Made by a program: the position numbers and the translations under genes. Source: an uncultured bacterium (GTDB lineage: Bacteria > Sysuimicrobiota > Sysuimicrobiia > Sysuimicrobiales > Sysuimicrobiaceae). From it: a DNA stretch of 64,000 nt. The stretch spans positions 128,320 to 192,319 of the forward strand of contig CALIMJ010000013.1 in NCBI GenBank assembly GCA_938028835.1. The letters are read 5' to 3'. Positions 1 through 64,000 of the stretch are shown here, piece by piece; within the stretch, counting starts at the first letter, position 1; each line of letters opens with the position of its first letter. The notes under the pieces were generated by a model. It worked only from the letters and a program-made list of their open reading frames with translations. It did not search any database and had not been told where the DNA came from.

Positions 1-2
1 TA

Positions 3-611
3 CGGGCCGGAGCCACGTGGGTGCACGTGGTGGATCTGGACGGCGCGCGGCAGGGGGTCCCACGGCACCTGTACGTGGTATCCGCCCTGGCGCGCTCGGG
101 CGTACGGGTGCAGGTGGGTGGCGGGCTGCGCACGGAAAAGGCGGTAGAACAGGCTTTGGAGGCGGGCGCGGACCGCGTGGTGGTGGGAACCCGCGCGGTC
201 CTGGATCCCGGGTGGCTGGAGCGCCTGTGCGTTCGCTGGGGCGAGCGCGTGGTGGTGGCCCTGGACGCGCGGGACGGTCGGGTGGTGATCCGCGGCTGGA
301 CGGAGGCGATACCCCTCGGGGTGGAAGAAGCCGCGGGGCGGGCGTTGGGGTGCGGGGCGAGGCGGTTGTTGGTGACCGACGTCGCCGCGGACGGCGTTCT
401 GGCCGGACCCAATCTGTCCCTTTATCGGACCCTGGTGTCCTCGGGGGCCTCTGTGGTGGCCTCCGGCGGGGTGCGGCACGCGGAGGACGTACGCACCCTC
501 CGGCGGGCCGGTGTCGACGGAGTGGTGGTCGGCCGGGCGCTGTACGAGGGAACCCTGCGGCTGGAGGACGCCCTGGAGGCCGCGCGGACGGGCGAGGGGG
601 CAAATCCGTGA
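3..611 (+). CDS. hisA: HisA, ProFAR isomerase (5'-partial, runs off the window start)
   Basis: ORF 21..611 reads HVVDLDGA...VGRALYEG, a typical (beta/alpha)8 HisA; the frame is open to the window edge; it is followed by hisF. Confidence 0.85.
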
Positions 612-1387
612 GCTTGGCCAAGCGGATCATCCCCTGTCTGGACGTGGACGCGGGCCGCGTGGTGAAGGGCGTGCGTTTCGTGGACCTGCGGGACGCAGGG
701 GACCCCGCACAGCTGGCCGCGGCGTACGACCGGGAGGGAGCGGACGAGCTGGTGTTCCTGGACATCACGGCCTCCGCGCAACACCGGCCCATCCTGGAGG
801 AGGTGGTGTGGCGCACTGCGGGCGAGGTCTTCATCCCCCTCACCGTGGGCGGCGGGATCCGGTCGGTGGAGGACGCGCGGCGGATGCTGAAGGCTGGCGC
901 GGACAAGGTGGCGGTGAACACCGCAGCAGTGCACGATCCGGGCCTGGTCGGTCGGCTGGCGGAGCGGTTCGGGCGCCAGTGTGTGGTCGTGGCCATCGAC
1001 GCTCGGCGCCGAGCGCAGGGCTGGGAGGTCTACACCCACGGGGGCCGTCGCCCCACAGGGCTCGACGCGGTGAGGTGGGCGGAGCGGGCGGCGGAGCTGG
1101 GAGCGGGCGAGATCCTGCTGACCAGCATGGACCGGGACGGGACCACGGAGGGGTTCGACGTGGAGTTGACGCGGGCGGTCAGCCGGGCCGTCACCGTGCC
1201 CGTCATCGCCTCCGGGGGGGCGGGGAAGGTAGAGCACTTCGTGGAGGTCCTCACGGAGGGGGAAGCCGACGCCGCCCTCGCGGCATCCGTCTTCCACTTC
1301 GGGCAGCTCCGCATCCGGGACGTGAAGGCCGCCTTGAAGGCTCAGGGGATTCCCGTCCGTGAGGTGCAACCGTGGGAGAGCCTGTGA
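608..1387 (+). CDS. hisF: Imidazole glycerol phosphate synthase cyclase subunit HisF
   Basis: GTG at 608 inside ORF 17..1387; the protein reads [23 protein letters not shown]...; overlaps the hisA stop; the upstream 197 codons of the ORF are a GC-rich read-through artefact. Confidence 0.9.
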
Positions 1388-1989
1388 GCACGGGGAAGGT
1401 CGGGGGGCTGCGGCCGGTGGTGGTCCAGGACCGGCGTTCGGGGCAGGTGCTGATGCTGGCGTACGCCAACGACGACGCCGTGCAGCGCACCCGCGAGCTG
1501 GGACTGGCCCACTTCTGGAGCCGGTCCCGCAGCGCCTTGTGGCGCAAGGGGGAGACCTCCGGCCACTCCCTCGCCGTCTCCCAGATCCTGCAGGACTGCG
1601 ACGGGGACGCCCTGCTCTACGTGGTGGACCCCCAGGGGCCCGCGTGTCACACCGGCGAGCTGTCCTGCTTCCACCGGGACCTGGCCGGTCAGCGCGCAGA
1701 GCCGGCCGTGGGCGTGCTGGCGGAGCTGGAGCGGGTCATTCGCGACCGCCTGCGGCAAGCGCCACCGGGCTCCTACACCGCGTCGCTGCTTGCCGCAGAC
1801 CCCGCGCGGCTGCACGAGAAGCTGTTCGAGGAGACTGCGGAAGTGGTCCGCGCCGCGCGGGAGGAGGGGCCGGAGCGGCTGGCGCAGGAGGCTGCAGACC
1901 TCCTGTACCACCTGCTGGTCCTCCTCGCGCGCGAGGGCGTGCCGTGGTCCCAGGTGCTCCAGGTGCTGGCCGCTCGCCGAACCCGGTAG
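1372..1989 (+). CDS. hisI: Bifunctional phosphoribosyl-AMP cyclohydrolase / phosphoribosyl-ATP pyrophosphatase HisIE
   Basis: The N-terminal half has HisI motifs ([24 protein letters not shown]); the C-terminal half is HisE-like ([10 protein letters not shown]...LLYHLLVLL). Confidence 0.9.
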
Positions 1990-2033
1990 GACAGCCGGGC
2001 CCCTCCTGGGGTATCCTCCGGGTGCGGGAGCCC

Positions 2034-2765
2034 ATGCGCTACGCGGTCCTGTCGGACGTCCACGCGAACCTGGAAGCCCTGGAGGCCGTGCTGGAGGACG
2101 CGCGCCGCCAGGGGGTGGAGGGGCTCGTGTGTCTGGGAGACTTCGTCGGCTACGGGCCGGACCCCAACGCGTGCGTGGAGAGGCTGCGGGACCTGCTGGT
2201 GGCCGCCCTGGTGGGCAACCACGACCTCGCGGCCCTAGGCCGGCTGGACGCGCGGCGCTTCAACCTGTTCGCGCGGGCCGCGGTGGAGTGGACCCGGGAG
2301 CAACTGTCGCCGTCCGTGCGGGCGTACCTGGAGGGCCTGCAGCCGCGGCAGACCTTCGAGGGGATGCTGCTGGTCCACGCCAGCCCGCAGGACCCCGTGG
2401 AGGAGTACATCCTGGACTGGGAGACCGCGGACGACAACTTCCGGTCCGCGGAGTTCTCCGTGTGCCTGTTCGGGCATACCCACGTGCCCGTGCGCTTCGC
2501 CCACGACGGCGTCCGCACGTACGTGTTCCCCCTGGCGCCCAGTGGCGCAGTGAAACTGGAACGTGATCTCCGGCACTTGATCAACGTCGGCAGCGTGGGC
2601 CAGCCACGGGACGGGGATCCCCGCGCCGCGTATGGGATCCTGGACACCGGTACGAGGAGCCTGGAGCTCCGGCGGGTGCCCTACCCTGTGGAGGCGGTGC
2701 AGGCGAAGATGCAGGCGCGAGGGCTCCCCCGCCCCTTGTGGGAGCGGCTGAGCGAGGGCCGGTAG
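2034..2765 (+). CDS. Metallophosphoesterase (calcineurin-like phosphoesterase)
   Basis: ATG at 2034 inside ORF 1359..2765; motifs DVHAN, GDFVGYGPDP, GNHD, GHTH. Confidence 0.8.
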   Translation: MRYAVLSDVHANLEALEAVLEDARRQGVEGLVCLGDFVGYGPDPNACVERLRDLLVAALVGNHDLAALGRLDARRFNLFARAAVEWTREQLSPSVRAYLEGLQPRQTFEGMLLVHASPQDPVEEYILDWETADDNFRSAEFSVCLFGHTHVPVRFAHDGVRTYVFPLAPSGAVKLERDLRHLINVGSVGQPRDGDPRAAYGILDTGTRSLELRRVPYPVEAVQAKMQARGLPRPLWERLSEGR

Positions 2766-2776
2766 GAGACGTCGGG

Positions 2777-3361
2777 GTGAAGATCTACACGCGGACGGGC
2801 GACAGCGGGCAAACCGGCCTGTTCGGCGGCGAGCGGGTGTCCAAGGCGGATCCCCGGGTAGAGGCCTACGGAGCGGTGGACGAGCTGAACACCCTGCTGG
2901 GGCTGGTGCGGGCCAAGTTGCCCGCGGGGGCGCTGTCGGACCTGCTGGCGGACGTGCAGGGGAGGCTGTTCGAGGTAGGCGCGGAACTGGCTACCCCGCG
3001 GGTGGAGGATCCCAAGCTGGCCGCGCGGGTGCCGCGCGTCAGCGCCTCGTCGGTGCAGGCGCTGGAAGGGTGGATCGACCGCCTGGAGGCGGACCTCCCG
3101 CCCCTGCGCGGCTTCGTGCTTCCGGGTGGCACCGAGGCAGGTGCCCTGTTGCACGTGGCCCGGGCAGTCTGCCGGCGTGCGGAGCGGCGGGTGGTGGCCC
3201 TGGCGGAACGGGCCGCGGTGAACCCGGAAATCCTCCGGTACCTGAACCGGCTTGGGGACCTGCTGTTCGTGGCGGCGCGATGGGTCAACCTCGCCGCGGG
3301 AACCCCGGAAGCGCCGTGGCGCGCGAGGGCGCCGGCCGCGGAGGGCGGACCGACGCCTTGA
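2777..3361 (+). CDS. ATP:cob(I)alamin adenosyltransferase, PduO type
   Basis: GTG start gives VKIYTRTGDSGQTGLFGGERVSK..., the canonical PduO/MMAB N-terminus. Confidence 0.85.
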   Translation: MKIYTRTGDSGQTGLFGGERVSKADPRVEAYGAVDELNTLLGLVRAKLPAGALSDLLADVQGRLFEVGAELATPRVEDPKLAARVPRVSASSVQALEGWIDRLEADLPPLRGFVLPGGTEAGALLHVARAVCRRAERRVVALAERAAVNPEILRYLNRLGDLLFVAARWVNLAAGTPEAPWRARAPAAEGGPTP

Positions 3362-3466
3362 CATCGTTGCACCCCCACGGCTAGGTTTTGCTGGAGACCG
3401 CGCCCAGACGGCGTGGCGCGGCGGGAGGGGCGAGCGGCGGGAGGGGCGAGCGGCCGGAGGGCTCAG

Positions 3467-4399
3467 ATGGCGGTGGCGCAGGGGATCGGAGGGGCGCTGT
3501 CCCGGGGCCGCACGTGGCTGGAGCGGGATCGCGTCCTGGCGCCGATCCTCCTGGTGCCCGCGGTGGCCTACATCGTCCTCCTCGTGGGGTTCCCGTTCCT
3601 GTTCGCCCTCTACCTCAGCTGGACAGACGCCACCACGGGCAACCCCTTCGGCCGGTTCATCGGGCTCGCGAACTTCGCCCTGGTGTTCCAGGACCCCGTG
3701 GCCTCCCGGGCCCTGCGCAACACCTTCGTGTTCACCCTGGCCGCGCAGGTCCTGGTGATGGTGCTGTCCAACGTGCTGGCCTTGGCCCTGCGCCGGCCGT
3801 TCCGCGGCCGCGGGGCGGTGATGTTCCTCCTCCTGCTGCCGTGGGTGGCCCCCGTCTCCCTGTCCACCATCGGGTGGCTGTGGATCCTACACGCCCGGTT
3901 CAGCGTCCTGGACTGGGCCCTGCGGGGCCTGAGCCTGCTGCCGCCGGGAGCCAATATGTTCTGGCTGGGGCGGCCGGACCTGGCCTTCGGGGCGGTGGTG
4001 GCGGTGCACGTGTGGCGGATGCTGCCCTTCGCCACCGTGGTTCTGCTGGCCGGCCACTCCGCCATCCCCCAGGACTTCCTGGACCAGGCGGAGGTGGACG
4101 GGGCGAACCTGTGGCAGAAGTACCGGCACGTGATGCTGCCGCTGCTGGCACCCGTGGCGGTGGTGGCCCTCCTGTTCGGCACCATCTTCACCTTCACGGA
4201 CATGACGGTGGTGTACGTCCTCACCCGAGGGGGGCCCTTCGACACCACCCAGGTGCTGGCCAGCCTGGCTTTCTTTAAGGGGATCGTAGGCGGGAACCTG
4301 AGCGTGGGCGCCACCATCTCCCTGTTGCTGTTCCCCGTACTCCTGGTGGCCGCGGTGTTCGTGCTCCGGGCTGCCCGGCGGGTGGAGGTGGGCTGGTGA
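3467..4399 (+). CDS. ABC transporter permease, MalF/UgpA-like (carbohydrate uptake family 1)
   Basis: Six TM segments and an EAA-loop-like region; start set at the internal Met of ORF 3413..4399; the true start is ambiguous because a 16-nt tandem duplication lies upstream. Confidence 0.8.
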   Translation: MAVAQGIGGALSRGRTWLERDRVLAPILLVPAVAYIVLLVGFPFLFALYLSWTDATTGNPFGRFIGLANFALVFQDPVASRALRNTFVFTLAAQVLVMVLSNVLALALRRPFRGRGAVMFLLLLPWVAPVSLSTIGWLWILHARFSVLDWALRGLSLLPPGANMFWLGRPDLAFGAVVAVHVWRMLPFATVVLLAGHSAIPQDFLDQAEVDGANLWQKYRHVMLPLLAPVAVVALLFGTIFTFTDMTVVYVLTRGGPFDTTQVLASLAFFKGIVGGNLSVGATISLLLFPVLLVAAVFVLRAARRVEVGW

Positions 4400-5244
4400 C
4401 CGGCCGGACGCGGCGCTGGTTGCTGGCCGCCGGGCGCGTGCTGCTGGTCGGGGTCTTCGTGGTGTTCACGGCGTTCCCCTTCGCGTGGATGGGAATCACC
4501 GCCTTCAAGCAGAACTCCGACCTGTACAATCCGGAGCACAACCCGTTCTGGTTCAACGAGCCGCCCACCCTGGAGCACTTAGAGTACGCCTTCACGAAAA
4601 CCCGGTTCGCCCGGTGGGTGGTGAACACCGCCCTGGTGGGGGTGGGGGTGGTGGTGGTCACCCTCCTGCTCACGGTGCCCGCCGCGTACAGCCTCGCGCG
4701 CCTGCTGGGCCGGTGGGGGGAGCGGGCCAGCATCGCCATCTTCCTCGTGTACCTGATCCCGCCGACCCTGCTCTTTATCCCCATGTCCCTGGTAGTGACC
4801 ACCCTGGGCCTGCAGAACACCCTCTGGGCCCTGATCGTGGTGTACCCCACCATCACCGTGCCCCTGTGCACGTGGCTGCTGTCCGGGTTCCTGCGGGGTC
4901 TGCCCCGGGAGCTGGAGGAGGCGGCCATGGTGGACGGATGTACCCGGCTGGGGGCCTTGGGCCGTGTGCTGCTGCCGCTCGCGGTCCCCGGGATCGTCAC
5001 CGTGGTCATCTTCAGCTTCACCCTGTCTGCCCAGGAGTTCGTGTACGCCCTCAGTTTCGTCACCGCCACCGCGCAGAAGACCGTGAGCGTCGGGGTGCCT
5101 GCAGACATGGTGCGGGGGGACATCTTCGACTGGGGCCCGCTCATGGCCTCCGCGTTCCTCGCCAGCGTGCCGGTGGCCGCCCTGTACTACCTGGTGATCG
5201 AGCGTTTCGTGGGGAGTTTCACCCTCGGCGGCGCTTTCCGCTGA
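4396..5244 (+). CDS. ABC transporter permease, MalG/UgpE-like
   Basis: GTG start overlaps the previous stop; TM-rich; pairs with the upstream permease. Confidence 0.85.
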   Translation: MTGRTRRWLLAAGRVLLVGVFVVFTAFPFAWMGITAFKQNSDLYNPEHNPFWFNEPPTLEHLEYAFTKTRFARWVVNTALVGVGVVVVTLLLTVPAAYSLARLLGRWGERASIAIFLVYLIPPTLLFIPMSLVVTTLGLQNTLWALIVVYPTITVPLCTWLLSGFLRGLPRELEEAAMVDGCTRLGALGRVLLPLAVPGIVTVVIFSFTLSAQEFVYALSFVTATAQKTVSVGVPADMVRGDIFDWGPLMASAFLASVPVAALYYLVIERFVGSFTLGGAFR

Positions 5245-5276
5245 GGAGAACGGACCAAGACAAAGGGGGGATCGCG

Positions 5277-6830
5277 ATGGAGGATGAGCGGAAGCAGGAC
5301 GGAGCGTGGGTGCAGGTAGCAGAGGGCCGGTGGCGCCGGCTCACGCGCCGGGACTTCCTCAGGTCCGCGGCCGCCGGGGCGGCGGTGGGGAGCCTGGGTC
5401 CCCTCGTGCTCACCGAGCGGACCCGGGCGCAGCCGGTGACGCTGCGGATCCTGCAGTGGCGGCACTTCGTCCCGCCGTACGACGAGTGGTTCAACAAGGT
5501 CTTCGCTCCCAAGTGGGGGGAGAAGAACGGGGTACGGGTGGTGGTGGAGAACGTGGGCGTGGCGGAGCTCCCCGCCATCGCCGCTTCCGAGGCGGCCCGG
5601 GTGGCCGCGGGTGCCGACCCGGGCCACGACATGATGCAGTACCTCACGCCGCCCGCCACCCTGGAGCGGCAGGTGGACACCGACGCCCACCGGGAGGTCA
5701 TCGAGGAGCTCAAGCGGAGGGTGGGCCCCTATATCCCGTTGGCGGAGAAGAGCACGTACAACCCCGTGACCCGACGGTATTTCGGGGTGTCAGACAACTT
5801 CGTTCCCGACCCGATGCACTACCGGGGCTGGATGTGGCGGCAGGCCTCGGCCAAGGCCTTGGGGAGTTCCACCGCGGGGCCGGTGACCTGGGAAGATGTC
5901 CTCAAGGTGGGGCGGGAGCTCAAGCGCATGGGCCACCCCGTGGGCCTCGGTCTGAGCCAGGAGATCGATACGGCAATGTGGCTGCGGGCCCTGATGTACT
6001 CGTGGGGGACCGGGGAGCAGGACGAGGCGGGGAACGTGGTTCTGGACGTGCCGCCGTTCCGCCAGCGGACCCTGGACGCCTTGCGGTTCGTGCGGGCGCT
6101 GTACAACGAGACCATGTTCGCGGGCGTGTTCGCGTGGACCGCGGCGTCCAACAACGAGGAGTTCCTGGCCGGCCGCATCTCCGTTGCCATGAACGCCATC
6201 TCCATCACCCGTACCGCCCAGGCTCTGGCTGCGCAGGCGCTCAAACGGGGAGAGGACCCCAATACCTCGAAGGCGGTCCTCCTGGCGCGGGACACCCTCA
6301 TCACGGAACGCGCACCCCGGGGGCCCGCGGGAGCGCGGGGGCTGGAGCACGTGATGGGGGTGTACTTCATCTGGCGCAACCGGCCGCGCCCCGTGCGGGA
6401 GGCCGCCAAGAAGCTGCTCATCGACCTGGTGTTGAGCTACGACCCGGACGTGGCGGCCCGGGAGGGCTGGCCGCCCGGGAAGTTCCACGCCTCGCAGGCG
6501 TACGACTACCCCACGTTCCAGAACGCCATCTCCAAGCAGAAGCGCCTGGCCTACCTCCGGGACGACCCCGTGGCGAAGGCCGCAGGGGACCGCAAGGACA
6601 AGCTGGCCACCATCGAGACCGCGTACGAATGGGCGCACAACGTGGGCTGGCCGGGGCCGTCCAGTGCAGCCATCGACGAGGTGTTCAACACGTGGATCCT
6701 CAACGTGATGTTCGCCCGCGTCGCCCAGGGGATCGACACGCCGGAACAGGCCCTGGACGCGGCGGCCGCCCAGATTCGGCGGGTGTTCCAGAAGTGGCGG
6801 GAGCAGGGGCTGGTGGGGGGTCGGCGGTAG
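5277..6830 (+). CDS. ABC transporter extracellular solute-binding protein with Tat signal
   Basis: ATG at 5277 inside ORF 4485..6830; RRDFLRSAAAGAAVGSL twin-arginine motif; ~517 aa; third gene of the permease operon. Confidence 0.8.
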   Translation: MEDERKQDGAWVQVAEGRWRRLTRRDFLRSAAAGAAVGSLGPLVLTERTRAQPVTLRILQWRHFVPPYDEWFNKVFAPKWGEKNGVRVVVENVGVAELPAIAASEAARVAAGADPGHDMMQYLTPPATLERQVDTDAHREVIEELKRRVGPYIPLAEKSTYNPVTRRYFGVSDNFVPDPMHYRGWMWRQASAKALGSSTAGPVTWEDVLKVGRELKRMGHPVGLGLSQEIDTAMWLRALMYSWGTGEQDEAGNVVLDVPPFRQRTLDALRFVRALYNETMFAGVFAWTAASNNEEFLAGRISVAMNAISITRTAQALAAQALKRGEDPNTSKAVLLARDTLITERAPRGPAGARGLEHVMGVYFIWRNRPRPVREAAKKLLIDLVLSYDPDVAAREGWPPGKFHASQAYDYPTFQNAISKQKRLAYLRDDPVAKAAGDRKDKLATIETAYEWAHNVGWPGPSSAAIDEVFNTWILNVMFARVAQGIDTPEQALDAAAAQIRRVFQKWREQGLVGGRR

Positions 6831-6853
6831 GACCCGGACAGGGGTCACCAGCA

Positions 6854-6883
6854 AGCGGGGGAGGGCTGCGACCCTCCCCCGCT
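6854..6883. terminator. Bidirectional GC-rich hairpin between convergent genes
   Basis: AGCGGGGGAGGG-cugcga-CCCUCCCCCGCU, a 12-bp perfect stem between the SBP stop (6830) and the sdhB stop (6889); there is no U-tract. Confidence 0.5.
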
Positions 6884-6888
6884 TCATG

Positions 6889-7587
6889 TCAGGCCCGGCT
6901 CAACACGATGGCCCGCTTGAGCTCCTGGATGGCCTTCGTGATCTCGATCCCCTGCGGGCACGCGTCCGTGCAGTTGAACACGGTCCGGCACTTGAAGGCG
7001 CCGCTGCGCTCCGCCAGGAGGGCAAGGCGCTCGGCGGCCGCGCGGTCGCGGCTGTCGAAGATGAACCGGTGCGCCGCCACCAGGGCCGCGGGCCCCAGGA
7101 ACTCCCCGTTGCCCCAGAAGATGGGGCACGCGGTGGTGCACACCGCGCACAGGATGCACTTGGTGGTGTCGTCGATGCGGGCCCGCTCCTCCGGGCTCTG
7201 CAACCGCTCCCGGGCGGGCGGCGGTTCGTCGTTGACCAGCCACGGCATCACGTGCCGGTATTTCGCAAAGAAGGGTTCCATGTCCACCACGAGATCCTTG
7301 ATCACGGGCAGCCCGCGGAGGGGCTCCACGGTGATCCGGTTGCCCAGGTCCTTCACGAGGACCTTGCACGCGAGCCGGTTCCGGCCGTTGATCAGCATGG
7401 CATCCGAGCCACAGATCCCGTGCGCGCAGGAGCGGCGGAGGGCCAGGGTCCCGTCCAGGTTCCACTTGATGTAGTGCAGGACGTCCAGGACCCGGTCGAA
7501 GGGGTCCGTGGGCACCTCGTAGTCCGCCCAGTAGGGTCGCCGGTCCTTCTCCGGGTTGAAGCGCTTGATCCGCACGTGGACCTTCAT
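6889..7587 (-). CDS. sdhB: Succinate dehydrogenase iron-sulfur subunit
   Basis: Cys clusters CAHGICGSDAMLINGRNRLAC and CILCAVCTTACP...CTDACP. Confidence 0.95.
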   Translation of the reverse strand: MKVHVRIKRFNPEKDRRPYWADYEVPTDPFDRVLDVLHYIKWNLDGTLALRRSCAHGICGSDAMLINGRNRLACKVLVKDLGNRITVEPLRGLPVIKDLVVDMEPFFAKYRHVMPWLVNDEPPPARERLQSPEERARIDDTTKCILCAVCTTACPIFWGNGEFLGPAALVAAHRFIFDSRDRAAAERLALLAERSGAFKCRTVFNCTDACPQGIEITKAIQELKRAIVLSRA

Positions 7588-7597
7588 GGGCTCCTCC

Positions 7598-9322
<1,725 letters not shown>

Positions 9323-9334
9323 GGTCCCCTCCTC

Positions 9335-9718
9335 TCAGCGCCGGGCGAAGGCCGAGGGGTCGAAGGAGAACAGCACCAGGGCGCCCAGCAGGGTGAACAC
9401 GAGGCCCACCGTCCACAGCCCCAGGTTCCACACCAGGCGCCACCCGCCGCCCGGCCGCGTGTAGTCGTTCACGATCCCGCGCAACCCGTTCAGGCCGTGG
9501 GACAGGGCCAGGACCAGGATGAGGAGGTCGTAGACGCGCCAGAAGGGCGTCGCGAACCGCTGTGCGACGAAGGCGAAGTCGATGGTGTCGGTGCTGTTGA
9601 TCACGTGCATGATGTAGAGGTGGCCCAGCACCAGCCCCAGCAGCAGGACCGCCGACACCCGCATGTACAGCCAGGACACCCACTCCCACCCGTTGGGCCG
9701 CACGCGCGTCGCTTGCAC
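9335..9718 (-). CDS. sdhD: Succinate dehydrogenase hydrophobic membrane anchor subunit
   Basis: 127-aa three-TM protein directly upstream of sdhA. Confidence 0.8.
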   Translation of the reverse strand: MQATRVRPNGWEWVSWLYMRVSAVLLLGLVLGHLYIMHVINSTDTIDFAFVAQRFATPFWRVYDLLILVLALSHGLNGLRGIVNDYTRPGGGWRLVWNLGLWTVGLVFTLLGALVLFSFDPSAFARR

Positions 9719-9733
9719 CGTCCTCCCTCCTTC

Positions 9734-10087
9734 CTAAGGGGCGAACAGGGGCCGCAGCATGATCACCGCCACGGGTACCATGACCACCACGTACGCCGCC
9801 GCCCCCACCCAGAACAGGGTCCGGTACCAGCGGGTGGCGTGGGGGAACAGGTCCAAGACCAGGACCACGAGGCCGTTACCCGCGTGGTACACCACCGCGG
9901 CGACCAGCAGGAGCTCCAGGGGCTTGAACCACGGCTGCTTGTACAGGGCCAGGGCGTGGTCGTACGCCTGCGGCCCGTACAGGAGCATGCTGGTCTCCAC
10001 GATGTGCAGCAGCAGGAACACGAGCACCGCCACGCCGGTGATGCGGTGCAACACCCACGCCAGCATTCCGGGGCCGCCTCGGTACAT
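9734..10087 (-). CDS. sdhC: Succinate dehydrogenase cytochrome b subunit
   Basis: Start set at the internal ATG ([29 protein letters not shown]...); the upstream part of ORF 9734..10357 is read-through. Confidence 0.8.
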
Positions 10088-10103
10088 GGCACCTCCTCGT
10101 CGC

Positions 10104-10802
10104 TCAGGTGGATCGCTCCACGTCCTCCCGCATGTCCTCCATGTGTCGGTGCAAAACCCCGCGGGCCAGGGGTTCGTTGCGCATCCGGATGGCCTCCACG
10201 ATGGCCTGGTGGAACTCCTGGGCCTTGTGGGGACTCGTGGGAGCCCGGCCCGTGGCCTCGCGGCTGCGCAGCCACATCTCGCACAGGGACCGCACCAGGG
10301 AGACCAGGACGGGGTTGCGGGTGGCCTCGGCCACCAGCTGGTGGAACTGGAGGTCACTCTCCAGGTCGTGCTTGCCCGCGGCCAGCTCCCGTTCCCGGCG
10401 GTTGAGCAGGTCCTGCATCTGGTCGATGTCGTCCTGGGTGGCCCGGTGGACCGCCAGGGCTACCACCTCCTCCTCCACGAGCCGGCGGGCCTCCAGCAGG
10501 TCCAGGAGCAACTCCCGCTCCCGCAGCAGGCCCCACACCGCAGGGTCGACGGGGGCGGAAGCCTGCCGGACGAAGGTGCCGTCGCCGGAGCGGACTTCCA
10601 CGAGCCCCATGGCGCTGAGGACCCGCAAAGCCTCCCGGACCGAAGCGCGGCTGACGCTCAGCAGCTCCGCCAGCTCCCGCTCGGACGGCAGCCGGTCGCC
10701 GGGTTGGAGCTGGCGCTCCGCAATGAGGCCCTGGATCTGGCGGACGATGTCCTCGTAGATCCGCCGGGGCCGGACGGGTTGAAAGATGGACGGGTGCGCC
10801 AT
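10104..10802 (-). CDS. GntR-family transcriptional regulator, FadR/FCD subfamily
   Basis: Internal ATG at 10802 of ORF 10104..11267; wHTH ([26 protein letters not shown]) plus a helical FCD domain. Confidence 0.85.
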
Positions 10803-10979
10803 GGCGGCCCGGTGGCCTACTGGCCTGACCACCCCCACCATACACGTTCGGGTAACCCCTGTAAAGGCGAGTTGGCCGCCCACCGGGTTTCGGGGTACAC
10901 TTGGGGTGGGCTCGCCTGGGTCCTGTCGAGCGGGTCCTTCGAAAAACCCAACCCCGATCAGGTTCAGAGGAGCGGCACG

Positions 10980-12227
10980 ATGCTGACCCTGGAGAGGCTT
11001 TCCGTCCCCAAGGAAGGGCACCGGATCGAGGTAGAGGATGGCCGGTTGCTGGTCCCTGACGACCCCATCATTCCTTTCATCGAGGGGGACGGCACCGGCC
11101 CGGACATCTGGAGGGCCACCCGGCGGATCCTGGACGCGGCGGTCCAGGCCGCCTACGGGGGCAAACGGCGGATCGTGTGGTTCGAGGTGTACGCGGGGGA
11201 GAAGGCCAATCACCAGTTCGGGGACTGGCTCCCGGCTGACACCCTGCGGGCGTTCCAGCACTTCCACGTGGGCATCAAGGGCCCCCTAACCACGCCGGTG
11301 GGCGGGGGTTTCCGGTCGCTGAACGTGGCCCTGCGGCAGCTTTTGGACCTGTATGCATGCATCCGGCCGATCCGGTGGTTCGAGGGGGTTCCGTCCCCGG
11401 TTCGCCACCCGGAGAAGGTGGACATGGTGGTGTTCCGTGAGAACACGGAGGACATCTACAAGGGGATCGAGTGGCCTGCGGGATCCCCTGAGGCCAAGCG
11501 CGTGATCGAGTGGCTGCGCAGTGAGTTCGGGGTGGAGCTGCGACCGGACTCTGGCATCGGGATCAAGCCCATGAGCGAGTTCGGCACCAAGCGCCTGGTG
11601 CGGAAGGCCATCCGGTACGCCCTGGATCGCAAGCGCCGGAACGTCACCTTGGTCCACAAGGGCAACATCATGAAGTACACGGAGGGAGCGTTTCGGGAGT
11701 GGGGCTACCAGGTGGCTCGGGAGGAGTTCGGCGACGTCACGGTCACCTGGGACGAGGTGCAGGAGAAGTACGGGGGCAAGGTCCCGCCGGGCAAGCTGCT
11801 GATCCAGGACTACATCGCGGACGTGACCTTCCAGCACGTGCTCACCCGTCCACAGGACATCGACGTGATCGCCACGGGCAACCTGAACGGGGACTACCTC
11901 TCCGATGCCTTGGCCGCGCAGGTGGGCGGCATCGGGATGGCTCCGGGCGCCAACGTGGGGGACTTCCACGCGGTGTTCGAAGCCACCCACGGCACGGCAC
12001 CCAAGTACGCCAACCTGGACAAGGTGAACCCCAGCTCCCTCACCCTGTCTGGCGTGATGATGCTGGAGTACCTGGGGTGGGATGAGGCGGCCCAGCGGGT
12101 CATCCGGGGCATGGAGGCGTGCTTCCGGGAGAAGATCGTCACCTACGACTTGGCGCGCCTGATGGACGGCGCCCGGGAGGTGCGAACCAGCGAGTTCGCC
12201 ACCGCGGTCATCGAGCGCATGGGCTAG
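10980..12227 (+). CDS. icd: NADP-dependent isocitrate dehydrogenase
   Basis: 415 aa from ATG 10980 inside ORF 9759..12227; [15 protein letters not shown]; GSLNVALRQ-like and [10 protein letters not shown] motifs. Confidence 0.95.
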
Positions 12228-12246
12228 ACGCGAGAGGAGGCTTGGG

Positions 12247-13182
12247 ATGCGGAGGGGTCGCGCGAAGATCACCATTGTGGGCGCGGGCACCGTGGGCACG
12301 GCCGCCGCCCACTGGATCGCCTCCCGCCAGCTGGGCGACCTGGTGCTGGTGGACATCGTAGAGGGGCTCCCACAGGGCAAGGCCCTGGATCTGCAGCAGG
12401 CCGGTCCCATCGCCGGGTTCGACGTTCGGGTGCTGGGGACGAACGATTACGGGGACACCACAGGCTCGGACGTGGTCATCGTCACGGCGGGGGTCCCGCG
12501 AAAGCCCGGCATGACCCGGGAGGAGCTGGTGGGTACCAACGCCGGGATCGTGCGCAGCGTCATGGAGCAGGTGGTGCCTCGGTCCCCCGACGCGGTGTTC
12601 ATCGTGGTGACCAACCCCCTGGACGCTATGACCTACCTGGCCCACCGGGTGTCGGGCCTACCCCGGGAGCGGCTGTTCGGCCTCAGCGGGGCCCTGGACA
12701 GCACGCGGTTCCGCACCTTCCTCGCCCTGGAGCTGGGGGTGTCCCTGCAGGATGTGCAGGCGATGGTGATCGGCGCGCACACGGACAAGGACATGGTTCC
12801 TCTGGCGTCCTCCGCGAATGTGCGGGGGGTGCCCGTCAGCCGCCTGCTGCCGCCCGACCGCCTGCAGGCGGTGGTGGCACGCACCCGCCGCGCGGGCGCG
12901 GAGATCACGGAGCTCATGAAGGCCAGCGCCTTCACCGCTCCCGGCGCCGCCCTGTGCGCCATGACCGAGGCGGTGCTGCTGGACCTGAAGCGCGTGATCC
13001 CGTGCTGCGTGTACCTGGACGGTGAGTATGGCGAGCGGGACGTGTGCGTGGGCGTCCCCGTGGTCCTGGGGTCCCGCGGCGTGGAGCGCATTCTGGAGGT
13101 GCCGCTGTCGGAGGAGGAAGAGCGGGCCTTTCGAGCCTCGGTCGCCGCCGTACGGGAGCTGCTGGCTGCGCTCCCCCTCTAG
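12247..13182 (+). CDS. mdh: Malate dehydrogenase (LDH-like type)
   Basis: KITIVGAGTVGTAAA Rossmann motif; LDH-type Mdh architecture; 311 aa. Confidence 0.9.
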   Translation: MRRGRAKITIVGAGTVGTAAAHWIASRQLGDLVLVDIVEGLPQGKALDLQQAGPIAGFDVRVLGTNDYGDTTGSDVVIVTAGVPRKPGMTREELVGTNAGIVRSVMEQVVPRSPDAVFIVVTNPLDAMTYLAHRVSGLPRERLFGLSGALDSTRFRTFLALELGVSLQDVQAMVIGAHTDKDMVPLASSANVRGVPVSRLLPPDRLQAVVARTRRAGAEITELMKASAFTAPGAALCAMTEAVLLDLKRVIPCCVYLDGEYGERDVCVGVPVVLGSRGVERILEVPLSEEEERAFRASVAAVRELLAALPL

Positions 13183-13185
13183 CCC

Positions 13186-14292
13186 ATGCGGCTGCACGAG
13201 TACCAGGCCAAGGAGCTGTTCGCCGCCTACGGCATCCCGGTCCAGCGGGGCGTGGTAGTGGATCGGGCCGAGGATCTCCTCACCCTGGACCTGCGCTACC
13301 CGGTGGTGTTGAAGGCGCAGGTCCTGGTGGGCGGGCGCGGCAAAGCCGGGGGCGTCCAGCTGGCGGCCACACCAGAGGAGGCCCGCGAGAAGGCCGCCCG
13401 GATCCTGGGGATGGAGATCCGCGGGGAGCGCGTACGGCGGCTGCTGGTGGTGGAGGCCGCCCGGATCGACCGGGAGTACTACCTGGCTTTCGTGGTGGAC
13501 CGATCCAGCCGGCGCCTGACCCTGGTGGCGTCTGCGGAGGGCGGTGTGGACATCGAGGAGGTGGCGCGGCGGACGCCAGAGCGCATCGTCAAACTCGCCG
13601 TGGATCCCGCCTTGGGTTTCCACCCCTTCCACGGCCGGTGGGTGGCCCGTCGGTTGGGGCTTTCCGGCCCGCTGCTGGGGCAGTTCGCGGAGGTCACCTG
13701 CGACCTGTACCGACTCGCGTGCGAGCGGGACGCGGAACTGGCGGAGATCAATCCCCTGGCCCTGTGCGACGGCCAGTGGCTGGCGGTGGACGCGAAGCTG
13801 GTGGTGGACGACAACGCCCGTCCCCGGCAGCCGGACCTGCCCGCGGACGAGGAGACCACCGAGCTGGAACGGATGGCCCGCGAGTACGACCTCTCCTACG
13901 TGGAGCTGGATGGCGACATCGCCATCATCGGCAACGGCGCGGGCCTCGTCATGTCCACGCTGGACATGGTGGCGCACTTCGGCGGCCGTCCGGCCAACTT
14001 CCTGGACGTGGGGGGAGGCGCCTCTACGGAGGCCATGCGTCGGGCTCTCGACATCGTCCTGCGGAAACCGGGGGTTCGGGCGCTGTTCATCAACATCTTC
14101 GGCGGCATCACGCGGTGTGACGACGTGGCCAGGGCCATCGCGTCCGCTCCCCCGCCGGTGCCCACCAGCATCCGCCTCACGGGGACCAACGAGGAGGAGG
14201 GTCGGCGGATCCTCGAGCAGGCAGGAATCTTCGCCTTCACGGATCCGGAAGAGGCCGCCCGGCGGGCGGTGGCCCTGGCGCGAGGGCGCTAG
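13186..14292 (+). CDS. sucC: Succinyl-CoA synthetase beta subunit
   Basis: MRLHEYQAKELFAAYGIPV ATP-grasp N-terminus; 368 aa. Confidence 0.95.
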   Translation: MRLHEYQAKELFAAYGIPVQRGVVVDRAEDLLTLDLRYPVVLKAQVLVGGRGKAGGVQLAATPEEAREKAARILGMEIRGERVRRLLVVEAARIDREYYLAFVVDRSSRRLTLVASAEGGVDIEEVARRTPERIVKLAVDPALGFHPFHGRWVARRLGLSGPLLGQFAEVTCDLYRLACERDAELAEINPLALCDGQWLAVDAKLVVDDNARPRQPDLPADEETTELERMAREYDLSYVELDGDIAIIGNGAGLVMSTLDMVAHFGGRPANFLDVGGGASTEAMRRALDIVLRKPGVRALFINIFGGITRCDDVARAIASAPPPVPTSIRLTGTNEEEGRRILEQAGIFAFTDPEEAARRAVALARGR

Positions 14293-14307
14293 GGGGGCGG
14301 GACTCGG

Positions 14308-14554
14308 GTGGACTGCGTGTTCTGCAAGATTGGCGACGGCGTGCTGCGGGCTACGAAGGCCGGGCGGCCTGAACGTGCTGCAGGCCAACGGCCGCGCGGC
14401 CTGCCAGTCGGTCCCACACTTCCACCTGCACCTGGTGCCGAGGTGGGAAGGGGACGGCCGGGGGCTGAACTGGGAGTTGGTGCCGGGGCAAGCGGATCGC
14501 ATCCGGACGGTGGGCGAGCGGATCCGGGCGCTCCTGCGCTCGGGGGAGGAGTGA
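14308..14554 (+). pseudogene. HIT-family (histidine triad) gene remnant: internal deletion plus frameshift
   Basis: Frame 1 reads VDCVFCKIGDGV (the HIT N-terminal motif); after a frame change it reads GLNVLQANGRAACQSVPHFHLHLVPRWEGDG (histidine triad); about 60-70 central residues of a normal HIT protein are missing; it sits in the 272-bp gap between sucC and sucD. Confidence 0.5.
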
Positions 14555-14564
14555 GGAGGACACG

Positions 14565-15437
14565 ATGGCGGTCCTGGTCGGCGAGCACACCCGCGTCTTG
14601 GTGCAGGGGATCACCGGCTACCAGGGCGAATTCCACACCGCCCGCATGCTGGAGTTCGGAACCCGGGTGGTGGCGGGGGTCACGCCCGGCAAGGGCGGGA
14701 CGCGGGTGCACGGGGTGCCGGTGTTCGACACCGTGGAGGAGGCGGTAGAGGAAACGGGTGCCAACGCGTCCTGCATCTTCGTCCCTGCCCGGTTTGCCAA
14801 AGACGCGGCCCTGGAGGCCATCGCGGCGGGGCTGGACCCCGTGGTGGTGATCACCGAGCACATCCCCGTCCACGACGCCATCGCCATCGTGGACTTCGCC
14901 CGGCGGCGAGGGGTCCACGTGATCGGCCCCAACTGTCCCGGCATCACCGCTCCGGAGCGGTGCAAGATCGGCATCATGCCCTCCCACCTGTTCCGGCGCG
15001 GGCCTATAGGCCTCCTATCCCGCTCCGGCACCCTCACGTACGAGATCGTGGCAGGGCTCAGCCGGGCCGGCATCGGCCAGTCCACCGCTGTGGGCATGGG
15101 GGGAGACCCCATCATCGGTATGAGCTTCGTGGAGCTGCTGGAGCTGTTCGAGCGGGACGGCGAGACGGAGGCCATCGTGCTGGTGGGCGAGATCGGCGGG
15201 GCTGCAGAGGAGGAGGCGGCCCGCTACATCCGGGAGCACGTCCGCAAACCTGTGGTGGCGTACGTGGCCGGGCGCACCGCGCCGCCGGGGAAGCGCATGG
15301 GCCACGCGGGCGCGGTGATCTCGGGGACGGAGGGGACTGCACAGGCCAAAGTCGAAGCGCTGCAGCAGGTCGGAGTCGCCGTGGCAGAGCTACCGACTCA
15401 GGTCCCGGAACTGGTGGCCCGGGCGCTGGGTCGCTAG
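14565..15437 (+). CDS. sucD: Succinyl-CoA synthetase alpha subunit
   Basis: [11 protein letters not shown]...; the active-site His region (GHAGA); 290 aa. Confidence 0.95.
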
Positions 15438-15441
15438 GACT

Positions 15442-15780
15442 GTGGCCTTCCTGGTCCGGATCGGGGTGACGGCGGCGGCCCTGTGGCTGGCCACCGCCTT
15501 GTACCCGCAGGCGCTGCAGGTGGGCAGTCCGCGGACGCTCCTGCTGGCCGGCCTGGCCCTGGGCTTGGTAAACGCGGTAGTGCGGCCGGTCCTCCTGCTC
15601 CTGACCCTGCCCCTGAACCTGCTGACTCTGGGGCTGTTCACCCTGGTGGTCAACACGTTTTTGCTCTACCTGGTAGCTTGGTCGCTGGGGATCCCCCACG
15701 GCGGCTTCGCAAGCGTGTTTGTGCTGGCGGTCCTGGTGAGCCTCGCCAGCGTGGCCCTGACCAAGCTGGTGGCCGTCTGA
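15442..15780 (+). CDS. Small membrane protein of the phage-holin-4_2/DUF360 family
   Basis: 112 aa with three or four TM helices, resembling YvlD-like proteins; GTG start 5 nt after sucD. Confidence 0.6.
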   Translation: MAFLVRIGVTAAALWLATALYPQALQVGSPRTLLLAGLALGLVNAVVRPVLLLLTLPLNLLTLGLFTLVVNTFLLYLVAWSLGIPHGGFASVFVLAVLVSLASVALTKLVAV

Positions 15781-15840
15781 CCAGCTGGACCGCGGCCGCG
15801 GTGGGCGGTACCCTGGGCCTGCAGGCTGCGGGAGGAACAG

Positions 15841-16761
15841 GTGTCGGCCAGCAGGACCTTGCGGGAAGGGGAAGCCTCGGCCGCCCGGTCGCAGGAGCGC
15901 GGGCGGGTCCACTTCGTCCTGGTCACGGGCCTTTCGGGGGCCGGCAAGTCCCAGGCGGCCCACGTGCTGGAGGACCTAGGGTTCTTCTGCGTGGACAACC
16001 TCCCTCCGACCCTGCTCCCGCGGTTTGCGGAACTGCTGTTGCACGCGCGGGGCAGGGTTCCGCGGGCCGCGGCGGTGGTGGACATCCGCAGTGGCGAGTT
16101 TTTCGAAACCCTTAGCGAGGCCCTGCAGCATCTGGACGCCCTGGGACTGCGCTACCGCATCCTGTTCCTGGACGCTTCGGACGAGGTCCTCGTGCGGCGG
16201 TTCAAGGAGACCCGGCGCAAGCACCCCCTGGCCGCCACGGGGTCGGTCCTGGACCGCATCCGCGAGGAGCGGCGGCGCCTGGAGCCGGTGCGGGAGCGGG
16301 CCCACCGGGTCCTGGACACCAGCGACATGACCCCCGCGCAGCTGCGGTCCGAGCTGCGGGCCGCCTTCGGACCCGGCACGGGCGTGGGGCTGGCGGTGAC
16401 CGTGGTTTCGTTCGGGTACAAGCACGGCCTGCCCCTGGATGCCGACCTGGTGTTCGACACACGCTTTCTTCCCAACCCCCACTACGTGGAATCCCTTCGC
16501 GACCGATCCGGGCTGGATCCCGAGGTGCGTTCCTACGTGCTGGAGTCTCCGCAAGGGCAGGCCTTCTGGCGCAGAATGGTGGATCTGGTCTCGTTCCTGC
16601 TCCCCGAGTTCGAGCGGGAGGGGAAGACAGACGTGACGGTGGCGGTGGGTTGCACGGGAGGCCGGCACCGGTCCGTGGCGGTGGCCGAGGAGCTGGTGCG
16701 GATGCTGCGGGGGCGGGGCTACGAAGTCCGGGCGCGTCACCGCGACCTGCACCGGGAGTGA
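15841..16761 (+). CDS. rapZ: RNase adapter protein RapZ (P-loop NTPase)
   Basis: Walker A (LVTGLSGAGKS); the C-terminus is RapZ-specific (TVAVGCTGGRHRSVAV). Confidence 0.9.
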   Translation: MSASRTLREGEASAARSQERGRVHFVLVTGLSGAGKSQAAHVLEDLGFFCVDNLPPTLLPRFAELLLHARGRVPRAAAVVDIRSGEFFETLSEALQHLDALGLRYRILFLDASDEVLVRRFKETRRKHPLAATGSVLDRIREERRRLEPVRERAHRVLDTSDMTPAQLRSELRAAFGPGTGVGLAVTVVSFGYKHGLPLDADLVFDTRFLPNPHYVESLRDRSGLDPEVRSYVLESPQGQAFWRRMVDLVSFLLPEFEREGKTDVTVAVGCTGGRHRSVAVAEELVRMLRGRGYEVRARHRDLHRE

Positions 16762-16766
16762 GTCCC

Positions 16767-18140
16767 GTGGGGGGAGGAGCCCGTCTGGCGGATCGCGTCG
16801 TGCGCCGCGTCCGTCAGTTCGCCAAGTGGCTGGTGCCCGGGATCCGGGTGAAGCGCTACGTGGCCCTGGTGTTTTTGGGAGTGTTCTGGGTGGCCCTGGG
16901 AGCTGTGCTGCTGGCCGATGTGGTGTCGGTGGGGATCCTCCGGATCCTGTACGGGGTCGTGTGGTTGAGCTCGTGGATCTCCGGCGGCGAGGCCTGGGGG
17001 TTGGTGGTCACCGGGGTCGGGCTGGTGGTGGGGGGCCTGTACTGCGTGTTCCTGGGCGTACGCGCCACGGTGCGGTCGGTGGCTACGGTGTTCCTGCCCC
17101 GGGGCGACCACCGGCTAGCGGAGCTGATGGTGCAGCGCAGGGCTCTGGGGAGGGGCCCGCGGATCGTGGCGGTGGGCGGCGGCACGGGCCTGTCTACCCT
17201 GCTGCGAGGACTCAAGCGGTACGGGGTGTCTGTAACCGCGGTGGTGACGGTGTTCGACGACGGCGGAAGCTCCGGCCGGCTGCGCCGCGAGCTGGGGGTG
17301 CTCCCTCCGGGCGATATCAACGACTGCCTGGTGGCCCTGGCGGAAGCGGAGCCCCTTATGACGCGCCTGTTCGAATACCGGTTCGACCGCGGGGACCTGA
17401 AGGGGCACTCCTTCGGCAACCTTTTCCTCGCCAGCATGACGGGAGTGGCCGGCGACCTTGTGTCCGCGGTGCGGCTGGCCAGCCGGGTCCTGGCCGTCCG
17501 GGGCCAGGTGCTGCCCGCCACCGCCGACAACATCGTCCTGTGCGCGGAGTTCCTGGACGGCAGCCACGCGGAGGGGGAGTCGGCGATCCCCGCAGCCCGC
17601 AAGGCCATCCGCCGGGTGTACCTGAAACCCCCGACCGCCCGGCCGCTCCGGGAAGTGTTGGAGGCCATCGCCCACGCGGATCTGATCCTCCTGGGCCCGG
17701 GGAGCCTGTACACCTCCGTGCTCCCCAACCTCCTGGTCCCGGGGGTCGCGGACGCACTCCGCCGGACTCCCGCACCCGTGGTGCACGTGGTGAACGTGAT
17801 GACCCAGCCGGGCGAGACCGACGGTTACCGGGCCTCCGACCACGTGCGGGCGGTGGTGGACCACGCGGGGCCGGTGGTCTCCGCGGCGGTGGTGAACACG
17901 CAGATGCCCCGTAACGAGTTGCTCCTGGCCCGGTACCGGGCGGAGGGTGCGGTCCCCGTAGAGCCGGACCTGGACCGGATCCGGCTCATGGGCGTGCAGC
18001 CCTTCGGGTTCCCTTTGATCAGCGAGGCGGAGCTGGTGCGACACGATCCGGCCCGGCTGGCGGAGGCGGTGCTGGAGGTACTGGACCGCCTGGCGGGCGT
18101 CCGCCACCGCGTGGGGCGGGTGAGCGTGATCAACCCCTGA
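16767..18140 (+). CDS. yvcK: YvcK-family gluconeogenesis factor (UPF0052/CofD-like) with an N-terminal TM extension
   Basis: GTG at 16767 inside ORF 16650..18140; the YvcK core begins RIVAVGGGTGLSTLLRGLK; it is preceded by a ~130-aa hydrophobic segment. Confidence 0.8.
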   Translation: MGGGARLADRVVRRVRQFAKWLVPGIRVKRYVALVFLGVFWVALGAVLLADVVSVGILRILYGVVWLSSWISGGEAWGLVVTGVGLVVGGLYCVFLGVRATVRSVATVFLPRGDHRLAELMVQRRALGRGPRIVAVGGGTGLSTLLRGLKRYGVSVTAVVTVFDDGGSSGRLRRELGVLPPGDINDCLVALAEAEPLMTRLFEYRFDRGDLKGHSFGNLFLASMTGVAGDLVSAVRLASRVLAVRGQVLPATADNIVLCAEFLDGSHAEGESAIPAARKAIRRVYLKPPTARPLREVLEAIAHADLILLGPGSLYTSVLPNLLVPGVADALRRTPAPVVHVVNVMTQPGETDGYRASDHVRAVVDHAGPVVSAAVVNTQMPRNELLLARYRAEGAVPVEPDLDRIRLMGVQPFGFPLISEAELVRHDPARLAEAVLEVLDRLAGVRHRVGRVSVINP

Positions 18141-18170
18141 GCGTGCACACGTCTGGATCGGGAGGGGTAC

Positions 18171-18947
18171 ATGGAGTCTCCCGCGCAGGTACGCCAGCAG
18201 ATCCGGGCCGGCCGGTGGCGCGGGCCCACCGCGGGGCTCGCGCTGGGTTACGCGCAGGCCAACCTGGTGGTTCTGCCCCAAGCCTACGCCTACGACTTCC
18301 TTGTGTTCTGCCAGCGCAACCCGAAGCCGTGCCCTGTACTGGAGGTCACCGACCCCGGAGACCCCGTGCCGCGCCACGCGGCACCCGACGCGGACCTGAG
18401 GACCGACCTCCCCCGTTACCGGGTCTACCGGGACGGCGAGCTGGTGGAAGAGGTGGATCACCTGCGGGGGTTGTGGCGGGAGGACCTGGTGGCGTTCCTC
18501 CTGGGCTGCTCGTTCACTTTCGAGGCAGCCCTGCAGCGGGCAGGGATCCCAGTGCGTCACCTGCAGTGCGGATGCAACGTGCCCATGTACGTGACGAACC
18601 GGCCGTGCAGGGCCGCGGGGCCCTTCGCGGGGCCCCTCGTGGTCAGCATGCGTCCGGTGCCGGAGGACCAGCTTCCGCGGGTGTTCCAGATCTGCTCCCG
18701 TTACCCCCTGGCCCACGGGGCTCCTGTGCACGTGGGAGACCCCCAGCGGCTGGGAATTCGGGACCTGGACCGTCCGGACTACGGGGACCCCGTGCCGGTG
18801 CGGGACGGAGAGGTCCCGGTGTTCTGGGCCTGCGGGGTCACCCCTCAGGCGGTGGCCCAGCGGGCCCGAATCCCGCTGATGATCACCCACAGTCCCGGGC
18901 ACATGTTCGTGACCGACTTGCGCGACGAGGACCTGGCGTGGGGATGA
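18171..18947 (+). CDS. DUF1445-family putative hydro-lyase (D-glutamate cyclase-like)
   Basis: 258 aa; AYDFLVFCQRNPKPCPVLEV and HGAPVHVGDP motifs are typical of the UPF0317/DUF1445 family. Confidence 0.65.
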   Translation: MESPAQVRQQIRAGRWRGPTAGLALGYAQANLVVLPQAYAYDFLVFCQRNPKPCPVLEVTDPGDPVPRHAAPDADLRTDLPRYRVYRDGELVEEVDHLRGLWREDLVAFLLGCSFTFEAALQRAGIPVRHLQCGCNVPMYVTNRPCRAAGPFAGPLVVSMRPVPEDQLPRVFQICSRYPLAHGAPVHVGDPQRLGIRDLDRPDYGDPVPVRDGEVPVFWACGVTPQAVAQRARIPLMITHSPGHMFVTDLRDEDLAWG

Positions 18948-18989
18948 TCGAAGTAGGTTTTGACATTCCGCTTCGGAAAGGGGGGACAC

Positions 18990-20276
18990 GTGGTGGAGCG
19001 TGTGACCCGCAGGCAGTTCTTACGGTCCACGGGGGCGGCGGTGGCCTCCGTCGCCCTGGGCGACCGGCTGGTGGACTGGGCGTCCGCGCAGGAGGCGCCG
19101 GTGACGGTGGGCGCGGTGTATCCGCTCACGGGCGCTCTGGCCCGGATCGGTGCGGCCATTCGGAACGCCATCGAGCTGGCGGTGGACATGGTGAACAACC
19201 CGTATCCGGACCTGAACCTGCCCCTGGCGCGGACCGCGGGACTGCCGCGCCTAGGCGGCCGGCGGCTCCGGGTGGTGTGGGGTGACACCCGGGGAGATCC
19301 AGCCACGGGCCGCGCGGAGGCGGACCGGCTCATTGAGCGGGAGGGTGCGGTGGCCCTGATTGGCTCCTACCAGAGCGCGGTGACGGCCACCGCCAGCCTG
19401 GCCGCGGAGGCGCGGGGGATCCCCTTCCTGAACCCGGAATCGTCCTCCCCGCGCCTCACGGAGCGGGGCTTCAAGTGGTTCTTCCGCACCGGCCCCCACG
19501 ACATCACCTTCACCCGCATCATGTTCGACATGGTGGAGGACCTGAAGCGCCGCGGAGCACGGATCTCGCGGGTGGCCATCCTAGCCGAGGACTCGGAGTT
19601 CGGGGCGACGGCGGCGGGCGTGGCCAAGGGGTTCGCCCAGTCCCGGGGCTACACCGTCACGGCCATGGAGCTGTACACCTCTCCGCCCAGCAGCCTCACT
19701 GCGGAGCTGCTGCGGATCCGCGCCAGCAATCCCGACTTCGTGATCGGGGCCAACTACCTCGTGGACGCGGTGCTCATCACCCGGACCCTCAAGGAGATGC
19801 GGTGGTTCCCCCAGGGGTTCATGGTGCACGCGGGGTTCACCACGGTGCCCGACTACCTGAACACGGTGGGCCGCGACGGGTACTACTTCCTGGCCCGGGC
19901 CCCGTGGGCCCTGGGGATCGCCCGGAGGAAGCCCCTGGTGGCTCGCGTGAACGAGCTGTACCGCCGCAAGCACGGCGCGGACATGGACGAGGTGGCCGCG
20001 CGGGCCTTCACCGGCATGCTGACCCTGGCGGACGCCATCAACCGGGCAGGCTCCACCGCCCCCGCGGCGATCCAGAAGGCCCTGCGGGAGACCAACATCC
20101 CCGGTGCACAGCTCATCATGCCGTGGCAGGGGATCCAGTTCGACGACAAGGGTCAGAACCGCTACGCCACGGGCGTGATGGTGCAGATCCTGGACGGGGA
20201 ATACAAGGTGGTCTGGCCCTTCGACGTGGCGGAGGCGGAGCTGGTGTGGCCCGCGCCGCCGTGGGAGCGTCGCTGA
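18990..20276 (+). CDS. Liv-type (HAAT) ABC substrate-binding protein with Tat-like signal
   Basis: The strong SD AAAGGGGGGA is followed by the GTG; RRQFLRSTGAAVASVAL; Peripla_BP_6-like LivJ/K fold. Confidence 0.8.
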   Translation: MVERVTRRQFLRSTGAAVASVALGDRLVDWASAQEAPVTVGAVYPLTGALARIGAAIRNAIELAVDMVNNPYPDLNLPLARTAGLPRLGGRRLRVVWGDTRGDPATGRAEADRLIEREGAVALIGSYQSAVTATASLAAEARGIPFLNPESSSPRLTERGFKWFFRTGPHDITFTRIMFDMVEDLKRRGARISRVAILAEDSEFGATAAGVAKGFAQSRGYTVTAMELYTSPPSSLTAELLRIRASNPDFVIGANYLVDAVLITRTLKEMRWFPQGFMVHAGFTTVPDYLNTVGRDGYYFLARAPWALGIARRKPLVARVNELYRRKHGADMDEVAARAFTGMLTLADAINRAGSTAPAAIQKALRETNIPGAQLIMPWQGIQFDDKGQNRYATGVMVQILDGEYKVVWPFDVAEAELVWPAPPWERR

Positions 20277-20307
20277 GGACCGGCCGGAAGGCCGTCTTTC
20301 TGCCTCC

Positions 20308-21174
20308 ATGACAGAGCTCGTGTGGCAAGCCGCGGTGAGCGGCGTGGTGCTGGGGCTGGTGTACGCCCTGGTCGCCCTGGGGTTGTCGTTGATCTGGGGG
20401 GTCATGGACGTGGTGAACCTGGCCCACGCAGAGTACCTGATGCTGGCCATGTACGCCACGTACTGGCTGTGGGCCCTGGGGAGGGTGGATCCGGCGCTCG
20501 CGGTCCCCGTGGTGGTGCCGGTGTTCTTCGGCCTCGGGTGGCTGACCTACCAGGCCCTCGTCCGCCGCATCGTGAGGGCGCCGCTGGCGGCGCAGATCTT
20601 CGCTACCTTCGGACTGTTGTTCATTCTGCGCTACGGGGCCTTCGCCGCCTTCGGGCCCAACGTGTACGGGATCTGGCGGCCAGGGGAAGGGACGGTGCCC
20701 GTCCTGGGGGTTCCCGTGGCTGCCTCCAAGGTCACCGCCGGGTTGGTCTCCCTGGCCGCCTTCGGGCTGCTGGCGGCGTTTCTGCGCTATACGAAGACCG
20801 GGAAAGCCCTGCAGGCGGCAGCGCAGAGCCGGGAGGTGGCCCTGGCGCTGGGCATCCCCGTGGATCGCATGTACGCCCTGAGCTGGGGACTCGGCATCGC
20901 CACCGTGGCCCTGGCCGGGGTGTTCCTGATTCCCTTCTACCAGGTGTCCCCCACCATCGGGGACGCGTTCCTTCTGCTGGCGTTCGCCAGCGTGGTGCTG
21001 GGAGGGTTCGGGCGGGTGGACGGGGCTCTGGTGGGCGGGTTGTCCATCGGCCTGCTGGAGAACGTGCTCGGGACGCTGATCTCTCCCACCTTCAAGTTCC
21101 TGTTCGTGTTCGCGGCATTTGTGGCCATGCTCCTGGTCCGTCCCCAGGGCCTGCTGGGGGACGTGGGAAGGTGA
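20308..21174 (+). CDS. livH: Branched-chain amino acid ABC permease LivH-like
   Basis: 288 aa, TM-rich, LivH family. Confidence 0.85.
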   Translation: MTELVWQAAVSGVVLGLVYALVALGLSLIWGVMDVVNLAHAEYLMLAMYATYWLWALGRVDPALAVPVVVPVFFGLGWLTYQALVRRIVRAPLAAQIFATFGLLFILRYGAFAAFGPNVYGIWRPGEGTVPVLGVPVAASKVTAGLVSLAAFGLLAAFLRYTKTGKALQAAAQSREVALALGIPVDRMYALSWGLGIATVALAGVFLIPFYQVSPTIGDAFLLLAFASVVLGGFGRVDGALVGGLSIGLLENVLGTLISPTFKFLFVFAAFVAMLLVRPQGLLGDVGR

Positions 21175-22919
21175 AACGGCCCCAGACCCTCGCCGGGCTC
21201 GTGCTGGCGGTCCTGGTCCTGTTGCCCGCGGCGATCCAGGACAGCTTTTTCCTCAACGCCATGGTGCACGTGTTCCTGTTCGGCGCGGCGGCGCAGGCCT
21301 GGAACCTGGTGGGTGGGTACGCGGGGCAGATCTCCTTCGGCCATGCGGCGTTCTTCGGGATCGGGGCGTACACCACCGCGTGGTTGTTGAGCCGCCACGG
21401 GCTCAGTCCCTGGTTGGGGATCTGGGTCGGTGCCGCCGTGGCAGCTGGGGTCTCCCTCGCGGTGGGTTACCCGACCTTCCGCCTGCGGCGCCACTTCTTC
21501 GCCCTAGCCACCCTGGCCCTGGCGGAGATTGCGCGCATCTCGTTTTTGAACTGGGAAGCGGTCGGGGCGGCGATCGGGCTGTACCTGCCCCTGCAGTACA
21601 GGAACCGCTTGGCTTACCTCATGTGGGACAGCAAGCCGCCGTACTACTGGACCGCCCTCGCGGTCCTAGCCCTGGCCACGGCGGTGGCATGGGCGGTGGA
21701 TCGCCACCGGGCGGGCCGGTACCTGCGGGCGGTGGAGCAGGACGAGGACGCCGCAGAGATGCTGGGGATCCCCACCCGCCGGTGGAAGCTGTTCGCCATG
21801 GGGCTCAGCGCGGCGCTGACGGCGGTGACCGGGGCGGTATATGCCCTGTACGTGCTGTACATCGACCCGTACAACGTGATGGCCAGCCGCATCTCGTTGC
21901 TGGTGGTGGTCATCGCCCTCCTCGGAGGGCGGGGGACGGTGTGGGGACCGGTCCTCGGGGCGCCGTTCGTCGTGCTCCTGAACGAGTACACGCGGGCGTG
22001 GTTGGGGGGCAGGGGGGCGGGTGCGGACTTCATCCTGTTCGGCCTGGCGGTGGTTCTGGTGTCGTTGTACCAACCGCGGGGCCTGATCGGGCTTCTGGTA
22101 AGACCCTCCCCGCGGCTGCTACCGGCGGTGGCGGGCGCCCAGGGGGACCCGCAGGACGCGCCGCCCGCGGGGGCGGGGGGACCGCTGGTGTTGCAGGTCC
22201 GGGGGATGGAAAAGGCCTTTGGCGGAGTACGGGCCGTGCGGGGAGTGGACCTGGAGGTGCGGCGGGGAGAGATCCTGGGGCTGGTCGGTCCCAACGGAGC
22301 GGGCAAGTCCACCCTGTTCGACTGCCTCACGGGGTTCGTGCGGCCGGACGCGGGACAGGCGGCGGTGGACGGTGTCCACGTCCTGGGGCTTCCACCGCAC
22401 CGGGTGGCGTGGGCGGGCCTAGCACGCACCTTTCAGAACGTACGGGTGTTCCCCGACCTGTCCGTGTGGGACAACCTCCTGTGCGGGGCCGAGCACCGCG
22501 GGGAGGGGCTGTGGGAGGCCACCGTGCGCGAGGTCCCGCCCACAGTGCAGGAGGAGGCGGGCCGGCTCCTGCGCTCGTTCAACCTGTGGGACCACCGCCA
22601 GCGGCCCGCGGGTGAGCTGTCGTACGGTCAGCAGAAGCTCCTGTCCCTGGCCATGGCGGTCCTGCGCCGGCCGAGGGTGGTGCTGCTGGACGAGCCCGCG
22701 GCGGGGGTGAACCCGGTTCTCGTGGAGGAGATCGGGCGCTTGATCCGGGCGCTGAACGCTTCCGGGCTCACCTTCGTGGTGATCGAGCACAACATGGAGT
22801 TCGTGATGCGCATCTGCCACCGGGTCGCATTCATGGCGGAGGGCCAGGTGGTGACGGTAGGCAGGCCGGAGGAGGTCCAGCGGGACCCGCGGGTCCTGGA
22901 GCTGTACTACGGGCGATGA
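21171..22919 (+). CDS. Fused LivM-like permease / LivG-like ATPase (single polypeptide)
   Basis: GTG at 21171 inside ORF 20322..22919; an N-terminal ~300-aa permease is joined by a Pro/Ala-rich linker to an ABC ATPase (GLVGPNGAGKST, LSYGQQKLL, LLDEPAAG). Confidence 0.8.
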   Translation: MKRPQTLAGLVLAVLVLLPAAIQDSFFLNAMVHVFLFGAAAQAWNLVGGYAGQISFGHAAFFGIGAYTTAWLLSRHGLSPWLGIWVGAAVAAGVSLAVGYPTFRLRRHFFALATLALAEIARISFLNWEAVGAAIGLYLPLQYRNRLAYLMWDSKPPYYWTALAVLALATAVAWAVDRHRAGRYLRAVEQDEDAAEMLGIPTRRWKLFAMGLSAALTAVTGAVYALYVLYIDPYNVMASRISLLVVVIALLGGRGTVWGPVLGAPFVVLLNEYTRAWLGGRGAGADFILFGLAVVLVSLYQPRGLIGLLVRPSPRLLPAVAGAQGDPQDAPPAGAGGPLVLQVRGMEKAFGGVRAVRGVDLEVRRGEILGLVGPNGAGKSTLFDCLTGFVRPDAGQAAVDGVHVLGLPPHRVAWAGLARTFQNVRVFPDLSVWDNLLCGAEHRGEGLWEATVREVPPTVQEEAGRLLRSFNLWDHRQRPAGELSYGQQKLLSLAMAVLRRPRVVLLDEPAAGVNPVLVEEIGRLIRALNASGLTFVVIEHNMEFVMRICHRVAFMAEGQVVTVGRPEEVQRDPRVLELYYGR

Positions 22920-23680
22920 GCGCGCTACTGGAGATCTCTGACCTGCACGCGGGCTACGACCGGCGCGAGGTCCTGCGCGGGGTGAACCTGTTCGTGCGGC
23001 CGGCGGAAATCGTGGTGATGATCGGGCCCAACGGGGCTGGCAAGTCCACCCTGCTGCGCACGGTGTTCGGGTTCCTGCGCCCGCAGCGAGGCGAGGTCCG
23101 GCTGGAGGGGGAGCCCCTCGGGGGGCTGTCTCCGCCGGAGGTCCTGCGGCGGGGGGTGTGCTACGTGATGCAGGGCTACAGCGTCCTCCCGAACCTGAGC
23201 GTCTACGACAACCTCCTGCTGGGTGCGTATGTCCGCCGGGATCGGCGGGTGCGGGAGGACGTGGAGCGGGTCCTGGAGCGGTTCCCCATCCTGCGGGAGC
23301 GCCGCCGGGAGAAAGCCCGGGTGCTCAGTGGGGGGGAGCGGCGGATGCTGGAGCTGGCGCGCGTGCTCCTGTTGTCGCCGAAGCTGGTGCTGCTGGACGA
23401 GCCGACCCTGGGCCTGGCGCCCGCGGTGGTGGACCAGGTCTACGGGATGGTGCACGACCTTCGAGCCCAGGGGATCGCCTTCTTCGTGGTGGAGCAGAAC
23501 GCTCGCACCGCGCTTCGGAACGCGGACCGCGCTTACGTCCTGGAGCAGGGAAGGGTGCGTTTCGAGGGCCGCGGGGAGGAGATCCTCCACCACCCGGAGG
23601 TCCAGCGGGCGTACCTGGGCGGGTCGGTCACCCCTCCAGCGGCGCCAGGCGGGACACCTCCTCCACCTCCTCCGGAGTGA
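22916..23680 (+). CDS. livF: Branched-chain amino acid ABC ATPase LivF-like
   Basis: Walker A (GPNGAGKST), signature (LSGGERRML), Walker B (LLDEPT); the 3' end overlaps the convergent AKR gene. Confidence 0.9.
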   Translation: MSALLEISDLHAGYDRREVLRGVNLFVRPAEIVVMIGPNGAGKSTLLRTVFGFLRPQRGEVRLEGEPLGGLSPPEVLRRGVCYVMQGYSVLPNLSVYDNLLLGAYVRRDRRVREDVERVLERFPILRERRREKARVLSGGERRMLELARVLLLSPKLVLLDEPTLGLAPAVVDQVYGMVHDLRAQGIAFFVVEQNARTALRNADRAYVLEQGRVRFEGRGEEILHHPEVQRAYLGGSVTPPAAPGGTPPPPPPE

Positions 23681-24572
23681 GGACCCACTCTGCGGCGCGG
23701 GCGTTGGCCTGGACCTGCTCGGGCGTGGTGGCGCCGGCGATCACCGTGCACACCCCCGGCCGGGCCAGCAGCCACGCGATGGCCAGTTCTGCGAGGGTGT
23801 GGTCCCGCTCCCGGACCCATGCTTCCAGGCGGCGGACGATCTCGAAGTTCCGGGCAGTGGCGAACCGATGGCGCATGTGCTCGAGCTGCGCAAACCGCGT
23901 GCCGGGCGGCGGAGGCTCCTGCTCCCGATACTTGCCGGTGAGCAGGCCCCCGGCGAGGGGGAAGTACGGGATGACACCGATCCCGAAGGCCTGACAGGCG
24001 GGGAGCAGCTCCCGTTCCACCTCGCGGTGCAGAAGGCTGTACTCCGGCTGCACGGTGACGAAGCTTGTCCACCCCCGGCGGTCGCACAGCCACAGGGACC
24101 AGACCAGCTGCCAGGCGGCGAAGTTGGAGCACCCCACGTAGCGGGCCTTACCCTGCCGCACCAGGTCGTTCAAGGCCTCCAGGGTCTCCTCCAGCGGCGT
24201 GTTGGGGTCCCACCGGTGGATCTGGTACAGGTCCACGTAGTCCGTGCCGAGCTTGCGGAGGCTGGACTCGATGCCGGCAAGGATGCGTGCCCGAGAGCCC
24301 CCGCGCTGGTTGGGACCGGGGCCGAGCTCCCACCCGATCTTGGTGGCGATCACCGCCTCGTGGCGGCGTCCCCGCAGGGCGCGCCCCAGGTACTCTTCTG
24401 ACCTTCCCTGCCCGTAGCTGTCCGCGGTGTCGAAAAACGTGATCCCGCAGTCCAGGGCGGTCCGCACCACGCGCTCGGTGCCCTCCGCGTCCAAGGCGCG
24501 GCCGAAGTTGTTGCACCCCATCCCCACCACTGAGACCTCCAGTCCCGAGCGTCCCAAACGTCGGTACCTCAC
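23628..24572 (-). CDS. Aldo/keto reductase
   Basis: GTG start at 24572 preceded by the SD GGAGGAGG; the protein reads VRYRRLGRSGLEVSVVGMGCNNFG...; AKR (beta/alpha)8 motifs. Confidence 0.9.
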   Translation of the reverse strand: MRYRRLGRSGLEVSVVGMGCNNFGRALDAEGTERVVRTALDCGITFFDTADSYGQGRSEEYLGRALRGRRHEAVIATKIGWELGPGPNQRGGSRARILAGIESSLRKLGTDYVDLYQIHRWDPNTPLEETLEALNDLVRQGKARYVGCSNFAAWQLVWSLWLCDRRGWTSFVTVQPEYSLLHREVERELLPACQAFGIGVIPYFPLAGGLLTGKYREQEPPPPGTRFAQLEHMRHRFATARNFEIVRRLEAWVRERDHTLAELAIAWLLARPGVCTVIAGATTPEQVQANARAAEWVLTPEEVEEVSRLAPLEG

Positions 24573-24626
24573 GGCACCTCCTCCTTCCCCGCAGGAATCT
24601 GTCCGGCGCCGGCGAACTACAGACCC

Positions 24627-24986
24627 GTGTCGGACGAGGTGTTGTTGGTGCTGCCCGACACGCGGCTGCGAGCTTTCGTGCTGGCCCACCTACAGGAGGA
24701 AGGATACCAGGTGGTCGCCGTGCCGGAGTTCGGCGCTGCCCGCGGGCTGCTGGCCCGCGGGCAGCGGCCGAGGGTGGTGGTGGCTGAGCTGGCGGCGGCT
24801 TCGGACCCGGAGCTCCAGGGCCTGGCCCGGAGCGGCGTGGCGGTGCTGGCGGTAAGCGGGCAGTTGGAGCGGGACAGGGCCGCGCGGCTGGGCCTGCCCT
24901 ACGTGGTGCGGCCCTTCACGGTGGGCCAGCTGGTGGAGCGCGTCCGCAGCCTGGCGGGGCGCCCGGAGGCGCCGCCGCGGCCGTAA
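24627..24986 (+). CDS. Stand-alone atypical receiver (REC-like) domain protein
   Basis: 119 aa with a CheY-like fold pattern; Glu replaces the phospho-acceptor Asp (VVVAELAAA); the conserved Ser (AVSG) and K-to-R (RPF) positions are retained. Confidence 0.5.
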   Translation: MSDEVLLVLPDTRLRAFVLAHLQEEGYQVVAVPEFGAARGLLARGQRPRVVVAELAAASDPELQGLARSGVAVLAVSGQLERDRAARLGLPYVVRPFTVGQLVERVRSLAGRPEAPPRP

Positions 24987-24995
24987 GTCGGAGGT

Positions 24996-25784
24996 GTGAT
25001 GCCGAACTTCGCCCCCAACCTCAGCATGCTGTTCGGCGAATACGGGTTTCTGGATCGGTTCGAGGCCGCGGCGCGCGAGGGCTTTGCGTGGGTGGAGTTC
25101 CAGTTCCCGCAGGCGACCCCCGAGGAGGTGGCCCGGGCCTTGCGGGAAACGGGGCTCCGCCTGGTGCTGTTCAACCTCCCCGCGGGTGACTGGGAGGCGG
25201 GCGACCGCGGCATCGCCGCGGATCCCGACCGCAGGGAGACCTTCCGCCGGGGCGTGCAGGAGGCGGCAGACCTGGCGCGCCTGTGGGGCTGCCCAAAGCT
25301 CAACGCGCTGGCCGGACGGAAGCGGGAGGGCGTGTCCGAGGGGGAACAGTGGCAATGCTTGGTGGACAACCTGCGCTTCGCCGCGGGGGTACTGGCCGCG
25401 GTCGGCCTCACGCTGCTGGTGGAGCCGGTGAACCCCCACGACGTGCCCGGGTTCCTGGTGCCCACCACCGCGGAAGGGGAGCGGCTGCTGGACGCGGTGG
25501 AGAGGCCCAACGTGCGCCTGCAGTGCGACCTCTACCACATGCAGCGGGCCGAGGGGAACCTGGTCCCCACCCTGCGCCGAGTGCTGCCCCGGTTGGGCCA
25601 CGTGCAGATCGCGGACGCGCCGGACCGGCACGAGCCGGGAACGGGAGAGATCCACTACCCCTACGTGCTGCGGGAGCTTGACCGGGCGGGGTACGGCGGC
25701 TTCGTGGGCCTGGAGTACCGGCCCGCGGGCCGGACGGAGGAAGGCTTGCGCTGGATCGAGGACATGGGGTTCCGCCGACGTTGA
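24996..25784 (+). CDS. hyi: Hydroxypyruvate isomerase / 2-oxo-tetronate isomerase (TIM-barrel, Hyi/OtnI family)
   Basis: The PNFAPNLSMLFGEYGFLDRF N-terminus is typical of Hyi; 262 aa. Confidence 0.85.
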   Translation: MMPNFAPNLSMLFGEYGFLDRFEAAAREGFAWVEFQFPQATPEEVARALRETGLRLVLFNLPAGDWEAGDRGIAADPDRRETFRRGVQEAADLARLWGCPKLNALAGRKREGVSEGEQWQCLVDNLRFAAGVLAAVGLTLLVEPVNPHDVPGFLVPTTAEGERLLDAVERPNVRLQCDLYHMQRAEGNLVPTLRRVLPRLGHVQIADAPDRHEPGTGEIHYPYVLRELDRAGYGGFVGLEYRPAGRTEEGLRWIEDMGFRRR

Positions 25785-25826
25785 CACGGGCCTGTGACGC
25801 GGCGAAGCCGTGAGAGGAGGGAGAGC

Positions 25827-26705
25827 GTGCGGGTCGGCTTCGTAGGGTTGGGCATTATGGGCAAGCCCATGGCGCGGAACCTGTTGCGGGCGGGATACCC
25901 GGTCACGGTTCACAACCGCAGCCGGCCTCCGGTGGAGGAACTGGTGGCGGAGGGCGCCACGGACGGGGGTTCGCCGCAGGGCGTGGCGGAGCAGTCCGAG
26001 GTGGTCCTCACCATGCTGCCCGACACGCCGGACGTGGAGCACGTGACCTTCGGCCCTCGCGGGCTGGTGGAGGGGCTGCGGCCGGGTTCCGTGTTGGTGG
26101 ACATGAGCACCATCTCCCCTGTGGCCACCCGATTCATAGCCGCGCGGCTGCGGGAGCGGGGGGTCGAGATGCTGGACGCCCCCGTCAGCGGGGGACAGCG
26201 CGGCGCGGAGGAGGGGACCCTCTCCATCATGGTGGGCGGGGATCCGCAGACCTTCGAACGCCTCCGGCCGCTGTTCCAGGTGCTCGGGAAGAACGTGGTG
26301 CACGTGGGTCCCGTGGGGGCTGGGCAGGTATGCAAGGCGTGCAACCAGGTGGTGGTGGCCCTCACCCTCCAGGCGGTGGCGGAGGCGCTGGTCCTGGCGG
26401 AGCGGAACGGCGTCGACCCCGTCCGGGTGCGACAGGCGTTGCTGGGGGGGTTCGCGGGCAGCCGCATCCTGGAGGTGCACGGGCAGCGTATGTTGGAGGG
26501 CAACTACCAGCCCGGGTTCCGGGCGCGGCTGCACCATAAGGACCTGCGGATCGCCCTGGAGACCGGGCGCAGCGCAGGCGTCCCGATGCTGGGCACCGCC
26601 CTCGTCCACGAGCTGTTGGGCGCCGTGGTGGCCCGGGGCTGGGGGGACCTGGATCACTCCGCCCTCGCGCGTCTGGTGGGCGAGCTGGCTGGGGGCGCGG
26701 GCTAG
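25827..26705 (+). CDS. garR: 2-hydroxy-3-oxopropionate (tartronate semialdehyde) reductase / 3-hydroxyisobutyrate-dehydrogenase family
   Basis: GTG at 25827 after the [14 protein letters not shown]; VGFVGLGIMGKPMARNL Rossmann motif; substrate assignment is by family only. Confidence 0.8.
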   Translation: MRVGFVGLGIMGKPMARNLLRAGYPVTVHNRSRPPVEELVAEGATDGGSPQGVAEQSEVVLTMLPDTPDVEHVTFGPRGLVEGLRPGSVLVDMSTISPVATRFIAARLRERGVEMLDAPVSGGQRGAEEGTLSIMVGGDPQTFERLRPLFQVLGKNVVHVGPVGAGQVCKACNQVVVALTLQAVAEALVLAERNGVDPVRVRQALLGGFAGSRILEVHGQRMLEGNYQPGFRARLHHKDLRIALETGRSAGVPMLGTALVHELLGAVVARGWGDLDHSALARLVGELAGGAG

Positions 26706-26727
26706 GCCGCGACGTCCGTGGACCTCG

Positions 26728-26756
26728 TTGTGGGCCGGTGCGCCGCGTGGTAGAGT
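26728..26756 (+). promoter_or_regulatory. Candidate sigma-A-type promoter for glnA
   Basis: TTGTGG, 17 nt, TAGAGT, ending ~35 nt upstream of the glnA ATG. Confidence 0.35.
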
Positions 26757-26792
26757 ACCTGCCGAGTTCTCGCGGCGAGGCGAGGAGGTCCC

Positions 26793-28115
26793 ATGGACAA
26801 GCGAGAGGTGTTGGAGAAGGCGGAGGCGCTCAACGTACGGTTCGTCCGGCTGCAGTTCACGGACATCTTCGGCACCCTGAAGAACGTGGAGATCCCGGTG
26901 GAGATGCTGGAGAAGGCCCTCGAGGAGGGCATCATGTTTGACGGGTCGTCCATCGAGGGCTTCGTCCGGATCGAGGAGTCGGATATGGTCCTCGTCCCGG
27001 ACCCCGACACCTTCGCCCTGTTCCCGTGGAAGGACGCTCAGGCGGTCACCGCGCGGCTGATCTGCGACGTCTACACCGCGGACGGGGACCCCTTCCCGGG
27101 CGACCCGCGGTACGTGCTCAAGCGGATGGTCCAGCGGGCGGCGCAGCAGGGCTACACCATGATGGCGGGACCGGAGTGCGAGTTCTTCCTGTTCCCCACG
27201 GACGCGGAGGGCCAGCCGGTCCTCACCACCCACGACCAGGCGGGCTACTTCGACCTCGCCCCCATCGACCGGGGGGAGGAGGCCCGGGCCGACATGATCA
27301 CCGCCCTCAGCGCCATGGGGTTCGAGGTGGAGGCGGGGCACCACGAGGTCGCGCACGGGCAGCACGAGATCGACTTCAAGTATGCGGACGTGCTGCGCAC
27401 CGCAGACAACGTGGTGACCTTCCGGTTCGTGGTCCGCACCATCGCGCGCCACCACGGCCTGCACGCTACCTTCATGCCCAAGCCCATCACGGGGATCAAC
27501 GGGTCCGGGATGCACACTCACCAGTCCCTGTTCCGGGACGGCCGGAACGCTTTCGACGACCCCTCAGGCCCCTACGGCCTGAGCTCCGTGTGCCTGCACT
27601 ACATCGGGGGCCTGCTGGAGCACGCGCGGGGCATGGCTCTGGTCACCAATCCCTTGGTGAACTCCTACAAGCGGCTCGTGCCGGGGTACGAGGCGCCGGT
27701 GTACATCGCGTGGGCGGAGCGCAACCGGTCGCCCCTGGTCCGCATCCCCGCGGCCCGCGGGCAGGCGACCCGGGTAGAGCTGCGGATGCCGGACCCCTCC
27801 TGCAATCCGTACCTCGCGTTCGCGGTCCTGCTGGCCGCAGGGCTGGACGGCATCGACCGGAAGCTGGACCCCGGTCCGCCCCTGAACCGGAATATCTACG
27901 CCATGACCGAAGACGAACTGGAGACCCTGGACATCCGGGTGCTGCCGCGGAACCTGGGGGAGGCCATGGAGGCCTTCAAGGCGGACGAGGTGGTCTGCGA
28001 GGCGCTGGGGTCTCACGTGGTGACGGACCTGTTGAAGGCCAAGCGGCAGGAGTGGCGGGAGTACATCGCCCAGGTGCACAGCTGGGAGGTGGATCGGTAC
28101 CTGACCCGTTACTAG
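26793..28115 (+). CDS. glnA: Glutamine synthetase type I
   Basis: 440 aa; GS beta-grasp and catalytic motifs (KPITGINGSGMHTHQS, NPYLAFAV). Confidence 0.95.
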   Translation: MDKREVLEKAEALNVRFVRLQFTDIFGTLKNVEIPVEMLEKALEEGIMFDGSSIEGFVRIEESDMVLVPDPDTFALFPWKDAQAVTARLICDVYTADGDPFPGDPRYVLKRMVQRAAQQGYTMMAGPECEFFLFPTDAEGQPVLTTHDQAGYFDLAPIDRGEEARADMITALSAMGFEVEAGHHEVAHGQHEIDFKYADVLRTADNVVTFRFVVRTIARHHGLHATFMPKPITGINGSGMHTHQSLFRDGRNAFDDPSGPYGLSSVCLHYIGGLLEHARGMALVTNPLVNSYKRLVPGYEAPVYIAWAERNRSPLVRIPAARGQATRVELRMPDPSCNPYLAFAVLLAAGLDGIDRKLDPGPPLNRNIYAMTEDELETLDIRVLPRNLGEAMEAFKADEVVCEALGSHVVTDLLKAKRQEWREYIAQVHSWEVDRYLTRY

Positions 28116-28140
28116 GATGCGGATGGAGGGAGGTGAGGCA

Positions 28141-28587
28141 GTGGTTACCCGTTGGGGAGCCTGGGTGGGGAGGGGCGGGATCCGCAACCTTATCATGACG
28201 CTGGCGGCGGTCGTAGGCCTGACGACCGCTGTGGGGTGGGGGCAGGGGCAGCAGCAGGAAGTGGGCGCCATCTATCTGTGCAACGAAGTGGCCCTACGGA
28301 TCCGCACGGCTGCGGGCGGCTTATCCTTGGAGGGCCGGCGGGAGGCCATACGGCTGCGGATCGTGCGCGCCTACGGGGGCGAAACGGTCACCGCGGCGAA
28401 CATCCGGCTGAGCCGGCAGGGCGGCGACTGGGTGATCGCGGTGGGCGAGACCACCCTCGTGACGGTTACGGAGGCGGACGGCCGTGCCAACGGCACCACG
28501 GCCGCGGGCCTGGCGCAGGTGTGGGCTGAGCGGCTGCGTGCCCTCATGCCACGTTGTCGGCCCGAGGGGGTGCCGCGGCGCCCTTAG
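28141..28587 (+). CDS. Hypothetical exported or membrane-anchored protein
   Basis: GTG after the [16 protein letters not shown]; hydrophobic N-terminus (LIMTLAAVVGLTTAVG); no family recognised. Confidence 0.4.
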   Translation: MVTRWGAWVGRGGIRNLIMTLAAVVGLTTAVGWGQGQQQEVGAIYLCNEVALRIRTAAGGLSLEGRREAIRLRIVRAYGGETVTAANIRLSRQGGDWVIAVGETTLVTVTEADGRANGTTAAGLAQVWAERLRALMPRCRPEGVPRRP

Positions 28588-28665
28588 CCCTCCTCCGTCC
28601 GCTCCGGGTGGGCTCCCGCGGTCGGGAAGCCTGGGGCGCGGGGCGGCGTTGTGTAAAATACGGAT

Positions 28666-29634
28666 ATGGGAGACCGGAGCGTGTCGCGCCCCACCCTGGG
28701 GGATGTCGAGCAGATCCTGACGGCCCTCGCGCAGGAAGGCTACATCGCGGACCGCGAGATCGCCACCGCCATCTACCTGTCCATCGAGCTGCACAAGCCC
28801 CTGCTGGTGGAGGGCGCCGCCGGCGTGGGCAAGACGGAGATCGCCAAGGTCATGGCCCGCGCCCTGGACACGGACCTCATCCGGCTGCAGTGCTACGAGG
28901 GGCTGGACGTCAACACAGCCCTCTATGAGTGGAACTACCAGAAGCAGATGCTCCGGATCCGCCTGGAGGAGGGGAGCGGCCGGACGCCGGAGGAAAAGGA
29001 GCAGACCATCTTCTCCGAGCCGTTCCTCCTGCGGCGTCCCCTCCTGCAGGCGATCACACACCCCCGGGCGCCGGTCCTCCTGGTGGACGAGATCGACCGG
29101 GTGGATGAGGAGTTCGAGGCGTTCCTTTTGGAGTTGCTGAGCGACTGGCAGATCACCATCCCGGAGATCGGCACCATCCGCGCCCAGCACGTCCCCTATG
29201 TGGTCCTCACCAGCAACCGGACCCGGGAGCTGTCCGACGCCCTGCGCCGGCGGTGCCTGTACCTGTGGATCGACTATCCCAGCTTCGAGAAGGAGCTGGC
29301 CATCGTGCTCCGCAAGGTGCCGGGGATCTCGCGGCAGCTGGCGGAGCAGATCGCGGCGTTCCTGCACGCGGTGCGGGCGCTGGACCTACAGAAGGTGCCC
29401 GGGGTGGCGGAGACGTTGGACTGGAGCGCGGCCCTCCTGCGCCTGCACCGGGACCACCTGGATCGGGAGGCGGTGGAGCGTACCCTGGGGTGCCTGTTCA
29501 AACACCACGAGGACCAGCGGGTGGCCCGGGGCCCGTGGCTGGACCGGGTGCTAGCCGTCATCGCGGACGCGCAGCGGGACGGCCAGTCCGTGCAGGCGGC
29601 CCTGGACCGTTTGGAGCGGCTGGCGAGGGGGTAG
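28666..29634 (+). CDS. MoxR-family AAA+ ATPase, CoxD-like
   Basis: Walker A (EGAAGVGKT), Walker B (LVDEIDR), sensor region; MoxR/CoxD architecture. Confidence 0.85.
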   Translation: MGDRSVSRPTLGDVEQILTALAQEGYIADREIATAIYLSIELHKPLLVEGAAGVGKTEIAKVMARALDTDLIRLQCYEGLDVNTALYEWNYQKQMLRIRLEEGSGRTPEEKEQTIFSEPFLLRRPLLQAITHPRAPVLLVDEIDRVDEEFEAFLLELLSDWQITIPEIGTIRAQHVPYVVLTSNRTRELSDALRRRCLYLWIDYPSFEKELAIVLRKVPGISRQLAEQIAAFLHAVRALDLQKVPGVAETLDWSAALLRLHRDHLDREAVERTLGCLFKHHEDQRVARGPWLDRVLAVIADAQRDGQSVQAALDRLERLARG

Positions 29635-29648
29635 GCGGGCCCGGGCAG

Positions 29649-30794
29649 ATGCGGCCGGACTTCGGCAGCCTCACGGAACACGTGGTGGAGTTCAGCCGGC
29701 GGCTCCGGGCCCGGGGCGTCCTGTGCGGGCCTGCGGAGACGGCGGACGCCCTGCGGGCTCTGCGGGCGGTCAACGTCGTGGATCGGGAAGCCTTCCGCTT
29801 GGCCCTGCGCACCACCCTGCCGCACCGCCGGGAGGACCTGGGGGTGTTCGACGCCCTGTTCGACGCGTACTGGCGGACAGGAGGAGCTCCGCAGTCCGAG
29901 CAGCGGGAGGATCGGGCGGGGCCGCAGGCCCTGGCCGAGGCCGCCAGCCTGGGCACCCCCTCGCTGCGGCGCTGGGCGGAGGAGGCTGCCGAGGGAGAGC
30001 AGGAGCTGCCGGGCTACAGTCCGGTGGAGGTGCTGAGCCGCAAGGACTTCTCCAGCTTCCGGGAGGACGAGCTGGACGTGATCGCGCGTCTCGTGGTGGC
30101 CATCGCGCGGCGCATCGCCACCCGGTGGAGCCGGCGGCGGCGCCGGGCGCGGCGCAGCCACCTCCTGGACATGCGCCGGACGCTCCGGCTGCACCTGCGG
30201 TGGGGAGGGGAGTTGCCCGGGCTCGCCTTCCAGCGGCGGAAGGTCCGCAAGCACCGGGTGGTCCTGCTGTGCGACGTGTCCGGCTCCATGGACGTCTACA
30301 GCCGGTTCCTCATCCAGTTCGTGTACGCGCTGCAGGAGACCCTCGGGAGGGTGGAGTCCTTCGTGTTCAGCACCTCCCTGACCCGGGTCACCGAGGAGCT
30401 GCGAACCCGCTCCCTGCGGGCTGCCCTGGACCGGCTCAGCCAAAGGGTGCCCAACTGGTCCGGCGGCACCAAGATCGGGACGAGCCTGCGGCAGTTTCTG
30501 GACCGGTACGGAGGGCTGCTGGACGGGCGCACGGTGGTGCTCATCGTGAGTGATGGGTGGGACACGGGGGAGGTGGAGGTGCTGCGCAGGGCCATGCAGG
30601 AGATCCGCTCGCGGGCGGCTCGGGTCATCTGGCTGAACCCCCTCCTGGGCAGCCCGGGCTACCAGCCCCTCACCCGCGGGATGCAGGCCGCGCTGCCGTA
30701 CGTCCACGTCTTCGCCTCGGCCCACAACGCGGACAGCCTGCGGGAGCTGGAGCGGGTCCTGTCCCAGGGACGGATGGGGAGGCCGAGGAGGTAA
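29649..30794 (+). CDS. VWA-domain protein, CoxE-like
   Basis: ATG at 29649 inside ORF 29253..30794; VWA MIDAS motif (LLCDVSGSM); it follows MoxR, as in coxDE. Confidence 0.8.
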   Translation: MRPDFGSLTEHVVEFSRRLRARGVLCGPAETADALRALRAVNVVDREAFRLALRTTLPHRREDLGVFDALFDAYWRTGGAPQSEQREDRAGPQALAEAASLGTPSLRRWAEEAAEGEQELPGYSPVEVLSRKDFSSFREDELDVIARLVVAIARRIATRWSRRRRRARRSHLLDMRRTLRLHLRWGGELPGLAFQRRKVRKHRVVLLCDVSGSMDVYSRFLIQFVYALQETLGRVESFVFSTSLTRVTEELRTRSLRAALDRLSQRVPNWSGGTKIGTSLRQFLDRYGGLLDGRTVVLIVSDGWDTGEVEVLRRAMQEIRSRAARVIWLNPLLGSPGYQPLTRGMQAALPYVHVFASAHNADSLRELERVLSQGRMGRPRR

Positions 30795-30799
30795 GGGGC

Positions 30800-31924
30800 A
30801 TGCGGGAGCTGTTGGACATTCTGGCGGGTCTGCGGGATGGGCGCGCCCGTGACGAGGAGGCGGCGCTCGCCACGGTGGTGGGAGTGCGGGGCTCCACCTA
30901 CCGGCGTGAGGGGGCGCGTCTGCTGATCCTGGCGTCCGGCCGCACCGTGGGGTCGGTGTCGGGCGGCTGTCTGGAGGGTGACATCCAGGTGGTGGCCGAG
31001 GAGGTGTTGCGGGACGGGCGGGCCCGGCTGCTGCACTACGACCTCACCGCGGACGACGAGGCGGTGTGGGGTCTTGGGCTCGGGTGCAACGGCGTGATCG
31101 ACGTACTCCTGGAGAAAGTGGGGGTTGCGGAGCCGTCGCCCGAGCGTTACCTGGCGCGGGCGGTGGAGGAAGAGGTGCCGTTGGCGGTGGTCACCGTGGT
31201 GGGGCCTGAGGCGGCAGATCTGCTGGGCCGGCGGCTGGTGGTGGAGGAGTCCGGACGGGTGACCGGGAGCCTGGGGCGGGCCGACCTGGACGCGGCCGGC
31301 CTGGAGCTCGGCCGGCAGGCCCTGTCCTCCGAGCGTCCCTGTCGTGCGGCCGCGGACGGCTATGAACTGTTCGCGGAGCCCATCCTACCTCCCCCCCGGC
31401 TGGTGGTGTGCGGCGCCGGGCACGATGCCATCCCCGTGGTGCACTTCGCTGCAGAGTTGGGCTTCCGTCCGGTGGTGGTGGACCGGCGGGAGAAGTTCCT
31501 CACCCGGGAGCGGTTCCCGCAGGCGCACGGATTCTTGCACACCGAATTCCCCCGCGCCGCAGAGGCGGTCCGGCCGGACGGCCGTACGTTCGTGGTGATC
31601 ATGACCCACAACTACCTGCACGACCGGGACCTCCTGCGGTCCTTCCTCACGTACCAGCCCTTCCCCGCCTACCTGGGCGTCCTGGGCCCACGCCAGCGCA
31701 CGCAGAAGATCCTGCAGGAACTGGCAGGTTCCGGGGTGGTGCCGTCGGCGGACCAGCGGCAGCGGCTGTTCACCCCCGTGGGCCTGGACATCGGCGCGGA
31801 AGGACCTGAGCAGATCGCGCTCGCCATCCTGGCGGAGATCCTGGCGGCACGGAACGGGCGCGCGGGGGGGTTCCTGCGGGACCGCCGCGCCAGGATCCAC
31901 GAGCCGGTGGCCGCCTCCGGGTGA
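30800..31924 (+). CDS. XdhC/CoxI(F)-family molybdo-enzyme maturation factor
   Basis: An XdhC N-terminal domain plus a Rossmann-like domain (VVCGAGHDAIPVVHFAAELGF). Confidence 0.8.
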   Translation: MRELLDILAGLRDGRARDEEAALATVVGVRGSTYRREGARLLILASGRTVGSVSGGCLEGDIQVVAEEVLRDGRARLLHYDLTADDEAVWGLGLGCNGVIDVLLEKVGVAEPSPERYLARAVEEEVPLAVVTVVGPEAADLLGRRLVVEESGRVTGSLGRADLDAAGLELGRQALSSERPCRAAADGYELFAEPILPPPRLVVCGAGHDAIPVVHFAAELGFRPVVVDRREKFLTRERFPQAHGFLHTEFPRAAEAVRPDGRTFVVIMTHNYLHDRDLLRSFLTYQPFPAYLGVLGPRQRTQKILQELAGSGVVPSADQRQRLFTPVGLDIGAEGPEQIALAILAEILAARNGRAGGFLRDRRARIHEPVAASG

Positions 31925-32508
31925 GGCTCCCGGGCGACCCACAGCCCGACCCCGCGGTGGCCGGAGTGGTGCTGGCGGCGGGTGTCAGCCGGCGCATGGG
32001 CCAGCCCAAGTTGCTTCTCCGGTGGGGAGGAGTGAGTCTCCTGCGCCGGGCCGCGGAGGCCGCGGTGGCGGCCTGCTGCCGGGTGGTGGTAGTGGTGGGG
32101 CCGGACCCGGACCGCATGCGGGCGGAGCTCCGGAGTCTGCCCGTGGAGGTGGTCACAAACCCGGGCTACGCGGAAGGCATCTCCAGCTCTCTCCGTTGCG
32201 GCCTCCGGGCGGTGCTGGACGCTCCTGCGATCCTCGTGGCCCTCGCAGACCAACCCGCGGTGACTGCCAAACACCTGTCCGCGCTCGTCCAGGCGTACCG
32301 GAGCACCGGCGCACCCGTGGTGGCCGCGTCCTACGCGGGGACGGTGGGAGTGCCTGCGGTGTTCAGCCGCGAGCTGTTCCCCGAGCTGCTGTCGCTCACA
32401 GGCGACGTGGGCGCCAAGGGGGTGATCGACCGGCACCGACACGAGGCGGTCCTCGTTCCGGTGCCGGAGGCGGCGGTAGACGTGGACACCCCCGAGGACT
32501 GGGTCTAG
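31921..32508 (+). CDS. mocA: Molybdenum cofactor cytidylyltransferase (MobA-like NTP transferase)
   Basis: VLAAGVSRRMGQPKLLL nucleotidyltransferase motif; GTG overlaps the xdhC stop. Confidence 0.75.
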   Translation: MRLPGDPQPDPAVAGVVLAAGVSRRMGQPKLLLRWGGVSLLRRAAEAAVAACCRVVVVVGPDPDRMRAELRSLPVEVVTNPGYAEGISSSLRCGLRAVLDAPAILVALADQPAVTAKHLSALVQAYRSTGAPVVAASYAGTVGVPAVFSRELFPELLSLTGDVGAKGVIDRHRHEAVLVPVPEAAVDVDTPEDWV

Positions 32509-32598
32509 CTCACGGGGCCGCCGGACAGCACCCGCTGATGGAGGTCGTCAGCTCCGGTGTTACACCACCCACGGTGCGTACCCCGAAGGCAGGGGCGT

Positions 32599-33015
32599 TC
32601 AGCGCCACCACCGGGGGCCGAACCCCGGCCGCACGAAGCAGCGCATCAGGATCTCGCGCCGGTCCGCCGGCAGGGCCTCCCGCAGGTCCCAGAGGAACGC
32701 CGCCCGAGCCCGCGCCAGGGCCGCGAGCGCCTCGCCCAGCCGACCGGCCTGCGCGTCCACCTGAGCGCGGGTGGCCTGGGCGGACGTGAGGAGGCGGCGC
32801 AACGCGTACCGCTCGTCCTCCACGCGGTTGCGGGCGTTCCGTAGGGCGCTGCGGTGGCGGTCGTACACCGCCTCGAACTGCGTCCGCACCGCGGGGTCCC
32901 AGCAGGCCCCGCGCTCCGGCAGAGCCGGGGCGGCCTGCACCGACGCGGGGAGGACCCCCGCCAGGGCGCCCACCAGCGCCGCGGCGGACAGGAACACGGC
33001 GAGCCTCTGCCTCAC
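32599..33015 (-). CDS. Hypothetical periplasmic protein with LTxxQ-like motif (Spy/CpxP-like)
   Basis: Signal peptide (MRQRLAVFLSAAALVGALAGVLPASVQA); helical mature region containing LTSAQ. Confidence 0.35.
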   Translation of the reverse strand: MRQRLAVFLSAAALVGALAGVLPASVQAAPALPERGACWDPAVRTQFEAVYDRHRSALRNARNRVEDERYALRRLLTSAQATRAQVDAQAGRLGEALAALARARAAFLWDLREALPADRREILMRCFVRPGFGPRWWR

Positions 33016-33160
33016 CGTCCCACCTCCTGTAGCGTTTGGCTTGCTTCCGCAAGGGATGGACGGCCGAGGCGGGGCGGGGGTTGATCGGCGCTCGCAGACC
33101 GACCCCGCCCGGTTCCGGGGCGCGCTATGCTGAGGACGAAGCTACGGAGGAGGAACCGAT

Positions 33161-34423
33161 TTGGCCCAGCCGGCGATCACCGTTTCCGACCCCTGGGAGA
33201 TGGCCTTGGAGCAGTTCCACCGGGCAGCACGCCACGTGCCGCTCAAGAAGGGCATCCGCGAGTTCCTCGCGTACCCCAAGCGGGAGCTCACCGTGAACTT
33301 CCCGGTGAAGATGGACGACGGCTCGGTCCGGATCTTCACCGGCTACCGGGTGCACCACAGCACCGTGCTGGGGCCCACCAAGGGCGGCATCCGGTACCAC
33401 CCGGACGTTACCCTGAACGAGGTGCGGGCCCTGGCCATGTGGATGACGTGGAAGTGCGCCATCGCGGGCCTGCCCTACGGAGGTGCCAAGGGCGGCGTGG
33501 TGTGCGACCCCAAGCAGCTGTCTGCGGGTGAGCTGGAGCGGCTCACGCGGCGCTACGCCACGGAGATCAGTGTGTTCATGGGGCCCGAGAGCGACATCCC
33601 CGCCCCCGATGTGGGCACCAACCCGCAGGTGATGGCGTGGATCATGGACACCTACAGCATGCACCGGGGGTACTCGGTGCCCGCGGTGGTGACGGGCAAG
33701 CCGGTGTCCGTGGGAGGCTCCGTGGGGCGGGAAGAGGCGACGGGTCTGGGCTGTGCCCTGGTGGCGCGGGAGGCGGCGCGAGCCGTGGGCCTCCCCCTGG
33801 AGGGTGCGCGGGTGGCCGTCCAGGGGTTCGGGAACGTGGGGTCCGTGGCGGCCCTCACCCTGCAGCGTATGGGCGCGGTGGTGGTGGCCGTCAGCGACTC
33901 CCGGGGAGGGGTGTACCACCCTCGGGGTTTGGACCCCGAGGCCCTGTTGCGGCACAAACGGGCCGCGGGGACTGTGGCGGACTTCCCGGACGCAACCCAC
34001 GTGTCCAGCACGGACATTCTGGAGGTGCCGTGCGACATCCTGGTCCCTGCCGCCCTGGAGGGGCAGATCACCGTGGAGAACGCGGACCGGGTCCGGGCGA
34101 GGCTGGTCATCGAGGGGGCGAACGGTCCCACCACCCCGGAGGCGGATGACCGCCTCCGGCAGCGCGGGGTTCTGGTGGTGCCGGACGTCGTGGCGAACTC
34201 GGGCGGGGTCATCGTGTCGTACTTCGAGTGGGTGCAGGATCTCCAGGCCTTCTTCTGGACGGAGGAGGAGGTACGTCAGCGGTTGGAACGGCTGCTGGTC
34301 CGCAGCTTCCGGGACGTGTGGCGCACCGCCCAGGAACGGGGAGTGGACCTGCGCACCGCGGCCCTGGTGCGGGCCATCGAGCGGGTGGCGGACGCTCTGT
34401 ACACCCGCGGGATCTACCCGTGA
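33161..34423 (+). CDS. gdhA: Glutamate dehydrogenase (Glu/Leu/Phe/Val dehydrogenase family)
   Basis: TTG start after the SD GGAGGAGG; catalytic region ([18 protein letters not shown]); 420 aa. Confidence 0.9.
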
Positions 34424-34500
34424 GGAGGGCGTGGGGGCGCGGAAGGAACCGCTCGGCCGCCCCGCGAACACAGCCCGCAGAACCGAAAAGGGGGTCGAGC

Positions 34501-35760
34501 ATGCGGACGGTGTGGCTCGTCGCGGTCGTGATTGGTCCGCTCTTCGGGGCCTCCTGGAGTGCCGCGGGCCCGGCCACCTGCCCTCTCGGCGTGGCCGCCA
34601 TCAAGCTCGGCGTGCAGGGGGTGGCGTCCGGTCCCCACGCGGACTACGGGCGCCAGATCGAGATGGGCGCCCAGCTGGCGGTGGAGGAGATCAACGCCGC
34701 GGGGGGAGTTCTGGGCTGCCGGCTGGAGATGCGGTTCATGGACGACGAGAACCGGCCCGCGGTGGGGGTGCGGAACGCCCGGTTTTTGGTCACGGAGTGG
34801 GGCGCACACTTCCTCTACGGCACCGACAGCAGCGGGGTGGCCATGGCGCTCGGCCCGGTGCTGCGGGAGCTCGACCGGATCCAGTTCTTCACCCACGCGG
34901 CCACCCACCGCCTGACGGAGGAGCTGGTGGCCCAGCAGAAGATCAAGCAGATCGTGAGAGTGAGCGCGCCCGTGTACCAGGACGCGGTGGCCGCGTGGCT
35001 GTTCCGGGACCGGCGGGACGTCCGCCGGTGGGCCACCATCGGGGCCGACTACGAGTACGGCTACGCCACCTGGGCCATCTTCCGGGAACAGATGCGGCGG
35101 CTGCGGCCCGATGTGGAGTTCGTGGGCGCCGCGTGGGCGCCGTTCCTCACCACGGACTTCTCGCCCCACATCGCAGCGGTGATGGCCACGAACCCGGACG
35201 GCATCCTCGCCACGCCGTGGGCGGGTGAGGCGGTGACGCTGCTGCGGCAGGCGTTGCTGCAGGGAGTGTTCGACCGGATCAAGGTGTGGTTCCAGGCCAT
35301 GGGCGGCTCGGTGGACGTGCTGGAGGGGATCTCCCAGGAGGTCCGGGAGGGCCGGTTCCAGGGCAAGCTGTACGCCACCTCCCGGTACGTCCACAACTGG
35401 CCCAACACGGAGACCAACCGGTCGTTCGTGAGCCGCTTCGCCAAGCGGTGGAACCGCATGCCCAACTACTCCGCGGAGACCACGTACTCCGCCGTGTACA
35501 TCACGAAGGCGGCGGTGGAGAGGGCCCGCAGCCTGCAGACAGACCGGGTGATCGCGGCCCTGCAAGGGATGCGGATCGAGACCCCCGCGGGCCTGCGGGT
35601 GTTCCGGTCGGAGGATCACCAGTTCGTCTACGCAGTGCCTGCAGGGAAGGTGGTGTGGGACCCGCGCTACCCCATCCCGGTGTTGGGGGAGCTGAAGGTG
35701 TTCGACCCCAAGGACTACTGGCGGTGGCCGCCGTTCCGGCCCCTGGAGCTGACCAAGTAG
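34501..35760 (+). CDS. Liv-type (HAAT) ABC substrate-binding protein
   Basis: ATG after the SD AAAAGGGGG; signal peptide (MRTVWLVAVVIGPLFGASWSAAG); Peripla_BP_6-like. Confidence 0.8.
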   Translation: MRTVWLVAVVIGPLFGASWSAAGPATCPLGVAAIKLGVQGVASGPHADYGRQIEMGAQLAVEEINAAGGVLGCRLEMRFMDDENRPAVGVRNARFLVTEWGAHFLYGTDSSGVAMALGPVLRELDRIQFFTHAATHRLTEELVAQQKIKQIVRVSAPVYQDAVAAWLFRDRRDVRRWATIGADYEYGYATWAIFREQMRRLRPDVEFVGAAWAPFLTTDFSPHIAAVMATNPDGILATPWAGEAVTLLRQALLQGVFDRIKVWFQAMGGSVDVLEGISQEVREGRFQGKLYATSRYVHNWPNTETNRSFVSRFAKRWNRMPNYSAETTYSAVYITKAAVERARSLQTDRVIAALQGMRIETPAGLRVFRSEDHQFVYAVPAGKVVWDPRYPIPVLGELKVFDPKDYWRWPPFRPLELTK

Positions 35761-35779
35761 CCGCCGCCCCAGGTGGGGC

Positions 35780-36637
35780 ATGGAGGTCTTCGCCTACCAG
35801 GGCCTGATCGGGCTGAGCTCCGCCATGTACCTGTGGCTGATCTCGGCCGGCCTCACCATCATCTTCGGGGTTCTGGGCGTGTTGAACTTCGCCCACGGCA
35901 GCCTGTTCATGCTGGGCGCCTACCTTGGCTACACCCTGTACGGCCTCGTGGGGGTGCCCTTCGGGCTGGCGGTGCTGGGCAGCATGGCCACGGTGGCGGT
36001 GGTGGGGGCCGGGGTGGAGCGGGGCTTGCTACGGCCCCTGTACGGACTGGACCCCAGCTACCAGCTGCTTCTGACCTTCGGGTTGGTGCTGTTCGTGGAC
36101 GACCTCGCGAAGCTGATCTGGGGTGGGGTGTTCCGCATCCCGCCCATCCCTGAGTGGCTGCAGGGGAGCGTGACCCTGTTCAGCCGGCCGTACCCGATTT
36201 ACAACCTCTTCCTGATCGCGGTGGGGTTGTCGGTGGGCGTGGGGCTTTGGTGGCTGTTTGACCGTACCTGGTGGGGGCGGGCAGTTCGGGCTACCGCCTC
36301 CGACCGGGAGATGGCCGCGGCCCTGGGGATCCGAACCCCCACCGTGTTCTCCTCGGTCTTCATGCTGGGCTCGGCCCTCGCGGCCCTGGGTGGGGCCCTC
36401 TCCACCCCGGTGCGGCCCGTGGCTCCGGGGATCGGCGCCGCTATGATCGTGCAGGCCTTCATCATCACCGTGATCGGCGGACTGGGCAACCTGCGGGGCG
36501 CGTTTGCGGGCTCCCTGTTGGTCGGGGTGCTGTCCAGCTATGGCACCCTGTGGTTCCCGGAATTCGAGTTGTTCTTCATCTTCGCCATCATGGCCGCCGT
36601 CCTGTTGGTGCGGCCTCAGGGGCTGTTCGCCCGATGA
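35780..36637 (+). CDS. HAAT-family ABC permease (LivH-like)
   Basis: 285 aa, TM-rich. Confidence 0.85.
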   Translation: MEVFAYQGLIGLSSAMYLWLISAGLTIIFGVLGVLNFAHGSLFMLGAYLGYTLYGLVGVPFGLAVLGSMATVAVVGAGVERGLLRPLYGLDPSYQLLLTFGLVLFVDDLAKLIWGGVFRIPPIPEWLQGSVTLFSRPYPIYNLFLIAVGLSVGVGLWWLFDRTWWGRAVRATASDREMAAALGIRTPTVFSSVFMLGSALAALGGALSTPVRPVAPGIGAAMIVQAFIITVIGGLGNLRGAFAGSLLVGVLSSYGTLWFPEFELFFIFAIMAAVLLVRPQGLFAR

Positions 36638-37620
36638 ACGACCTCGCCCGACGCTGGGCCACCGCAGGCCTCCTGCTGGCACTGGTGTTGCTCCCCACGG
36701 TGGCGAGCCGGTACGTGACCTACCTGGTCATCCACATCCTGCTGCTGGCGTTGAACGCGGTGGGGTTCAACCTGCTGTTCGGGCAGACGGGGCTCCTTTC
36801 CTTCGGGCAGGCGGGGTTCTACGCCGTGGGCGCGTACACCTGCGCCCGGATTCTCCTTGCCTGGCCCTCCCTGCTGCCCGGTGTTCTGGGCGGGACGGTG
36901 GCCGCCGCACTGGCGGCGTTGCTCCTGGGGTTCCTGTCGGTCCGCCACACCCGCATTTATTTCGCCATGCTGACCCTGGCGTTTGGGATGATGATCTTCT
37001 CGCTGGCGTGGAAGTGGCGGGCGGTCACGGGCGGGGACGACGGCCTGGTGGGGATCCCCCGGGCGCCCCTGCAGCTGTTCGGGCTGGTGGTGGCCCTGCC
37101 CACTGTGGAACGCTACTACTACGTCGTCCTGGTGGCCGCGGTGCTGGCGGTCGCGCTGATGCACCGGGTGGTGCATTCCCCCCTGGGGCTGGCCCTGCGG
37201 GCGGTGCGGGACAGCGAGGTCCGGGCCGAGCACGTGGGGCTCAACGTCCGCCGGTTGCGCCTCGTGGCCTTCACGGTAGCTGGCGCGTACGCGGGCCTGG
37301 CGGGATCCCTGCTGCCGCCTCTGGAGAACACCGTCACCCCGCCCATCGCCCACTGGACCGCCTCCGCGGAGCCCGTGCTGGCCACGCTGCTGGGCGGAAT
37401 CCGGCACTTCGCGGGGCCCCTGGTGGGTGCCTTCGTCCTGGTGGTGGCCAAGGACGTCATCGTGCGGTTCACCGTGCACTGGTCGTTGGTGCTGGGCGCG
37501 GTAGTGGTGGCCCTCGTGCTGGGCTTCCGGGGAGGGCTGGCGGGGGCACTGGAGGCCCTCACCCTCCGCGGAGCGCGGGTGCGTCCGGTTTCCGCCGCCG
37601 CGGGGGAGGAGGGGCGGTGA
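36634..37620 (+). CDS. HAAT-family ABC permease (LivM-like)
   Basis: ATG overlaps the previous stop; 328 aa, TM-rich. Confidence 0.85.
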   Translation: MNDLARRWATAGLLLALVLLPTVASRYVTYLVIHILLLALNAVGFNLLFGQTGLLSFGQAGFYAVGAYTCARILLAWPSLLPGVLGGTVAAALAALLLGFLSVRHTRIYFAMLTLAFGMMIFSLAWKWRAVTGGDDGLVGIPRAPLQLFGLVVALPTVERYYYVVLVAAVLAVALMHRVVHSPLGLALRAVRDSEVRAEHVGLNVRRLRLVAFTVAGAYAGLAGSLLPPLENTVTPPIAHWTASAEPVLATLLGGIRHFAGPLVGAFVLVVAKDVIVRFTVHWSLVLGAVVVALVLGFRGGLAGALEALTLRGARVRPVSAAAGEEGR

Positions 37621-38381
37621 CGGTGCTTCTGGTGGCGCGGGGACTGCGAAAGCGCTTCGGAGACCTAGCCGCAGTGGACGGGCTGGACCTGCAGGTGGAG
37701 GAGGGGGAGTGCGTGGCCCTCATCGGGCCCAATGGCGCGGGCAAGACCACCGCCCTGAACCTCCTCAGCGGGCACCTGCTGCCGGACGAGGGCCACATCA
37801 CCTTCCGGGGCGAGGACATCACGCGGCTTCCGCCGCACGCGCGGGTGCATCGCGGTCTGGCCCGGTCGTTCCAGGTCATGACGGTGTTCCCGGAGCTGAG
37901 CGCCCGCGAGAACCTCCTCGTCCCCATCCTGGCGCGCGAGGGGGCCACACGCGACGCCCTGCGGCCGGTGCGGGTCTACCGGGAGGCCGAGGAGGAGGCG
38001 GACTCCCTGCTGGAGGACCTGGGGCTTCGGGAGGCGGCGGAGGTGCCTGCGGGCTCCCTGCCCCACGGCGACCAGCGGCGGCTGGAGCTGGGGATCGCAG
38101 TGGCCAGCCGGCCTCGCCTGTGCTTGCTGGACGAGCCGTCCTCGGGCCTCAACCCCCTGGAGCGGGCCGGGCTCCTGCAGCTCGTGCGGCGCCTGGCGGG
38201 CCAGAGGGGCGTCACGTTCGTGGTGGTGGAGCACGACATGGACGTGGTGTTCGGGCTGGCAAACCGGGTGGTGGTGATGAACCGGGGACGGGTGCTGGCG
38301 GAGGGCGCCCCCGAGGACATCCGGAACAACCCCGAAGTGCGGGAGACCTACCTGGGGGAGGAGGAGGAAGGCTCTTGCTGA
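37617..38381 (+). CDS. HAAT-family ABC ATPase (LivG-like)
   Basis: GTG 37617; Walker A (GPNGAGKTT), signature (LPHGDQRRL), Walker B (LLDEPSSG). Confidence 0.9.
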   Translation: MTVLLVARGLRKRFGDLAAVDGLDLQVEEGECVALIGPNGAGKTTALNLLSGHLLPDEGHITFRGEDITRLPPHARVHRGLARSFQVMTVFPELSARENLLVPILAREGATRDALRPVRVYREAEEEADSLLEDLGLREAAEVPAGSLPHGDQRRLELGIAVASRPRLCLLDEPSSGLNPLERAGLLQLVRRLAGQRGVTFVVVEHDMDVVFGLANRVVVMNRGRVLAEGAPEDIRNNPEVRETYLGEEEEGSC

Positions 38382-39073
38382 CGGTGGAGGGGCTGGTGGC
38401 CGGCTACGGAGGCTCCGTGGTCCTCCACGGGGTAGGGTTTTCCGTCCAGCGGGGCGAGGTGGTGGCGCTGTTAGGTCGCAACGGGGCGGGCAAAACCACC
38501 ACCCTGCGGGCGGTGGTAGGCCTGGTCCACGTTCACCGGGGGAGCGTGCGGTTCCGCGACGTCGAGCTGGTTGGTCGGCCGCCCTTCGAGGTAGCGCGGC
38601 GGGGGATCGCCTATGTGCCCGATGACCGGCGCATCTTCCCGGACCTCACGGTCGAGGAGAACCTCCAGCTGGCCCGGTACGCGTCCGGCCGGGAGGGGCC
38701 TTGGGACCTGGAGCGGGTGTACGGGCTGTTCCCCGCGCTGCGGGAGCTCCGTCACCTGCGCGGCACGCAGCTTTCGGGCGGCCAGCAGAAGATGCTGGCT
38801 TTGGGCCGTGCCCTGATGAGCAACCCGGAACTGTTGCTGCTGGACGAGCCGGTGGAGGGGCTGGCGCCCTTGGTGGTCCGGCAGCTGGAGCAGACCCTGC
38901 GGGAGATCCGGCAAGCCGGGGTCACCATCCTGCTGGCGGACCAGAACCTGCGGTTCTGCAGGCGGATCGCGGATCGCGGCTACGTGTTGGACAAGGGGAC
39001 GGTGCGCCTAGGCGGGACGTTGCAGGCCATCACCTCGGACGAGCAAACGGTGCGTCAGTACCTGGCCGTGTGA
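38375..39073 (+). CDS. HAAT-family ABC ATPase (LivF-like)
   Basis: TTG or GTG start near 38375-38384; Walker A (GRNGAGKTT), signature (LSGGQQKML). Confidence 0.85.
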   Translation: MLTVEGLVAGYGGSVVLHGVGFSVQRGEVVALLGRNGAGKTTTLRAVVGLVHVHRGSVRFRDVELVGRPPFEVARRGIAYVPDDRRIFPDLTVEENLQLARYASGREGPWDLERVYGLFPALRELRHLRGTQLSGGQQKMLALGRALMSNPELLLLDEPVEGLAPLVVRQLEQTLREIRQAGVTILLADQNLRFCRRIADRGYVLDKGTVRLGGTLQAITSDEQTVRQYLAV

Positions 39074-39086
39074 GGGGGTGAGACCC

Positions 39087-40658
39087 GTGCGCGCACCGCT
39101 TTCGCCGCTGCAGTTCGTACGCCGGGCGGTGGGCGTCTACGCAGACCGCATGGCGGTGGTGGACGGGCCGGCGCGGTTCACCTACGCGCAGTTCGGGCAG
39201 CGGTGCGGCCGGCTGGCGCTGGCCCTGCGGGAGCTGGGGATGGCGCGCGGGGACCGGGTGGCGATCCTCTCGCCCAACACGTGGCGGGCGCTGGAGGTGT
39301 ACACCGCAGCCCCGTTGGCGGGTTGTGTCCTCGTACCCCTCAACACCCGGCTGCGCGAGGCGGACTACGAGTACATCCTGCGTCACTCGGGGACGCGCCT
39401 GCTCCTGGTGGACCCGGGCTTCGCGGAGATGGCCCGCGCCCTGGCCAGCCGGGTAGAAGGGCTGCGGGTGGTGGAGCTGGCGGAGGAAGGTTCGGAGGCC
39501 CTGGCGGAGCGGATCCCGTCCGCCGCGGCCGCACGGATCTGGGAGGAGGTGGACGGCCTGGAGGAGGGGTCCGCCATCACCCTGAACTACACCAGCGGGA
39601 CCACCGCGCACCCGAAGGGGGTCGTTCTCACCCACCGCAACACTGCCCTGAACGTGCTGAACCTGGTGGTGCACGGTCGGCTGCGGCTGGACGACGTCTA
39701 CCTCCACGTGCTCCCCATGTTCCACGTGAACGGCTGGGGTGCGGTGTGGGCGGTGAGTGCCGTGGGCGCGCGGCACGTGTGCTTGGTGAAGGTGGACCCC
39801 CCGGAGGTATTCCGCCTCATCGACCAGGAGGCTGTCACCGTGGCGTTCTCGGCGCCTACCGTGCTGGTGATGCTGCTGAACGACCCCGCGGCGCAGGGCT
39901 GGAGGCCGCGTCAGGCGCTGCGCTGGTACGTGGGGGGTGCACCGCCGCCGGCGGCGCTCATCGCCCGGGCGGAGGACGAGCTGGGGATTGAAGTGGTGCA
40001 CGTGTACGGGCTCACCGAGACGGGCCCCTGGCTGACGGTGTGCGAGTGGCGCCGCGAATGGGACGCCCTACCTCTGGAGGAGCGGGCGGCCCGCAAGGCC
40101 CGGCAGGGCGTCGGGCAGCTCCTGTGCGGGGAGGTGGCGGTGGTCCGGGAGGACCTCTCCCCCGTGGCGCGGGACGGCCGCGAGGTGGGCGAGATCGTGG
40201 TGCGCGGCCCCACGGTTATGGACGGCTACTACCGGGACCCGGAGGCCACCGCGGAGGCGCTGGCGGGCGGGTGGTTCCACACCGGGGACCTGGCGGTGGT
40301 GCACCCGGACGGCTACCTGCAGATCGTCGACCGGAAGAAGGACATCATCATCAGCGGCGGCGAGAATGTCTCCTCGGTGGAGGTGGAAGCGGTGCTGTAC
40401 CGCCACCCGGCGGTGATGGAGGCCGCGGTGGTGGGCACGCCGGACCCCAAGTGGGGCGAGGTGCCGAAGGCGTACGTGGTGCTGCGGCCCGGTGCTCAGG
40501 CCACCGCGGAGGAGCTCATCGCCTTCTGCCGCGAGCACCTGGCGCACTTCAAGGCCCCGAAGGCGGTCGAGTTCCTGCCGGAGCTGCCGAAGACCGCAAC
40601 CGGGAAGATCCAGAAGTTCCTGCTACGGTCTGCAACGCGCGCCGCTGGCTCGGGGTAG
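39087..40658 (+). CDS. AMP-dependent acyl-CoA synthetase/ligase
   Basis: AMP-binding motif (LNYTSGTTAHPKGV); hinge (YGLTET); C-terminus (PKTATGKIQK). Confidence 0.9.
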   Translation: MRAPLSPLQFVRRAVGVYADRMAVVDGPARFTYAQFGQRCGRLALALRELGMARGDRVAILSPNTWRALEVYTAAPLAGCVLVPLNTRLREADYEYILRHSGTRLLLVDPGFAEMARALASRVEGLRVVELAEEGSEALAERIPSAAAARIWEEVDGLEEGSAITLNYTSGTTAHPKGVVLTHRNTALNVLNLVVHGRLRLDDVYLHVLPMFHVNGWGAVWAVSAVGARHVCLVKVDPPEVFRLIDQEAVTVAFSAPTVLVMLLNDPAAQGWRPRQALRWYVGGAPPPAALIARAEDELGIEVVHVYGLTETGPWLTVCEWRREWDALPLEERAARKARQGVGQLLCGEVAVVREDLSPVARDGREVGEIVVRGPTVMDGYYRDPEATAEALAGGWFHTGDLAVVHPDGYLQIVDRKKDIIISGGENVSSVEVEAVLYRHPAVMEAAVVGTPDPKWGEVPKAYVVLRPGAQATAEELIAFCREHLAHFKAPKAVEFLPELPKTATGKIQKFLLRSATRAAGSG

Positions 40659-40694
40659 GGAAGCCTGGGGTTCGGGGGCCTTCTGCGCGCGGGC

Positions 40695-41129
40695 CTACGC
40701 GTCCTCCAGCCGGTAGTAGATGGTGTCGAACAGGTGCGGGGCTTCCACGAAGATGCCGTAGGCCGTGGCGGCGGCGGTGCCGTCGGGAAAGGAAAGCCGC
40801 CCCAGGGCGCGGACGGCCCGGCCTGTAACGTCCCCGACCCGCGCTTCCACATAGACCGTGCGGTTCAGGGGGATGGGACGGAGATAGTCCACCTCGACGC
40901 GCAGGGCGGCCGCGCGGTAGCCCGCGCGCCACACGGCGGCGCCCATGGCCTCGTCCAGCACCGCGGCGATCATCCCGCCGTGGGCGTGGCCGGGAGGCCC
41001 CTGCTGCGCCTTTCGGAAGGTTACCTCCCCCACGACCACCCCGTCGTCCCGCTGGTAGAACACCACCCCCAGGCTGCCAGGGGATGTCCCGCAGACCGGG
41101 CACGGTCCGTGTTGGGCGAGCCGCCTCAC
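40695..41129 (-). CDS. Hot-dog fold thioesterase (PaaI/4HBT family)
   Basis: HGGMIAAVLDEAMGAA motif; 144 aa; GTG start 5 nt after an SD that overlaps the S8 stop. Confidence 0.8.
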   Translation of the reverse strand: MRRLAQHGPCPVCGTSPGSLGVVFYQRDDGVVVGEVTFRKAQQGPPGHAHGGMIAAVLDEAMGAAVWRAGYRAAALRVEVDYLRPIPLNRTVYVEARVGDVTGRAVRALGRLSFPDGTAAATAYGIFVEAPHLFDTIYYRLEDA

Positions 41130-41136
41130 GACGCCC

Positions 41137-42534
41137 TCACAGGCGGACCGCGTGCACCCCGTCCCACCGGGAGGGCCGCGCGGCCCGTTCCCACAGCCTG
41201 GCCTTCGCCATCTCAGGCGGAAGCCCCGTACTGAGCAACACCGCCACCACGCCGGTGACCAAGCCTGCCGCGAAGGACGTACCTGACCAACGCACGTAGC
41301 GGGACCCCGCCAACACCGCCCCGCAGTCCAGGATGAGATCCTCGCCCGGGGCTCCGAAGTGCGCTTCGTTGCTGAACCACGCGTACCGGTCTGGCTGCGC
41401 GGCGCTGGTGGCCGCCACCGGGATCACCTGCGTCTGGGCGGCCAGGGTGTCTCCGAAGTGGCCGTAGGCGGCAGGCTCCAGGCAGTTCTCGGGCCGGCCC
41501 TGGGACTGGTTGCCGCTGGCCGCTACCAGCACCGCGCGCTGGCGTGCCAGCTCGTCCACCACCGCCAGGAGCGCGCAGGACTCCACCGTCTCCGGCTGCG
41601 ACCGGTCTACCCCCAGGCTCAGGTTGTACACCATCGGAACGGTGACCAGGGGCGTACGGGTGTCGGGGTGCTGCACGGGGGTGCTTGCCAGCTCGTAGAC
41701 CCACCGGAGGGCGTCCGCCAGCTCGTAGGTGGCGGTGGCGAGTTCGTGGTTCAGCAGCGCCACCAGCACCACCCGGGCACCGGGCGCCATGCGGCGGACC
41801 AGCGACGCCACCGTGGCCCCGTGGTGGCCGCGGTAGTCCCGCATCTGCTCCTCGGTGGCCAGTAGGGGCGACCACGCCCTAGCCCGCCAGCGCTCCGCCA
41901 GCCCGCATGGGGAGCCGCCCGGGTCCCGCAGGGGCGCCCAGACCGGGAAGTTCTCCGGCACCCGTTGCGGCCAGTCCACGTACACATCCACGCAGCCCGG
42001 GTCCAGGCGAGGCAGGCCGTCGGGTCTCAACCCGGGGCCGCTGTCCAGGATGACCACGGTGACGCCCTCCCCGCGCGGCCGGGACTTCGCCCGCTCGTAC
42101 TGCAAAAGCCCGATGTGCTCGAAGGCGGGCTGGCTGGCGAAGTCCGTCTCGTCGGCATCGGGCAGCCGGATGGCGGACTCCGGGGTGGGGCTGCCGTGGG
42201 ACACCTCCGCCTGCCCCCGCACCTGCAAATCCAAGGACGCGTGGGCGGACAGCACGGCCTCGGATAGGCGCCGCACCACGTTGGGTTCCGGTTCGTCGCT
42301 TTCCACGACGAACCGCCGCACCGCCCGCAACCACGGAGGGGGCCTACGGACGGGCGGCAGGGGGAGCGCTTCCCACCGCCACACCGTCCCGGACCGCCGG
42401 GAGACGAACACCGTGCGCGGCCTCGGTGGAGGTACGAGGCACCGGACGGGGTGTGACCGCTCCACGGAGTCCAAAAGGACTTCCGGACAGGCCACCACCA
42501 GGTGGCCGCGCAGGCGGTTCCACGCTTCGCGCAT
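41137..42534 (-). CDS. Subtilisin-like serine peptidase (S8), cytoplasmic (no signal peptide)
   Basis: Asp (VVILDSG), His (HGATVASLV), oxyanion Asn (ASGN), Ser (GTSFAAGLVTG); the SD AAGGAGGG lies 5 nt upstream; the ATG is 1 nt after the CHAT stop. Confidence 0.85.
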   Translation of the reverse strand: MREAWNRLRGHLVVACPEVLLDSVERSHPVRCLVPPPRPRTVFVSRRSGTVWRWEALPLPPVRRPPPWLRAVRRFVVESDEPEPNVVRRLSEAVLSAHASLDLQVRGQAEVSHGSPTPESAIRLPDADETDFASQPAFEHIGLLQYERAKSRPRGEGVTVVILDSGPGLRPDGLPRLDPGCVDVYVDWPQRVPENFPVWAPLRDPGGSPCGLAERWRARAWSPLLATEEQMRDYRGHHGATVASLVRRMAPGARVVLVALLNHELATATYELADALRWVYELASTPVQHPDTRTPLVTVPMVYNLSLGVDRSQPETVESCALLAVVDELARQRAVLVAASGNQSQGRPENCLEPAAYGHFGDTLAAQTQVIPVAATSAAQPDRYAWFSNEAHFGAPGEDLILDCGAVLAGSRYVRWSGTSFAAGLVTGVVAVLLSTGLPPEMAKARLWERAARPSRWDGVHAVRL

Positions 42535-42535
42535 G

Positions 42536-43735
42536 TCACCCTCCTTGAGGGCTTCCGTCTAGTGAACGCGCGCAGCCCGTGTTTTCGACGAGCCGGGCCA
42601 GGGGATCGCCCACCACCACGAAACCGGCCCAGTGCCAGGGGTGCTCCCACCGGGCGCGCAGCTGGAGGCCGGCGCTTCGGAGCGCATCCGGGATCCGAGC
42701 GCCACGGCCCAGATGCTCGTACAGCTGCTGCATGAACTGCGCGGTGGAGCCGTCGTGTACCGGCCACAAGGACACCACCACGGCCCGGGCACCGGCGTGG
42801 AGCCACGCGCGTGTGAAGCCGACCAGCTCGTCCCCGGGCAATACCCTGGAGGCCCCGGTGTCGCAGCCGCTCAGGACCACGATCCCACAGCCCGCCTCGG
42901 CTGCCAGGACGTCCGCCGCGGTGACCAGGCCTGCGGTGAGGTAGATAGCGAACAGCAGCGGTGCCTCGGGCCGGAAACGGCAGTGGGCGGCCACATGCAC
43001 CAGCGCCGCGTCCCGCACGGCGGCCAGGAACTCCGCGGGACTGGGGTTCTCGTACAGACGGCCGCCAACTCGCCGGGCCACCCCGCGGGCTTCTGCTACG
43101 GCCCCAGGGAGCTGGCCCCGCAGGCCGTCGGCCACGCACACCGCGGGGCCACGGGCGACCGGTCGCTTCTGCAGCGGGGGAAGCAGCGAGCCTGCGGGCA
43201 CATACACCACTTCCCATCGGTCCCACACACACGCGTGCCCGTCGGCGAAGGCGTGGAAGGGCAGGCCGTGCAGCAGTCCGAAGGGCGCCACCACGAGACG
43301 GCAGTAGGGGCGGAGTTGTGGCTCCAGCGGGGCCACCAGGAGTGCGTGCAGGTCCTCGAGGACCCGATGGGCCTGACGTACGGCGTGCCGGGCGGGGAGC
43401 TGTCCTGCGGCGTAGGCGCGCAGGCCGTTAGCCCACAGGGCCGCTGCGCGGCCCACTTCCCGCGTGTGGCATGCCCTTTGGCAGATCAGGGTCCTGCCCG
43501 GCTCCAGGACGAAGGCCAGGACGTGGTCTCCGGCCGCGAAGTACTCCACGAGGGCCGTGTCGCCGTCCAGTTCCGGCAAAGCCGGCCTGAGGGTGCGCAT
43601 CAGGAAGGGGGCCTGGGAAGGATATGCGGGATCCTTGCAGCTGGAGCCGCCACAGCACTTCCCGGACTCGGGCTTCCAGGTCCGGTTCGCCCGGTTGCCC
43701 GCGAAGGTGCGGCTCGCCAGGATCCAGCTCCACAA
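42536..43735 (-). CDS. CHAT-domain caspase-like protease segment (C-terminal part of a TPR-CHAT protein)
   Basis: Caspase-type His (HVAAHCRF) and Cys (VVLSGCDTG) dyad about 40 aa apart; [14 protein letters not shown] and LLVAPLEPQL...VVAPFGLLHGLPFHAF are typical CHAT N-lobe motifs. Confidence 0.8.
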   Translation of the reverse strand: MWSWILASRTFAGNRANRTWKPESGKCCGGSSCKDPAYPSQAPFLMRTLRPALPELDGDTALVEYFAAGDHVLAFVLEPGRTLICQRACHTREVGRAAALWANGLRAYAAGQLPARHAVRQAHRVLEDLHALLVAPLEPQLRPYCRLVVAPFGLLHGLPFHAFADGHACVWDRWEVVYVPAGSLLPPLQKRPVARGPAVCVADGLRGQLPGAVAEARGVARRVGGRLYENPSPAEFLAAVRDAALVHVAAHCRFRPEAPLLFAIYLTAGLVTAADVLAAEAGCGIVVLSGCDTGASRVLPGDELVGFTRAWLHAGARAVVVSLWPVHDGSTAQFMQQLYEHLGRGARIPDALRSAGLQLRARWEHPWHWAGFVVVGDPLARLVENTGCARSLDGSPQGG

Positions 43736-45389
43736 AGACCTCGCGTCGCTGGGCCTCCAGAAGGCGGTTCAGCTCCTGCACCAAGCGGACGGCCGCCGGG
43801 CTCCGCGGTCGTACCCGGAGCCCGTGGGAGGCCAGCAGCCACGCCATACCCCTCGACTTGGCGCACTGGACCACCTCCCACGCCCGCGCCCACCGCCCCC
43901 GCGCCCAGAGCTCCAGCACCGAGGCCGCGTACAGCTCGGAGAGCTCCGCGAACACCCCCGAACGCAGGTCCGCAGGCAGCCAGGCCAGCAAGCGGTCGGC
44001 CCACCGGACACCGCTCAGCAGGTGCCCGCTGCGCCTTTGCGGCCGCAGAACGCTGAGCCGGCGGTGGGCTGCAGCGCAAAGCCAGGCCGTGCGGTGCCGG
44101 TGCCCCAAGCGGAGAGCCTCCCGGGCGGCCTGGAGGGCGGTGGCGGTGTCCTGCAGCAGGAGGTGGGCGTCGGAGCGCACCAGCAGGGCCCGGCCCGCAC
44201 CCCCGGGGCTGGCGACCTTCGCCCAGGTCCGGTAGGCTTGGTCCGCCAGCGCTACAGCGGCGGAGGGGTCCCCTTCCCGCAACCGAACGGCCGCCAGCTC
44301 GCAGGCGGCCGCGGCCCTCCACGCCTGGCGCCCGGTTCCCTCTAGGGTCTGCAGGGCTTGCTGGAGGAGGTCCCCAGCGCCCTGGAGGTCTCCCCGGTGC
44401 CGGCACGCCACAGCAGCCAGGTAGCGGGCACGGGCCGCTTCGGCCACGAACCCCGCCGCGTCCAGCTCCTGCGCCAGGCGGCGCCCTTCGCGGATCACGC
44501 GCTCCGCCTGTCCCAGGTACAGGCGACACTCCAGAGCGAACAGCCGGTAGGCGGCTCCCGCGGCCGGGACGCCAGCCTCCCGGTAGCGGTCTGCCACCTC
44601 CTCGAAGGCCTGCAGGGCGTGCGCGTACCGGCCCTGACCCAAGTCTGACCAGGCGGTGGCCGCGGCTGACCGCAGGGCCAGGAGGGAGCTGCCGGTAGCC
44701 TCCGCACACCGGGTGGCTTCTTGCAGGGCTCGAGCCGCCTCCTCGTGGCGGCCCAGCTGCGCCAGCAGCAGCCCCGCGTTGTGCTGCACCACCGCTAGGT
44801 CGAGGTCGGCGGACTCCCCGAGGGCCCGGAACCGGTCAGCCGCTTGCGCGTACGCGAGGAGGGCTGCCTCCGTGTCCCCCAGGTACTGGAGCAGGGTGGC
44901 GCGCTGTGCCCGCACGCGGGCCGCGAACAGGCAGGCTCCCGGGTCGGCGGCGAGCACCGGCTCGATGAGGTCCGCCAGCTCCAACGCCTCACGGTAGCGG
45001 CCCTGCCGGAACAGCACGCCGATGCGGCCTACCCCGCACCGTGCGGCGAGAGTGGGCTGGCTGCAGGCCTCGGCCAGCCGCCGCGCGGCCTCGTAGGCTT
45101 CGTGGGCTTCCTCCAACCGCTCGCACCAGAGCAACGCGTTGGCCACCGCCAGGCGCGCCACCACCCGGGCGGCTGGGTCCGCTCCGGCGTCCGCGTAGTC
45201 TGCCAGTTCCCGCGCCCGCTTCAAGGCCTGCTGCGGTTGCCGGTGGGCCAGGCGGTCCACCAGGTCCTTGAGGCGTTCGGCCACCTCCACGCAGGGGGCT
45301 CCAAAGCGCTCCCGCAGGAAGCGCACGGGGCCTCCGCGGGACGCGGCTTCGGCCCACGCTGCCAGCACGCTGGCGCCTTCGGGGGTCAC
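43428..45389 (-). CDS. TPR-repeat segment (N-terminal part of the TPR-CHAT protein; frame breaks near 43607-43611)
   Basis: About 590 aa of tandem Ala/Leu-rich TPR-like helices; it ends with the KSR...LL motif that normally precedes a CHAT domain; the last ~60 codons of the ORF overlap the CHAT ORF in another frame. Confidence 0.7.
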
Positions 45390-45460
45390 GGCGGCGGTGT
45401 TCTTGGACGGCCTGTCCGGTTCCTGCTATGGTGGACGCGAGCTGCGAGCTGGAGGAGGGC

Positions 45461-47521
45461 ATGACCGGACAGCGGCAGGCCCTGGACGTACTGTGCGTGA
45501 ACACCCTGCGGGCGCTGGCCATGGACGCGGTGGAGCGCGCCCAGTCAGGTCACCCGGGTGCGCCCATGGGGTTCGCGGGGCCGGCGTACGTCCTGTGGAC
45601 CCGCTTCCTCCGCCACAACCCCCGCAACCCGCGCTGGCCCGACCGGGACCGGTTTGTGCTGTCGGCGGGGCACGCGTCCATGCTGCTATACGCCCTCCTG
45701 TACCTCACGGGTTACGACCTCACGCTGGACGACCTCAAGAACTTCCGCCAGTGGGGAAGCCGGACACCCGGCCACCCGGAGTTCCGCGCCACCCCCGGGG
45801 TGGAGTGCACCACGGGCCCTCTAGGACAGGGGTTTGCGAACGCGGTGGGCATGGCGATCGCGGAGCGGCACCTGGCCAGCGTGTTCAACCGACCCGGCTA
45901 CGAGATCGTGGACCACTGGACCTACGTGGTGGCCTCGGACGGCGACCTGATGGAGGGCGTGGCGCACGAGGCAGCTTCGTTGGCGGGGCACCTGCAGCTG
46001 GGCAAGCTCGTGTGCCTATACGACGCCAACGGGGTGTCCCTGGCGGGCAGCACGGAGCTCACCTTCACGGAGGACGTGGCTCTCCGGTTCGAGGCCCTGG
46101 GCTGGCACGTCCAGGAGGTGGCGGACGGTAACGACCTGGCCGCGGTGGAGGCCGCGCTGGTGCAGGCACGCGAGGAGCTGGGTCGACCCTCCCTGATCGT
46201 GGTGCGGACCCAGATCGCCTACGGGAGCCCCGGCAAGCAGGGCCGCCACGAGGCGCACGGCGCGCCCCTCGGAGAGGAGGAGGTGCTGCGGGCCAAGCGG
46301 AACCTGGGCTGGCCGCACGAGGAACCCTTTGTGGTTCCGGAGGAGGCGCTGGCGGAGTTCCGGAAGGCCGTGGAAAGGGGCCAACAGCTGGAGGAGGACT
46401 GGCGTCGGCGGTTCGAGGCGTACGCCCGCCAGTATCCGGACCTGGCAGACCAGTGGGAGCAGGCGCAACGGGGGGAGCTCCCGCCGGGTTGGGACCAGGA
46501 CCTACCCGCCTTTACCGCGAGCGACCGGGTGGCCACCCGCAGCGCCTCCGGGAAGGTGCTGAACGTCCTGGCGTCCCGCATCCCGTGGCTGGTGGGGGGT
46601 TCCGCGGACCTGAACCCGTCCACCCAGACCGCGTTGCGGGGGCTGGGCGACTTTCAGAGTCCTCTACGGGCGGTGCGCGACCCGCAGGGTGCGTGCGGGG
46701 GCCCCATGGACTACCGCGGCCGCAACCTGCATTTCGGGGTGCGGGAGCACGCCATGGGTGCGGTGGCCAACGGGATCGCCTACCACGGTGGCCTGAGGCC
46801 GTTCGTCGCCACGTTCCTGGTGTTCTCGGACTACGAACGGCCCGCCATCCGTCTGGCCGCGCTGGCGGAGCTGCCGGTGGTGCATGTGTTCACCCACGAC
46901 TCCGTCCTGGTGGGCGAGGACGGGCCCACCCACCAGCCCGTGGAGCACCTGCCGTCCCTGCGGAGTATCCCGAACCTGTTGGTGATCCGGCCCGCGGACG
47001 CCGCCGAGACCGTGGAAGCCTGGCGGGTGGCCCTGGAGCACAGGGAGGGGCCCGTGGCGCTGGTCCTCACCCGCCAGGCGGTGCCGGTCCTGGATCGCAA
47101 CCGGTACGCGCCTGCGTCCGGCCTGCGGCGCGGAGGCTACGTCCTGGCGGACTGCGACGGGCCGCCGGAGTTGATCCTGATCGGTACGGGTTCGGAGGTC
47201 TGGTTGTGCGTGGAGGCGTACGAGCGGCTGCGGGCGGAGGGCGTGCGGGTCCGGGTGGTGAGCCTGCCCTCCTGGGAGCTGTTCGAGCGCCAGCCCTCCT
47301 CGTACCGGGAGCAGGTCCTGCCGGCCGGTGTAGCCCGCCGGCTGGCGGTGGAGGCGGCCCGGCCCTTCGGTTGGGAGCGCTACGTGGGCTGCGGGGGTCG
47401 GGTGTTGGGAGTGGATCGGTTCGGGGCTTCGGCTCCCTACGGGGTCGTGGCGGAGAAGCTCGGGCTTACCCCGGACCGGGTCTACCGGGCCGCTCGCGAG
47501 CTGCTGGAGCGACCCGCGTGA
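45461..47521 (+). CDS. tkt: Transketolase
   Basis: ThDP motifs ([19 protein letters not shown]); 686 aa from the internal ATG of ORF 45428..47521. Confidence 0.95.
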
Positions 47522-47540
47522 CGGTGCCGGGGCCGGCCCG

Positions 47541-48047
47541 CTAGGCTTCGGTCACCCGCAGCCACGAGGCCACAAGCGCCCCGTGGAGCACGTGGGCCCC
47601 AAGCGCCAGCCACGGCATCCCCCCGCCAGCCAGCTTGGAGCCGAGGATCCCCGCTCCTGCAAGGGGGAACGTCACGAACAGGGTCAGGGGCCAGACCAGC
47701 AGGGCATACAGCGCCCCGCACAGCCAGGGACGGCGCCGCAGCGCGGCAGCGCGGTACAGGACGGGGGCCACCGCCACGCCGTACACGTACCCGTAGCCCG
47801 GCCCGGCAAGCAGCAGGAGCAGGAGGCTTACCGCGAAAGCCCACCGGGTCTGGTCGACGACCAGGTTGTCCCACAGGGCCAGGAACCAGCGCTGGACCAG
47901 CCCCGCACCTTCCGGGTGCCACACCGCGCGACCCAGTCCCCACAGCAACACCCCCAGGCAGGCCAGGGCCGTGACCAGGGTGGCGGCCACCGCGACCCGG
48001 AAGGCATGACGGCCGGAGCAGGCGGTCCACGTGTCCGTGTTCAACAC
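47541..48047 (-). CDS. Hypothetical small integral membrane protein
   Basis: The C-terminal 168 codons of ORF 47541..48512 encode four or five TM helices; the GTG start was chosen at the onset of hydrophobicity. Confidence 0.45.
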   Translation of the reverse strand: MLNTDTWTACSGRHAFRVAVAATLVTALACLGVLLWGLGRAVWHPEGAGLVQRWFLALWDNLVVDQTRWAFAVSLLLLLLAGPGYGYVYGVAVAPVLYRAAALRRRPWLCGALYALLVWPLTLFVTFPLAGAGILGSKLAGGGMPWLALGAHVLHGALVASWLRVTEA

Positions 48048-48116
48048 CCGTGACCTCCACGTGCGCGCGAATGGAGGCGCGTCGTACAATAGCCCCGGAC
48101 GCGCCCGCCCTGTAGT

Positions 48117-49928
48117 TTGTCGGAAAGCCGCGCGGCGCGCAACTCGGACCCGGTGGATCGTTTCCGTCGCTTCTCGGCGGCCCTGCTGGCCGCAAGCCTT
48201 GCCCTGGTGGTGCTGGGCGGTGTGGTGCGCACCACGGGGGCGGGCGACGCCTGCCCGGACTGGCCTCTGTGCCACGGCCGATGGATTCCTCCTGCGGAAC
48301 CCTTGGTGATCCTGGAGTGGACCCACCGTCTGGTGGCGGCGGTGGTGGGCCTCTGGGTGGTCGTTCTCGTGGTTTGGGCGCACCGCCTGGGAGCTGCCGG
48401 AGAGGGGCTCCGGAAGCCCGCGTGGGCGGCCTTGGGGCTGGTGGTGGTGCAGGCCCTGCTGGGGGGCGCCACGGTCCTGGGCGGGCTGGCCGCCTGGCTG
48501 GTGGTGCTGCACCTGGGGACCGCCCTGCTGTTCGTGGCTTCGGTGGTGGTGCTGTGGCAGCGGGCGTCGGGATACCGGCCGGGTGGCGCGGATTCCCGGA
48601 GCCGCAGCTTCCGCGGCTCCGCGCTGACTGCCCTGGTGGGGCTGTACGTCCTGGTGCTGCTGGGCGGATACGTGGGAGCCTCCGGGGCCGGGCTTGCGTG
48701 TCCGGACTGGCCTCTGTGCCGGGGCGCGGTGCTACCGCCTGCGGAGCCGGGGGTGCTGGAGCACTTCGCCCACCGACTGTGGGCGGTGCTGGTGGCGGTG
48801 CTCCTGGGTTCCCTGGTGGTCCGGGCCCGCCACGACCGGCCGGACCTGCGGGGGCTGACGCATGGGGCGGCGGCCCTGTACGGCGTGCAGATCTTCGTGG
48901 GGTGGCTGAACCTGTTGAGCGGCCTGCACTTCGCGGTGGTGAGCGCGCACCTGGGGCTCGCTGCGGTGGTGTGGGCGGTGCTAGTGGCGCTGCTGGTGAG
49001 GGCCGCGGCGGAGCCCCGCCCGGCTCTTGCGGTCTCCGAGCCGCGAGCCGTACCGGCGTGGCGGGCTGCGGTGTCCGACTACGTGGCCCTGACCAAGCCG
49101 CGCATCGTGGTGCTGTTGCTGCTGACTACCGCCTGCACCCTGGTGCTGGCTACGCGGGGCCAGCCATCGGCCGTGGTGGTGCTGGCCACCCTGGTGGGCG
49201 GCGCCCTGGCCGCGGGTGCCGCCAACGCCCTGAACTGCGTGCTGGATCGGGACGTGGACGCGGTCATGGCACGCACGCGGGAGAAGCGACCGGTGGCGGC
49301 AGGTCGCCTGCCGGCCGCCCGCGCGGCGGCCTTCGCGGCCATCCTCGGTGTGGGGGGCTTCTGGATCCTGTGGCGGGGCGCCAACCTCCTGGCCGCGACC
49401 CTCACCCTCGGGGGGCTGGCGTTTTACGTCCTGGTGTACACCGCGTGGCTGAAGCGCACCACGCCGCAGAACATCGTGATCGGCGGGGCCGCGGGAGCGG
49501 TGCCTCCCCTGGTGGCGTGGGCGGCGGTCACAGGTCGGGTGGAGCTGCCAGCGGTGCTGCTGTTCGCGGTGGTCTTCCTGTGGACCCCTCCTCATTTCTG
49601 GACCCTGAGCCTCAACCTGAAGGACGACTACGCGGCGGCAGGCATCCCCATGCTCCCCGTGGTTCGGGGCGAGGCGGAGACCCACCGGCAGGTGTTCGGG
49701 TATACGCTAGCCACGGTGGTGGTGACCCTGCTGCTGGTGCCCGCCGCGGGCCTTGGCTGGCTGTACGCCGCGGCGGCCGCGAGTCTGGGGGCCGGGTTCG
49801 TTCGACGCGCGTGGCGACTGTGGCGTGGGCGGGGCGAGACGGCGTGGTCCGTGTACCGCTACTCCCTGGTGTACCTGGCCCTGCTGTTCGGGGCCATGGT
49901 GGCGGACCGGTTCGTGTTGGGCGTGTGA
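48117..49928 (+). CDS. ctaAB: Fused haem A synthase (CtaA) / protohaem IX farnesyltransferase (CtaB)
   Basis: The N-terminal half has two CPDWPLC motifs (CtaA/COX15); the C-terminal half is UbiA-type CtaB (NCVLDRDVDAVMARTREKRPVAAG); TTG start. Confidence 0.85.
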   Translation: MSESRAARNSDPVDRFRRFSAALLAASLALVVLGGVVRTTGAGDACPDWPLCHGRWIPPAEPLVILEWTHRLVAAVVGLWVVVLVVWAHRLGAAGEGLRKPAWAALGLVVVQALLGGATVLGGLAAWLVVLHLGTALLFVASVVVLWQRASGYRPGGADSRSRSFRGSALTALVGLYVLVLLGGYVGASGAGLACPDWPLCRGAVLPPAEPGVLEHFAHRLWAVLVAVLLGSLVVRARHDRPDLRGLTHGAAALYGVQIFVGWLNLLSGLHFAVVSAHLGLAAVVWAVLVALLVRAAAEPRPALAVSEPRAVPAWRAAVSDYVALTKPRIVVLLLLTTACTLVLATRGQPSAVVVLATLVGGALAAGAANALNCVLDRDVDAVMARTREKRPVAAGRLPAARAAAFAAILGVGGFWILWRGANLLAATLTLGGLAFYVLVYTAWLKRTTPQNIVIGGAAGAVPPLVAWAAVTGRVELPAVLLFAVVFLWTPPHFWTLSLNLKDDYAAAGIPMLPVVRGEAETHRQVFGYTLATVVVTLLLVPAAGLGWLYAAAAASLGAGFVRRAWRLWRGRGETAWSVYRYSLVYLALLFGAMVADRFVLGV

Positions 49929-49992
49929 GGGCGATGGCGCGGGATCGCCACCTGCGGAACCCGAGACGGCTCACCCCCGCACGCCGGGGACG

Positions 49993-50454
49993 CTACGCGG
50001 CGAGATCCGCCACCACGGGTTGGGCCAGCCGCTCAAAGTCCTTGTAAGCGATCCGCATGGTCTCCCGGTGCGAGCCGCAGCGGAAGACGATCTCCGGGTC
50101 CTCCGACAGGCGTCGGTCCACGTACACCGGGATCCCGTACAGGTTGCCGAAGGGCGGCTGGGCCCCCACCTCACAGTCGGGGAACAGGGGTGCGAACTCC
50201 GACTCCTCCGCCAGCCGGCAGGGTTTGCCCACCAGCTTCTCCAGCTTGGCTAGGTCCAGGCGCTGGGGTGCCGCCAGGACGGCCATGACGAATCCCTCCC
50301 CACATCGGACGATCACCGGCTTGGCCACCAGGTAGCCGGACACGTGTTCAGCGGCGGCAACTTCCTGCGCGGTGTACGCTAGAGGGTGCCAGTCCACCCG
50401 GAAGGGCACCGCGTTCTCCCGGAAGTAGGACTCGAGGCGCTCGCGGCAGGTCAC
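49993..50454 (-). CDS. YbaK/ProX-family aminoacyl-tRNA deacylase domain protein
   Basis: ~153 aa; YbaK-like fold pattern; GTG start placed after the SD GGGGGTG; the 5' end is uncertain because the ORF is open to 50568. Confidence 0.6.
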   Translation of the reverse strand: MTCRERLESYFRENAVPFRVDWHPLAYTAQEVAAAEHVSGYLVAKPVIVRCGEGFVMAVLAAPQRLDLAKLEKLVGKPCRLAEESEFAPLFPDCEVGAQPPFGNLYGIPVYVDRRLSEDPEIVFRCGSHRETMRIAYKDFERLAQPVVADLAA

Positions 50455-50533
50455 GGCACTCACCCCCGAGCCGATTGTACCGGGCCAGGGGCGGAGGAGG
50501 GCAGCGTCGAAACCGTATGGACGAGGAGCGGGC

Positions 50534-50974
50534 ATGGCGGCGAACCGAGGGCTTCTGGCGGCGGACAAGCGGTACCTAGCGGGCGTGATCCACCAGGTGT
50601 GGCGGGCCTGCCAGGGCTTCGTCTCCGTGGTGATGGAGCGGGGGCCGGAGGATGCGTTCTTCGTGCTGGACGAGCTGGACGAGTGGGCGGCGGCGCAACG
50701 GCGCCGCCTGTCCGGAAGGACCGCTCGACGGCCGGCGGGGCTCTCCGCTCAGGGGTTGCGGGTGGCCCGGGAGCTGCTGGACGACGTGAGCACCTTCTGC
50801 TCCGCCATTGGGGACATGGTGGCCCGCCTCCGCGCCAGCCCCCTGAGCCCGGACGAGGTGGAGGAGGAGTGCCTGATGATCGTGGACGGGTTCGTCGCGT
50901 GGACCCACCGCATGGCAACGCAGCTGGGCCTGTCCCGCAACCTCCGGCCCCAGGTGATCTGGCCGCTGCGCTAG
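50534..50974 (+). CDS. Hypothetical protein
   Basis: 146 aa; a GAGGAG SD lies upstream; no recognisable domain. Confidence 0.4.
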   Translation: MAANRGLLAADKRYLAGVIHQVWRACQGFVSVVMERGPEDAFFVLDELDEWAAAQRRRLSGRTARRPAGLSAQGLRVARELLDDVSTFCSAIGDMVARLRASPLSPDEVEEECLMIVDGFVAWTHRMATQLGLSRNLRPQVIWPLR

Positions 50975-51588
50975 TGGGTCCCGCGGACCTCCTGGGCGGG
51001 CCGGGTGGCCCGCTGGATCTGCTCGTCCGCGCGGTCCAGGAACTCCCGGCAGGCGGCCCGCACGGGCGGGGCGCCGTCGCACGCCACCTTGCGCACGAGC
51101 CAGCTCAGGTGATCGTACAGGTGCCACGCCTCGTCGTCCCGCAGCCGCGACTCGCGGGTCGCGAACTCCAGGAAGCCCTGGACCGCGGCCAACACCGCCC
51201 GGGCGTACTCCGCCGGGTCCAGCACGTACCGGCTGCCGTCCCGCGGGTCCTCCAGGTACACCCGTCCCTGCCGGTGCAGCACGGTCAGGTCGTGGTAGCC
51301 GCAGCAGTCCATCCCGCAATCCGCCAGGAATAGGGGCGAAGCGTAGGGGTCGCTGGGGTCGGTGACCGCGTGGTGGTCAGCCAGGAGGGTGAGCAGCAGG
51401 CCCTGCACGCCCTCGAACAGCGCGTAGGCGGAGTAGGAGGCGTCGTGCGACGGAATGCCCAGGGCGCGGGCGCTCTCGCCGAGCAGCAGGAGAGGACGGC
51501 CGTCCACCTCCAGGGAGAACAGGCACGGGACGGCCTCCACGTCCTCGCCCGTGTCGGTGATCTCCAGCCGCGCCCGGATCCGGTTCAT
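50971..51588 (-). CDS. Hypothetical protein (downstream of terC on the same strand)
   Basis: 205 aa; AAAGAGAGGG SD; no recognisable domain; contains a CGMDCCGYHD Cys/His cluster. Confidence 0.45.
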   Translation of the reverse strand: MNRIRARLEITDTGEDVEAVPCLFSLEVDGRPLLLLGESARALGIPSHDASYSAYALFEGVQGLLLTLLADHHAVTDPSDPYASPLFLADCGMDCCGYHDLTVLHRQGRVYLEDPRDGSRYVLDPAEYARAVLAAVQGFLEFATRESRLRDDEAWHLYDHLSWLVRKVACDGAPPVRAACREFLDRADEQIQRATRPAQEVRGTH

Positions 51589-51630
51589 CCCTCTCTTTAT
51601 CTTACGCCCGCTCCGGAGGGCCGAGGGTTG

Positions 51631-52584
51631 TCAGGAACCCGCGGAAGCCTCGGGAGCCTCCTGAGCGGCTTCCTTGGGCGCGGGGATCAGCACGGAGGCC
51701 AGCACGCTGACCGCGAGGATGGCCGCCACCACCCCCAGGGACACACCGATCGGTACCTTGTAGAAGTCGGCCACGAGCATCTTCAGGCCGATGAACACCA
51801 GCACGAGCGACAGGCCGTACTTCAGGTAGCGGAACATGTCCATGATCCCCGCCAGCACGAAGAACAGGGCCCGGAGCCCTAGGATGGCGAAGATGTTGGA
51901 GGTGTACGCGGTGAACATGTGGTGGGTGATGGCCAGCACCGCGGGGATGGAGTCCACGGCGAACATCAGGTCGGTACTTTCGACCACCACCAGCACCAGG
52001 AACAGCGGCGTCACCCACAGCCGGCCCTCCCGCCGGACGAAAAAGCGGCCTCCCACGTACGTCTCCGTCACGGGGAACCGCCGCCGCACGGCCCGGAGCA
52101 CCGGGTTCTGGGAGGGGTCCACGGTCTCTTCCCGGTGCCGGAACAGCTTCCAGCCCGTGTACACCAGCAGGGCGCCGAAGAAGTACAGGACCCAATGGAA
52201 GAGCTTGACCAGGGTGACGCCCACGAGGATGAGACTGGCCCGCATGACCACGGCGCCGAGGACCCCCCAGAGGAGGACGCGGGGCTGCAGGTGGTCCGGG
52301 ACGGCGAAGTAGGAGAAGATGACGAGGAAGACGAAGAGGTTGTCCACGCTTAGGGCTTTCTCCACGAGGTACGCGGTGAGCCACTCAAGCCCGACCTGGG
52401 GGCCCTCCAGGGCCCACACCCCCGCGTTGAACAAAAGCGCCGCAGCGATCCACACCACGCTCCAGAGGGTGGCTTCCCGCATGGACAGCCTGTGGGGTGT
52501 GCGCTGGAAAACCCCGAGGTCGATGGCCAGCATGGCGCCCACCACCACGTGGAAGACGATCCACAGCAGCACCTCGACGTTCAT
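51631..52584 (-). CDS. terC: TerC/Alx-family integral membrane protein
   Basis: KALSVDNLFVFLVIF and repeated TerC TM motifs; 317 aa. Confidence 0.9.
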   Translation of the reverse strand: MNVEVLLWIVFHVVVGAMLAIDLGVFQRTPHRLSMREATLWSVVWIAAALLFNAGVWALEGPQVGLEWLTAYLVEKALSVDNLFVFLVIFSYFAVPDHLQPRVLLWGVLGAVVMRASLILVGVTLVKLFHWVLYFFGALLVYTGWKLFRHREETVDPSQNPVLRAVRRRFPVTETYVGGRFFVRREGRLWVTPLFLVLVVVESTDLMFAVDSIPAVLAITHHMFTAYTSNIFAILGLRALFFVLAGIMDMFRYLKYGLSLVLVFIGLKMLVADFYKVPIGVSLGVVAAILAVSVLASVLIPAPKEAAQEAPEASAGS

Positions 52585-52605
52585 CCGTCTCCCCCGTGTC
52601 CCCTG

Positions 52606-52642
52606 TCAAAACGAAAAACCTCCGGTGCCCGCCGGAGGTCTC
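52606..52642 (-). terminator. Intrinsic terminator hairpin with U-tract in the terC leader (expression platform)
   Basis: The minus-strand RNA reads CCUCCGG-CGGGCA-CCGGAGG followed by UUUUUCGUUUU, about 25 nt before the terC ATG. Confidence 0.6.
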
Positions 52643-52644
52643 AC

Positions 52645-52780
52645 CGTGAGGCATCGCCACAGGCCCGACCGGGCGAACCGCCTGCTAGCGTCCGCCGGAC
52701 TGACGACCGGGCCGCGGCCGCGCGTCAACTGTTCACGGCCGCCAGTTACTCCCCTCAGCCCCGCCCCGTGCGGGGCCACC
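52645..52780 (-). promoter_or_regulatory. Candidate yybP-ykoY (Mn2+) riboswitch aptamer
   Basis: The leader contains GAGGGGAGUAAC, matching the conserved GGGGAGUA loop of the yybP-ykoY motif; it is followed by a terminator; it lies upstream of a TerC/Alx gene, the classic regulated target. Confidence 0.45.
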
Positions 52781-52839
52781 AACACCATACGGACGCCCCC
52801 ACCAGGGGTCAAGCCCGCGCAGGGCTGGGGAGGCGGGCG

Positions 52840-54219
52840 GTGAGAGCCCCCCGCGCGGTGGCGGCGGTCCTGCTGGCCGCGGGAGAGGGCAAGCGGATGC
52901 GCTCCCGCCTGCCTAAGGTCCTGCACCCAGTGGGCGGCCGGCCCATGGTGCTGCGGGTCCTCGACGCGCTGCGGCGGGTGGCGGCGGGGCCGGTGGTCGT
53001 GGTGGTGGGCCACGGGGCAGACGCGGTCTGTCGCGTGCTGCCCACAGACGTGCGGGTGGCGTGGCAGGAGGTACCCAGGGGTACCGGGGACGCGGTGCGC
53101 TGCGCGCTGCAGCACCTGGAGGGCCACCGGGGCCCCGTGCTGGTGGCCTACGGCGACACCCCGCTGGTGGGCGAGGAGACCTTCCTCCGCCTGGTGGAAG
53201 CGCACGTGGAGGGCGGGTTTGCGGCCACGCTGCTCACCGCGGTGGTGGACGCCCCGGACGGGCTGGGGAGGGTGGTGCGGGATGTGGACGGGTCGTTCCT
53301 GCGGGTGGTGGAGGAGGCGGACTGCACGCCCGAACAGCGCCAGCTCCGCGAGGTGAACATGGGGCTGTGCTGCTTCGAGGCGGAGGACCTGCAGGAAGCC
53401 CTGGCGCACCTGACGCCGCAGAACGCGCAGGGCGAGTACTACCTCACGGACGCTTTCGGGTGGCTAGCGGCCCGAGGGCGGAAGGTGGGGACGGTCCGGG
53501 CCAGGGAGGTGACAGAGGTCATGGGCGTGAACTCGCGGAGGGAACTGGCGGCCGCGGAGGAGGAGCTGCGCCGGAGGACCCTGCAACGGCTGATGGACTC
53601 CGGCGTCACCGTGCTGGACCCGCACACCACCTACGTGGCGCCCGACGTGCAGGTGGGCAGCGACACGGTCCTGCTGCCCTTCACGGTGCTGGAGGCGGGC
53701 ACGGTGGTGGGCTGCGGGTGCACGGTGGGCCCCGGGGCACACGTGCGTGGCTCCCGCATCGGGGACCGGGTCCGCATCCTGTGGTCGGTGGTGGAGGACA
53801 GCGAGGTGGCCGAGGAGTGCCGCATCGGCCCGTACGCACACCTGCGGCCCGGCACACGGCTGGCCCCCCGGGTGGTGGTGGGCAACTTCGCGGAGATCAA
53901 GAACTCCACCGTGGGCGAGGGCACCAAGGTCCAGCACGTGTCCTATCTCGGTGACGCCACCGTAGGCCGGGAGGTGAACATCGGTGCGGGGACCATCACG
54001 TGCAACTTCAAGTACGGGGTCCCCGGCAAGCACCCCACGGTGATCGAGGATGGAGCGTTCATCGGCAGCGACACTTTGCTGAACGCACCCGTGCGGGTGG
54101 GCGCGGGCGCGGTGACGGGGGCAGGCTCCGTGGTCACCAAAGACATCCCGCCGGGGATGGTGGCGGTGGGCGTGCCCGCGCGGGTGGTCCGGCGGGCGAA
54201 GCAGGAGGACAACCCGTGA
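52840..54219 (+). CDS. glmU: Bifunctional GlmU (UDP-GlcNAc pyrophosphorylase / GlcN-1-P acetyltransferase)
   Basis: LAAGEGKRMRSRLPKVLH nucleotidyltransferase motif; C-terminal left-handed beta-helix hexapeptide repeats; the start is GTG 52840 or 52858. Confidence 0.9.
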   Translation: MRAPRAVAAVLLAAGEGKRMRSRLPKVLHPVGGRPMVLRVLDALRRVAAGPVVVVVGHGADAVCRVLPTDVRVAWQEVPRGTGDAVRCALQHLEGHRGPVLVAYGDTPLVGEETFLRLVEAHVEGGFAATLLTAVVDAPDGLGRVVRDVDGSFLRVVEEADCTPEQRQLREVNMGLCCFEAEDLQEALAHLTPQNAQGEYYLTDAFGWLAARGRKVGTVRAREVTEVMGVNSRRELAAAEEELRRRTLQRLMDSGVTVLDPHTTYVAPDVQVGSDTVLLPFTVLEAGTVVGCGCTVGPGAHVRGSRIGDRVRILWSVVEDSEVAEECRIGPYAHLRPGTRLAPRVVVGNFAEIKNSTVGEGTKVQHVSYLGDATVGREVNIGAGTITCNFKYGVPGKHPTVIEDGAFIGSDTLLNAPVRVGAGAVTGAGSVVTKDIPPGMVAVGVPARVVRRAKQEDNP

Positions 54220-55178
54220 GGGACCTCGCCCTGATCAGCGGCACCGCCAACCCAACCCTGGCCCGCCGTGTGGCTACGTACCTGGACGTGCCGCTGCTCG
54301 AGGCGGTGGTGGCGCGCTACCCGGACGGGGAGATCGAGGTGCGGCTGGAGGAGAGCGTGCGCGGTCGGGACTGCTTCATCCTCCAGCCCACCTGCCCGCC
54401 GGTGCACGACCACCTGCTGGAGCTGCTGGTGCTGGCCGACGCCCTGCGCCGGGCCTCCGCAGCCCGGGTGACCGCGGTGGTGCCGTACTTCGGCTACGCC
54501 CGCCAGGATCGCAAGACGGGCGCCCGGGAACCGGTGACCGCCAAGCTGGTGGCCAACCTCATGGTGCGGGCCGGGGTCCAGCACCTCCTGGCCCTGGACC
54601 TGCACGCGGGCCAGATCTCCGGCTTCTTCGACATCCCCTTGGATCACCTGGGCGCGCGCATGCTGCTGGCGGACTACTTCCTGCACAAGGGGTTGCGGAA
54701 CGTGGTGGTGGTCTCCCCGGACGTGGGGGGCGTGCGGCGGGCCCGGGAGTTCGCACAGGTCCTGGGGGCGCCCTTAGCCATCATCGACAAGCGCAGGGAC
54801 CGGCCCAACCAGGTGGCGGAGGTGGTGCACGTGATCGGGAAGGTGTACCGTCGCACCGCCATCCTGGTGGACGACATCGTGGACACTGCCGGGACCCTGG
54901 TTCGGGCGGCGGAGACCCTGGCGCGGCGCGGGGTGACGGAGGTGTACGCGTGCTGCACCCACCCCGTCCTCTCCGGGCCCGCCGTCGAGCGCATCGCCTC
55001 CTCGCCCATCCGCGAGCTGGTGGTGACGGACTCCATCCCGCTGCCGCCCCACAAGCGGCCGGACCGCATCCGGGTGGTGTCGGTGGCTCGGTTGCTGGCG
55101 GACGCCATCACCCGCGTCCACGTGCGCAGCTCGGTGAGCGAGCTGGCGGAGGAGCGGCTGGCGGCGGAGCTGGTTTAG
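54216..55178 (+). CDS. prs: Ribose-phosphate pyrophosphokinase
   Basis: GTG after the SD GCAGGAGG; PRPP-binding motif (ILVDDIVDTAGT). Confidence 0.95.
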   Translation: MRDLALISGTANPTLARRVATYLDVPLLEAVVARYPDGEIEVRLEESVRGRDCFILQPTCPPVHDHLLELLVLADALRRASAARVTAVVPYFGYARQDRKTGAREPVTAKLVANLMVRAGVQHLLALDLHAGQISGFFDIPLDHLGARMLLADYFLHKGLRNVVVVSPDVGGVRRAREFAQVLGAPLAIIDKRRDRPNQVAEVVHVIGKVYRRTAILVDDIVDTAGTLVRAAETLARRGVTEVYACCTHPVLSGPAVERIASSPIRELVVTDSIPLPPHKRPDRIRVVSVARLLADAITRVHVRSSVSELAEERLAAELV

Positions 55179-55227
55179 AGCGGGCGGCCACGGGGACCGC
55201 CGCTGCCCTATACTGGGCCCGGAGCCC

Positions 55228-56322
55228 ATGGTCGTTCCGCCTTATGCGGTCGCGGCGTTGCTGGCGTGGTTCGTTACGTACTGGACCACGCCCACCGCCC
55301 GTTGGCTCGCCCGTCGGGTGGGTGCCGTGGACTACCCTGGTGGGCGGCGCATCAACCGTCGACCCCTGCCCCGCCTCGGCGGCGTGGCCATTGCCCTGGG
55401 GGTGCTCCTGGGTGCGGCGGTAACCCTGCCGATGCCGGGCCCGGTGGCCGTGGTGCGCGAACCCAGGCACCTGGTGCTGGCGATCCCGTACGGTGCCGTC
55501 CCCCGGGAGTTCTGGGGGATCCTGGTGGGTGCGATGGCCGTGGCCCTGGTGGGGCTGTACGACGACCTGCGGCAGGTCTCCGGGCGGGTGAAGTTCCCCC
55601 TCATCTATCTCTGCGCGGCGTTGCCGGTCCTGTTCGGGCTCACCACGCCCTTCGTCACCAACCCCGTGACCGGCCAGCTGGTGGCCCTGGGCCTGTGGGG
55701 GCAGGTGTTCACCGCGGTGTGGGTGGGGTCCGCGGCCATCGCCATGAACTCCATCGACGGCGTGGACGGGCTCGCCGCGGGGATCGCGGCCATCGTGGCG
55801 GGGACCTTCTTCGTGGCGGGGATGCTGCGGGGCGCGGGCCTGCCCACCCTCGTGCTGTGCGCGGCGGTGGCCGGCAGCGCGGTGGGCTTTCTGCGCTACA
55901 ACTTCAACCCGGCGCGGGTGATCATGGGCGACAGCGGTGCCCTGTTCCTCGGCTACCTGCTGGGGGCCCTGTCCGTGGCCGGGCTGTTCAAGACGCTGAC
56001 CGCGCTGTCGCTGGCGGTGCCGCTGCTGGCGATGGGGGTCCCCATCTTCGACACCGCCTTCGCGGTCTTCCGGCGGCTGCGCCGCCGGGTCTCGGTGTTC
56101 CAGCCGGACCGCGCTCACGTGCACCACCGGCTCTTGGACCGGGGGCTTTCGCAGCGGCAGGCGGTGTTGCTGCTGTACGGGACCACGGCGCTGCTCTCGA
56201 GCCTGAGTCTGGCCCTGTCGGGCTGGGTGGACCGCTGGATCCCGCTGTCCGTGGCCGCGTTGCTGGGTGGCGCTCTGTGGGTGGTGGCCCGCCGGCTCGG
56301 CCTGCTGGTGCGGACGCCGTGA
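55228..56322 (+). CDS. wecA: UDP-GlcNAc:undecaprenyl-phosphate GlcNAc-1-phosphate transferase (WecA/TagO, MraY-like)
   Basis: Polytopic membrane protein; DDxxD-like (YDDLRQ) and NxxNxxDGxDGL (AMNSIDGVDGLAAG) motifs. Confidence 0.85.
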   Translation: MVVPPYAVAALLAWFVTYWTTPTARWLARRVGAVDYPGGRRINRRPLPRLGGVAIALGVLLGAAVTLPMPGPVAVVREPRHLVLAIPYGAVPREFWGILVGAMAVALVGLYDDLRQVSGRVKFPLIYLCAALPVLFGLTTPFVTNPVTGQLVALGLWGQVFTAVWVGSAAIAMNSIDGVDGLAAGIAAIVAGTFFVAGMLRGAGLPTLVLCAAVAGSAVGFLRYNFNPARVIMGDSGALFLGYLLGALSVAGLFKTLTALSLAVPLLAMGVPIFDTAFAVFRRLRRRVSVFQPDRAHVHHRLLDRGLSQRQAVLLLYGTTALLSSLSLALSGWVDRWIPLSVAALLGGALWVVARRLGLLVRTP

Positions 56323-57497
56323 GGGGGCCGGTTCCCGTCCTTGCGGTGGTGGGCACTCGCCCGGACGCCGTGAAGATGGCGCCCGTGGTCAAGGCCCTGC
56401 AGCAGGACCCGGACTTCCGGCCCCTGTTGGTGGCTACCGCCCAGCACCGGGAGATGCTGGACCAGGTCCTGCGGTTGTTCGACCTGAAGCCGGACGTGGA
56501 CCTGGACGTGATGCGGCCGCGCCAGAGCCTGGCGGAGGTCACCACCCGGACCCTGGAAGGGCTGGACCGGGTGCTGGCGCGTACCCGTCCCGCCCTGGTG
56601 CTGGTGCAGGGCGACGCCGCGCCTTGCTTCTGTGGGGCCCTGGCTGCGTACTATCACCGGGTCCCCGTGGGTCACGTGGAGGCCGGGCTCCGCACCCGCG
56701 ACAAGTACCGGCCTTTTCCGGAGGAGCTGTACCGGCGGATGACCGCCGCGCTGGCGGACCTACACTTCGCGCCGACCCCGTGGGCCCGGGACAACCTCCT
56801 CCGGGAGGGGTGCGATCCGTCCTCCATCTACGTCACCGGGAACACTGTGATCGACGCCCTGCACGCCATCGGACCCCGCGTCCGCCCGGACGGGCTTCCG
56901 GAGCTGGATCCCCGCAGGCGGCTGTTACTGGTCACCGCGCACCGCCGGGAGAACTGGGGCGAGCCCCTGCGGAACGTGTGCGAGGCGATCCGGGATCTGG
57001 TGTTGCGCTTCCCCGACGTGGAGGTGGTGTTCCCCCTGCACCGCAACCCTGCAGTGCGGGAGGTGGTGATCCCCGCGCTGGAGGGGGCCCCGCGGGTGCA
57101 CCTGCTGGACCCGCCCGACTACGGCCCGTTCGTGTACCTGGAACGCAGGGCCTACCTCATCCTCACGGACTCTGGAGGGGTCCAGGAGGAAGCGCCCGGT
57201 CTGGGTACGCCGGTGCTGGTGCTGCGGGAGACCACCGAACGGCCGGAAGGGGTGGCCGCGGGGGTGGTCCGGCTGGTGGGCACGGACCGCAACCGGGTGG
57301 TGGCGGAGGTCGCCCGGCTCCTCGAGGACCCCGAGGCGTACCGATCCATGGCTGCGGCCACCAACCCGTACGGTGACGGCCGCGCCGCCTGGCGCATCGT
57401 GCAGATCCTGCGGGTGTACTTCGGACTGTCGGACGAGCTGCCGGAGCCGTTCCAGCCGGCGAACCCGCGAGCGTCGCTCCGCGTAGACAAAGAGTAG
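56319..57497 (+). CDS. wecB: UDP-N-acetylglucosamine 2-epimerase (non-hydrolysing)
   Basis: The GTG overlaps the wecA stop; VLAVVGTRPDAVKMAPVV N-terminus and DSGGVQEEAP are typical. Confidence 0.9.
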   Translation: MRGPVPVLAVVGTRPDAVKMAPVVKALQQDPDFRPLLVATAQHREMLDQVLRLFDLKPDVDLDVMRPRQSLAEVTTRTLEGLDRVLARTRPALVLVQGDAAPCFCGALAAYYHRVPVGHVEAGLRTRDKYRPFPEELYRRMTAALADLHFAPTPWARDNLLREGCDPSSIYVTGNTVIDALHAIGPRVRPDGLPELDPRRRLLLVTAHRRENWGEPLRNVCEAIRDLVLRFPDVEVVFPLHRNPAVREVVIPALEGAPRVHLLDPPDYGPFVYLERRAYLILTDSGGVQEEAPGLGTPVLVLRETTERPEGVAAGVVRLVGTDRNRVVAEVARLLEDPEAYRSMAAATNPYGDGRAAWRIVQILRVYFGLSDELPEPFQPANPRASLRVDKE

Positions 57498-57506
57498 GAG
57501 GGTGGG

Positions 57507-57782
57507 ATGCGAACGTTCGCGGTCCTGGTTGTGAGCTTGCTGCTCGTCGCCGCGGTCAGCGAGCCGGAGGCGGTACGGGCCACCGTGGGCGGCGTGGTGG
57601 TGGAGACGGTGCGCACGGGCGACGCGGTGGAGGAAGGGGCTCCCCTGGTGTGGGTGCGCACTGCCACCAAGCCCAAGGAAGTGGCCGCCCGGGCGCCCCG
57701 GAGCGGCACGGTGGTCGAGGTGCTGGTCCCAGTGGGAGCCAGGATCCGGGTCGGGGACCCCGTGGTGCGGCTGGGACCCTGA
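57507..57782 (+). CDS. Small exported protein with a biotinyl/lipoyl-domain-like fold (non-canonical TKPK in place of AMKM)
   Basis: Strong SD AGGAGGGTG; signal peptide (MRTFAVLVVSLLLVAAVS); the hybrid-motif pattern is EEGAPLVWVRTATKPKEV...GTVVEVLVPVGARIRVGDPVVRL. Confidence 0.5.
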   Translation: MRTFAVLVVSLLLVAAVSEPEAVRATVGGVVVETVRTGDAVEEGAPLVWVRTATKPKEVAARAPRSGTVVEVLVPVGARIRVGDPVVRLGP

Positions 57783-57880
57783 CCGGCCGGGCCATCCGCC
57801 GGACTCCCCACGCCTACACCCTGCGAGCGAGTACCGGCTTTGGGGCTCTCTGATAGGATGGGTCGTAGACTCGTACCGAG

Positions 57881-59665
57881 GTGCGCCGCATGCGAAGGTG
57901 GGTCGTCGGGGCCGTGGTAGTGGTTCTAGCGGCCGCCACCCTCCCCGGGCTGCAGTCGTGGGCTCAGGAAGAGGCGGAGGTGTTCCCCCTAAGCCGCATC
58001 CGGCCCGGGATGCGCGGCGTGGGCCGGACCGTGGTGCAAGGGACCCGGGTGGAGGAGTTCCAGTTCGAAGTGCTGGGGTTGACGGAGGGCCCGCCAGGGC
58101 GTCTGGTGCTGTTCCGCGCCTCAGGCCCCGCCATCCGGCGCAGCGGCGGCACCGCCTCGGGCATGAGCGGAAGCCCCATGTACATCGACGGCCGCTTCGC
58201 GGGGGCGCTGTCCTACGGCTACCGTTCCGCGGGTCCGGACAGCGACCTGGGGCTGTTCACGCCCGCAGAGGCCATGCTGGCCCTATTGCGGGAGGACCGG
58301 GCGCAGCGACCCGCCGGCGGAGTGTGGGCGTTGCCGCACCCGCTGTGGGTTGAGGGCCGGTGGATCCGGGCGGTGGAGATCTCCGACCGAGCAGCACGAC
58401 CCGAGCCGCAGACGGGGCCGGTGGCCACCTTCGTCCCCGCCGCAAGCCCCCTGCTGGTCTCCGGGATCAGCGACCGGGCTTTCCGCATCCTGCAGCGCAC
58501 GCTCCGTTACGCGGACGTGGTACCGGTGCAGAGTTATGGAGGCGTGGGGCGCTTCCCCACACCGCCCCTGGTCCCCGGGAGCGCGGTGGGGGTGGTGCTG
58601 GTCCGGGGGGACGTGAACGCGTGGAGTATCGGCACCCTGTCGTACCGCAAGGGCAACCGGTTCCTGGCGTTCGGCCACCGACTGTTCGGGTTCGGCGCGG
58701 TGGACTTCTTGCTCACCAGCGCGTACGTGCACACGGTGGTGCGCAGTACCGAGTTCCCCTTCAAGGAGGGGGAGGTGGGCGAGCCGGTGGGGACCGTGAG
58801 CCAGGACCGCGTCGCGGGGATCGCGGGGACCCTGGACCGGCTCCCGCGGGTGTTCAACGTCACGGTGACCGTCACCGACCGGGACCGCGGGCGGACGGTA
58901 CGCCGCGGCGCGCAGATGGTGCGCAGGGCCGACCTCGCCCAGATCCTGATCCCGCAGGTGGCGCTGGCCGCGGTGGAGCAGGCGTGGGACGGGTCCGGGG
59001 CGGGGACCGCGGAGGTCCGCATCACCGCCCGAGGGGGAGGGCTGCCGAGGCCCGTGGAGCGCACCAACGTCTTCTACAGTGCGCAGGACGTGGCGACGGC
59101 GGCGGTGCTGGACGTCCCCGACGCCGTGCGCTTCCTGTTCGGCAACGAGTTTGGGCCCGTGAACCCCGTGGACCTGCAGGTGGACGTCCGGTTGAGCCGG
59201 GAGCGGCGCACCGTCTCCCTGGTGGAGGCGGAGGTGGCCAGCCGGACCGTCACCCAGGGCGGCCGGCTCCGTGTGCGCCTCCAGCTGCGCCCCTTCCAGG
59301 GGGGCGAGCCGATATCGCGGGTGGTGGAGATCGAGGTCCCGAGGAACTTCCCACGAGGGCCTGCCCTGCTGGTGGTGGGCAGCGCGGGGATCCAGCGGGA
59401 CAACGTCCCCCCGGCGGCCCTGCTGGCCGACAAGCTCGCGGGTGAACCTCCCGCCTCTACCTTCCGGGACCTGCGGGAGGCCCTGGAGTTCTTCGAGGAC
59501 TTCGGCCGCAACACCGACGTGCTGCTGCAGCTGGTGCCCGTGGGCGTCCCACCCAGCGACGACCCGCAGAAGCGGTTCATCTACTTTGACGAGTTCGCCG
59601 GACGGCTGGTGCGGACGCAGTGGGTGGTCAAGGGCGAGAAGGTCGTCCCCATCGTAGTGGAGTAG
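57881..59665 (+). CDS. Peptidase S55 (SpoIVB-like) with a C-terminal extension
   Basis: N-terminal signal/TM; catalytic Ser context (GTASGMSGSPMYIDGRFAGALSYGY) matches the SpoIVB GMSGSP; 594 aa versus ~425 aa for SpoIVB. Confidence 0.65.
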   Translation: MRRMRRWVVGAVVVVLAAATLPGLQSWAQEEAEVFPLSRIRPGMRGVGRTVVQGTRVEEFQFEVLGLTEGPPGRLVLFRASGPAIRRSGGTASGMSGSPMYIDGRFAGALSYGYRSAGPDSDLGLFTPAEAMLALLREDRAQRPAGGVWALPHPLWVEGRWIRAVEISDRAARPEPQTGPVATFVPAASPLLVSGISDRAFRILQRTLRYADVVPVQSYGGVGRFPTPPLVPGSAVGVVLVRGDVNAWSIGTLSYRKGNRFLAFGHRLFGFGAVDFLLTSAYVHTVVRSTEFPFKEGEVGEPVGTVSQDRVAGIAGTLDRLPRVFNVTVTVTDRDRGRTVRRGAQMVRRADLAQILIPQVALAAVEQAWDGSGAGTAEVRITARGGGLPRPVERTNVFYSAQDVATAAVLDVPDAVRFLFGNEFGPVNPVDLQVDVRLSRERRTVSLVEAEVASRTVTQGGRLRVRLQLRPFQGGEPISRVVEIEVPRNFPRGPALLVVGSAGIQRDNVPPAALLADKLAGEPPASTFRDLREALEFFEDFGRNTDVLLQLVPVGVPPSDDPQKRFIYFDEFAGRLVRTQWVVKGEKVVPIVVE

Positions 59666-59717
59666 TCCCGCGGGCCGGCTCCGAGGCTTTCCGGCGCGCG
59701 GGGGAAGGTGGCCTCCC

Positions 59718-62700
59718 GTGATGCCGCGGCTGTGGGGGGGGCTTGCGGCGTTCCTGGTGGCGCTTTTGGCCCTGGGGGTGGGGGGCCTAGCCGGGGTGCG
59801 GTCGCCGGCGTTCGAGCGCCACGCCGCGGGGATATTTTCCCGGTGGCTCGCGGAACAACTCGGACGGCCGGTTTCGCTGGAGCGGGTGCAGGTGGGTGCC
59901 AGCCGGATCACCTTCTACCAGGTAAGGGTGCCGGGCCTCCTGCGGGTGGACGAGGTGGAGCTGGACTGGGACCCGATCCTGTTGGTGCGGGAACGGCTGG
60001 CGGGTCGCAGCGGGGCCCAGGCGCTCCGGCGCGTCGGGCTGGTGAAGCCGGTCCTGGTGGTGGCGCGGGGTCCACAGGGCCGGTGGAACATCGAGCAGCT
60101 CGTCCGCGCCCCCGCGCCCGAAGCGGCCCCGGCGGAGCGGCCACGCGCGGAGGTGCACATCGCCGGGGGATCCGTGCAGCTGCTGGACCTCGCCGCAGGA
60201 GGTTTCCGCGGAACCCTGACCGGGATGGAGGGGAGCGTGCGCCTGAGCGACCTGCCTCTGGTGCGGGTCCGGCTCGCCGCGGGAGTCCCCCCGGGGGTGC
60301 CGGGCCAGGTGGAGGTCTCGGGGTGGGTGGACGGGCAGCAGGGGATGCTGGACCTGGCGCTCCGCTTCCAAGGACTTTCCGCTAGGGCGTGGGCCAACTA
60401 CCTCGCATCCGACCCGCGGTGGCGGTGGGAGGCGGGGGTGCTAGGCGGACACGCGCGGATCTACGGGGGTACCCGCAGCCCGCAGGTGGTGGGCGACGTT
60501 CGGGTGGAGCGGGCCGCGGTATCCCTGCCCCAGCAGGGGCTGAAGGTCCAGGACGTCGCGGGAGAGGTGCGCGTGGCGGGCTCGTGGGTCACCCTTCGCT
60601 CCGTTCGGCTGCGTCTGGGCTCCGCCACGGTGCAGGTGTCCGGTGAGCTCCGGATGGCCGGCGGCGGTGCGGTGGACCTGGACCTGCGTTTCCGGGGTGC
60701 GGACCCCTTCCGGTTGCGTCGGCTCGTGGGCTCCACCTTTCCCGTCCGGGGACAGGTGGCAGGACGCGCGCGGGTGGAGGGCCCGCTGGCGGCGGTGCGG
60801 GTCCGGGCCCAGCTCGCGGCGCCGCGCGTCCTGGTGGGACAGGAGCCCCTCCAGGACGTGGCCGCGGAGGTGGACTACCGGCCCGGGACGCTGACCGTGG
60901 CGTCTGCCACCGGCCGTGTGCGCGGGGGCAGGGTGCGTGCGGACGCGGTGGTGGCGCTGAACGAACCGTACCGGTTGATGGCCTCGGCCCGGCTGGACAA
61001 CGTGGACGGGTCCGCGGCCGGGCTCCTGGGGGCCGCGCTGCCGGTCCGGGGGCCGTTCACAGGGGCGGTGGTGGTGGCCGGACCGGTGCGCGATCCTGTG
61101 GTGGCCGGGCTGTTGCGGGGCGGGCCCGGCCAGCTCTTCGGGCAGGGGGTGGACAGCTGGAGTTCCGCTTTCGAGTACGGGGACGGCCGGCTCACCCTGC
61201 ACGCGGCCCGCGCCCGACGGGCCGGGGCGGAGGTGTCCGCGTGGGGCCGCGTGACGGAAGACGCCCTGGACGTACAGGTTGCCACGGCAGGCCTTCGCCT
61301 GGAAGACCTGGGCCGTGCGGTGGGCGTCGCGGTGCCCACCTCCGGTACGGTGTACGCCGCAGGCCGCCTCACCGGCTCCCCGCGCGCGCCCCGTCTTTCC
61401 GCCACCGCGCGGCTGGGGCGGGGTTCGGTGGGGCCGCTGCGGTGGGACGAGGCGGTCCTGCAGGTGGACGCGTCGCGGGACGTCGTGTGGGTGAGGGCCC
61501 TGCACTGGCGGGATGGCGAAGACACCTACCGCGCCTGGGGCCGCGTGGGCCTGCAAGACACGAGCCTGAGTTTTCAGCTGCGCACCCCCGGGGCCCGCGT
61601 GGAGCGGCTGCTGCAGCTGGCGGAGGTCTCGCTGCCCCTGAGCGGGGAGCTGCGTGGGTGGGTGGAGGGGGCGGGCACGGTGCGGGAGCCCGTGCTTCAA
61701 GGGGCGCTACAGCTGTGGGACCTGCGCACGCCGGAGGCGGTCTTCCAGCGGGCGGGCGGCCGTTTCCGGTGGCAGGCCGGTGTGCTGTCCGTCCAGGAGG
61801 CCGAGCTGCACTCCGCGGCCTTCGACGCCCAGCTGCAGGGAGCGGTGAGCACTTCCGGCGACCTGCAGCTGAGCTTTGTTGCGGACCCGGTCCGGCTGGA
61901 AGCCCTCCCGCAGCTGCGGAACCCGTTCCTGCACCTCCAGGGTGCGGTGCGCGTACGGGGCGAGGTGACGGGGAAGTCCCGCGAGCCGGTGGTGCGCGCC
62001 GAGGTAACCGGCACCCGGCTGAGGGTGAACGGGGAGGTCTTCGACGGCGTGGAGGGAGCGGTGCGGTGGGCCGGCGGGACGCTGGAGGCAGCGCCGCTGC
62101 GCCTGCGCCGCCGTCAGGCCACCTACGTCCTGGAAGGCCGGCTGCAGCTCGTGGAGGATCCTGTGGCGGACCTGGCCCTGGATGTCCGGGACGCAGACCT
62201 CCCCACCCTGTTGGGAGTGGCGGGGGTGTCGGTGGACGCGGACGGCAGGCTGTCGGGCCGTCTGGTCCTATCGGGTCCGCTGTCGCGTCCGAGGGCCCAG
62301 CTGGACGTGCAGCTGGCAGACGGGGCTTTCCGGGGTTACCGGTTTTCCGCGGGCACCGGGAGGGTGGTGCTGGAGGACGGGCGGGTGTCGCTGCAGGAGG
62401 TGGAGCTGGTGGCGGGCCGTGGCCGGTTGCGGGCGGAGGGTTACGTCAGCCTGCGCGGGCCGAGTGAGGTGGAGGTGGCCGGCCTGGGTCTGGAAGCGGC
62501 CGCGGTGTCCACCCTGGCGCGCCTGCGCACGCCCTTGGTGGGCACCCTGGACTTTACCCTGCAGCTTTCGGGGACCCTGGACAATCCCACCGCGGGTCTG
62601 GCCCTGGAGGTGCGGGATGTGGGTGCTGCAGGCGCGCAGGCGGACCGGCTCACGGCCCAAGCCATCTACCGGGATGGATTCCTCGAGCTGGAGCAGCTGC

Positions 62701-63992
62701 TGCTGGAAGAGGACGGGCAACGGGTCCGCGCCCGCGGCCGGTTGCCGCTCCGGCTGCGGGAGCTGGCAGCAGACCCCCGAGGACCCGTGGACTTCGTAGC
62801 CAGCACGGACCGCGCGGACCTGGGGATCCTGCGCCTGTTGCCGTTCGTGGAGTCCGCGGATGGCCCCCTGGAGGCCAGCCTGAGGATTGGCGGCACGGTA
62901 ACTTCCCCCCAGCTGGAGGGTTTCGTCCGCACTCGGGGCGGGCGGGTGAAGCTGGCGGGCGTGAATCCCGCGTTGGAGGATCTGCAGGTGGAGGTAGGCT
63001 TCGACCACGCGGCCGCGACGCTGCGGCAGCTGCGGGCAGGCCTGGGAGGTGGGGTGGTGGAGGCGACCGGCGAGGCCAGCTTCGAGGCCCTGCGATTGCA
63101 GCGATACCGACTGGCGGCCTCCGCCCGGTCCGCCCGAGTGGAGATCCCGCCGTACTTCCGTGGGGTCGTGGACGGCACGGGGGAGGTCACGGGGACGCTA
63201 CAGCGGGCGCGGGTCAGCGGCCGCCTGACCCTGTCGGCAGGGGAGCTGGTGGTGGCGGCATCGACGGGGGCCGGGGGCGGCAATGCCTTTCCCGTGGACC
63301 TAGACCTGGAGCTGGTGGCGGGCCAGGGACTGTCCGTGGTGGCCGGGCCGGTGCGTCTGCAGGTGGGTGGCGGGCTTCGCGTAGGGGGGAGCCTGAGCAG
63401 CCCCGCGCTTTCGGGGACCGTCACGGGCCGTGGCGGCGAGTACCGGGCTTTCGGCACCACCTTCGTGGTGGAGGAGGGTGTGGCGGTCTTCCAGGAGTTC
63501 CGGGGCACGGAGCCGGTGCTGAGCGCGCGGGCCAGCACCCGCGTGGGCGACGTGACGGTGTTCGTGTACCTGTCCGGCACCCCCGGGCAGATGCAGATAC
63601 GGCTTGCGAGCAACCCGGAGCTGCCCCACGACCGGATCGTGCAGTTGCTGGCGGCGCAAGCGGGGATCGAGCGGGCGCTGGGCGGGGAGGTGGAGGCGGC
63701 GCTGCGACAGCAGCTGGCGCGGTTCCTGCTGGGCGAGTTCGAGCAACGCGTGCGTCAGCTGCTGGGGCTGGCGGAGCTGCGGATCGAGTACGACTTCGAA
63801 AGACCCCTGCGGCTTCGGCTCGGCCGGTTCCTGCTGCAGGACCTGTACCTGACCCTGACGACGGTGTTCGATACCGAGACCCGGTTCCTGTGGGCGCTGG
63901 AGTACCGGTTCGCCCGGCACTACGCGCTGGCGTTCAGCCACGACACCGCGGGGATCTGGATGATCCTGCTGCGGGCAAACTTCACGTGGTGA
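59718..63992 (+). CDS. tamB: TamB-like translocation and assembly module protein (AsmA-like, DUF490 C-terminus)
   Basis: 1424 aa; N-terminal TM anchor; long beta-rich repeats; the C-terminal DUF490 signature is RLGRFLLQDLYLTLTTVFDTETRFLWALEYRF. Confidence 0.8.
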   Translation: MMPRLWGGLAAFLVALLALGVGGLAGVRSPAFERHAAGIFSRWLAEQLGRPVSLERVQVGASRITFYQVRVPGLLRVDEVELDWDPILLVRERLAGRSGAQALRRVGLVKPVLVVARGPQGRWNIEQLVRAPAPEAAPAERPRAEVHIAGGSVQLLDLAAGGFRGTLTGMEGSVRLSDLPLVRVRLAAGVPPGVPGQVEVSGWVDGQQGMLDLALRFQGLSARAWANYLASDPRWRWEAGVLGGHARIYGGTRSPQVVGDVRVERAAVSLPQQGLKVQDVAGEVRVAGSWVTLRSVRLRLGSATVQVSGELRMAGGGAVDLDLRFRGADPFRLRRLVGSTFPVRGQVAGRARVEGPLAAVRVRAQLAAPRVLVGQEPLQDVAAEVDYRPGTLTVASATGRVRGGRVRADAVVALNEPYRLMASARLDNVDGSAAGLLGAALPVRGPFTGAVVVAGPVRDPVVAGLLRGGPGQLFGQGVDSWSSAFEYGDGRLTLHAARARRAGAEVSAWGRVTEDALDVQVATAGLRLEDLGRAVGVAVPTSGTVYAAGRLTGSPRAPRLSATARLGRGSVGPLRWDEAVLQVDASRDVVWVRALHWRDGEDTYRAWGRVGLQDTSLSFQLRTPGARVERLLQLAEVSLPLSGELRGWVEGAGTVREPVLQGALQLWDLRTPEAVFQRAGGRFRWQAGVLSVQEAELHSAAFDAQLQGAVSTSGDLQLSFVADPVRLEALPQLRNPFLHLQGAVRVRGEVTGKSREPVVRAEVTGTRLRVNGEVFDGVEGAVRWAGGTLEAAPLRLRRRQATYVLEGRLQLVEDPVADLALDVRDADLPTLLGVAGVSVDADGRLSGRLVLSGPLSRPRAQLDVQLADGAFRGYRFSAGTGRVVLEDGRVSLQEVELVAGRGRLRAEGYVSLRGPSEVEVAGLGLEAAAVSTLARLRTPLVGTLDFTLQLSGTLDNPTAGLALEVRDVGAAGAQADRLTAQAIYRDGFLELEQLLLEEDGQRVRARGRLPLRLRELAADPRGPVDFVASTDRADLGILRLLPFVESADGPLEASLRIGGTVTSPQLEGFVRTRGGRVKLAGVNPALEDLQVEVGFDHAAATLRQLRAGLGGGVVEATGEASFEALRLQRYRLAASARSARVEIPPYFRGVVDGTGEVTGTLQRARVSGRLTLSAGELVVAASTGAGGGNAFPVDLDLELVAGQGLSVVAGPVRLQVGGGLRVGGSLSSPALSGTVTGRGGEYRAFGTTFVVEEGVAVFQEFRGTEPVLSARASTRVGDVTVFVYLSGTPGQMQIRLASNPELPHDRIVQLLAAQAGIERALGGEVEAALRQQLARFLLGEFEQRVRQLLGLAELRIEYDFERPLRLRLGRFLLQDLYLTLTTVFDTETRFLWALEYRFARHYALAFSHDTAGIWMILLRANFTW

Positions 63993-64000
63993 GGAGGTTG

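What the first reader, a model, noticed from the sequence alone, without database searches (positions are those of the whole stretch)
40695..45389. Three-gene operon: TPR-CHAT caspase-like protease, cytoplasmic S8 subtilase and hot-dog thioesterase
On the minus strand, a ~950-aa TPR-CHAT protein (intact His/Cys dyad HVAAHCRF / LSGCDTG) is followed by a signal-peptide-less subtilase. The subtilase ATG sits 1 nt after the CHAT stop and is preceded by an AAGGAGGG SD that lies inside the CHAT coding sequence. A PaaI-type thioesterase then starts 5 nt after an SD overlapping the S8 stop. Tandem repeat-fused caspase-like (CHAT) and subtilase proteases are the hallmark regulatory modules of bacterial programmed-cell-death and defence systems (gasdermin operons, type III-E Craspase, some CBASS and Avs loci). 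Here no recognisable effector (gasdermin, nuclease, TIR or pore former) is encoded; the only partner is a small thioesterase. This could be a proteolytic-cascade system with an undescribed effector or substrate, or a housekeeping proteolytic regulator.
Basis: partly seen in the sequence, partly recalled or inferred. Interest (0 to 1): 0.8.

Follow-up and report, generated by a model that had tools for sequence, protein, structure and literature searches.

The report
Paired CHAT and subtilase protease module
Two proteases that are always encoded side by side, a separase-like TPR-CHAT enzyme and a cytoplasmic subtilase that keeps its inhibitory propeptide, form a stripped-down copy of a widespread, untested sigma-factor signalling cassette. 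The neighbouring thioesterase is a bystander, and in this copy the CHAT gene carries a frameshift.

Summary
The genes and their tight junctions are real, but two parts of the observation fail.

(1) In this window the TPR-CHAT gene is not one ~950-aa ORF. An extra A at 43635/43636 splits it into a TPR ORF and a CHAT ORF. A 99.96%-identical assembly and all orthologues are intact.

(2) The thioesterase is not a conserved partner. It is intact in only one other locus, fragmentary or deleted in three, and absent from the rest.

The CHAT→S8 pair itself is strongly conserved. It occurs in every Sysuimicrobiaceae locus examined, always next to transketolase. Both catalytic sites are invariant and dN/dS is about 0.2-0.3.

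Outside this lineage, the nearest CHAT and S8 relatives (Chloroflexota and soil metagenomes) almost always sit in a four-gene cassette. The cassette is ECF sigma factor, soluble zinc-finger anti-sigma-like protein, TPR-CHAT and S8. It matches the published but untested "ECF54" gene context.

The window lineage lacks the sigma and anti-sigma genes. The S8 N-terminus folds like a subtilisin propeptide, so the protein looks like a zymogen.

Best reading: a regulatory two-protease cascade, not a mobile defence island. This is a new variant of a known kind, of moderate interest.

The parts
43636..45389 (-). TPR-CHAT gene, N-terminal part: a TPR solenoid of about 27 helices. GTG start at 45389. This frame runs on to a stop at 43428 because of the frameshift.
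   Evidence: ORF list. TPR_12 7e-19. N-terminal residues are conserved in 7 orthologues, including invariant P3, A11 and W12. The AF2 model of the intact 929-aa form has helices over aa 1-577.
43635..43636 (-). Frameshift site: AA here, a single A in the 99.96%-identical contig L001. The 1-nt insertion shifts the frame by +1.
   Evidence: blastn alignment of window versus L001. Deleting one base restores a 950-aa ORF that is 99.9% identical to L001.
42536..43633 (-). TPR-CHAT gene, C-terminal part: linker plus CHAT caspase-like protease domain, stop TGA at 42538-42536. Catalytic His at 42983-42985 and Cys at 42863-42865.
   Evidence: PF12770 1.6e-49. H802 and C842 are invariant in orthologues and in the 30-sequence alignment. 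Coordinates. Fold matches Csx29, separase and DdvA.
42539..42546 (-). Shine-Dalgarno AAGGAGGG for the S8 gene, inside the end of the CHAT coding sequence. Suggests translational coupling.
   Evidence: Sequence. Tight junctions recur in orthologues, from a 21-nt gap to an overlap of about 40-50 nt.
42214..42534 (-). S8 gene, aa 1-107: propeptide-like domain (beta-alpha-beta-beta-beta-beta-alpha-beta) with no signal peptide.
42160..42213 (-). S8 gene, aa 108-125: flexible propeptide/catalytic-domain linker QAEVSHGSPTPESAIRLP. Candidate activation-cleavage site.
   Evidence: pLDDT below 50 for aa 109-116. H113, G114, P116 and P118 are invariant in 22 family members. P116 and P118 are at least 90% conserved across the wider subfamily, where several members carry 3-4 tandem 7-residue repeats at this position.
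41137..42159 (-). S8 gene, catalytic domain. D164 (42043-42045), H238 (41821-41823), oxyanion N342 (41509-41511), S420 (41275-41277).
   Evidence: PF00082 7.7e-15. The triad and Asn are invariant in alignments A1 and A3. Coordinates.
40695..41129 (-). Hot-dog (4HBT / PaaI-like) thioesterase, 144 aa. A neighbouring accessory gene, not part of the conserved module.
   Evidence: 4HBT 1.5e-11. The PaaI equivalog model scores 31.7 bits against a cutoff of 118.9. Intact only here and in L022; fragments in L002 and L021; 373 nt deleted in L001; absent in L003-L006, L023, L028, L007 and L012.

Best explanation
The locus encodes a conserved two-protease module. One partner is a cytoplasmic separase/Craspase-type TPR-CHAT cysteine protease. 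The other, translationally coupled to it, is a cytoplasmic subtilase that retains a subtilisin-type propeptide, so it is a zymogen.

The pair is a reduced descendant of a widespread four-gene cassette: ECF sigma factor, soluble zinc-finger anti-sigma-like protein with a beta-sandwich C-terminus ('Y'), TPR-CHAT and S8. This matches the published 'ECF54' gene context. In Sysuimicrobiaceae the sigma and Y genes are missing from the locus, and the pair is fixed in the core chromosome next to tkt.

Proposed mechanism (inferred, not shown). The TPR solenoid senses a protein or ligand signal and switches on the CHAT dyad. CHAT then cleaves the exposed, invariant propeptide linker of the S8 (aa ~108-125), or otherwise releases the propeptide. 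The activated S8 degrades a regulatory target. In the ancestral cassette the target would be the anti-sigma-like protein; in this lineage it is unknown.

What is shown: the domain identities, the invariant catalytic residues, the adjacency across phyla, the absence of sigma and Y here, and the zymogen-like fold.

The thioesterase is an unrelated accessory neighbour. In this particular assembly the CHAT gene carries a 1-nt insertion. If that insertion is real, the module is inactivated in this strain.
For: - Domains.
- Intact 929/950-aa CHAT in the near-identical contig L001.
- tkt<- ->CHAT->S8 synteny in every Sysuimicrobiota locus: 7 genome loci, L012/13, L021-28.
- Tight CHAT/S8 junctions.
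- Invariant D/H/N/S in S8 and H/C in CHAT.
- dN/dS is 0.22-0.32 for the proteases against 0.10-0.19 for the flanks, with similar dS.
- The nearest S8 relatives (Chloroflexota P0155, P0160, P0154; 36-39% identity; no signal peptide) lie directly downstream of 972-aa TPR-CHAT genes, which are preceded by a zf-HC2 protein and a divergent ECF sigma.
- The nearest CHAT outgroups show the order sigma-Y-CHAT-S8.
- Among 19 S8-selected metagenome loci with at least 3 kb of flank on each side, 18 have CHAT, 19 have a sigma and 17 have Y. None of the 18 Sysuimicrobiota loci, nor the 64-kb window, has a sigma or Y.
- The S8 model resembles unprocessed pro-subtilisins.
- The CHAT model resembles Csx29, separase and DdvA.
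- Literature: the ECF54 context holds carboxypeptidase-, subtilase- and CHAT-domain proteins, and proteolytic regulation is proposed but untested (PMC8999054). One CHAT protease activating a second protease is documented for SAVED-CHAT and PCaspase.
Against: - The direction of the cascade, and whether CHAT touches the S8 at all, is pure inference. No complex model or cleavage-site evidence was obtained.
- In several sigma-Y-CHAT-S8 cassettes the S8 has a signal or lipoprotein N-terminus while CHAT and Y are cytoplasmic. Direct CHAT-to-S8 cleavage cannot be general there, and the S8 may instead be an output of the sigma factor.
- No propeptide family matches at sequence level.
- The sigma and Y genes could sit elsewhere in the genome, which could not be searched. 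In that case 'reduced' would be wrong.
- The frameshift in this window means the module may be non-functional here.
- ECF54 membership of the outgroup sigma factors was not tested with ECF-group models.
Confidence: 0.55

Rival explanations
1. Anti-phage or abortive-infection protease cascade in which the cytoplasmic S8 zymogen is itself the effector. A phage cue sensed by the TPR domain activates CHAT. CHAT unleashes the subtilase, which degrades the proteome and kills or arrests the cell. No separate effector gene is needed.
For: - The TPR-CHAT fold is closest to Csx29 of Craspase.
- There are weak PADLOC hits to Borvo BovA (2e-6) and a defence-associated subtilase (1e-6).
- The pair evolves 2-3 times faster than its flanks.
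- A cytoplasmic subtilase with a full propeptide is what a latent toxic effector would look like.
- CHAT-to-second-protease cascades exist in defence, and DdvA/DdvS shows TPR-CHAT with a sigma factor controlling defence islands.
Against: - The chromosomal position between housekeeping genes is fixed across a whole family, and dS equals that of the flanks.
- No mobile-element or defence-island neighbours were seen.
- dN/dS is well below 1, with no sign of diversifying selection.
- PADLOC and Csx29 scores are far below family level.
- The relatives are wired to sigma / anti-sigma pairs, which suggests transcriptional signalling rather than killing.
Confidence: 0.2
2. CHAT and S8 are functionally linked but not as a cascade. 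They act in parallel or sequentially on a common third protein, as site-1 and site-2 cuts act on an anti-sigma factor. Alternatively the S8 is simply a co-expressed output, and it matures by ordinary autoprocessing.
For: - In several cassettes the S8 is exported while CHAT and Y are cytoplasmic. That fits 'output' or a separate compartment better than direct activation.
- The Y proteins carry a highly conserved AG[VLA]R[GS] motif just before the beta-sandwich domain. This could be a protease site.
- Subtilases normally autoprocess (established knowledge of family S8).
Against: - In the window's own subfamily (Sysuimicrobiota and Chloroflexota) both proteins are cytoplasmic and translationally coupled.
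- The propeptide linker is invariant and disordered, and in some members is tandemly repeated. This looks like a site presented to another protease.
- No third conserved gene exists in the Sysuimicrobiota locus.
Confidence: 0.2
3. Three-gene operon in which the PaaI-like thioesterase is the functional partner or effector of the two proteases.
For: - The thioesterase is on the same strand, with a 7-nt gap after the S8 stop.
- An intact homologue sits in the same position in L022.
Against: - It is absent from most orthologous loci, frameshifted or fragmentary in L002 and L021, and deleted in the 99.96%-identical L001.
- It never appears in the Chloroflexota or other cassettes.
- The convergent neighbour is an acyl-CoA synthetase, which offers a more natural metabolic link.
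Confidence: 0.03
4. Decaying remnant. After the sigma and anti-sigma genes were lost, the pair has no function in this lineage and is being pseudogenised. The frameshift in this window is one step in that decay.
For: - There is a frameshift in this window.
- Sigma and Y are absent.
- Constraint is relaxed relative to the flanks.
- The adjacent thioesterase is visibly decaying.
Against: - Full-length CHAT ORFs are present in every other locus long enough to hold the gene.
- Catalytic residues are invariant down to 46% (CHAT) and 47% (S8) identity.
- dN/dS is 0.2-0.3, not about 1.
- The tight junction is preserved.
Confidence: 0.07

Closest known systems
ECF54-type sigma factor gene context (Huang et al. 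2015; Casas-Pastor et al. 2021; reviewed in PMC8999054)
   Same: The published context has conserved neighbours with carboxypeptidase(-regulatory), subtilase and CHAT domains, and proposes control by proteolysis. This is the same composition I found around the nearest CHAT and S8 relatives: sigma, Y with a CarboxypepD_reg-like C-terminus, TPR-CHAT and S8.
   Different: The window lineage has no sigma and no Y gene in the locus or anywhere in 64 kb. ECF54 was defined in Actinobacteria, whereas these loci are Sysuimicrobiota, Chloroflexota and unassigned metagenome contigs. I could not test ECF-group membership of the sigma factors. The mechanism of ECF54 regulation has never been tested experimentally.
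DdvA-DdvS of Myxococcus xanthus (anti-sigma fused to a TPR-CHAT domain; PDB 8rot)
   Same: [quoted passage not shown] It is a structural hit to the window's CHAT model at 1.2e-12.
   Different: DdvA is one transmembrane polypeptide with a periplasmic TPR-CHAT, and no subtilase is involved. Here CHAT is a separate cytoplasmic protein, is paired with an S8, and lacks any anti-sigma partner.
Craspase: Csx29 TPR-CHAT of type III-E CRISPR-Cas (with Csx30 and RpoE)
   Same: It is the best structural match (8eey_B, 8e-16). It is a TPR-CHAT switched on allosterically to cut a regulatory protein. From my own knowledge of Strecker et al. 2022 (PMC10028731), that protein, Csx30, controls an ECF-type sigma factor.
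   Different: The Csx29 family model scores 24.9 bits against a cutoff of 300. No Cas7-11 or other cas genes appear among the genes called for the ~21-kb L001 stretch. No subtilase partner is known for Craspase.
SAVED-CHAT to PCaspase cascade (type III-B / CBASS, Haliangium ochraceum)
   Same: It is a precedent for a bacterial CHAT protease that specifically cleaves and activates a second protease, which then cuts many targets including a putative sigma factor.
   Different: The sensor is SAVED (cyclic nucleotide), not TPR. The second protease is a caspase, not a subtilase. That system lies in a defence locus, whereas this pair lies in core-genome synteny.
Pro-subtilisins and intracellular or retained-propeptide subtilases (pro-subtilisin E 3whi, PCSK9, Tk-SP, Clostridium Csp proteases, Bacillus ISPs)
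   Different: Those enzymes mature by autoprocessing and are mostly secreted. ISPs have only a short N-terminal extension. This one is cytoplasmic with a full propeptide and an invariant HGSPTP linker, and is genetically tied to a CHAT protease. Sequence identity is under 25%.
Bacterial gasdermin operons and Borvo (defence systems that use CHAT or subtilase proteases)
   Same: They use CHAT or subtilase proteases as activating modules. There are weak PADLOC hits to BovA and to a defence subtilase.
   Different: No gasdermin or other effector is present. The hits are partial and marginal (25-26 bits). The genomic context is not a defence island.

Membership tests
CHAT domain proteases (Pfam PF12770, clan CD) | Match to the CHAT profile above the gathering score | tested here: met
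   169.3 bits against a cutoff of 24, covering 2-289 of 289 profile positions
CHAT domain proteases (Pfam PF12770, clan CD) | Catalytic His-Cys dyad present and conserved | tested here: met
   HVAAHCRF and LSGCDTG are present. H802 and C842 are invariant in 7 orthologues and in the 30-sequence alignment.
CHAT domain proteases (Pfam PF12770, clan CD) | Uninterrupted coding sequence in this window | tested here: not met
   A 1-nt insertion at 43635/43636 splits the gene. It is intact in L001 and in all orthologues.
Separase/Craspase-type TPR-CHAT architecture | N-terminal TPR solenoid fused to a C-terminal CHAT fold, structurally similar to Csx29 and separase | tested here: met
   AF2 model with pLDDT 85. 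Foldseek top hits are Csx29 at 8e-16, human separase at 2e-15 and DdvA at 1e-12.
Csx29 (type III-E Craspase protease) | Score above the NCBIfam NF041237 cutoff | tested here: not met
   24.9 bits against a cutoff of 300
Csx29 (type III-E Craspase protease) | Adjacent Cas7-11/gRAMP, csx30 and csx31 | tested here: not met
   None of the genes called for the ~21-kb L001 stretch (about 7 kb upstream of CHAT to 10 kb downstream of S8) is cas-like. The window was not scanned for CRISPR repeat arrays.
Subtilases (Pfam PF00082, family S8) | Profile match plus the Asp-His-Ser triad and oxyanion Asn | tested here: met
   55.4 bits against a cutoff of 21.8. D164, H238, N342 and S420 are invariant.
Subtilase zymogens with I9-type propeptide | Sequence match to a propeptide family (Inhibitor_I9, Fervidolysin_NPro) | tested here: not met
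   No propeptide family was found even at E<=10 for aa 1-132. The L016 outgroup S8 does match Fervidolysin_NPro.
Subtilase zymogens with I9-type propeptide | N-terminal alpha/beta domain that superposes on the propeptide of unprocessed pro-subtilases | tested here: met
Subtilase zymogens with I9-type propeptide | Propeptide actually inhibits the enzyme and is removed on activation | not testable with these tools
   Needs biochemistry
ECF54-type sigma / CHAT / subtilase cassette | CHAT and S8 genes adjacent | tested here: met
   1-nt gap in the window. Adjacent in all Sysuimicrobiota loci, and in 18 of 19 S8-selected metagenome loci with at least 3 kb of flank on each side.
ECF54-type sigma / CHAT / subtilase cassette | ECF sigma factor gene in the cassette | tested here: not met
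   No hit to the sigma or X profiles in the 64-kb window at E<=1, and none in 18 Sysuimicrobiota loci at E<=1e-4. The rest of the genome was not searchable.
ECF54-type sigma / CHAT / subtilase cassette | Protein with a zf-HC2 / CarboxypepD_reg-like domain ('Y') in the cassette | tested here: not met
   No hit in the window or in Sysuimicrobiota loci. Present in 17 of 19 S8-selected outgroup loci with at least 3 kb of flank on each side.
ECF54-type sigma / CHAT / subtilase cassette | The sigma factors of the outgroup cassettes classify as ECF group 54 | not tested
   No ECF-group models were available. The inference rests only on the matching context description.
Borvo (BovA) defence system | Full-length match to the BovA model | tested here: not met
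   25 bits, covering only profile positions 531-671 of 711, which is the shared CHAT core
Bacterial gasdermin system | Gasdermin gene next to the protease | tested here: not met
   The neighbours are transketolase, thioesterase and acyl-CoA synthetase
PaaI / hot-dog thioesterase | 4HBT fold profile match | tested here: met
   PF03061 scores 44.8 bits against a cutoff of 20.6
PaaI / hot-dog thioesterase | Equivalog-level match to PaaI (TIGR02286) | tested here: not met
   31.7 bits against a cutoff of 118.9

The most novel reading that the evidence does not exclude
The TPR-CHAT / pro-subtilase pair is a self-contained, caspase-cascade-like executioner. A separase-like initiator protease converts a latent cytoplasmic subtilase into an active, broadly acting protease that drives dormancy or cell death. 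On this reading the sigma / anti-sigma genes of the ancestral cassette are only one of several outputs. The Sysuimicrobiaceae version would then be the minimal form of a bacterial two-tier protease cascade that mixes a clan CD and a clan SB enzyme, a combination with no characterised example.
Probability: 0.15. Interest if true: 0.75.

Novelty: new variant of a known kind. Interest (0 to 1): 0.45.

Why it matters
The four-gene cassette (ECF sigma, soluble zinc-finger anti-sigma-like protein, TPR-CHAT, subtilase) turned up in nearly every locus I could examine around relatives of these genes, across several phyla. Yet it is known only as a line in ECF-sigma classifications ('ECF54 context'), and no experiment has addressed it.

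The Sysuimicrobiaceae pair is a natural minimal version that keeps only the two proteases. All of its components are cytoplasmic. That makes it a clean system for asking whether a separase-like CHAT protease activates a subtilase zymogen, a cross-clan protease cascade not yet demonstrated in bacteria.

The thioesterase is not an effector. The module is not in a defence island. The copy in this window is frameshifted.

Tried and rejected
- **Thioesterase as system component: rejected.** It is patchy, fragmentary or deleted in orthologous loci.
- **Programmed +1 frameshift: rejected.** All orthologues and the 99.96%-identical contig lack the extra base and read straight through.
- **Known defence-system membership: rejected.** PADLOC gives only marginal hits to the CHAT core and the S8 core, and the Csx29 model scores far below its cutoff.
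- **Sequence-level propeptide family for the S8 N-terminus:** none found. Only fold evidence supports it.
- **The conserved 168-aa ORF upstream of tkt as a hidden sigma or anti-sigma:** no Pfam or NCBIfam match, and no hit with the sigma, X or Y profiles.
- **A shared 'VRG' cleavage motif between the S8 propeptide end and the Y proteins:** dropped, because it is not conserved within the S8 family (for example VLGQ in P0012, VRAH in P0023).
- **Consensus promoter and terminator scan:** nothing found. This is uninformative in a 72% GC genome.
- **First metagenome scan with the 26-sequence alignment:** failed because no stretch was conserved enough. It was redone with 11 sequences.
- **Exact-sequence look-up of the thioesterase:** found nothing on record. 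I therefore could not tell which assemblies combine the thioesterase with the frameshift.
- **Huang et al. 2015 and the Casas-Pastor supplements:** not held. The ECF54 context is therefore cited second-hand from PMC8999054.

Full report
**1. What is in the sequence**

The window is about 72% GC here. On the minus strand between 45389 and 40695 there are four long ORFs, not three:
- 45389..43428 (653 aa), with TPR repeats (TPR_12, 7e-19).
- 43735..42536 (399 aa), with a full-length CHAT domain (PF12770, 1.6e-49).
- 42534..41137 (465 aa), Peptidase_S8 (7.7e-15, matching only aa 233-451).
- 41129..40695 (144 aa), a 4HBT hot-dog thioesterase (1.5e-11).

The first two ORFs overlap in different frames. 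A Logan contig (L001) encodes an S8 protein identical to the window's and is 99.96% identical to the window in DNA. It carries a single 929/950-aa TPR-CHAT gene. The only indel in 11.5 kb is one extra A in the window at 43635/43636. Removing that base gives a 950-aa ORF that is 99.9% identical to L001.

I cannot tell a real mutation from an assembly error.

- AAGGAGGG, then TGA, then one base, then the ATG of S8.
- The S8 TGA, then 7 nt, then the GTG of the thioesterase.

No consensus promoter or terminator was found.

**2. Lineage and conservation of the pair**

S8 homologues at family level are few. There are 27 in the 5.8-billion-sequence database, all at or above 47% identity, and then a gap down to 50 bits.

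Seven species genomes carry the gene. All are hot-spring or hydrothermal MAGs labelled Armatimonadota or Candidatus Sysuimicrobiota, including Tepidifontimicrobium thermophilum (88%) and Sysuimicrobium calidum (56%). Both genera belong to the family Sysuimicrobiaceae (PMC11604079).

In every locus the order is transketolase (divergent), TPR-CHAT, S8. An acyl-CoA synthetase lies convergent downstream in most loci, and EF-P in the deepest branch.

The CHAT/S8 junction ranges from a 21-nt gap to an overlap of about 40-50 nt.

Catalytic residues are invariant: S8 D164, H238, N342 and S420, and CHAT H802 and C842.

Pairwise dN/dS against L001 is 0.27-0.32 for CHAT at 65-88% identity (0.42 for the most divergent pair, L005) and 0.22-0.31 for S8. 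The flanks give 0.10-0.14 for tkt and 0.16-0.19 for the synthetase. dS is similar across all four genes. The pair is therefore vertically inherited and under purifying selection, though more relaxed than its housekeeping neighbours.

**3. The thioesterase is a bystander**

L001 lacks window positions 40670-41042, which is most of the gene.

Only one other locus (L022) has an intact homologue, at 80% identity. L002 and L021 retain fragments with frame changes. L003-L006, L023, L028, L007 and L012 have none, and in several of them the S8 and synthetase genes are only 15-190 nt apart.

The protein scores below the PaaI equivalog cutoff. It never occurs in the related cassettes of other phyla.

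**4. What the two proteases look like**

*S8.* The AF2 model (pLDDT 78.5, pTM 0.87) has three parts. There is an N-terminal alpha/beta domain (aa 6-107), a disordered linker (aa 109-116, pLDDT below 50), and the catalytic domain.

The N-terminus is therefore a subtilisin-type propeptide by fold, although no propeptide family matches by sequence.

The linker carries the invariant motif H113-G114-x-P116-x-P118. In the wider subfamily P116 and P118 stay at least 90% conserved, and several Chloroflexota members have 3-4 tandem 7-residue repeats at exactly this position. There is no signal peptide or TM segment.

*TPR-CHAT.* The AF2 model of the intact allele (pLDDT 85) is a solenoid of about 27 helices followed by the CHAT fold. 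Its best structural matches are Csx29 of Craspase, human separase and the anti-sigma factor DdvA. It is nevertheless not a Csx29 family member by sequence (24.9 bits against a cutoff of 300).

**5. The wider context: a four-gene cassette**

An exhaustive HMMER search with the S8 family profile found a wider subfamily of 500-570-aa proteins at 180-273 bits.

Three of these could be placed on contigs. They come from a Chloroflexota MAG, an Ardenticatenaceae MAG and one unassigned contig. All three lie directly downstream of a TPR-CHAT gene. Like the window's S8, they lack signal peptides and share the same N-terminal start.

In the two loci with upstream flank, a 240-261-aa zf-HC2 protein and a ~230-aa protein lie upstream of CHAT. 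The ~230-aa protein is a divergent ECF sigma (sigma70-ECF 1.3e-4). The zf-HC2 protein matches anti-sigma models at 1e-8.

Independently, four of the five nearest non-orthologous TPR-CHAT proteins looked up (220-300 bits) sit in the order sigma (Sigma70_r2/r4), a 170-220-aa protein, CHAT, S8. The contig of the fifth ends at its CHAT gene. One of the 170-220-aa proteins gives a weak CarboxypepD_reg hit.

A metagenome scan seeded only with S8 patterns returned 80 loci. I searched them with profiles built here. Of the 19 non-Sysuimicrobiota loci with at least 3 kb on both sides of the S8 gene:
- 18 have a CHAT gene within 5 kb.
- 19 have an ECF sigma.
- 17 have the zf-HC2 / beta-sandwich protein 'Y'.

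Several gene orders occur. A few of these loci are near-duplicates.

None of the 18 Sysuimicrobiota loci, nor the 64-kb window, has a sigma or Y hit.

The Y proteins have no TM segment. They share a striking AG[VLA]R[GS] motif just before the beta-sandwich.

In some cassettes the S8 has a signal or lipoprotein N-terminus.

**6. Relation to the literature**

A review of non-canonical ECF sigma factors covers group ECF54. It reports conserved neighbours with carboxypeptidase, subtilase and CHAT domains. From this it has been proposed that the group is regulated by proteolysis, and no experiment is cited (PMC8999054). Casas-Pastor et al. list ECF54 among groups without a clear regulator.

The composition matches the cassette found here. 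I could not test ECF-group membership, and the primary description (Huang et al. 2015) is not held.

Two characterised systems link TPR-CHAT to sigma / anti-sigma control:
- DdvA-DdvS, an anti-sigma fused to a periplasmic TPR-CHAT.
- Craspase-Csx30-RpoE, from my own knowledge of PMC10028731.

A CHAT protease that activates a second protease is documented for SAVED-CHAT and PCaspase. No paper pairing TPR-CHAT with a subtilisin was found.

**7. Interpretation**

Shown:
- A conserved, coupled, catalytically intact CHAT/pro-S8 pair.
- Descent from, or close kinship with, a sigma / anti-sigma / CHAT / S8 cassette.
- Absence of sigma and Y at this locus.
- A zymogen-like S8.
- Core-genome synteny rather than a mobile context.

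Inferred:
- The TPR domain is the sensor.
- CHAT removes or releases the S8 propeptide at the invariant linker.
- The S8 then degrades a regulatory target.

The main caveat is that S8 is exported in some cassettes. The S8 may therefore be an output rather than a link in a cascade, and the direct CHAT-to-S8 step may be specific to the cytoplasmic subfamily, or wrong.

A defence or abortive-infection role, with the S8 itself as effector, is not excluded. Nothing in the context favours it.

**8. Verdict**

However, it is a regulatory module related to an ECF-sigma cassette rather than a defence system with a missing effector.

Novelty: a new, sigma-less and all-cytoplasmic variant of a cassette known only from bioinformatic context.

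Interest is moderate. The cassette is widespread and mechanistically untouched, and this minimal pair would be a good entry point.

Noticed in passing
window 40670-41042 versus L001 11492: A 373-nt deletion in the 99.96%-identical Logan contig removes most of the thioesterase gene, with only 1 nt of microhomology at the junction. The contig with the intact CHAT lacks the thioesterase, and the window has the thioesterase but a frameshifted CHAT. With only two contigs this may be coincidence.
   Followed up: partly
L018 3199-3984, L019 3356-4078, L014 5250-6008 and about 35 further loci (L037-L100): The soluble zf-HC2 / beta-sandwich 'Y' proteins of the sigma-Y-CHAT-S8 cassettes share a near-universal motif, DS-x(7-9)-AG[VLA]R[GS], immediately before the beta-sandwich domain. 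This is a candidate protease cleavage site after Arg. None has a TM segment, so they would be cytoplasmic anti-sigma factors.
   Followed up: partly
P0155 (L019 7001-8617), P0162, P0163, P0166, P0170: Chloroflexota-type S8 homologues carry 3-4 tandem repeats of about 7 residues (PEHVYNS, SPFGSSD, PEEGDPA, PAPNEGN, GPEQGAP) in the propeptide/catalytic-domain linker. This is the position of the invariant HGSPTP in the window's family.
   Followed up: no
L020 7001-8344 (P0153, contig ERZ511475 NODE_84): A 447-aa paralogue is 41% identical to the window's S8 over aa 35-465. The oxyanion Asn is replaced (AAGHRA instead of ASGNQS). It has no CHAT neighbour and sits among type I restriction-modification, Mor-like, glucosaminidase and DnaB genes, which looks like a prophage or mobile element.
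   Followed up: partly
window 45390-45427: Only 38 nt separate the GTG start of TPR-CHAT (45389) from the ATG of the divergent transketolase gene (45428). Promoters must therefore overlap coding sequence. An alternative GTG at 45326 has a better Shine-Dalgarno (GGAGG) and was used by the gene caller (929 aa). However, residues upstream of it are conserved in orthologues.
   Followed up: partly
window 47541-48047 (minus strand; L001 4489-4995): A 168-aa ORF with no Pfam or NCBIfam match lies just beyond transketolase and is conserved in position even in the deepest Sysuimicrobiota branch (169 aa in L012). Its function is unknown.
   Followed up: partly
L009, L010, L015, L016 (S8 genes): In some sigma-Y-CHAT-S8 cassettes the S8 has a signal or lipoprotein-type N-terminus while CHAT and Y look cytoplasmic. 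The cassette therefore comes in at least two topological versions: S8 exported, or S8 cytoplasmic as in the window.
   Followed up: partly
window 1-64000: The whole 64-kb window has no tRNA genes and no Rfam family at gathering threshold.
   Followed up: yes

Follow-up and report, generated by a model that had tools for sequence, protein, structure and literature searches.

Within the Pfam CHAT family, the TPR-CHAT proteins are caspase-like clan CD peptidases in which an N-terminal TPR array is combined with a C-terminal CHAT domain that carries a predicted catalytic dyad. One TPR-CHAT protease, Csx29, is a component of the type III-E CRISPR system (Craspase; PMC9935389, PMC9729208, PMC10028731). 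The locus described here lies in a 64,000-nucleotide stretch of DNA, hereafter the window, and probably represents a chromosomal TPR-CHAT (caspase-like protease) gene of a thermophilic bacterium belonging to Candidatus Sysuimicrobiota, the former CSP1-3 (phylum background in PMC11604079). Its domain order and predicted dyad are those of the TPR-CHAT proteins in Pfam, from which it differs in that its two halves occupy different reading frames in the assembly.

The resemblance to Csx29 comprises the overall TPR and CHAT architecture, with CHAT domains that are remotely homologous. A profile of the orthologues, compared with PDB chains, matched the Csx29 chains 8d9f, 7x8a and 7y83 with E values of about 3e-6 in the CHAT domain only, and a single-sequence phmmer search of PDB chains gave no hits; there is thus no full-length similarity between the two. 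Also unlike Csx29, the gene has a transketolase gene and an S8 peptidase gene as its immediate neighbours in place of Cas7-11/gRAMP, and the locus is vertically conserved. No CRISPR-like tandem array was found in the 64-kb window. On these grounds (no full-length similarity, no array, no Cas7-11 neighbour) we rejected an identification as Csx29. An assignment to a defence system by PADLOC was likewise rejected, its matches being weak and partial (BovA, 7.6e-6; subtilase, 1.2e-6).

Two minus-strand ORFs cover the locus. The TPR ORF, at 43428..45389, comprises 653 aa counted from the first possible start and matches TPR_12 (E=7.2e-19), and the CHAT ORF, at 42536..43735, comprises 399 aa, of which residues 124-377 match the CHAT profile (PF12770) with E=1.6e-49 and 169.3 bits, against a gathering score of 24. 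The initial annotation had described these ORFs as overlapping by about 300 nt in different frames, and we indeed measure an overlap of 308 nt, with the CHAT frame +1 relative to the TPR frame. Such a long overlap arises because out-of-frame stops are rare at a G+C content of 72%, which is that of the genome (68-75% in the window). By frame analysis, the removal of one base fuses the two ORFs. The profile of G+C by codon position is in agreement with a shift in this region, since the phase with low GC2 switches between about 43660 and 43600; the profile is too coarse to distinguish 43636 from 43609, and the site of the lesion was therefore decided by alignments.

A search with the fused protein model derived from the initial annotation retrieved about 20 full-length relatives of 908-957 aa and 46-99% identity, each encoded by a single ORF and each containing both TPR and CHAT regions. 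These originate from MAGs of Candidatus Sysuimicrobiota, including Ca. Tepidifontimicrobium thermophilum (86% identity), and from MAGs labelled Armatimonadota. The TPR array and the CHAT domain reside on one polypeptide in all of the relatives, and in the window as assembled they do not. The suggestion that the two ORFs must specify one protein, for which a comparison with orthologues had been proposed as the check, is in this way upheld. Judged from the sequence comparisons, the two ORFs are the halves of one TPR-CHAT gene that is interrupted by one extra nucleotide. The model used as the query had been repaired by deleting one C from a C5 run; this leaves an open frame of 950 aa and served for the search, and its junction is wrong. 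The predicted peptide (...RISFPGPFLM...) departs over 9 residues from that of P0001, the closest relative of the model.

P0001 (929 aa) is encoded on L001 (ENA ERZ6863514, a 72-kb contig), which aligns with window 32536-55326 at 99.83% identity, with 38 substitutions and exactly one 1-nt gap. A second, independent assembly, L002 (Logan, run ERR9287632), is 99.97% identical to the window and has the 929-aa gene intact (P0099). The only differences between this copy of the gene and that of the window are a substitution at 45062 and the same 1-nt gap. In both comparisons (22.8 kb with L001 and 21.4 kb with L002), the only frameshifting gap is the extra A at 43635/43636. In the intact relatives the gene measures 2,790 nt, that is, 929 codons and a stop. 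The features of the disrupted gene and of its downstream neighbour are as follows.

42536..45326, minus strand: the complete TPR-CHAT gene in its disrupted form, 2,791 nt long (2,790 nt in intact relatives)
45326-45324, minus strand: likely GTG start codon, with GGAGG ahead of it; the starts of P0001 and P0099 (MRFLRERF) map here
43635..43636, minus strand: the lesion, minus-strand AA (plus-strand TT) in place of the single A of the intact alleles, from alignments with L001 and L002
43428..43634, minus strand: out-of-frame tail of 68 missense codons (ending SGPVG), with the stop at 43430-43428
43607..43611, minus strand: G5 run (C5 on the minus strand), in the wild-type state and read in frame as GCC CCC TTC (Ala-Pro-Phe); not the lesion
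42536..43633, minus strand: stranded 3′ part, D565-G929, 365 codons and stop, in the +1 frame; linker and CHAT domain
42983..42985, minus strand: codon of the predicted catalytic His, H781, in the motif VHVAAHC, invariant in 16 orthologues
42863..42865, minus strand: codon of the predicted catalytic Cys, C821, in the motif VVLSGCDT, invariant in 16 orthologues
41137..42534, minus strand: downstream Peptidase_S8 (subtilase) gene, 465 aa, its product with an N-terminal extension of roughly 150 aa; the CHAT stop and the ATG of this gene are 1 nt apart

Either of the two As at 43636/43635 can be taken as the extra base, which falls in codon 564, CAA in the window and CAG in the relatives. The minus strand reads ...GCAAGGATCC... 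in the window and ...GCAGGATCC... in the intact relatives, so that the codons CAG CTG CAA GGA TCC stand against CAG CTG CAG GAT CCC; across the orthologues the DNA at this site is CAG CTG/TTG CAG GAT/GAC CCC. The aligned segment is CAGCTGCAAGGATCCC in the window and CAGCTGCAGGATCCC in L001, and in longer context the two alleles are ...CTGCAGGATCC... and ...CTGCAAGGATCC.... The true protein junction, as read across it in P0001 and P0099, follows ...WRLQLQ, with LQLQDPAYPSQ as the junction peptide of the intact product, and since P0001 continues directly through this point, the change of frame must come immediately after LQLQ and not at the C5 run. The lesion had been placed between 43590 and 43640, an interval that does contain the extra A; the GGGGG run at plus-strand 43607-43611, which had been named as its site, is present as described and lies elsewhere, with the lesion 24-29 nt upstream of it. 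This run has five bases in the window and also in the intact genes of L001 and L002 and of L003 and L005, two relatives at the species level, and its identity in these four relatives indicates that five bases is the wild-type length.

A cluster of substitutions accompanies this region, as five of the 38 differences from L001 are bunched within 145 nt just downstream of the indel (43478-43622). We considered local decay or recombination as an explanation for the cluster and rejected it. The stretch corresponds to the variable, poorly conserved linker between the TPR and CHAT regions (EPxxxxxxxRxC in the orthologue consensus), and L002 has the same bases as the window there and is nonetheless intact, which argues that the cluster is unrelated to the frameshift.

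Translation from the GTG at 45326 yields 564 native residues, comprising the TPR array and the KSR..LL segment, followed by 68 missense residues and the stop at 43430-43428. The extra A:T base pair at 43635/43636, in codon 564/565 of a gene normally of 929 codons, would therefore prevent the fusion of TPR sensor and CHAT protease from being made, and would leave the CHAT half, whose 365 codons occupy 43633..42539, stranded in the +1 frame. The protein specified by this half is identical to the corresponding part of P0099, with zero nucleotide differences from L002, and both caspase-like residues, H781 and C821, are conserved in the window as in the 16 orthologues, with catalysis predicted only. 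The gene caller of the public collection divides the split locus into products of 632 aa and 306 aa, the latter beginning at residue 624 of the intact protein and lacking the conserved linker residues 565-623. When the sequence was read directly, no convincing ribosome-binding site was seen for an internal start of the CHAT half, and a scan of 41000-45600 for promoters and terminators found nothing, with no sign of an internal CHAT promoter. The CHAT half is thus probably not expressed. The downstream S8 protease gene, by comparison, keeps its own ribosome-binding site: an AAGGAGG Shine-Dalgarno sequence lies inside the end of the CHAT gene, and S8 expression need not be affected by the frameshift for this reason.

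A change of 1 nt that switches the reading frame is what this locus has in common with the simple-sequence contingency loci, in which homopolymers mediate phase variation, as in Neisseria, Haemophilus and Campylobacter; it is the sole shared feature. Slipped-strand variation at the G5 run would turn the protease on and off, and the run does sit in the overlap, where the deletion of one G formally joins the frames. In contingency loci the change occurs within a repeat tract; here it lies outside any repeat tract, at a position where the intact allele has a single A, and the nearby G5 tract is of invariant length in the window and its four intact relatives, in which it is read in frame. Five bases would also be short for a contingency tract. 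Moreover, runs of this kind are commonplace in a genome of 72% G+C: the window holds 275 G/C runs of at least five bases, one per 233 nt, and about 1.5 would be expected by chance in the 341-nt stretch that is open in both frames. Phase variation at this run is consequently a highly improbable account of the split. Scarcely more can be said for programmed +1 ribosomal frameshifting or transcriptional slippage as the route by which the split gene gives a full-length protein. Since CAA and CAG both encode Gln, a ribosome moving +1 just past CAA(564) would make exactly the wild-type protein, but all orthologues are in frame, the relatives of 99.8-99.97% identity among them, so that the need for a shift is not retained among them. 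When CUG CAA GGA UCC was judged against prfB-type and dnaX/IS-type recoding sites, it was found to contain neither an X XXY YYZ heptamer nor a motif of the CUU UGA type, and long A/U runs are absent from it; CAA GGA is, to our knowledge, not among the slippery or hungry-codon motifs; as read from the sequence, there is also no A/T run at the site long enough for transcriptional slippage. A natural arrangement of two genes, with separate TPR and CHAT proteins, agrees with the two products assigned by the gene caller. Against it stand the 308-nt overlap, a first product whose 68-residue tail is the orthologous linker read out of frame, a second product that omits conserved residues, and the fusion of the two parts in all 20 orthologues, and we regard this arrangement as very improbable as well. 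Together, all of the programmed or structural readings keep at most a very small probability. Because a single A has become AA where no slippage tract exists, phase variation and programmed frameshifting are, from comparison of the alleles, effectively excluded, and we find no evidence of a new regulatory mechanism at the split locus.

The alignments demonstrate where the lesion lies and what it is, that the nearest relatives lack it, and that it has no repeat substrate. It is an ordinary private single-base frameshift in a conserved gene, explained either by a null mutation of very recent date or by an error in the consensus. In having a one-base indel, two overlapping ORFs and intact nearest relatives, it matches a frameshifted gene, recent pseudogene or consensus indel of the kind found in MAGs, and we see no difference from such cases. 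Two of the three causes offered in the initial annotation, a sequencing or assembly indel and an authentic inactivating mutation, accordingly survive, and the third, slippage-based phase variation, is left without a substrate. Were the gene intact in the cells, the extra A would have entered at the stage of sequencing, assembly or polishing, for instance where the metagenome was strain-heterogeneous. Consistent with such an artefact, the intact allele is the one carried by two independently assembled, near-identical strains, and the frameshifted allele is confined to a single contig of 219,766 bp, the only source of the 632-aa and 306-aa products among about 15 billion collected proteins. A pattern covering either allele, GGCTCCAGCTGCA(N0-1)GGATCCCGCATA, had 0 matches when scanned in JGI metagenome contigs. 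Frameshift-like breaks are, in addition, known in low-coverage MAGs of this group. In L004:10183-11464 (MAG contig PSLI01000028, coverage 2.9), the orthologue of the AMP-dependent ligase is matched in three separate pieces, which suggests frameshifts in that assembly. The TPR-CHAT gene is also conserved and syntenic across the phylum; its persistence beside its S8 partner down to 46-47% identity points to purifying selection, under which a fixed knockout is less to be expected a priori. What speaks against an artefact is the cleanness of the remaining assembly and the placement of the insertion. The comparison with near-identical DNA covered 43,524 nt of the window (11.6-24.3 kb and 30.7-61.6 kb) and drew on five contigs (L001, L002, L007, L008 and L009); the runs from which near-identical contigs were assembled include ERR9287632 and ERR9287617. 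Over these 43.5 kb, none of 719 homopolymers of at least 4 bases (197 of them of at least 5 and 36 of at least 6) differs in length, and the only indels are the extra A, one of 3 nt at 57495 and the 373-bp deletion of L002, with no other that shifts a frame. The assembly is thus without a platform-type indel signature, and the insertion is not in a homopolymer, the setting in which platform indel errors concentrate. A consensus artefact is accordingly a serious contender, to which we assign a probability somewhat short of even. The constancy of the 719 homopolymers leads us to lean slightly toward a real variant, and the 373-bp deletion, taken as real structural variation next door in the same population, points the same way. 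The stranded CHAT half matches the intact allele without a difference and retains His781 and Cys821, as would be expected of a very recent event; the lack of further downstream decay, with no substitution relative to L002, fits an artefact equally well. We consider the chances about even that the sampled population, or at least a part of it, carries a genuine loss-of-function allele. The insertion would then be an unprogrammed and very recent event, with the extra base present in the DNA of the cells and not in the consensus alone.

The 3-nt indel at window 57495 consists of an AGG that L008 and L009 carry and the window lacks. It falls right at the end of the Epimerase_2 gene or else in the intergenic spacer between that gene and the biotin-lipoyl gene, and apart from it and the extra A no small indel was seen across the 43.5 kb compared. 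Elsewhere in the window, 59718-63992 on the plus strand is an open frame of more than 1,424 aa that has a good codon-position G+C signal and runs off the window end. The corresponding genes of L008 have no Pfam hit on record.

The gene order of a divergent transketolase gene, TPR-CHAT and Peptidase_S8 is found in all orthologous loci inspected (L001-L006 and L010-L012), as far as that of P0018, with 46-47% identity, and the TPR-CHAT and S8 genes look like a chromosomal pair passed on vertically and not like a mobile island. An S8 gene also follows two distant TPR-CHAT homologues of 29-34% identity in the unrelated contexts of L013 and L014, with one gene between the two in L013 and a 480-nt gap in L014. 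The S8 proteins of these two loci are only 23-30% identical to that of the window, and genes for ECF-type sigma-70 factors lie near both homologues. CHAT and subtilase may constitute a conserved two-protease module, of which a limited literature search found no description. Directly downstream of the S8 gene in the window is a 4HBT thioesterase gene (40695..41129, minus strand), which is absent from L004 and L006 and partially matched in L005. L002 (ERR9287632) lacks window 40670-41042, the 373 bp already mentioned, and with it most of the 4HBT gene; this deletion could be either real structural variation or a collapse in the Logan assembly.

For annotation, these findings imply a single TPR-CHAT gene in which one base at 43635/43636 shifts the frame, and neither two genes nor a homopolymer switch; models of the protein should be built on P0099 or P0001, the 929-aa sequences from intact relatives. 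The recurrent pairing of TPR-CHAT with an S8 subtilase is possibly worth a study of its own. If the allele is not real, it is a consensus error to be fixed. If it is real, it would be a very recent natural knockout of a protease gene conserved throughout the phylum, and would be of modest interest to those who study the biology of this uncultivated thermophile. A more specific reading, which we consider unlikely, is that a genuine knockout allele segregates within a population of hot-spring Sysuimicrobiota and strikes the sensor-protease of the TPR-CHAT and S8-subtilase pair. Such a knockout in one strain, together with the deletion in the adjacent 4HBT gene of another, would hint that the two-protease module is costly or conditionally dispensable, in the manner of toxic or defence-like systems.

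Follow-up and report, generated by a model that had tools for sequence, protein, structure and literature searches.

Riboswitches of the yybP-ykoY class consist of two legs joined at a four-way junction. An adenosine of loop L1 makes a cross-helix A-minor contact, an invariant adenosine of loop L3 ligates Mn2+ through its N7, and helix P1.1 serves as a weak switch helix (PMC12153347, PMC6754395). In the published antitermination mechanism, Mn2+ stabilises P1.1 against strand invasion (PMC6754395). The terminator-type members are exemplified by the Xanthomonas oryzae aptamer, a four-way junction with docking L1 and L3 legs, in which the 3′ half of the weak P1.1 competes with a terminator and Mn2+ switches transcription on (PMC6754395, PMC11087558). 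In Escherichia coli, the mntP leader has the same four-way architecture with an A-first L3 (ACAUACU), regulates MntP and uses a translational platform (PMC12153347). The E. coli alx element, the "PRE" leader of the TerC-family Mn exporter Alx, lacks P2 and therefore forms a three-way junction; it carries an intrinsic termination site inside P4, acts at the level of translation and is coupled to pH (PMC12153347, PMC13594968). This alx-like subgroup, three-way and pH-coupled, has been reported as restricted to Enterobacterales (PMC12153347). A further cis-regulatory RNA upstream of terC, the "terC RNA" RF03067, is an unrelated single-hairpin motif of 59 nt.

Here we describe the leader of a terC gene in the window, a 64-kb stretch of DNA from an uncultured member of the phylum Sysuimicrobiota (CSP1-3). 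Its layout is that of the Xanthomonas oryzae type, from which it differs in its very high GC content (0.72), its longer P2 and P3.2, an A-U pair closing L1, an additional conserved 5′ hairpin adjoining P1.1, and its origin in Sysuimicrobiota. With mntP it shares the four-way junction and the L1 sequence, while L3, the regulated gene and the expression platform differ. The regulated protein belongs to the same subfamily as Alx (TIGR03718, R_switched_Alx). Like alx, the element has an L1 of the form GGAGUAA...UGAGACC with an A-U closing pair, a U-first L3 (UCAGUCC, against UCAUUAC in alx), and it is invisible to the Rfam model RF00080. Unlike alx, it has a full 9-bp P2 and thus a four-way junction; its P4 is short, and its terminator follows the aptamer. 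We therefore do not place it in the alx-like three-way-junction subgroup: its 9-bp P2 covaries, its six-pair P4 has no U-tract, and only the L1 and L3 variants are common to both. RF03067 is absent from the window in Rfam searches. It occurs at alphaproteobacterial terC genes (L067 2766-2824, L072 2874-2931, L077 2889-2949; 48-66 bits), where it replaces the Mn2+ riboswitch, so that genes of the terC family have leader RNAs of at least two unrelated kinds.

Genomic context of the terC leader

The leader lies on the minus strand in the 255-nt intergenic region between the divergent genes glmU and terC (52585-52839; Table 1). The GTG near 52840 on the plus strand is the start of glmU, a gene identity backed by Pfam. 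The terC product scores 407.7 bits against TIGR03718 (cutoff 246.4), and its ATG at 52584 begins 23 nt 3′ of the terminator U-tract. Genes for manganese homeostasis or export, encoding TerC/Alx, MntP or P-type ATPases, are the expected downstream partners of the class, and an Alx-type TerC is what the window holds.

The promoter-like site upstream of the leader is the sole site of its kind in 51400-53200, where 0.1 would be expected. Both of its hexamers are kept in five relatives (L001, L002, L004, L005 and L006) with varying flanks. Transcription of terC would accordingly start near 52777, at the foot of the conserved 5′ hairpin. On the opposite strand, the glmU start codon lies about 28 nt from the terC -35 box (52784-52845), so the glmU promoter and 5′ UTR must lie antisense to the terC leader and overlap with it; the plus strand yielded no sigma-70-like site.

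Table 1 Features of the terC leader and its operon, in window coordinates; paired strands are separated by a slash.
Feature	Position	Strand	Details
Putative sigma-70-like promoter	52784..52812	-	TTGACC (52812-52807), 17-nt spacer, TATGGT (52789-52784)
5′-proximal hairpin	52757..52777	-	GCCCCGC / GCGGGGC; adjoins P1.1 without spacer; predicted in folds
yybP-ykoY-class aptamer	52635..52756	-	122 nt; perfect four-way junction; covariance model and RNAalifold
P1.1	52756-52753 / 52638-52635	-	GAGG / CCUC; 4 bp
L1 5′ strand	52752-52746	-	GGAGUAA; A-minor adenosine equivalent at 52750
P1.2	52745-52743 / 52646-52644	-	
P2	52742-52714	-	9 bp, with covariation
P3.1	52713-52707 / 52668-52662	-	
L3	52706-52697	-	UCGUCAGUCC; invariant adenosine equivalent at 52701
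P3.2	52696-52672	-	
L3 3′ strand	52671-52669	-	CGG
P4	52661-52647	-	6 pairs, without U-tract
L1 3′ strand	52643-52639	-	UGAGA, within UGAGACC 52643-52637
Predicted intrinsic terminator (expression platform)	52608..52642	-	Stem GAGACCUCCGG / CCGGAGGUUUU; terminator scan; core CCUCCGG 52638-52632, loop CGGGCA 52631-52626, CCGGAGG 52625-52619; U-tract UUUUUCGUUUU 52618-52608, directly 3′ of the hairpin
Shine-Dalgarno-like site of terC	52589..52595	-	GGGGGAG before the ATG; read from sequence
terC/alx-type gene	51631..52584	-	317 aa; regulated gene; Pfam TerC PF03741, 4.1e-52
ORF205	50971..51588	-	205 aa; orphan, Cys-rich; CGMDCCGYHD motif; 42-nt gap after terC

Homology to validated Mn2+ riboswitches

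We gathered relatives of TerC from 80 genomes. The closest are Candidatus Sysuimicrobiota / Tepidifontimicrobium MAGs from hot springs, with TerC identities of 98% and 97%, and the leader is conserved in five of six close relatives. The exception is L003 (92% TerC identity): in the 3 kb preceding its terC, a search with the R2 model described below found no riboswitch element, and the gene of an 897-aa P-type cation ATPase, with the same orientation as terC, ends 240 nt before it (L003 1-3000).

A covariance model built from the six Sysuimicrobiota leaders only (R1) finds full-length matches on the terC strand in several other phyla, namely in the terC leaders of Thermoflexus L026 (41.1 bits, E=4e-7) and L027 (39.1 bits), Armatimonadota L030, Anaerolineae L035, and Pseudomonadota L059 and L044. 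With filters off, R1 also matches E. coli alx (19.4 bits, E about 0.01) and overlies the RF00080 site of mntP (12.4 bits). The reciprocal model R2 was built from nine sequences outside Sysuimicrobiota, alx included. On the 64-kb window it returns a single match, 52634-52756 on the minus strand, with 61.0 bits (E=9e-13) and a runner-up at 13.3 bits, a score that is not fully independent of the window's clade, as the training set was chosen and aligned with R1. Most training loci had, however, come up earlier in a selection based only on motifs from the literature. Over 570 kb, R2 gives 20 matches at E<=0.01, all on the strand of a downstream terC or mntP; among them are the six Sysuimicrobiota leaders, with 49-65 bits, and three more leaders of terC. 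It also recovers E. coli mntP, which was not in its training set, at 43.4 bits (E=1.4e-7). This recovery is independent and eases the dependence of R2 on R1. Judged from sequence and predicted structure together, the element is thus significantly homologous to validated members of the class.

The fold itself is conserved. RNAalifold on the six orthologous leaders independently predicts P1.2, P2, P3.1, P3.2 and P4, meeting as a perfect four-way junction. Within the clade, 95.4% of cells pair in the canonical register, compared with 35-46% when the structure is slid, and four pairs are compensatory. In an alignment of 20 sequences from several phyla, pairing reaches 95.5% of cells (31-47% slid) and compensatory double changes occur in 30 of 32 pairs, supporting all six helices, with counts somewhat inflated because the alignment was fitted to the structure of the model; none of 500 shuffles reaches any observed measure of pairing or covariation. 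At the level of secondary structure, the model therefore comprises the two legs of the class, P1.1-L1-P1.2-P2 and P3.2-L3-P3.1-P4, joined at the four-way junction. The preliminary description of this locus had named, as refuting its reading, a missing RF00080 match together with the lack of such a conserved junction in orthologous leaders; the RNAalifold structure and the reciprocal models linking the leader to alx and mntP contradict the second part. We assign the leader element to the yybP-ykoY class with high confidence.

Aptamer core and effector

On the minus strand, GAGGGGAGUAAC at 52756-52745 opens the aptamer. The conserved L1 of the class comprises a GGAGUA 5′ strand, a GAGA 3′ strand and the A-minor adenosine, and all three are found in the window as GGAGUAA, UGAGA and A52750. 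Within L3, the segment UCAGUCC (52703-52697) contains A52701, which aligns with A37 of alx and A50 of mntP. The L3 adenosine that ligates Mn2+ in the class is thus present in the window, where by homology it may make the same metal contact. The UGAGACC strand and the L3 loop, which the preliminary description did not mention, are more diagnostic than the L1-type box that it had singled out. A further covarying pair accounts for the GUAAC variant of the window: it is G-C in 12 of the aligned sequences, A-U in seven and G.U in one, the A-U form belonging to the six Sysuimicrobiota leaders and alx. In one of the relatives, L006 (2816-2948), the A-minor adenosine of L1 is changed from A to G and the second position of L3 from C to U, both positions being invariant in the other 19 sequences; these substitutions could reflect decay, altered specificity or an assembly error.

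The 5′-proximal hairpin is kept in the five riboswitch-bearing relatives, where its only changes are C-to-U wobbles. It might stack coaxially on the 4-bp P1.1 and reinforce it, or protect the 5′ end.

Homology and gene context point to Mn2+ as the ligand. The same fold could in principle answer to another or broader effector, chiefly a different soft divalent ion such as Fe2+, Co2+ or Cd2+, or give a pH- or temperature-tuned Mn2+ response as in alx. The U-first L3, as in alx and against the family consensus ACAUACU (PMC12153347), would fit such a reading, as would the GGAGUAA...UGAGA variant, which among the 20 sequences it shares with alx alone, and the hot-spring origin of the closest relatives. 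A U-first L3, however, occurs in 18 of the 20 elements across many phyla and is no special feature. The pH coupling of alx has been ascribed to a vestigial L2 triloop in its three-way junction (PMC13594968), whereas the window has a 9-bp P2 and a four-way junction. Moreover, conservation extends to every L1 residue and to the adenosine that ligates Mn, and the regulated gene is of the same subfamily as E. coli alx, which encodes a Mn exporter. We consider a different or retuned effector response improbable and retain Mn2+ as the likely ligand. Two points speak against the riboswitch model: P1.1 comprises just 4 bp in a bacterium with hot-spring MAGs as its close relatives, and the terC of the close relative L003 lacks the element.

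Terminator and proposed switching mechanism

The preliminary description had placed an L1-type box and a CCUCCGG/CCGGAGG hairpin with a U-tract in this region and read them as a Mn2+ riboswitch with a terminator platform upstream of terC. All of these elements are present, and the 61-bit R2 match, the four-way junction, the loops and the TIGR03718 assignment support its reading. The terminator hairpin has seven perfect pairs, six of them G-C, can be extended to 11, and alone reaches -18.8 kcal/mol. Its 5′ arm re-uses the 3′ strands of both L1 and P1.1, so that the CCUC of P1.1 is common to both helices and the 3′ half of P1.1 pairs alternatively with the expression platform; aptamer and terminator are mutually exclusive. 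In leader folds, the structure with the terminator has -93.0 kcal/mol and that with the aptamer enforced -80.7 kcal/mol. As the terminator fold is more stable by 12.3 kcal/mol, the predicted default state is OFF. In the ligand-free minimum free energy fold, we also observed that a second CCUC, in the 3′ arm of P4 (52648-52651, minus strand), pairs with the 5′ GAGG of P1.1; it could serve as a decoy, keeping the switch strand occupied during terminator formation.

Most of the 20 elements have a comparable hairpin, whose start lies 0-6 nt into the strand formed by GAGACC and the 3′ half of P1.1. U-tracts come after it in the window's clade, Thermoflexus, Armatimonadota and L076; the leaders with such a tract include L001, L002, L005, L026, L027, L030, L036 and L076. 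In the gammaproteobacterial terC leaders and in alx the overlapping hairpin has no U-tract behind it, in keeping with their translational control. A genuine aptamer with a translational or mRNA-stability read-out, as in mntP or alx, and a hairpin and U-tract of structural role only, would agree with these leaders, with the translational mode of the E. coli members (PMC12153347), and with the position of the Shine-Dalgarno about 13 nt downstream of the U-tract. Against it, the hairpin followed by UUUUUCGUUUU has the features of an intrinsic terminator, the leader folds contain no structure that sequesters the terC Shine-Dalgarno, and the U-tract follows the equivalent hairpin in the eight leaders listed above. 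We give this translational or stability read-out only a slim chance.

Transcription termination is thus the preferred output, and we propose the following mechanism. RNA starting near 52777 would fold into the four-way junction, whose legs carry L1 (GGAGUAA...UGAGA) and L3 (UCAGUCC...CGG). At high Mn2+, L1 and L3 would dock around the metal with A52701 as a ligand, by homology with the solved members, and docking would stabilise the weak GAGG/CCUC helix. Since the P1.1 3′ strand also forms part of the terminator 5′ arm, a stable P1.1 would block strand invasion and prevent terminator formation, and the polymerase would read into terC and probably ORF205. At low Mn2+, the more stable terminator would form and transcription would stop at the U-tract. 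The direction of regulation, like the ligand, is suggested by homology and gene context. Taken as a full statement, the terC leader is likely a Mn2+-induced transcriptional ON switch of the yybP-ykoY class.

Detection by the Rfam model

The preliminary description had suggested a search with RF00080. This search (Rfam 15) gave no match to the window element, whether at the gathering threshold (45 bits), at E<=10 on 451 nt, or on 176 nt, where matches were listed down to 9.5 bits. We ran the accepted E. coli members as controls (sites L081 3462-3558 and L082 3299-3749). The mntP leader scores 41.6 bits, below the gathering threshold, in an alignment that ends before the 3′ GAGACC strand, and the alx leader, which has been studied by experiment, gives no match at E<=10. 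Because RF00080 also misses alx and leaves mntP below gathering, its negative result is uninformative for the window, and we take the gathering threshold, which excludes accepted members as well, to mark where the model falls short and not to define the class. Across all high-GC terC leaders tested, RF00080 gives no match or scores of 15.6-23.6 bits, well below the 45-bit cutoff. Its faint signals in the intermediates L030 (23.6 bits), L046 and L035, leaders from other phyla in which the motif is plain, coincide in position with the elements found by the covariance models. That the standard Rfam model misses the element is the sole mild surprise of an otherwise ordinary member of the class.

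The reading that no riboswitch exists here, and that the 5′ UTR is GC-rich and structured, carries a constitutive attenuator and matches the GGGGAGUA box by chance, is strongly disfavoured and very improbable: it would agree with the missing RF00080 match, with a full leader no more stable than shuffles (z=-1.09 and -0.96), a fold energy not unusual for its composition, and with GGGGAGTA alone, which is expected 1.37 times per 64-kb window and so carries no weight by itself, but it is opposed by a covariance-model match at E=9e-13 with no competitor in the window, by reciprocal matches to validated members, by six covarying helices with L1 and L3 conserved across phyla, and by the equally RF00080-negative bona fide alx. 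The two L1 boxes at riboswitch spacing (GGGGAGTA-N90-120-GAGACC) are expected 0.05 times in the window.

A cysteine-rich gene downstream of terC

The preliminary description had reported a 205-aa gene after terC, with its own Shine-Dalgarno and no intervening terminator, that might be co-regulated. The gene arrangement is confirmed: the ATG of ORF205 is preceded by AGAGAGGG, and the gap to terC contains neither a terminator nor a promoter. Co-regulation is plausible, in that ORF205 follows terC directly in all six relatives (L001-L006, 67-99.5% identity), and the gene is probably co-transcribed with terC. Its cysteine cluster, C-G-x-D-C-C-G-x-H-D, is invariant in the clade. ORF205 has no Pfam or NCBIfam match and belongs to a very rare family: the close clusters found number only 14, and among 1.8 billion representatives an index-free search returned just two remote full-length relatives, which have PLF...C...CCGY[H/E]D in common with it. 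Its structural model, of moderate quality (pLDDT 71.5), gave no fold match in the PDB. ORF205 is faced by a convergent 146-aa ORF on the plus strand (50534-50974), with a 4-nt overlap at the ORF205 stop codon; the segment 50400-51700, which includes the junction of these two ORFs, showed no terminator-like site.

Implications

This analysis extends a known riboswitch class to the uncultured phylum Sysuimicrobiota by a new member whose terminator platform is conventional. A Mn2+ riboswitch before a TerC/Alx exporter is textbook biology and was to be expected. The noteworthy points are methodological, in the blind spot of Rfam, and peripheral, in the orphan gene probably co-transcribed with terC. 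Owing to the blind spot of RF00080 in Rfam 15, genome annotations probably under-count the Mn2+ riboswitch. The GC-rich, compact four-way junction, with relatives among hot-spring MAGs, might suit structural work, and ORF205, flagged as a likely member of a Mn2+-responsive operon, offers a lead to its function.

A broader reading is tentative and, in our view, unlikely to hold in full. It takes the element as part of a coherent subclass of Mn2+ riboswitches missed by Rfam, combining a full four-way junction with an alx-like core (U-first L3 and an A-U pair closing L1). This subclass could be widespread before Alx-type terC genes in GC-rich and thermophilic phyla, its metal affinity adjusted to high temperature or pH. 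In the window, ORF205, with its conserved cysteine cluster C-x3-CCGY[H/E]D, would belong to the regulon. If this subclass reading were true, ORF205 could be a so far unrecognised manganese- or metal-handling partner of TerC.
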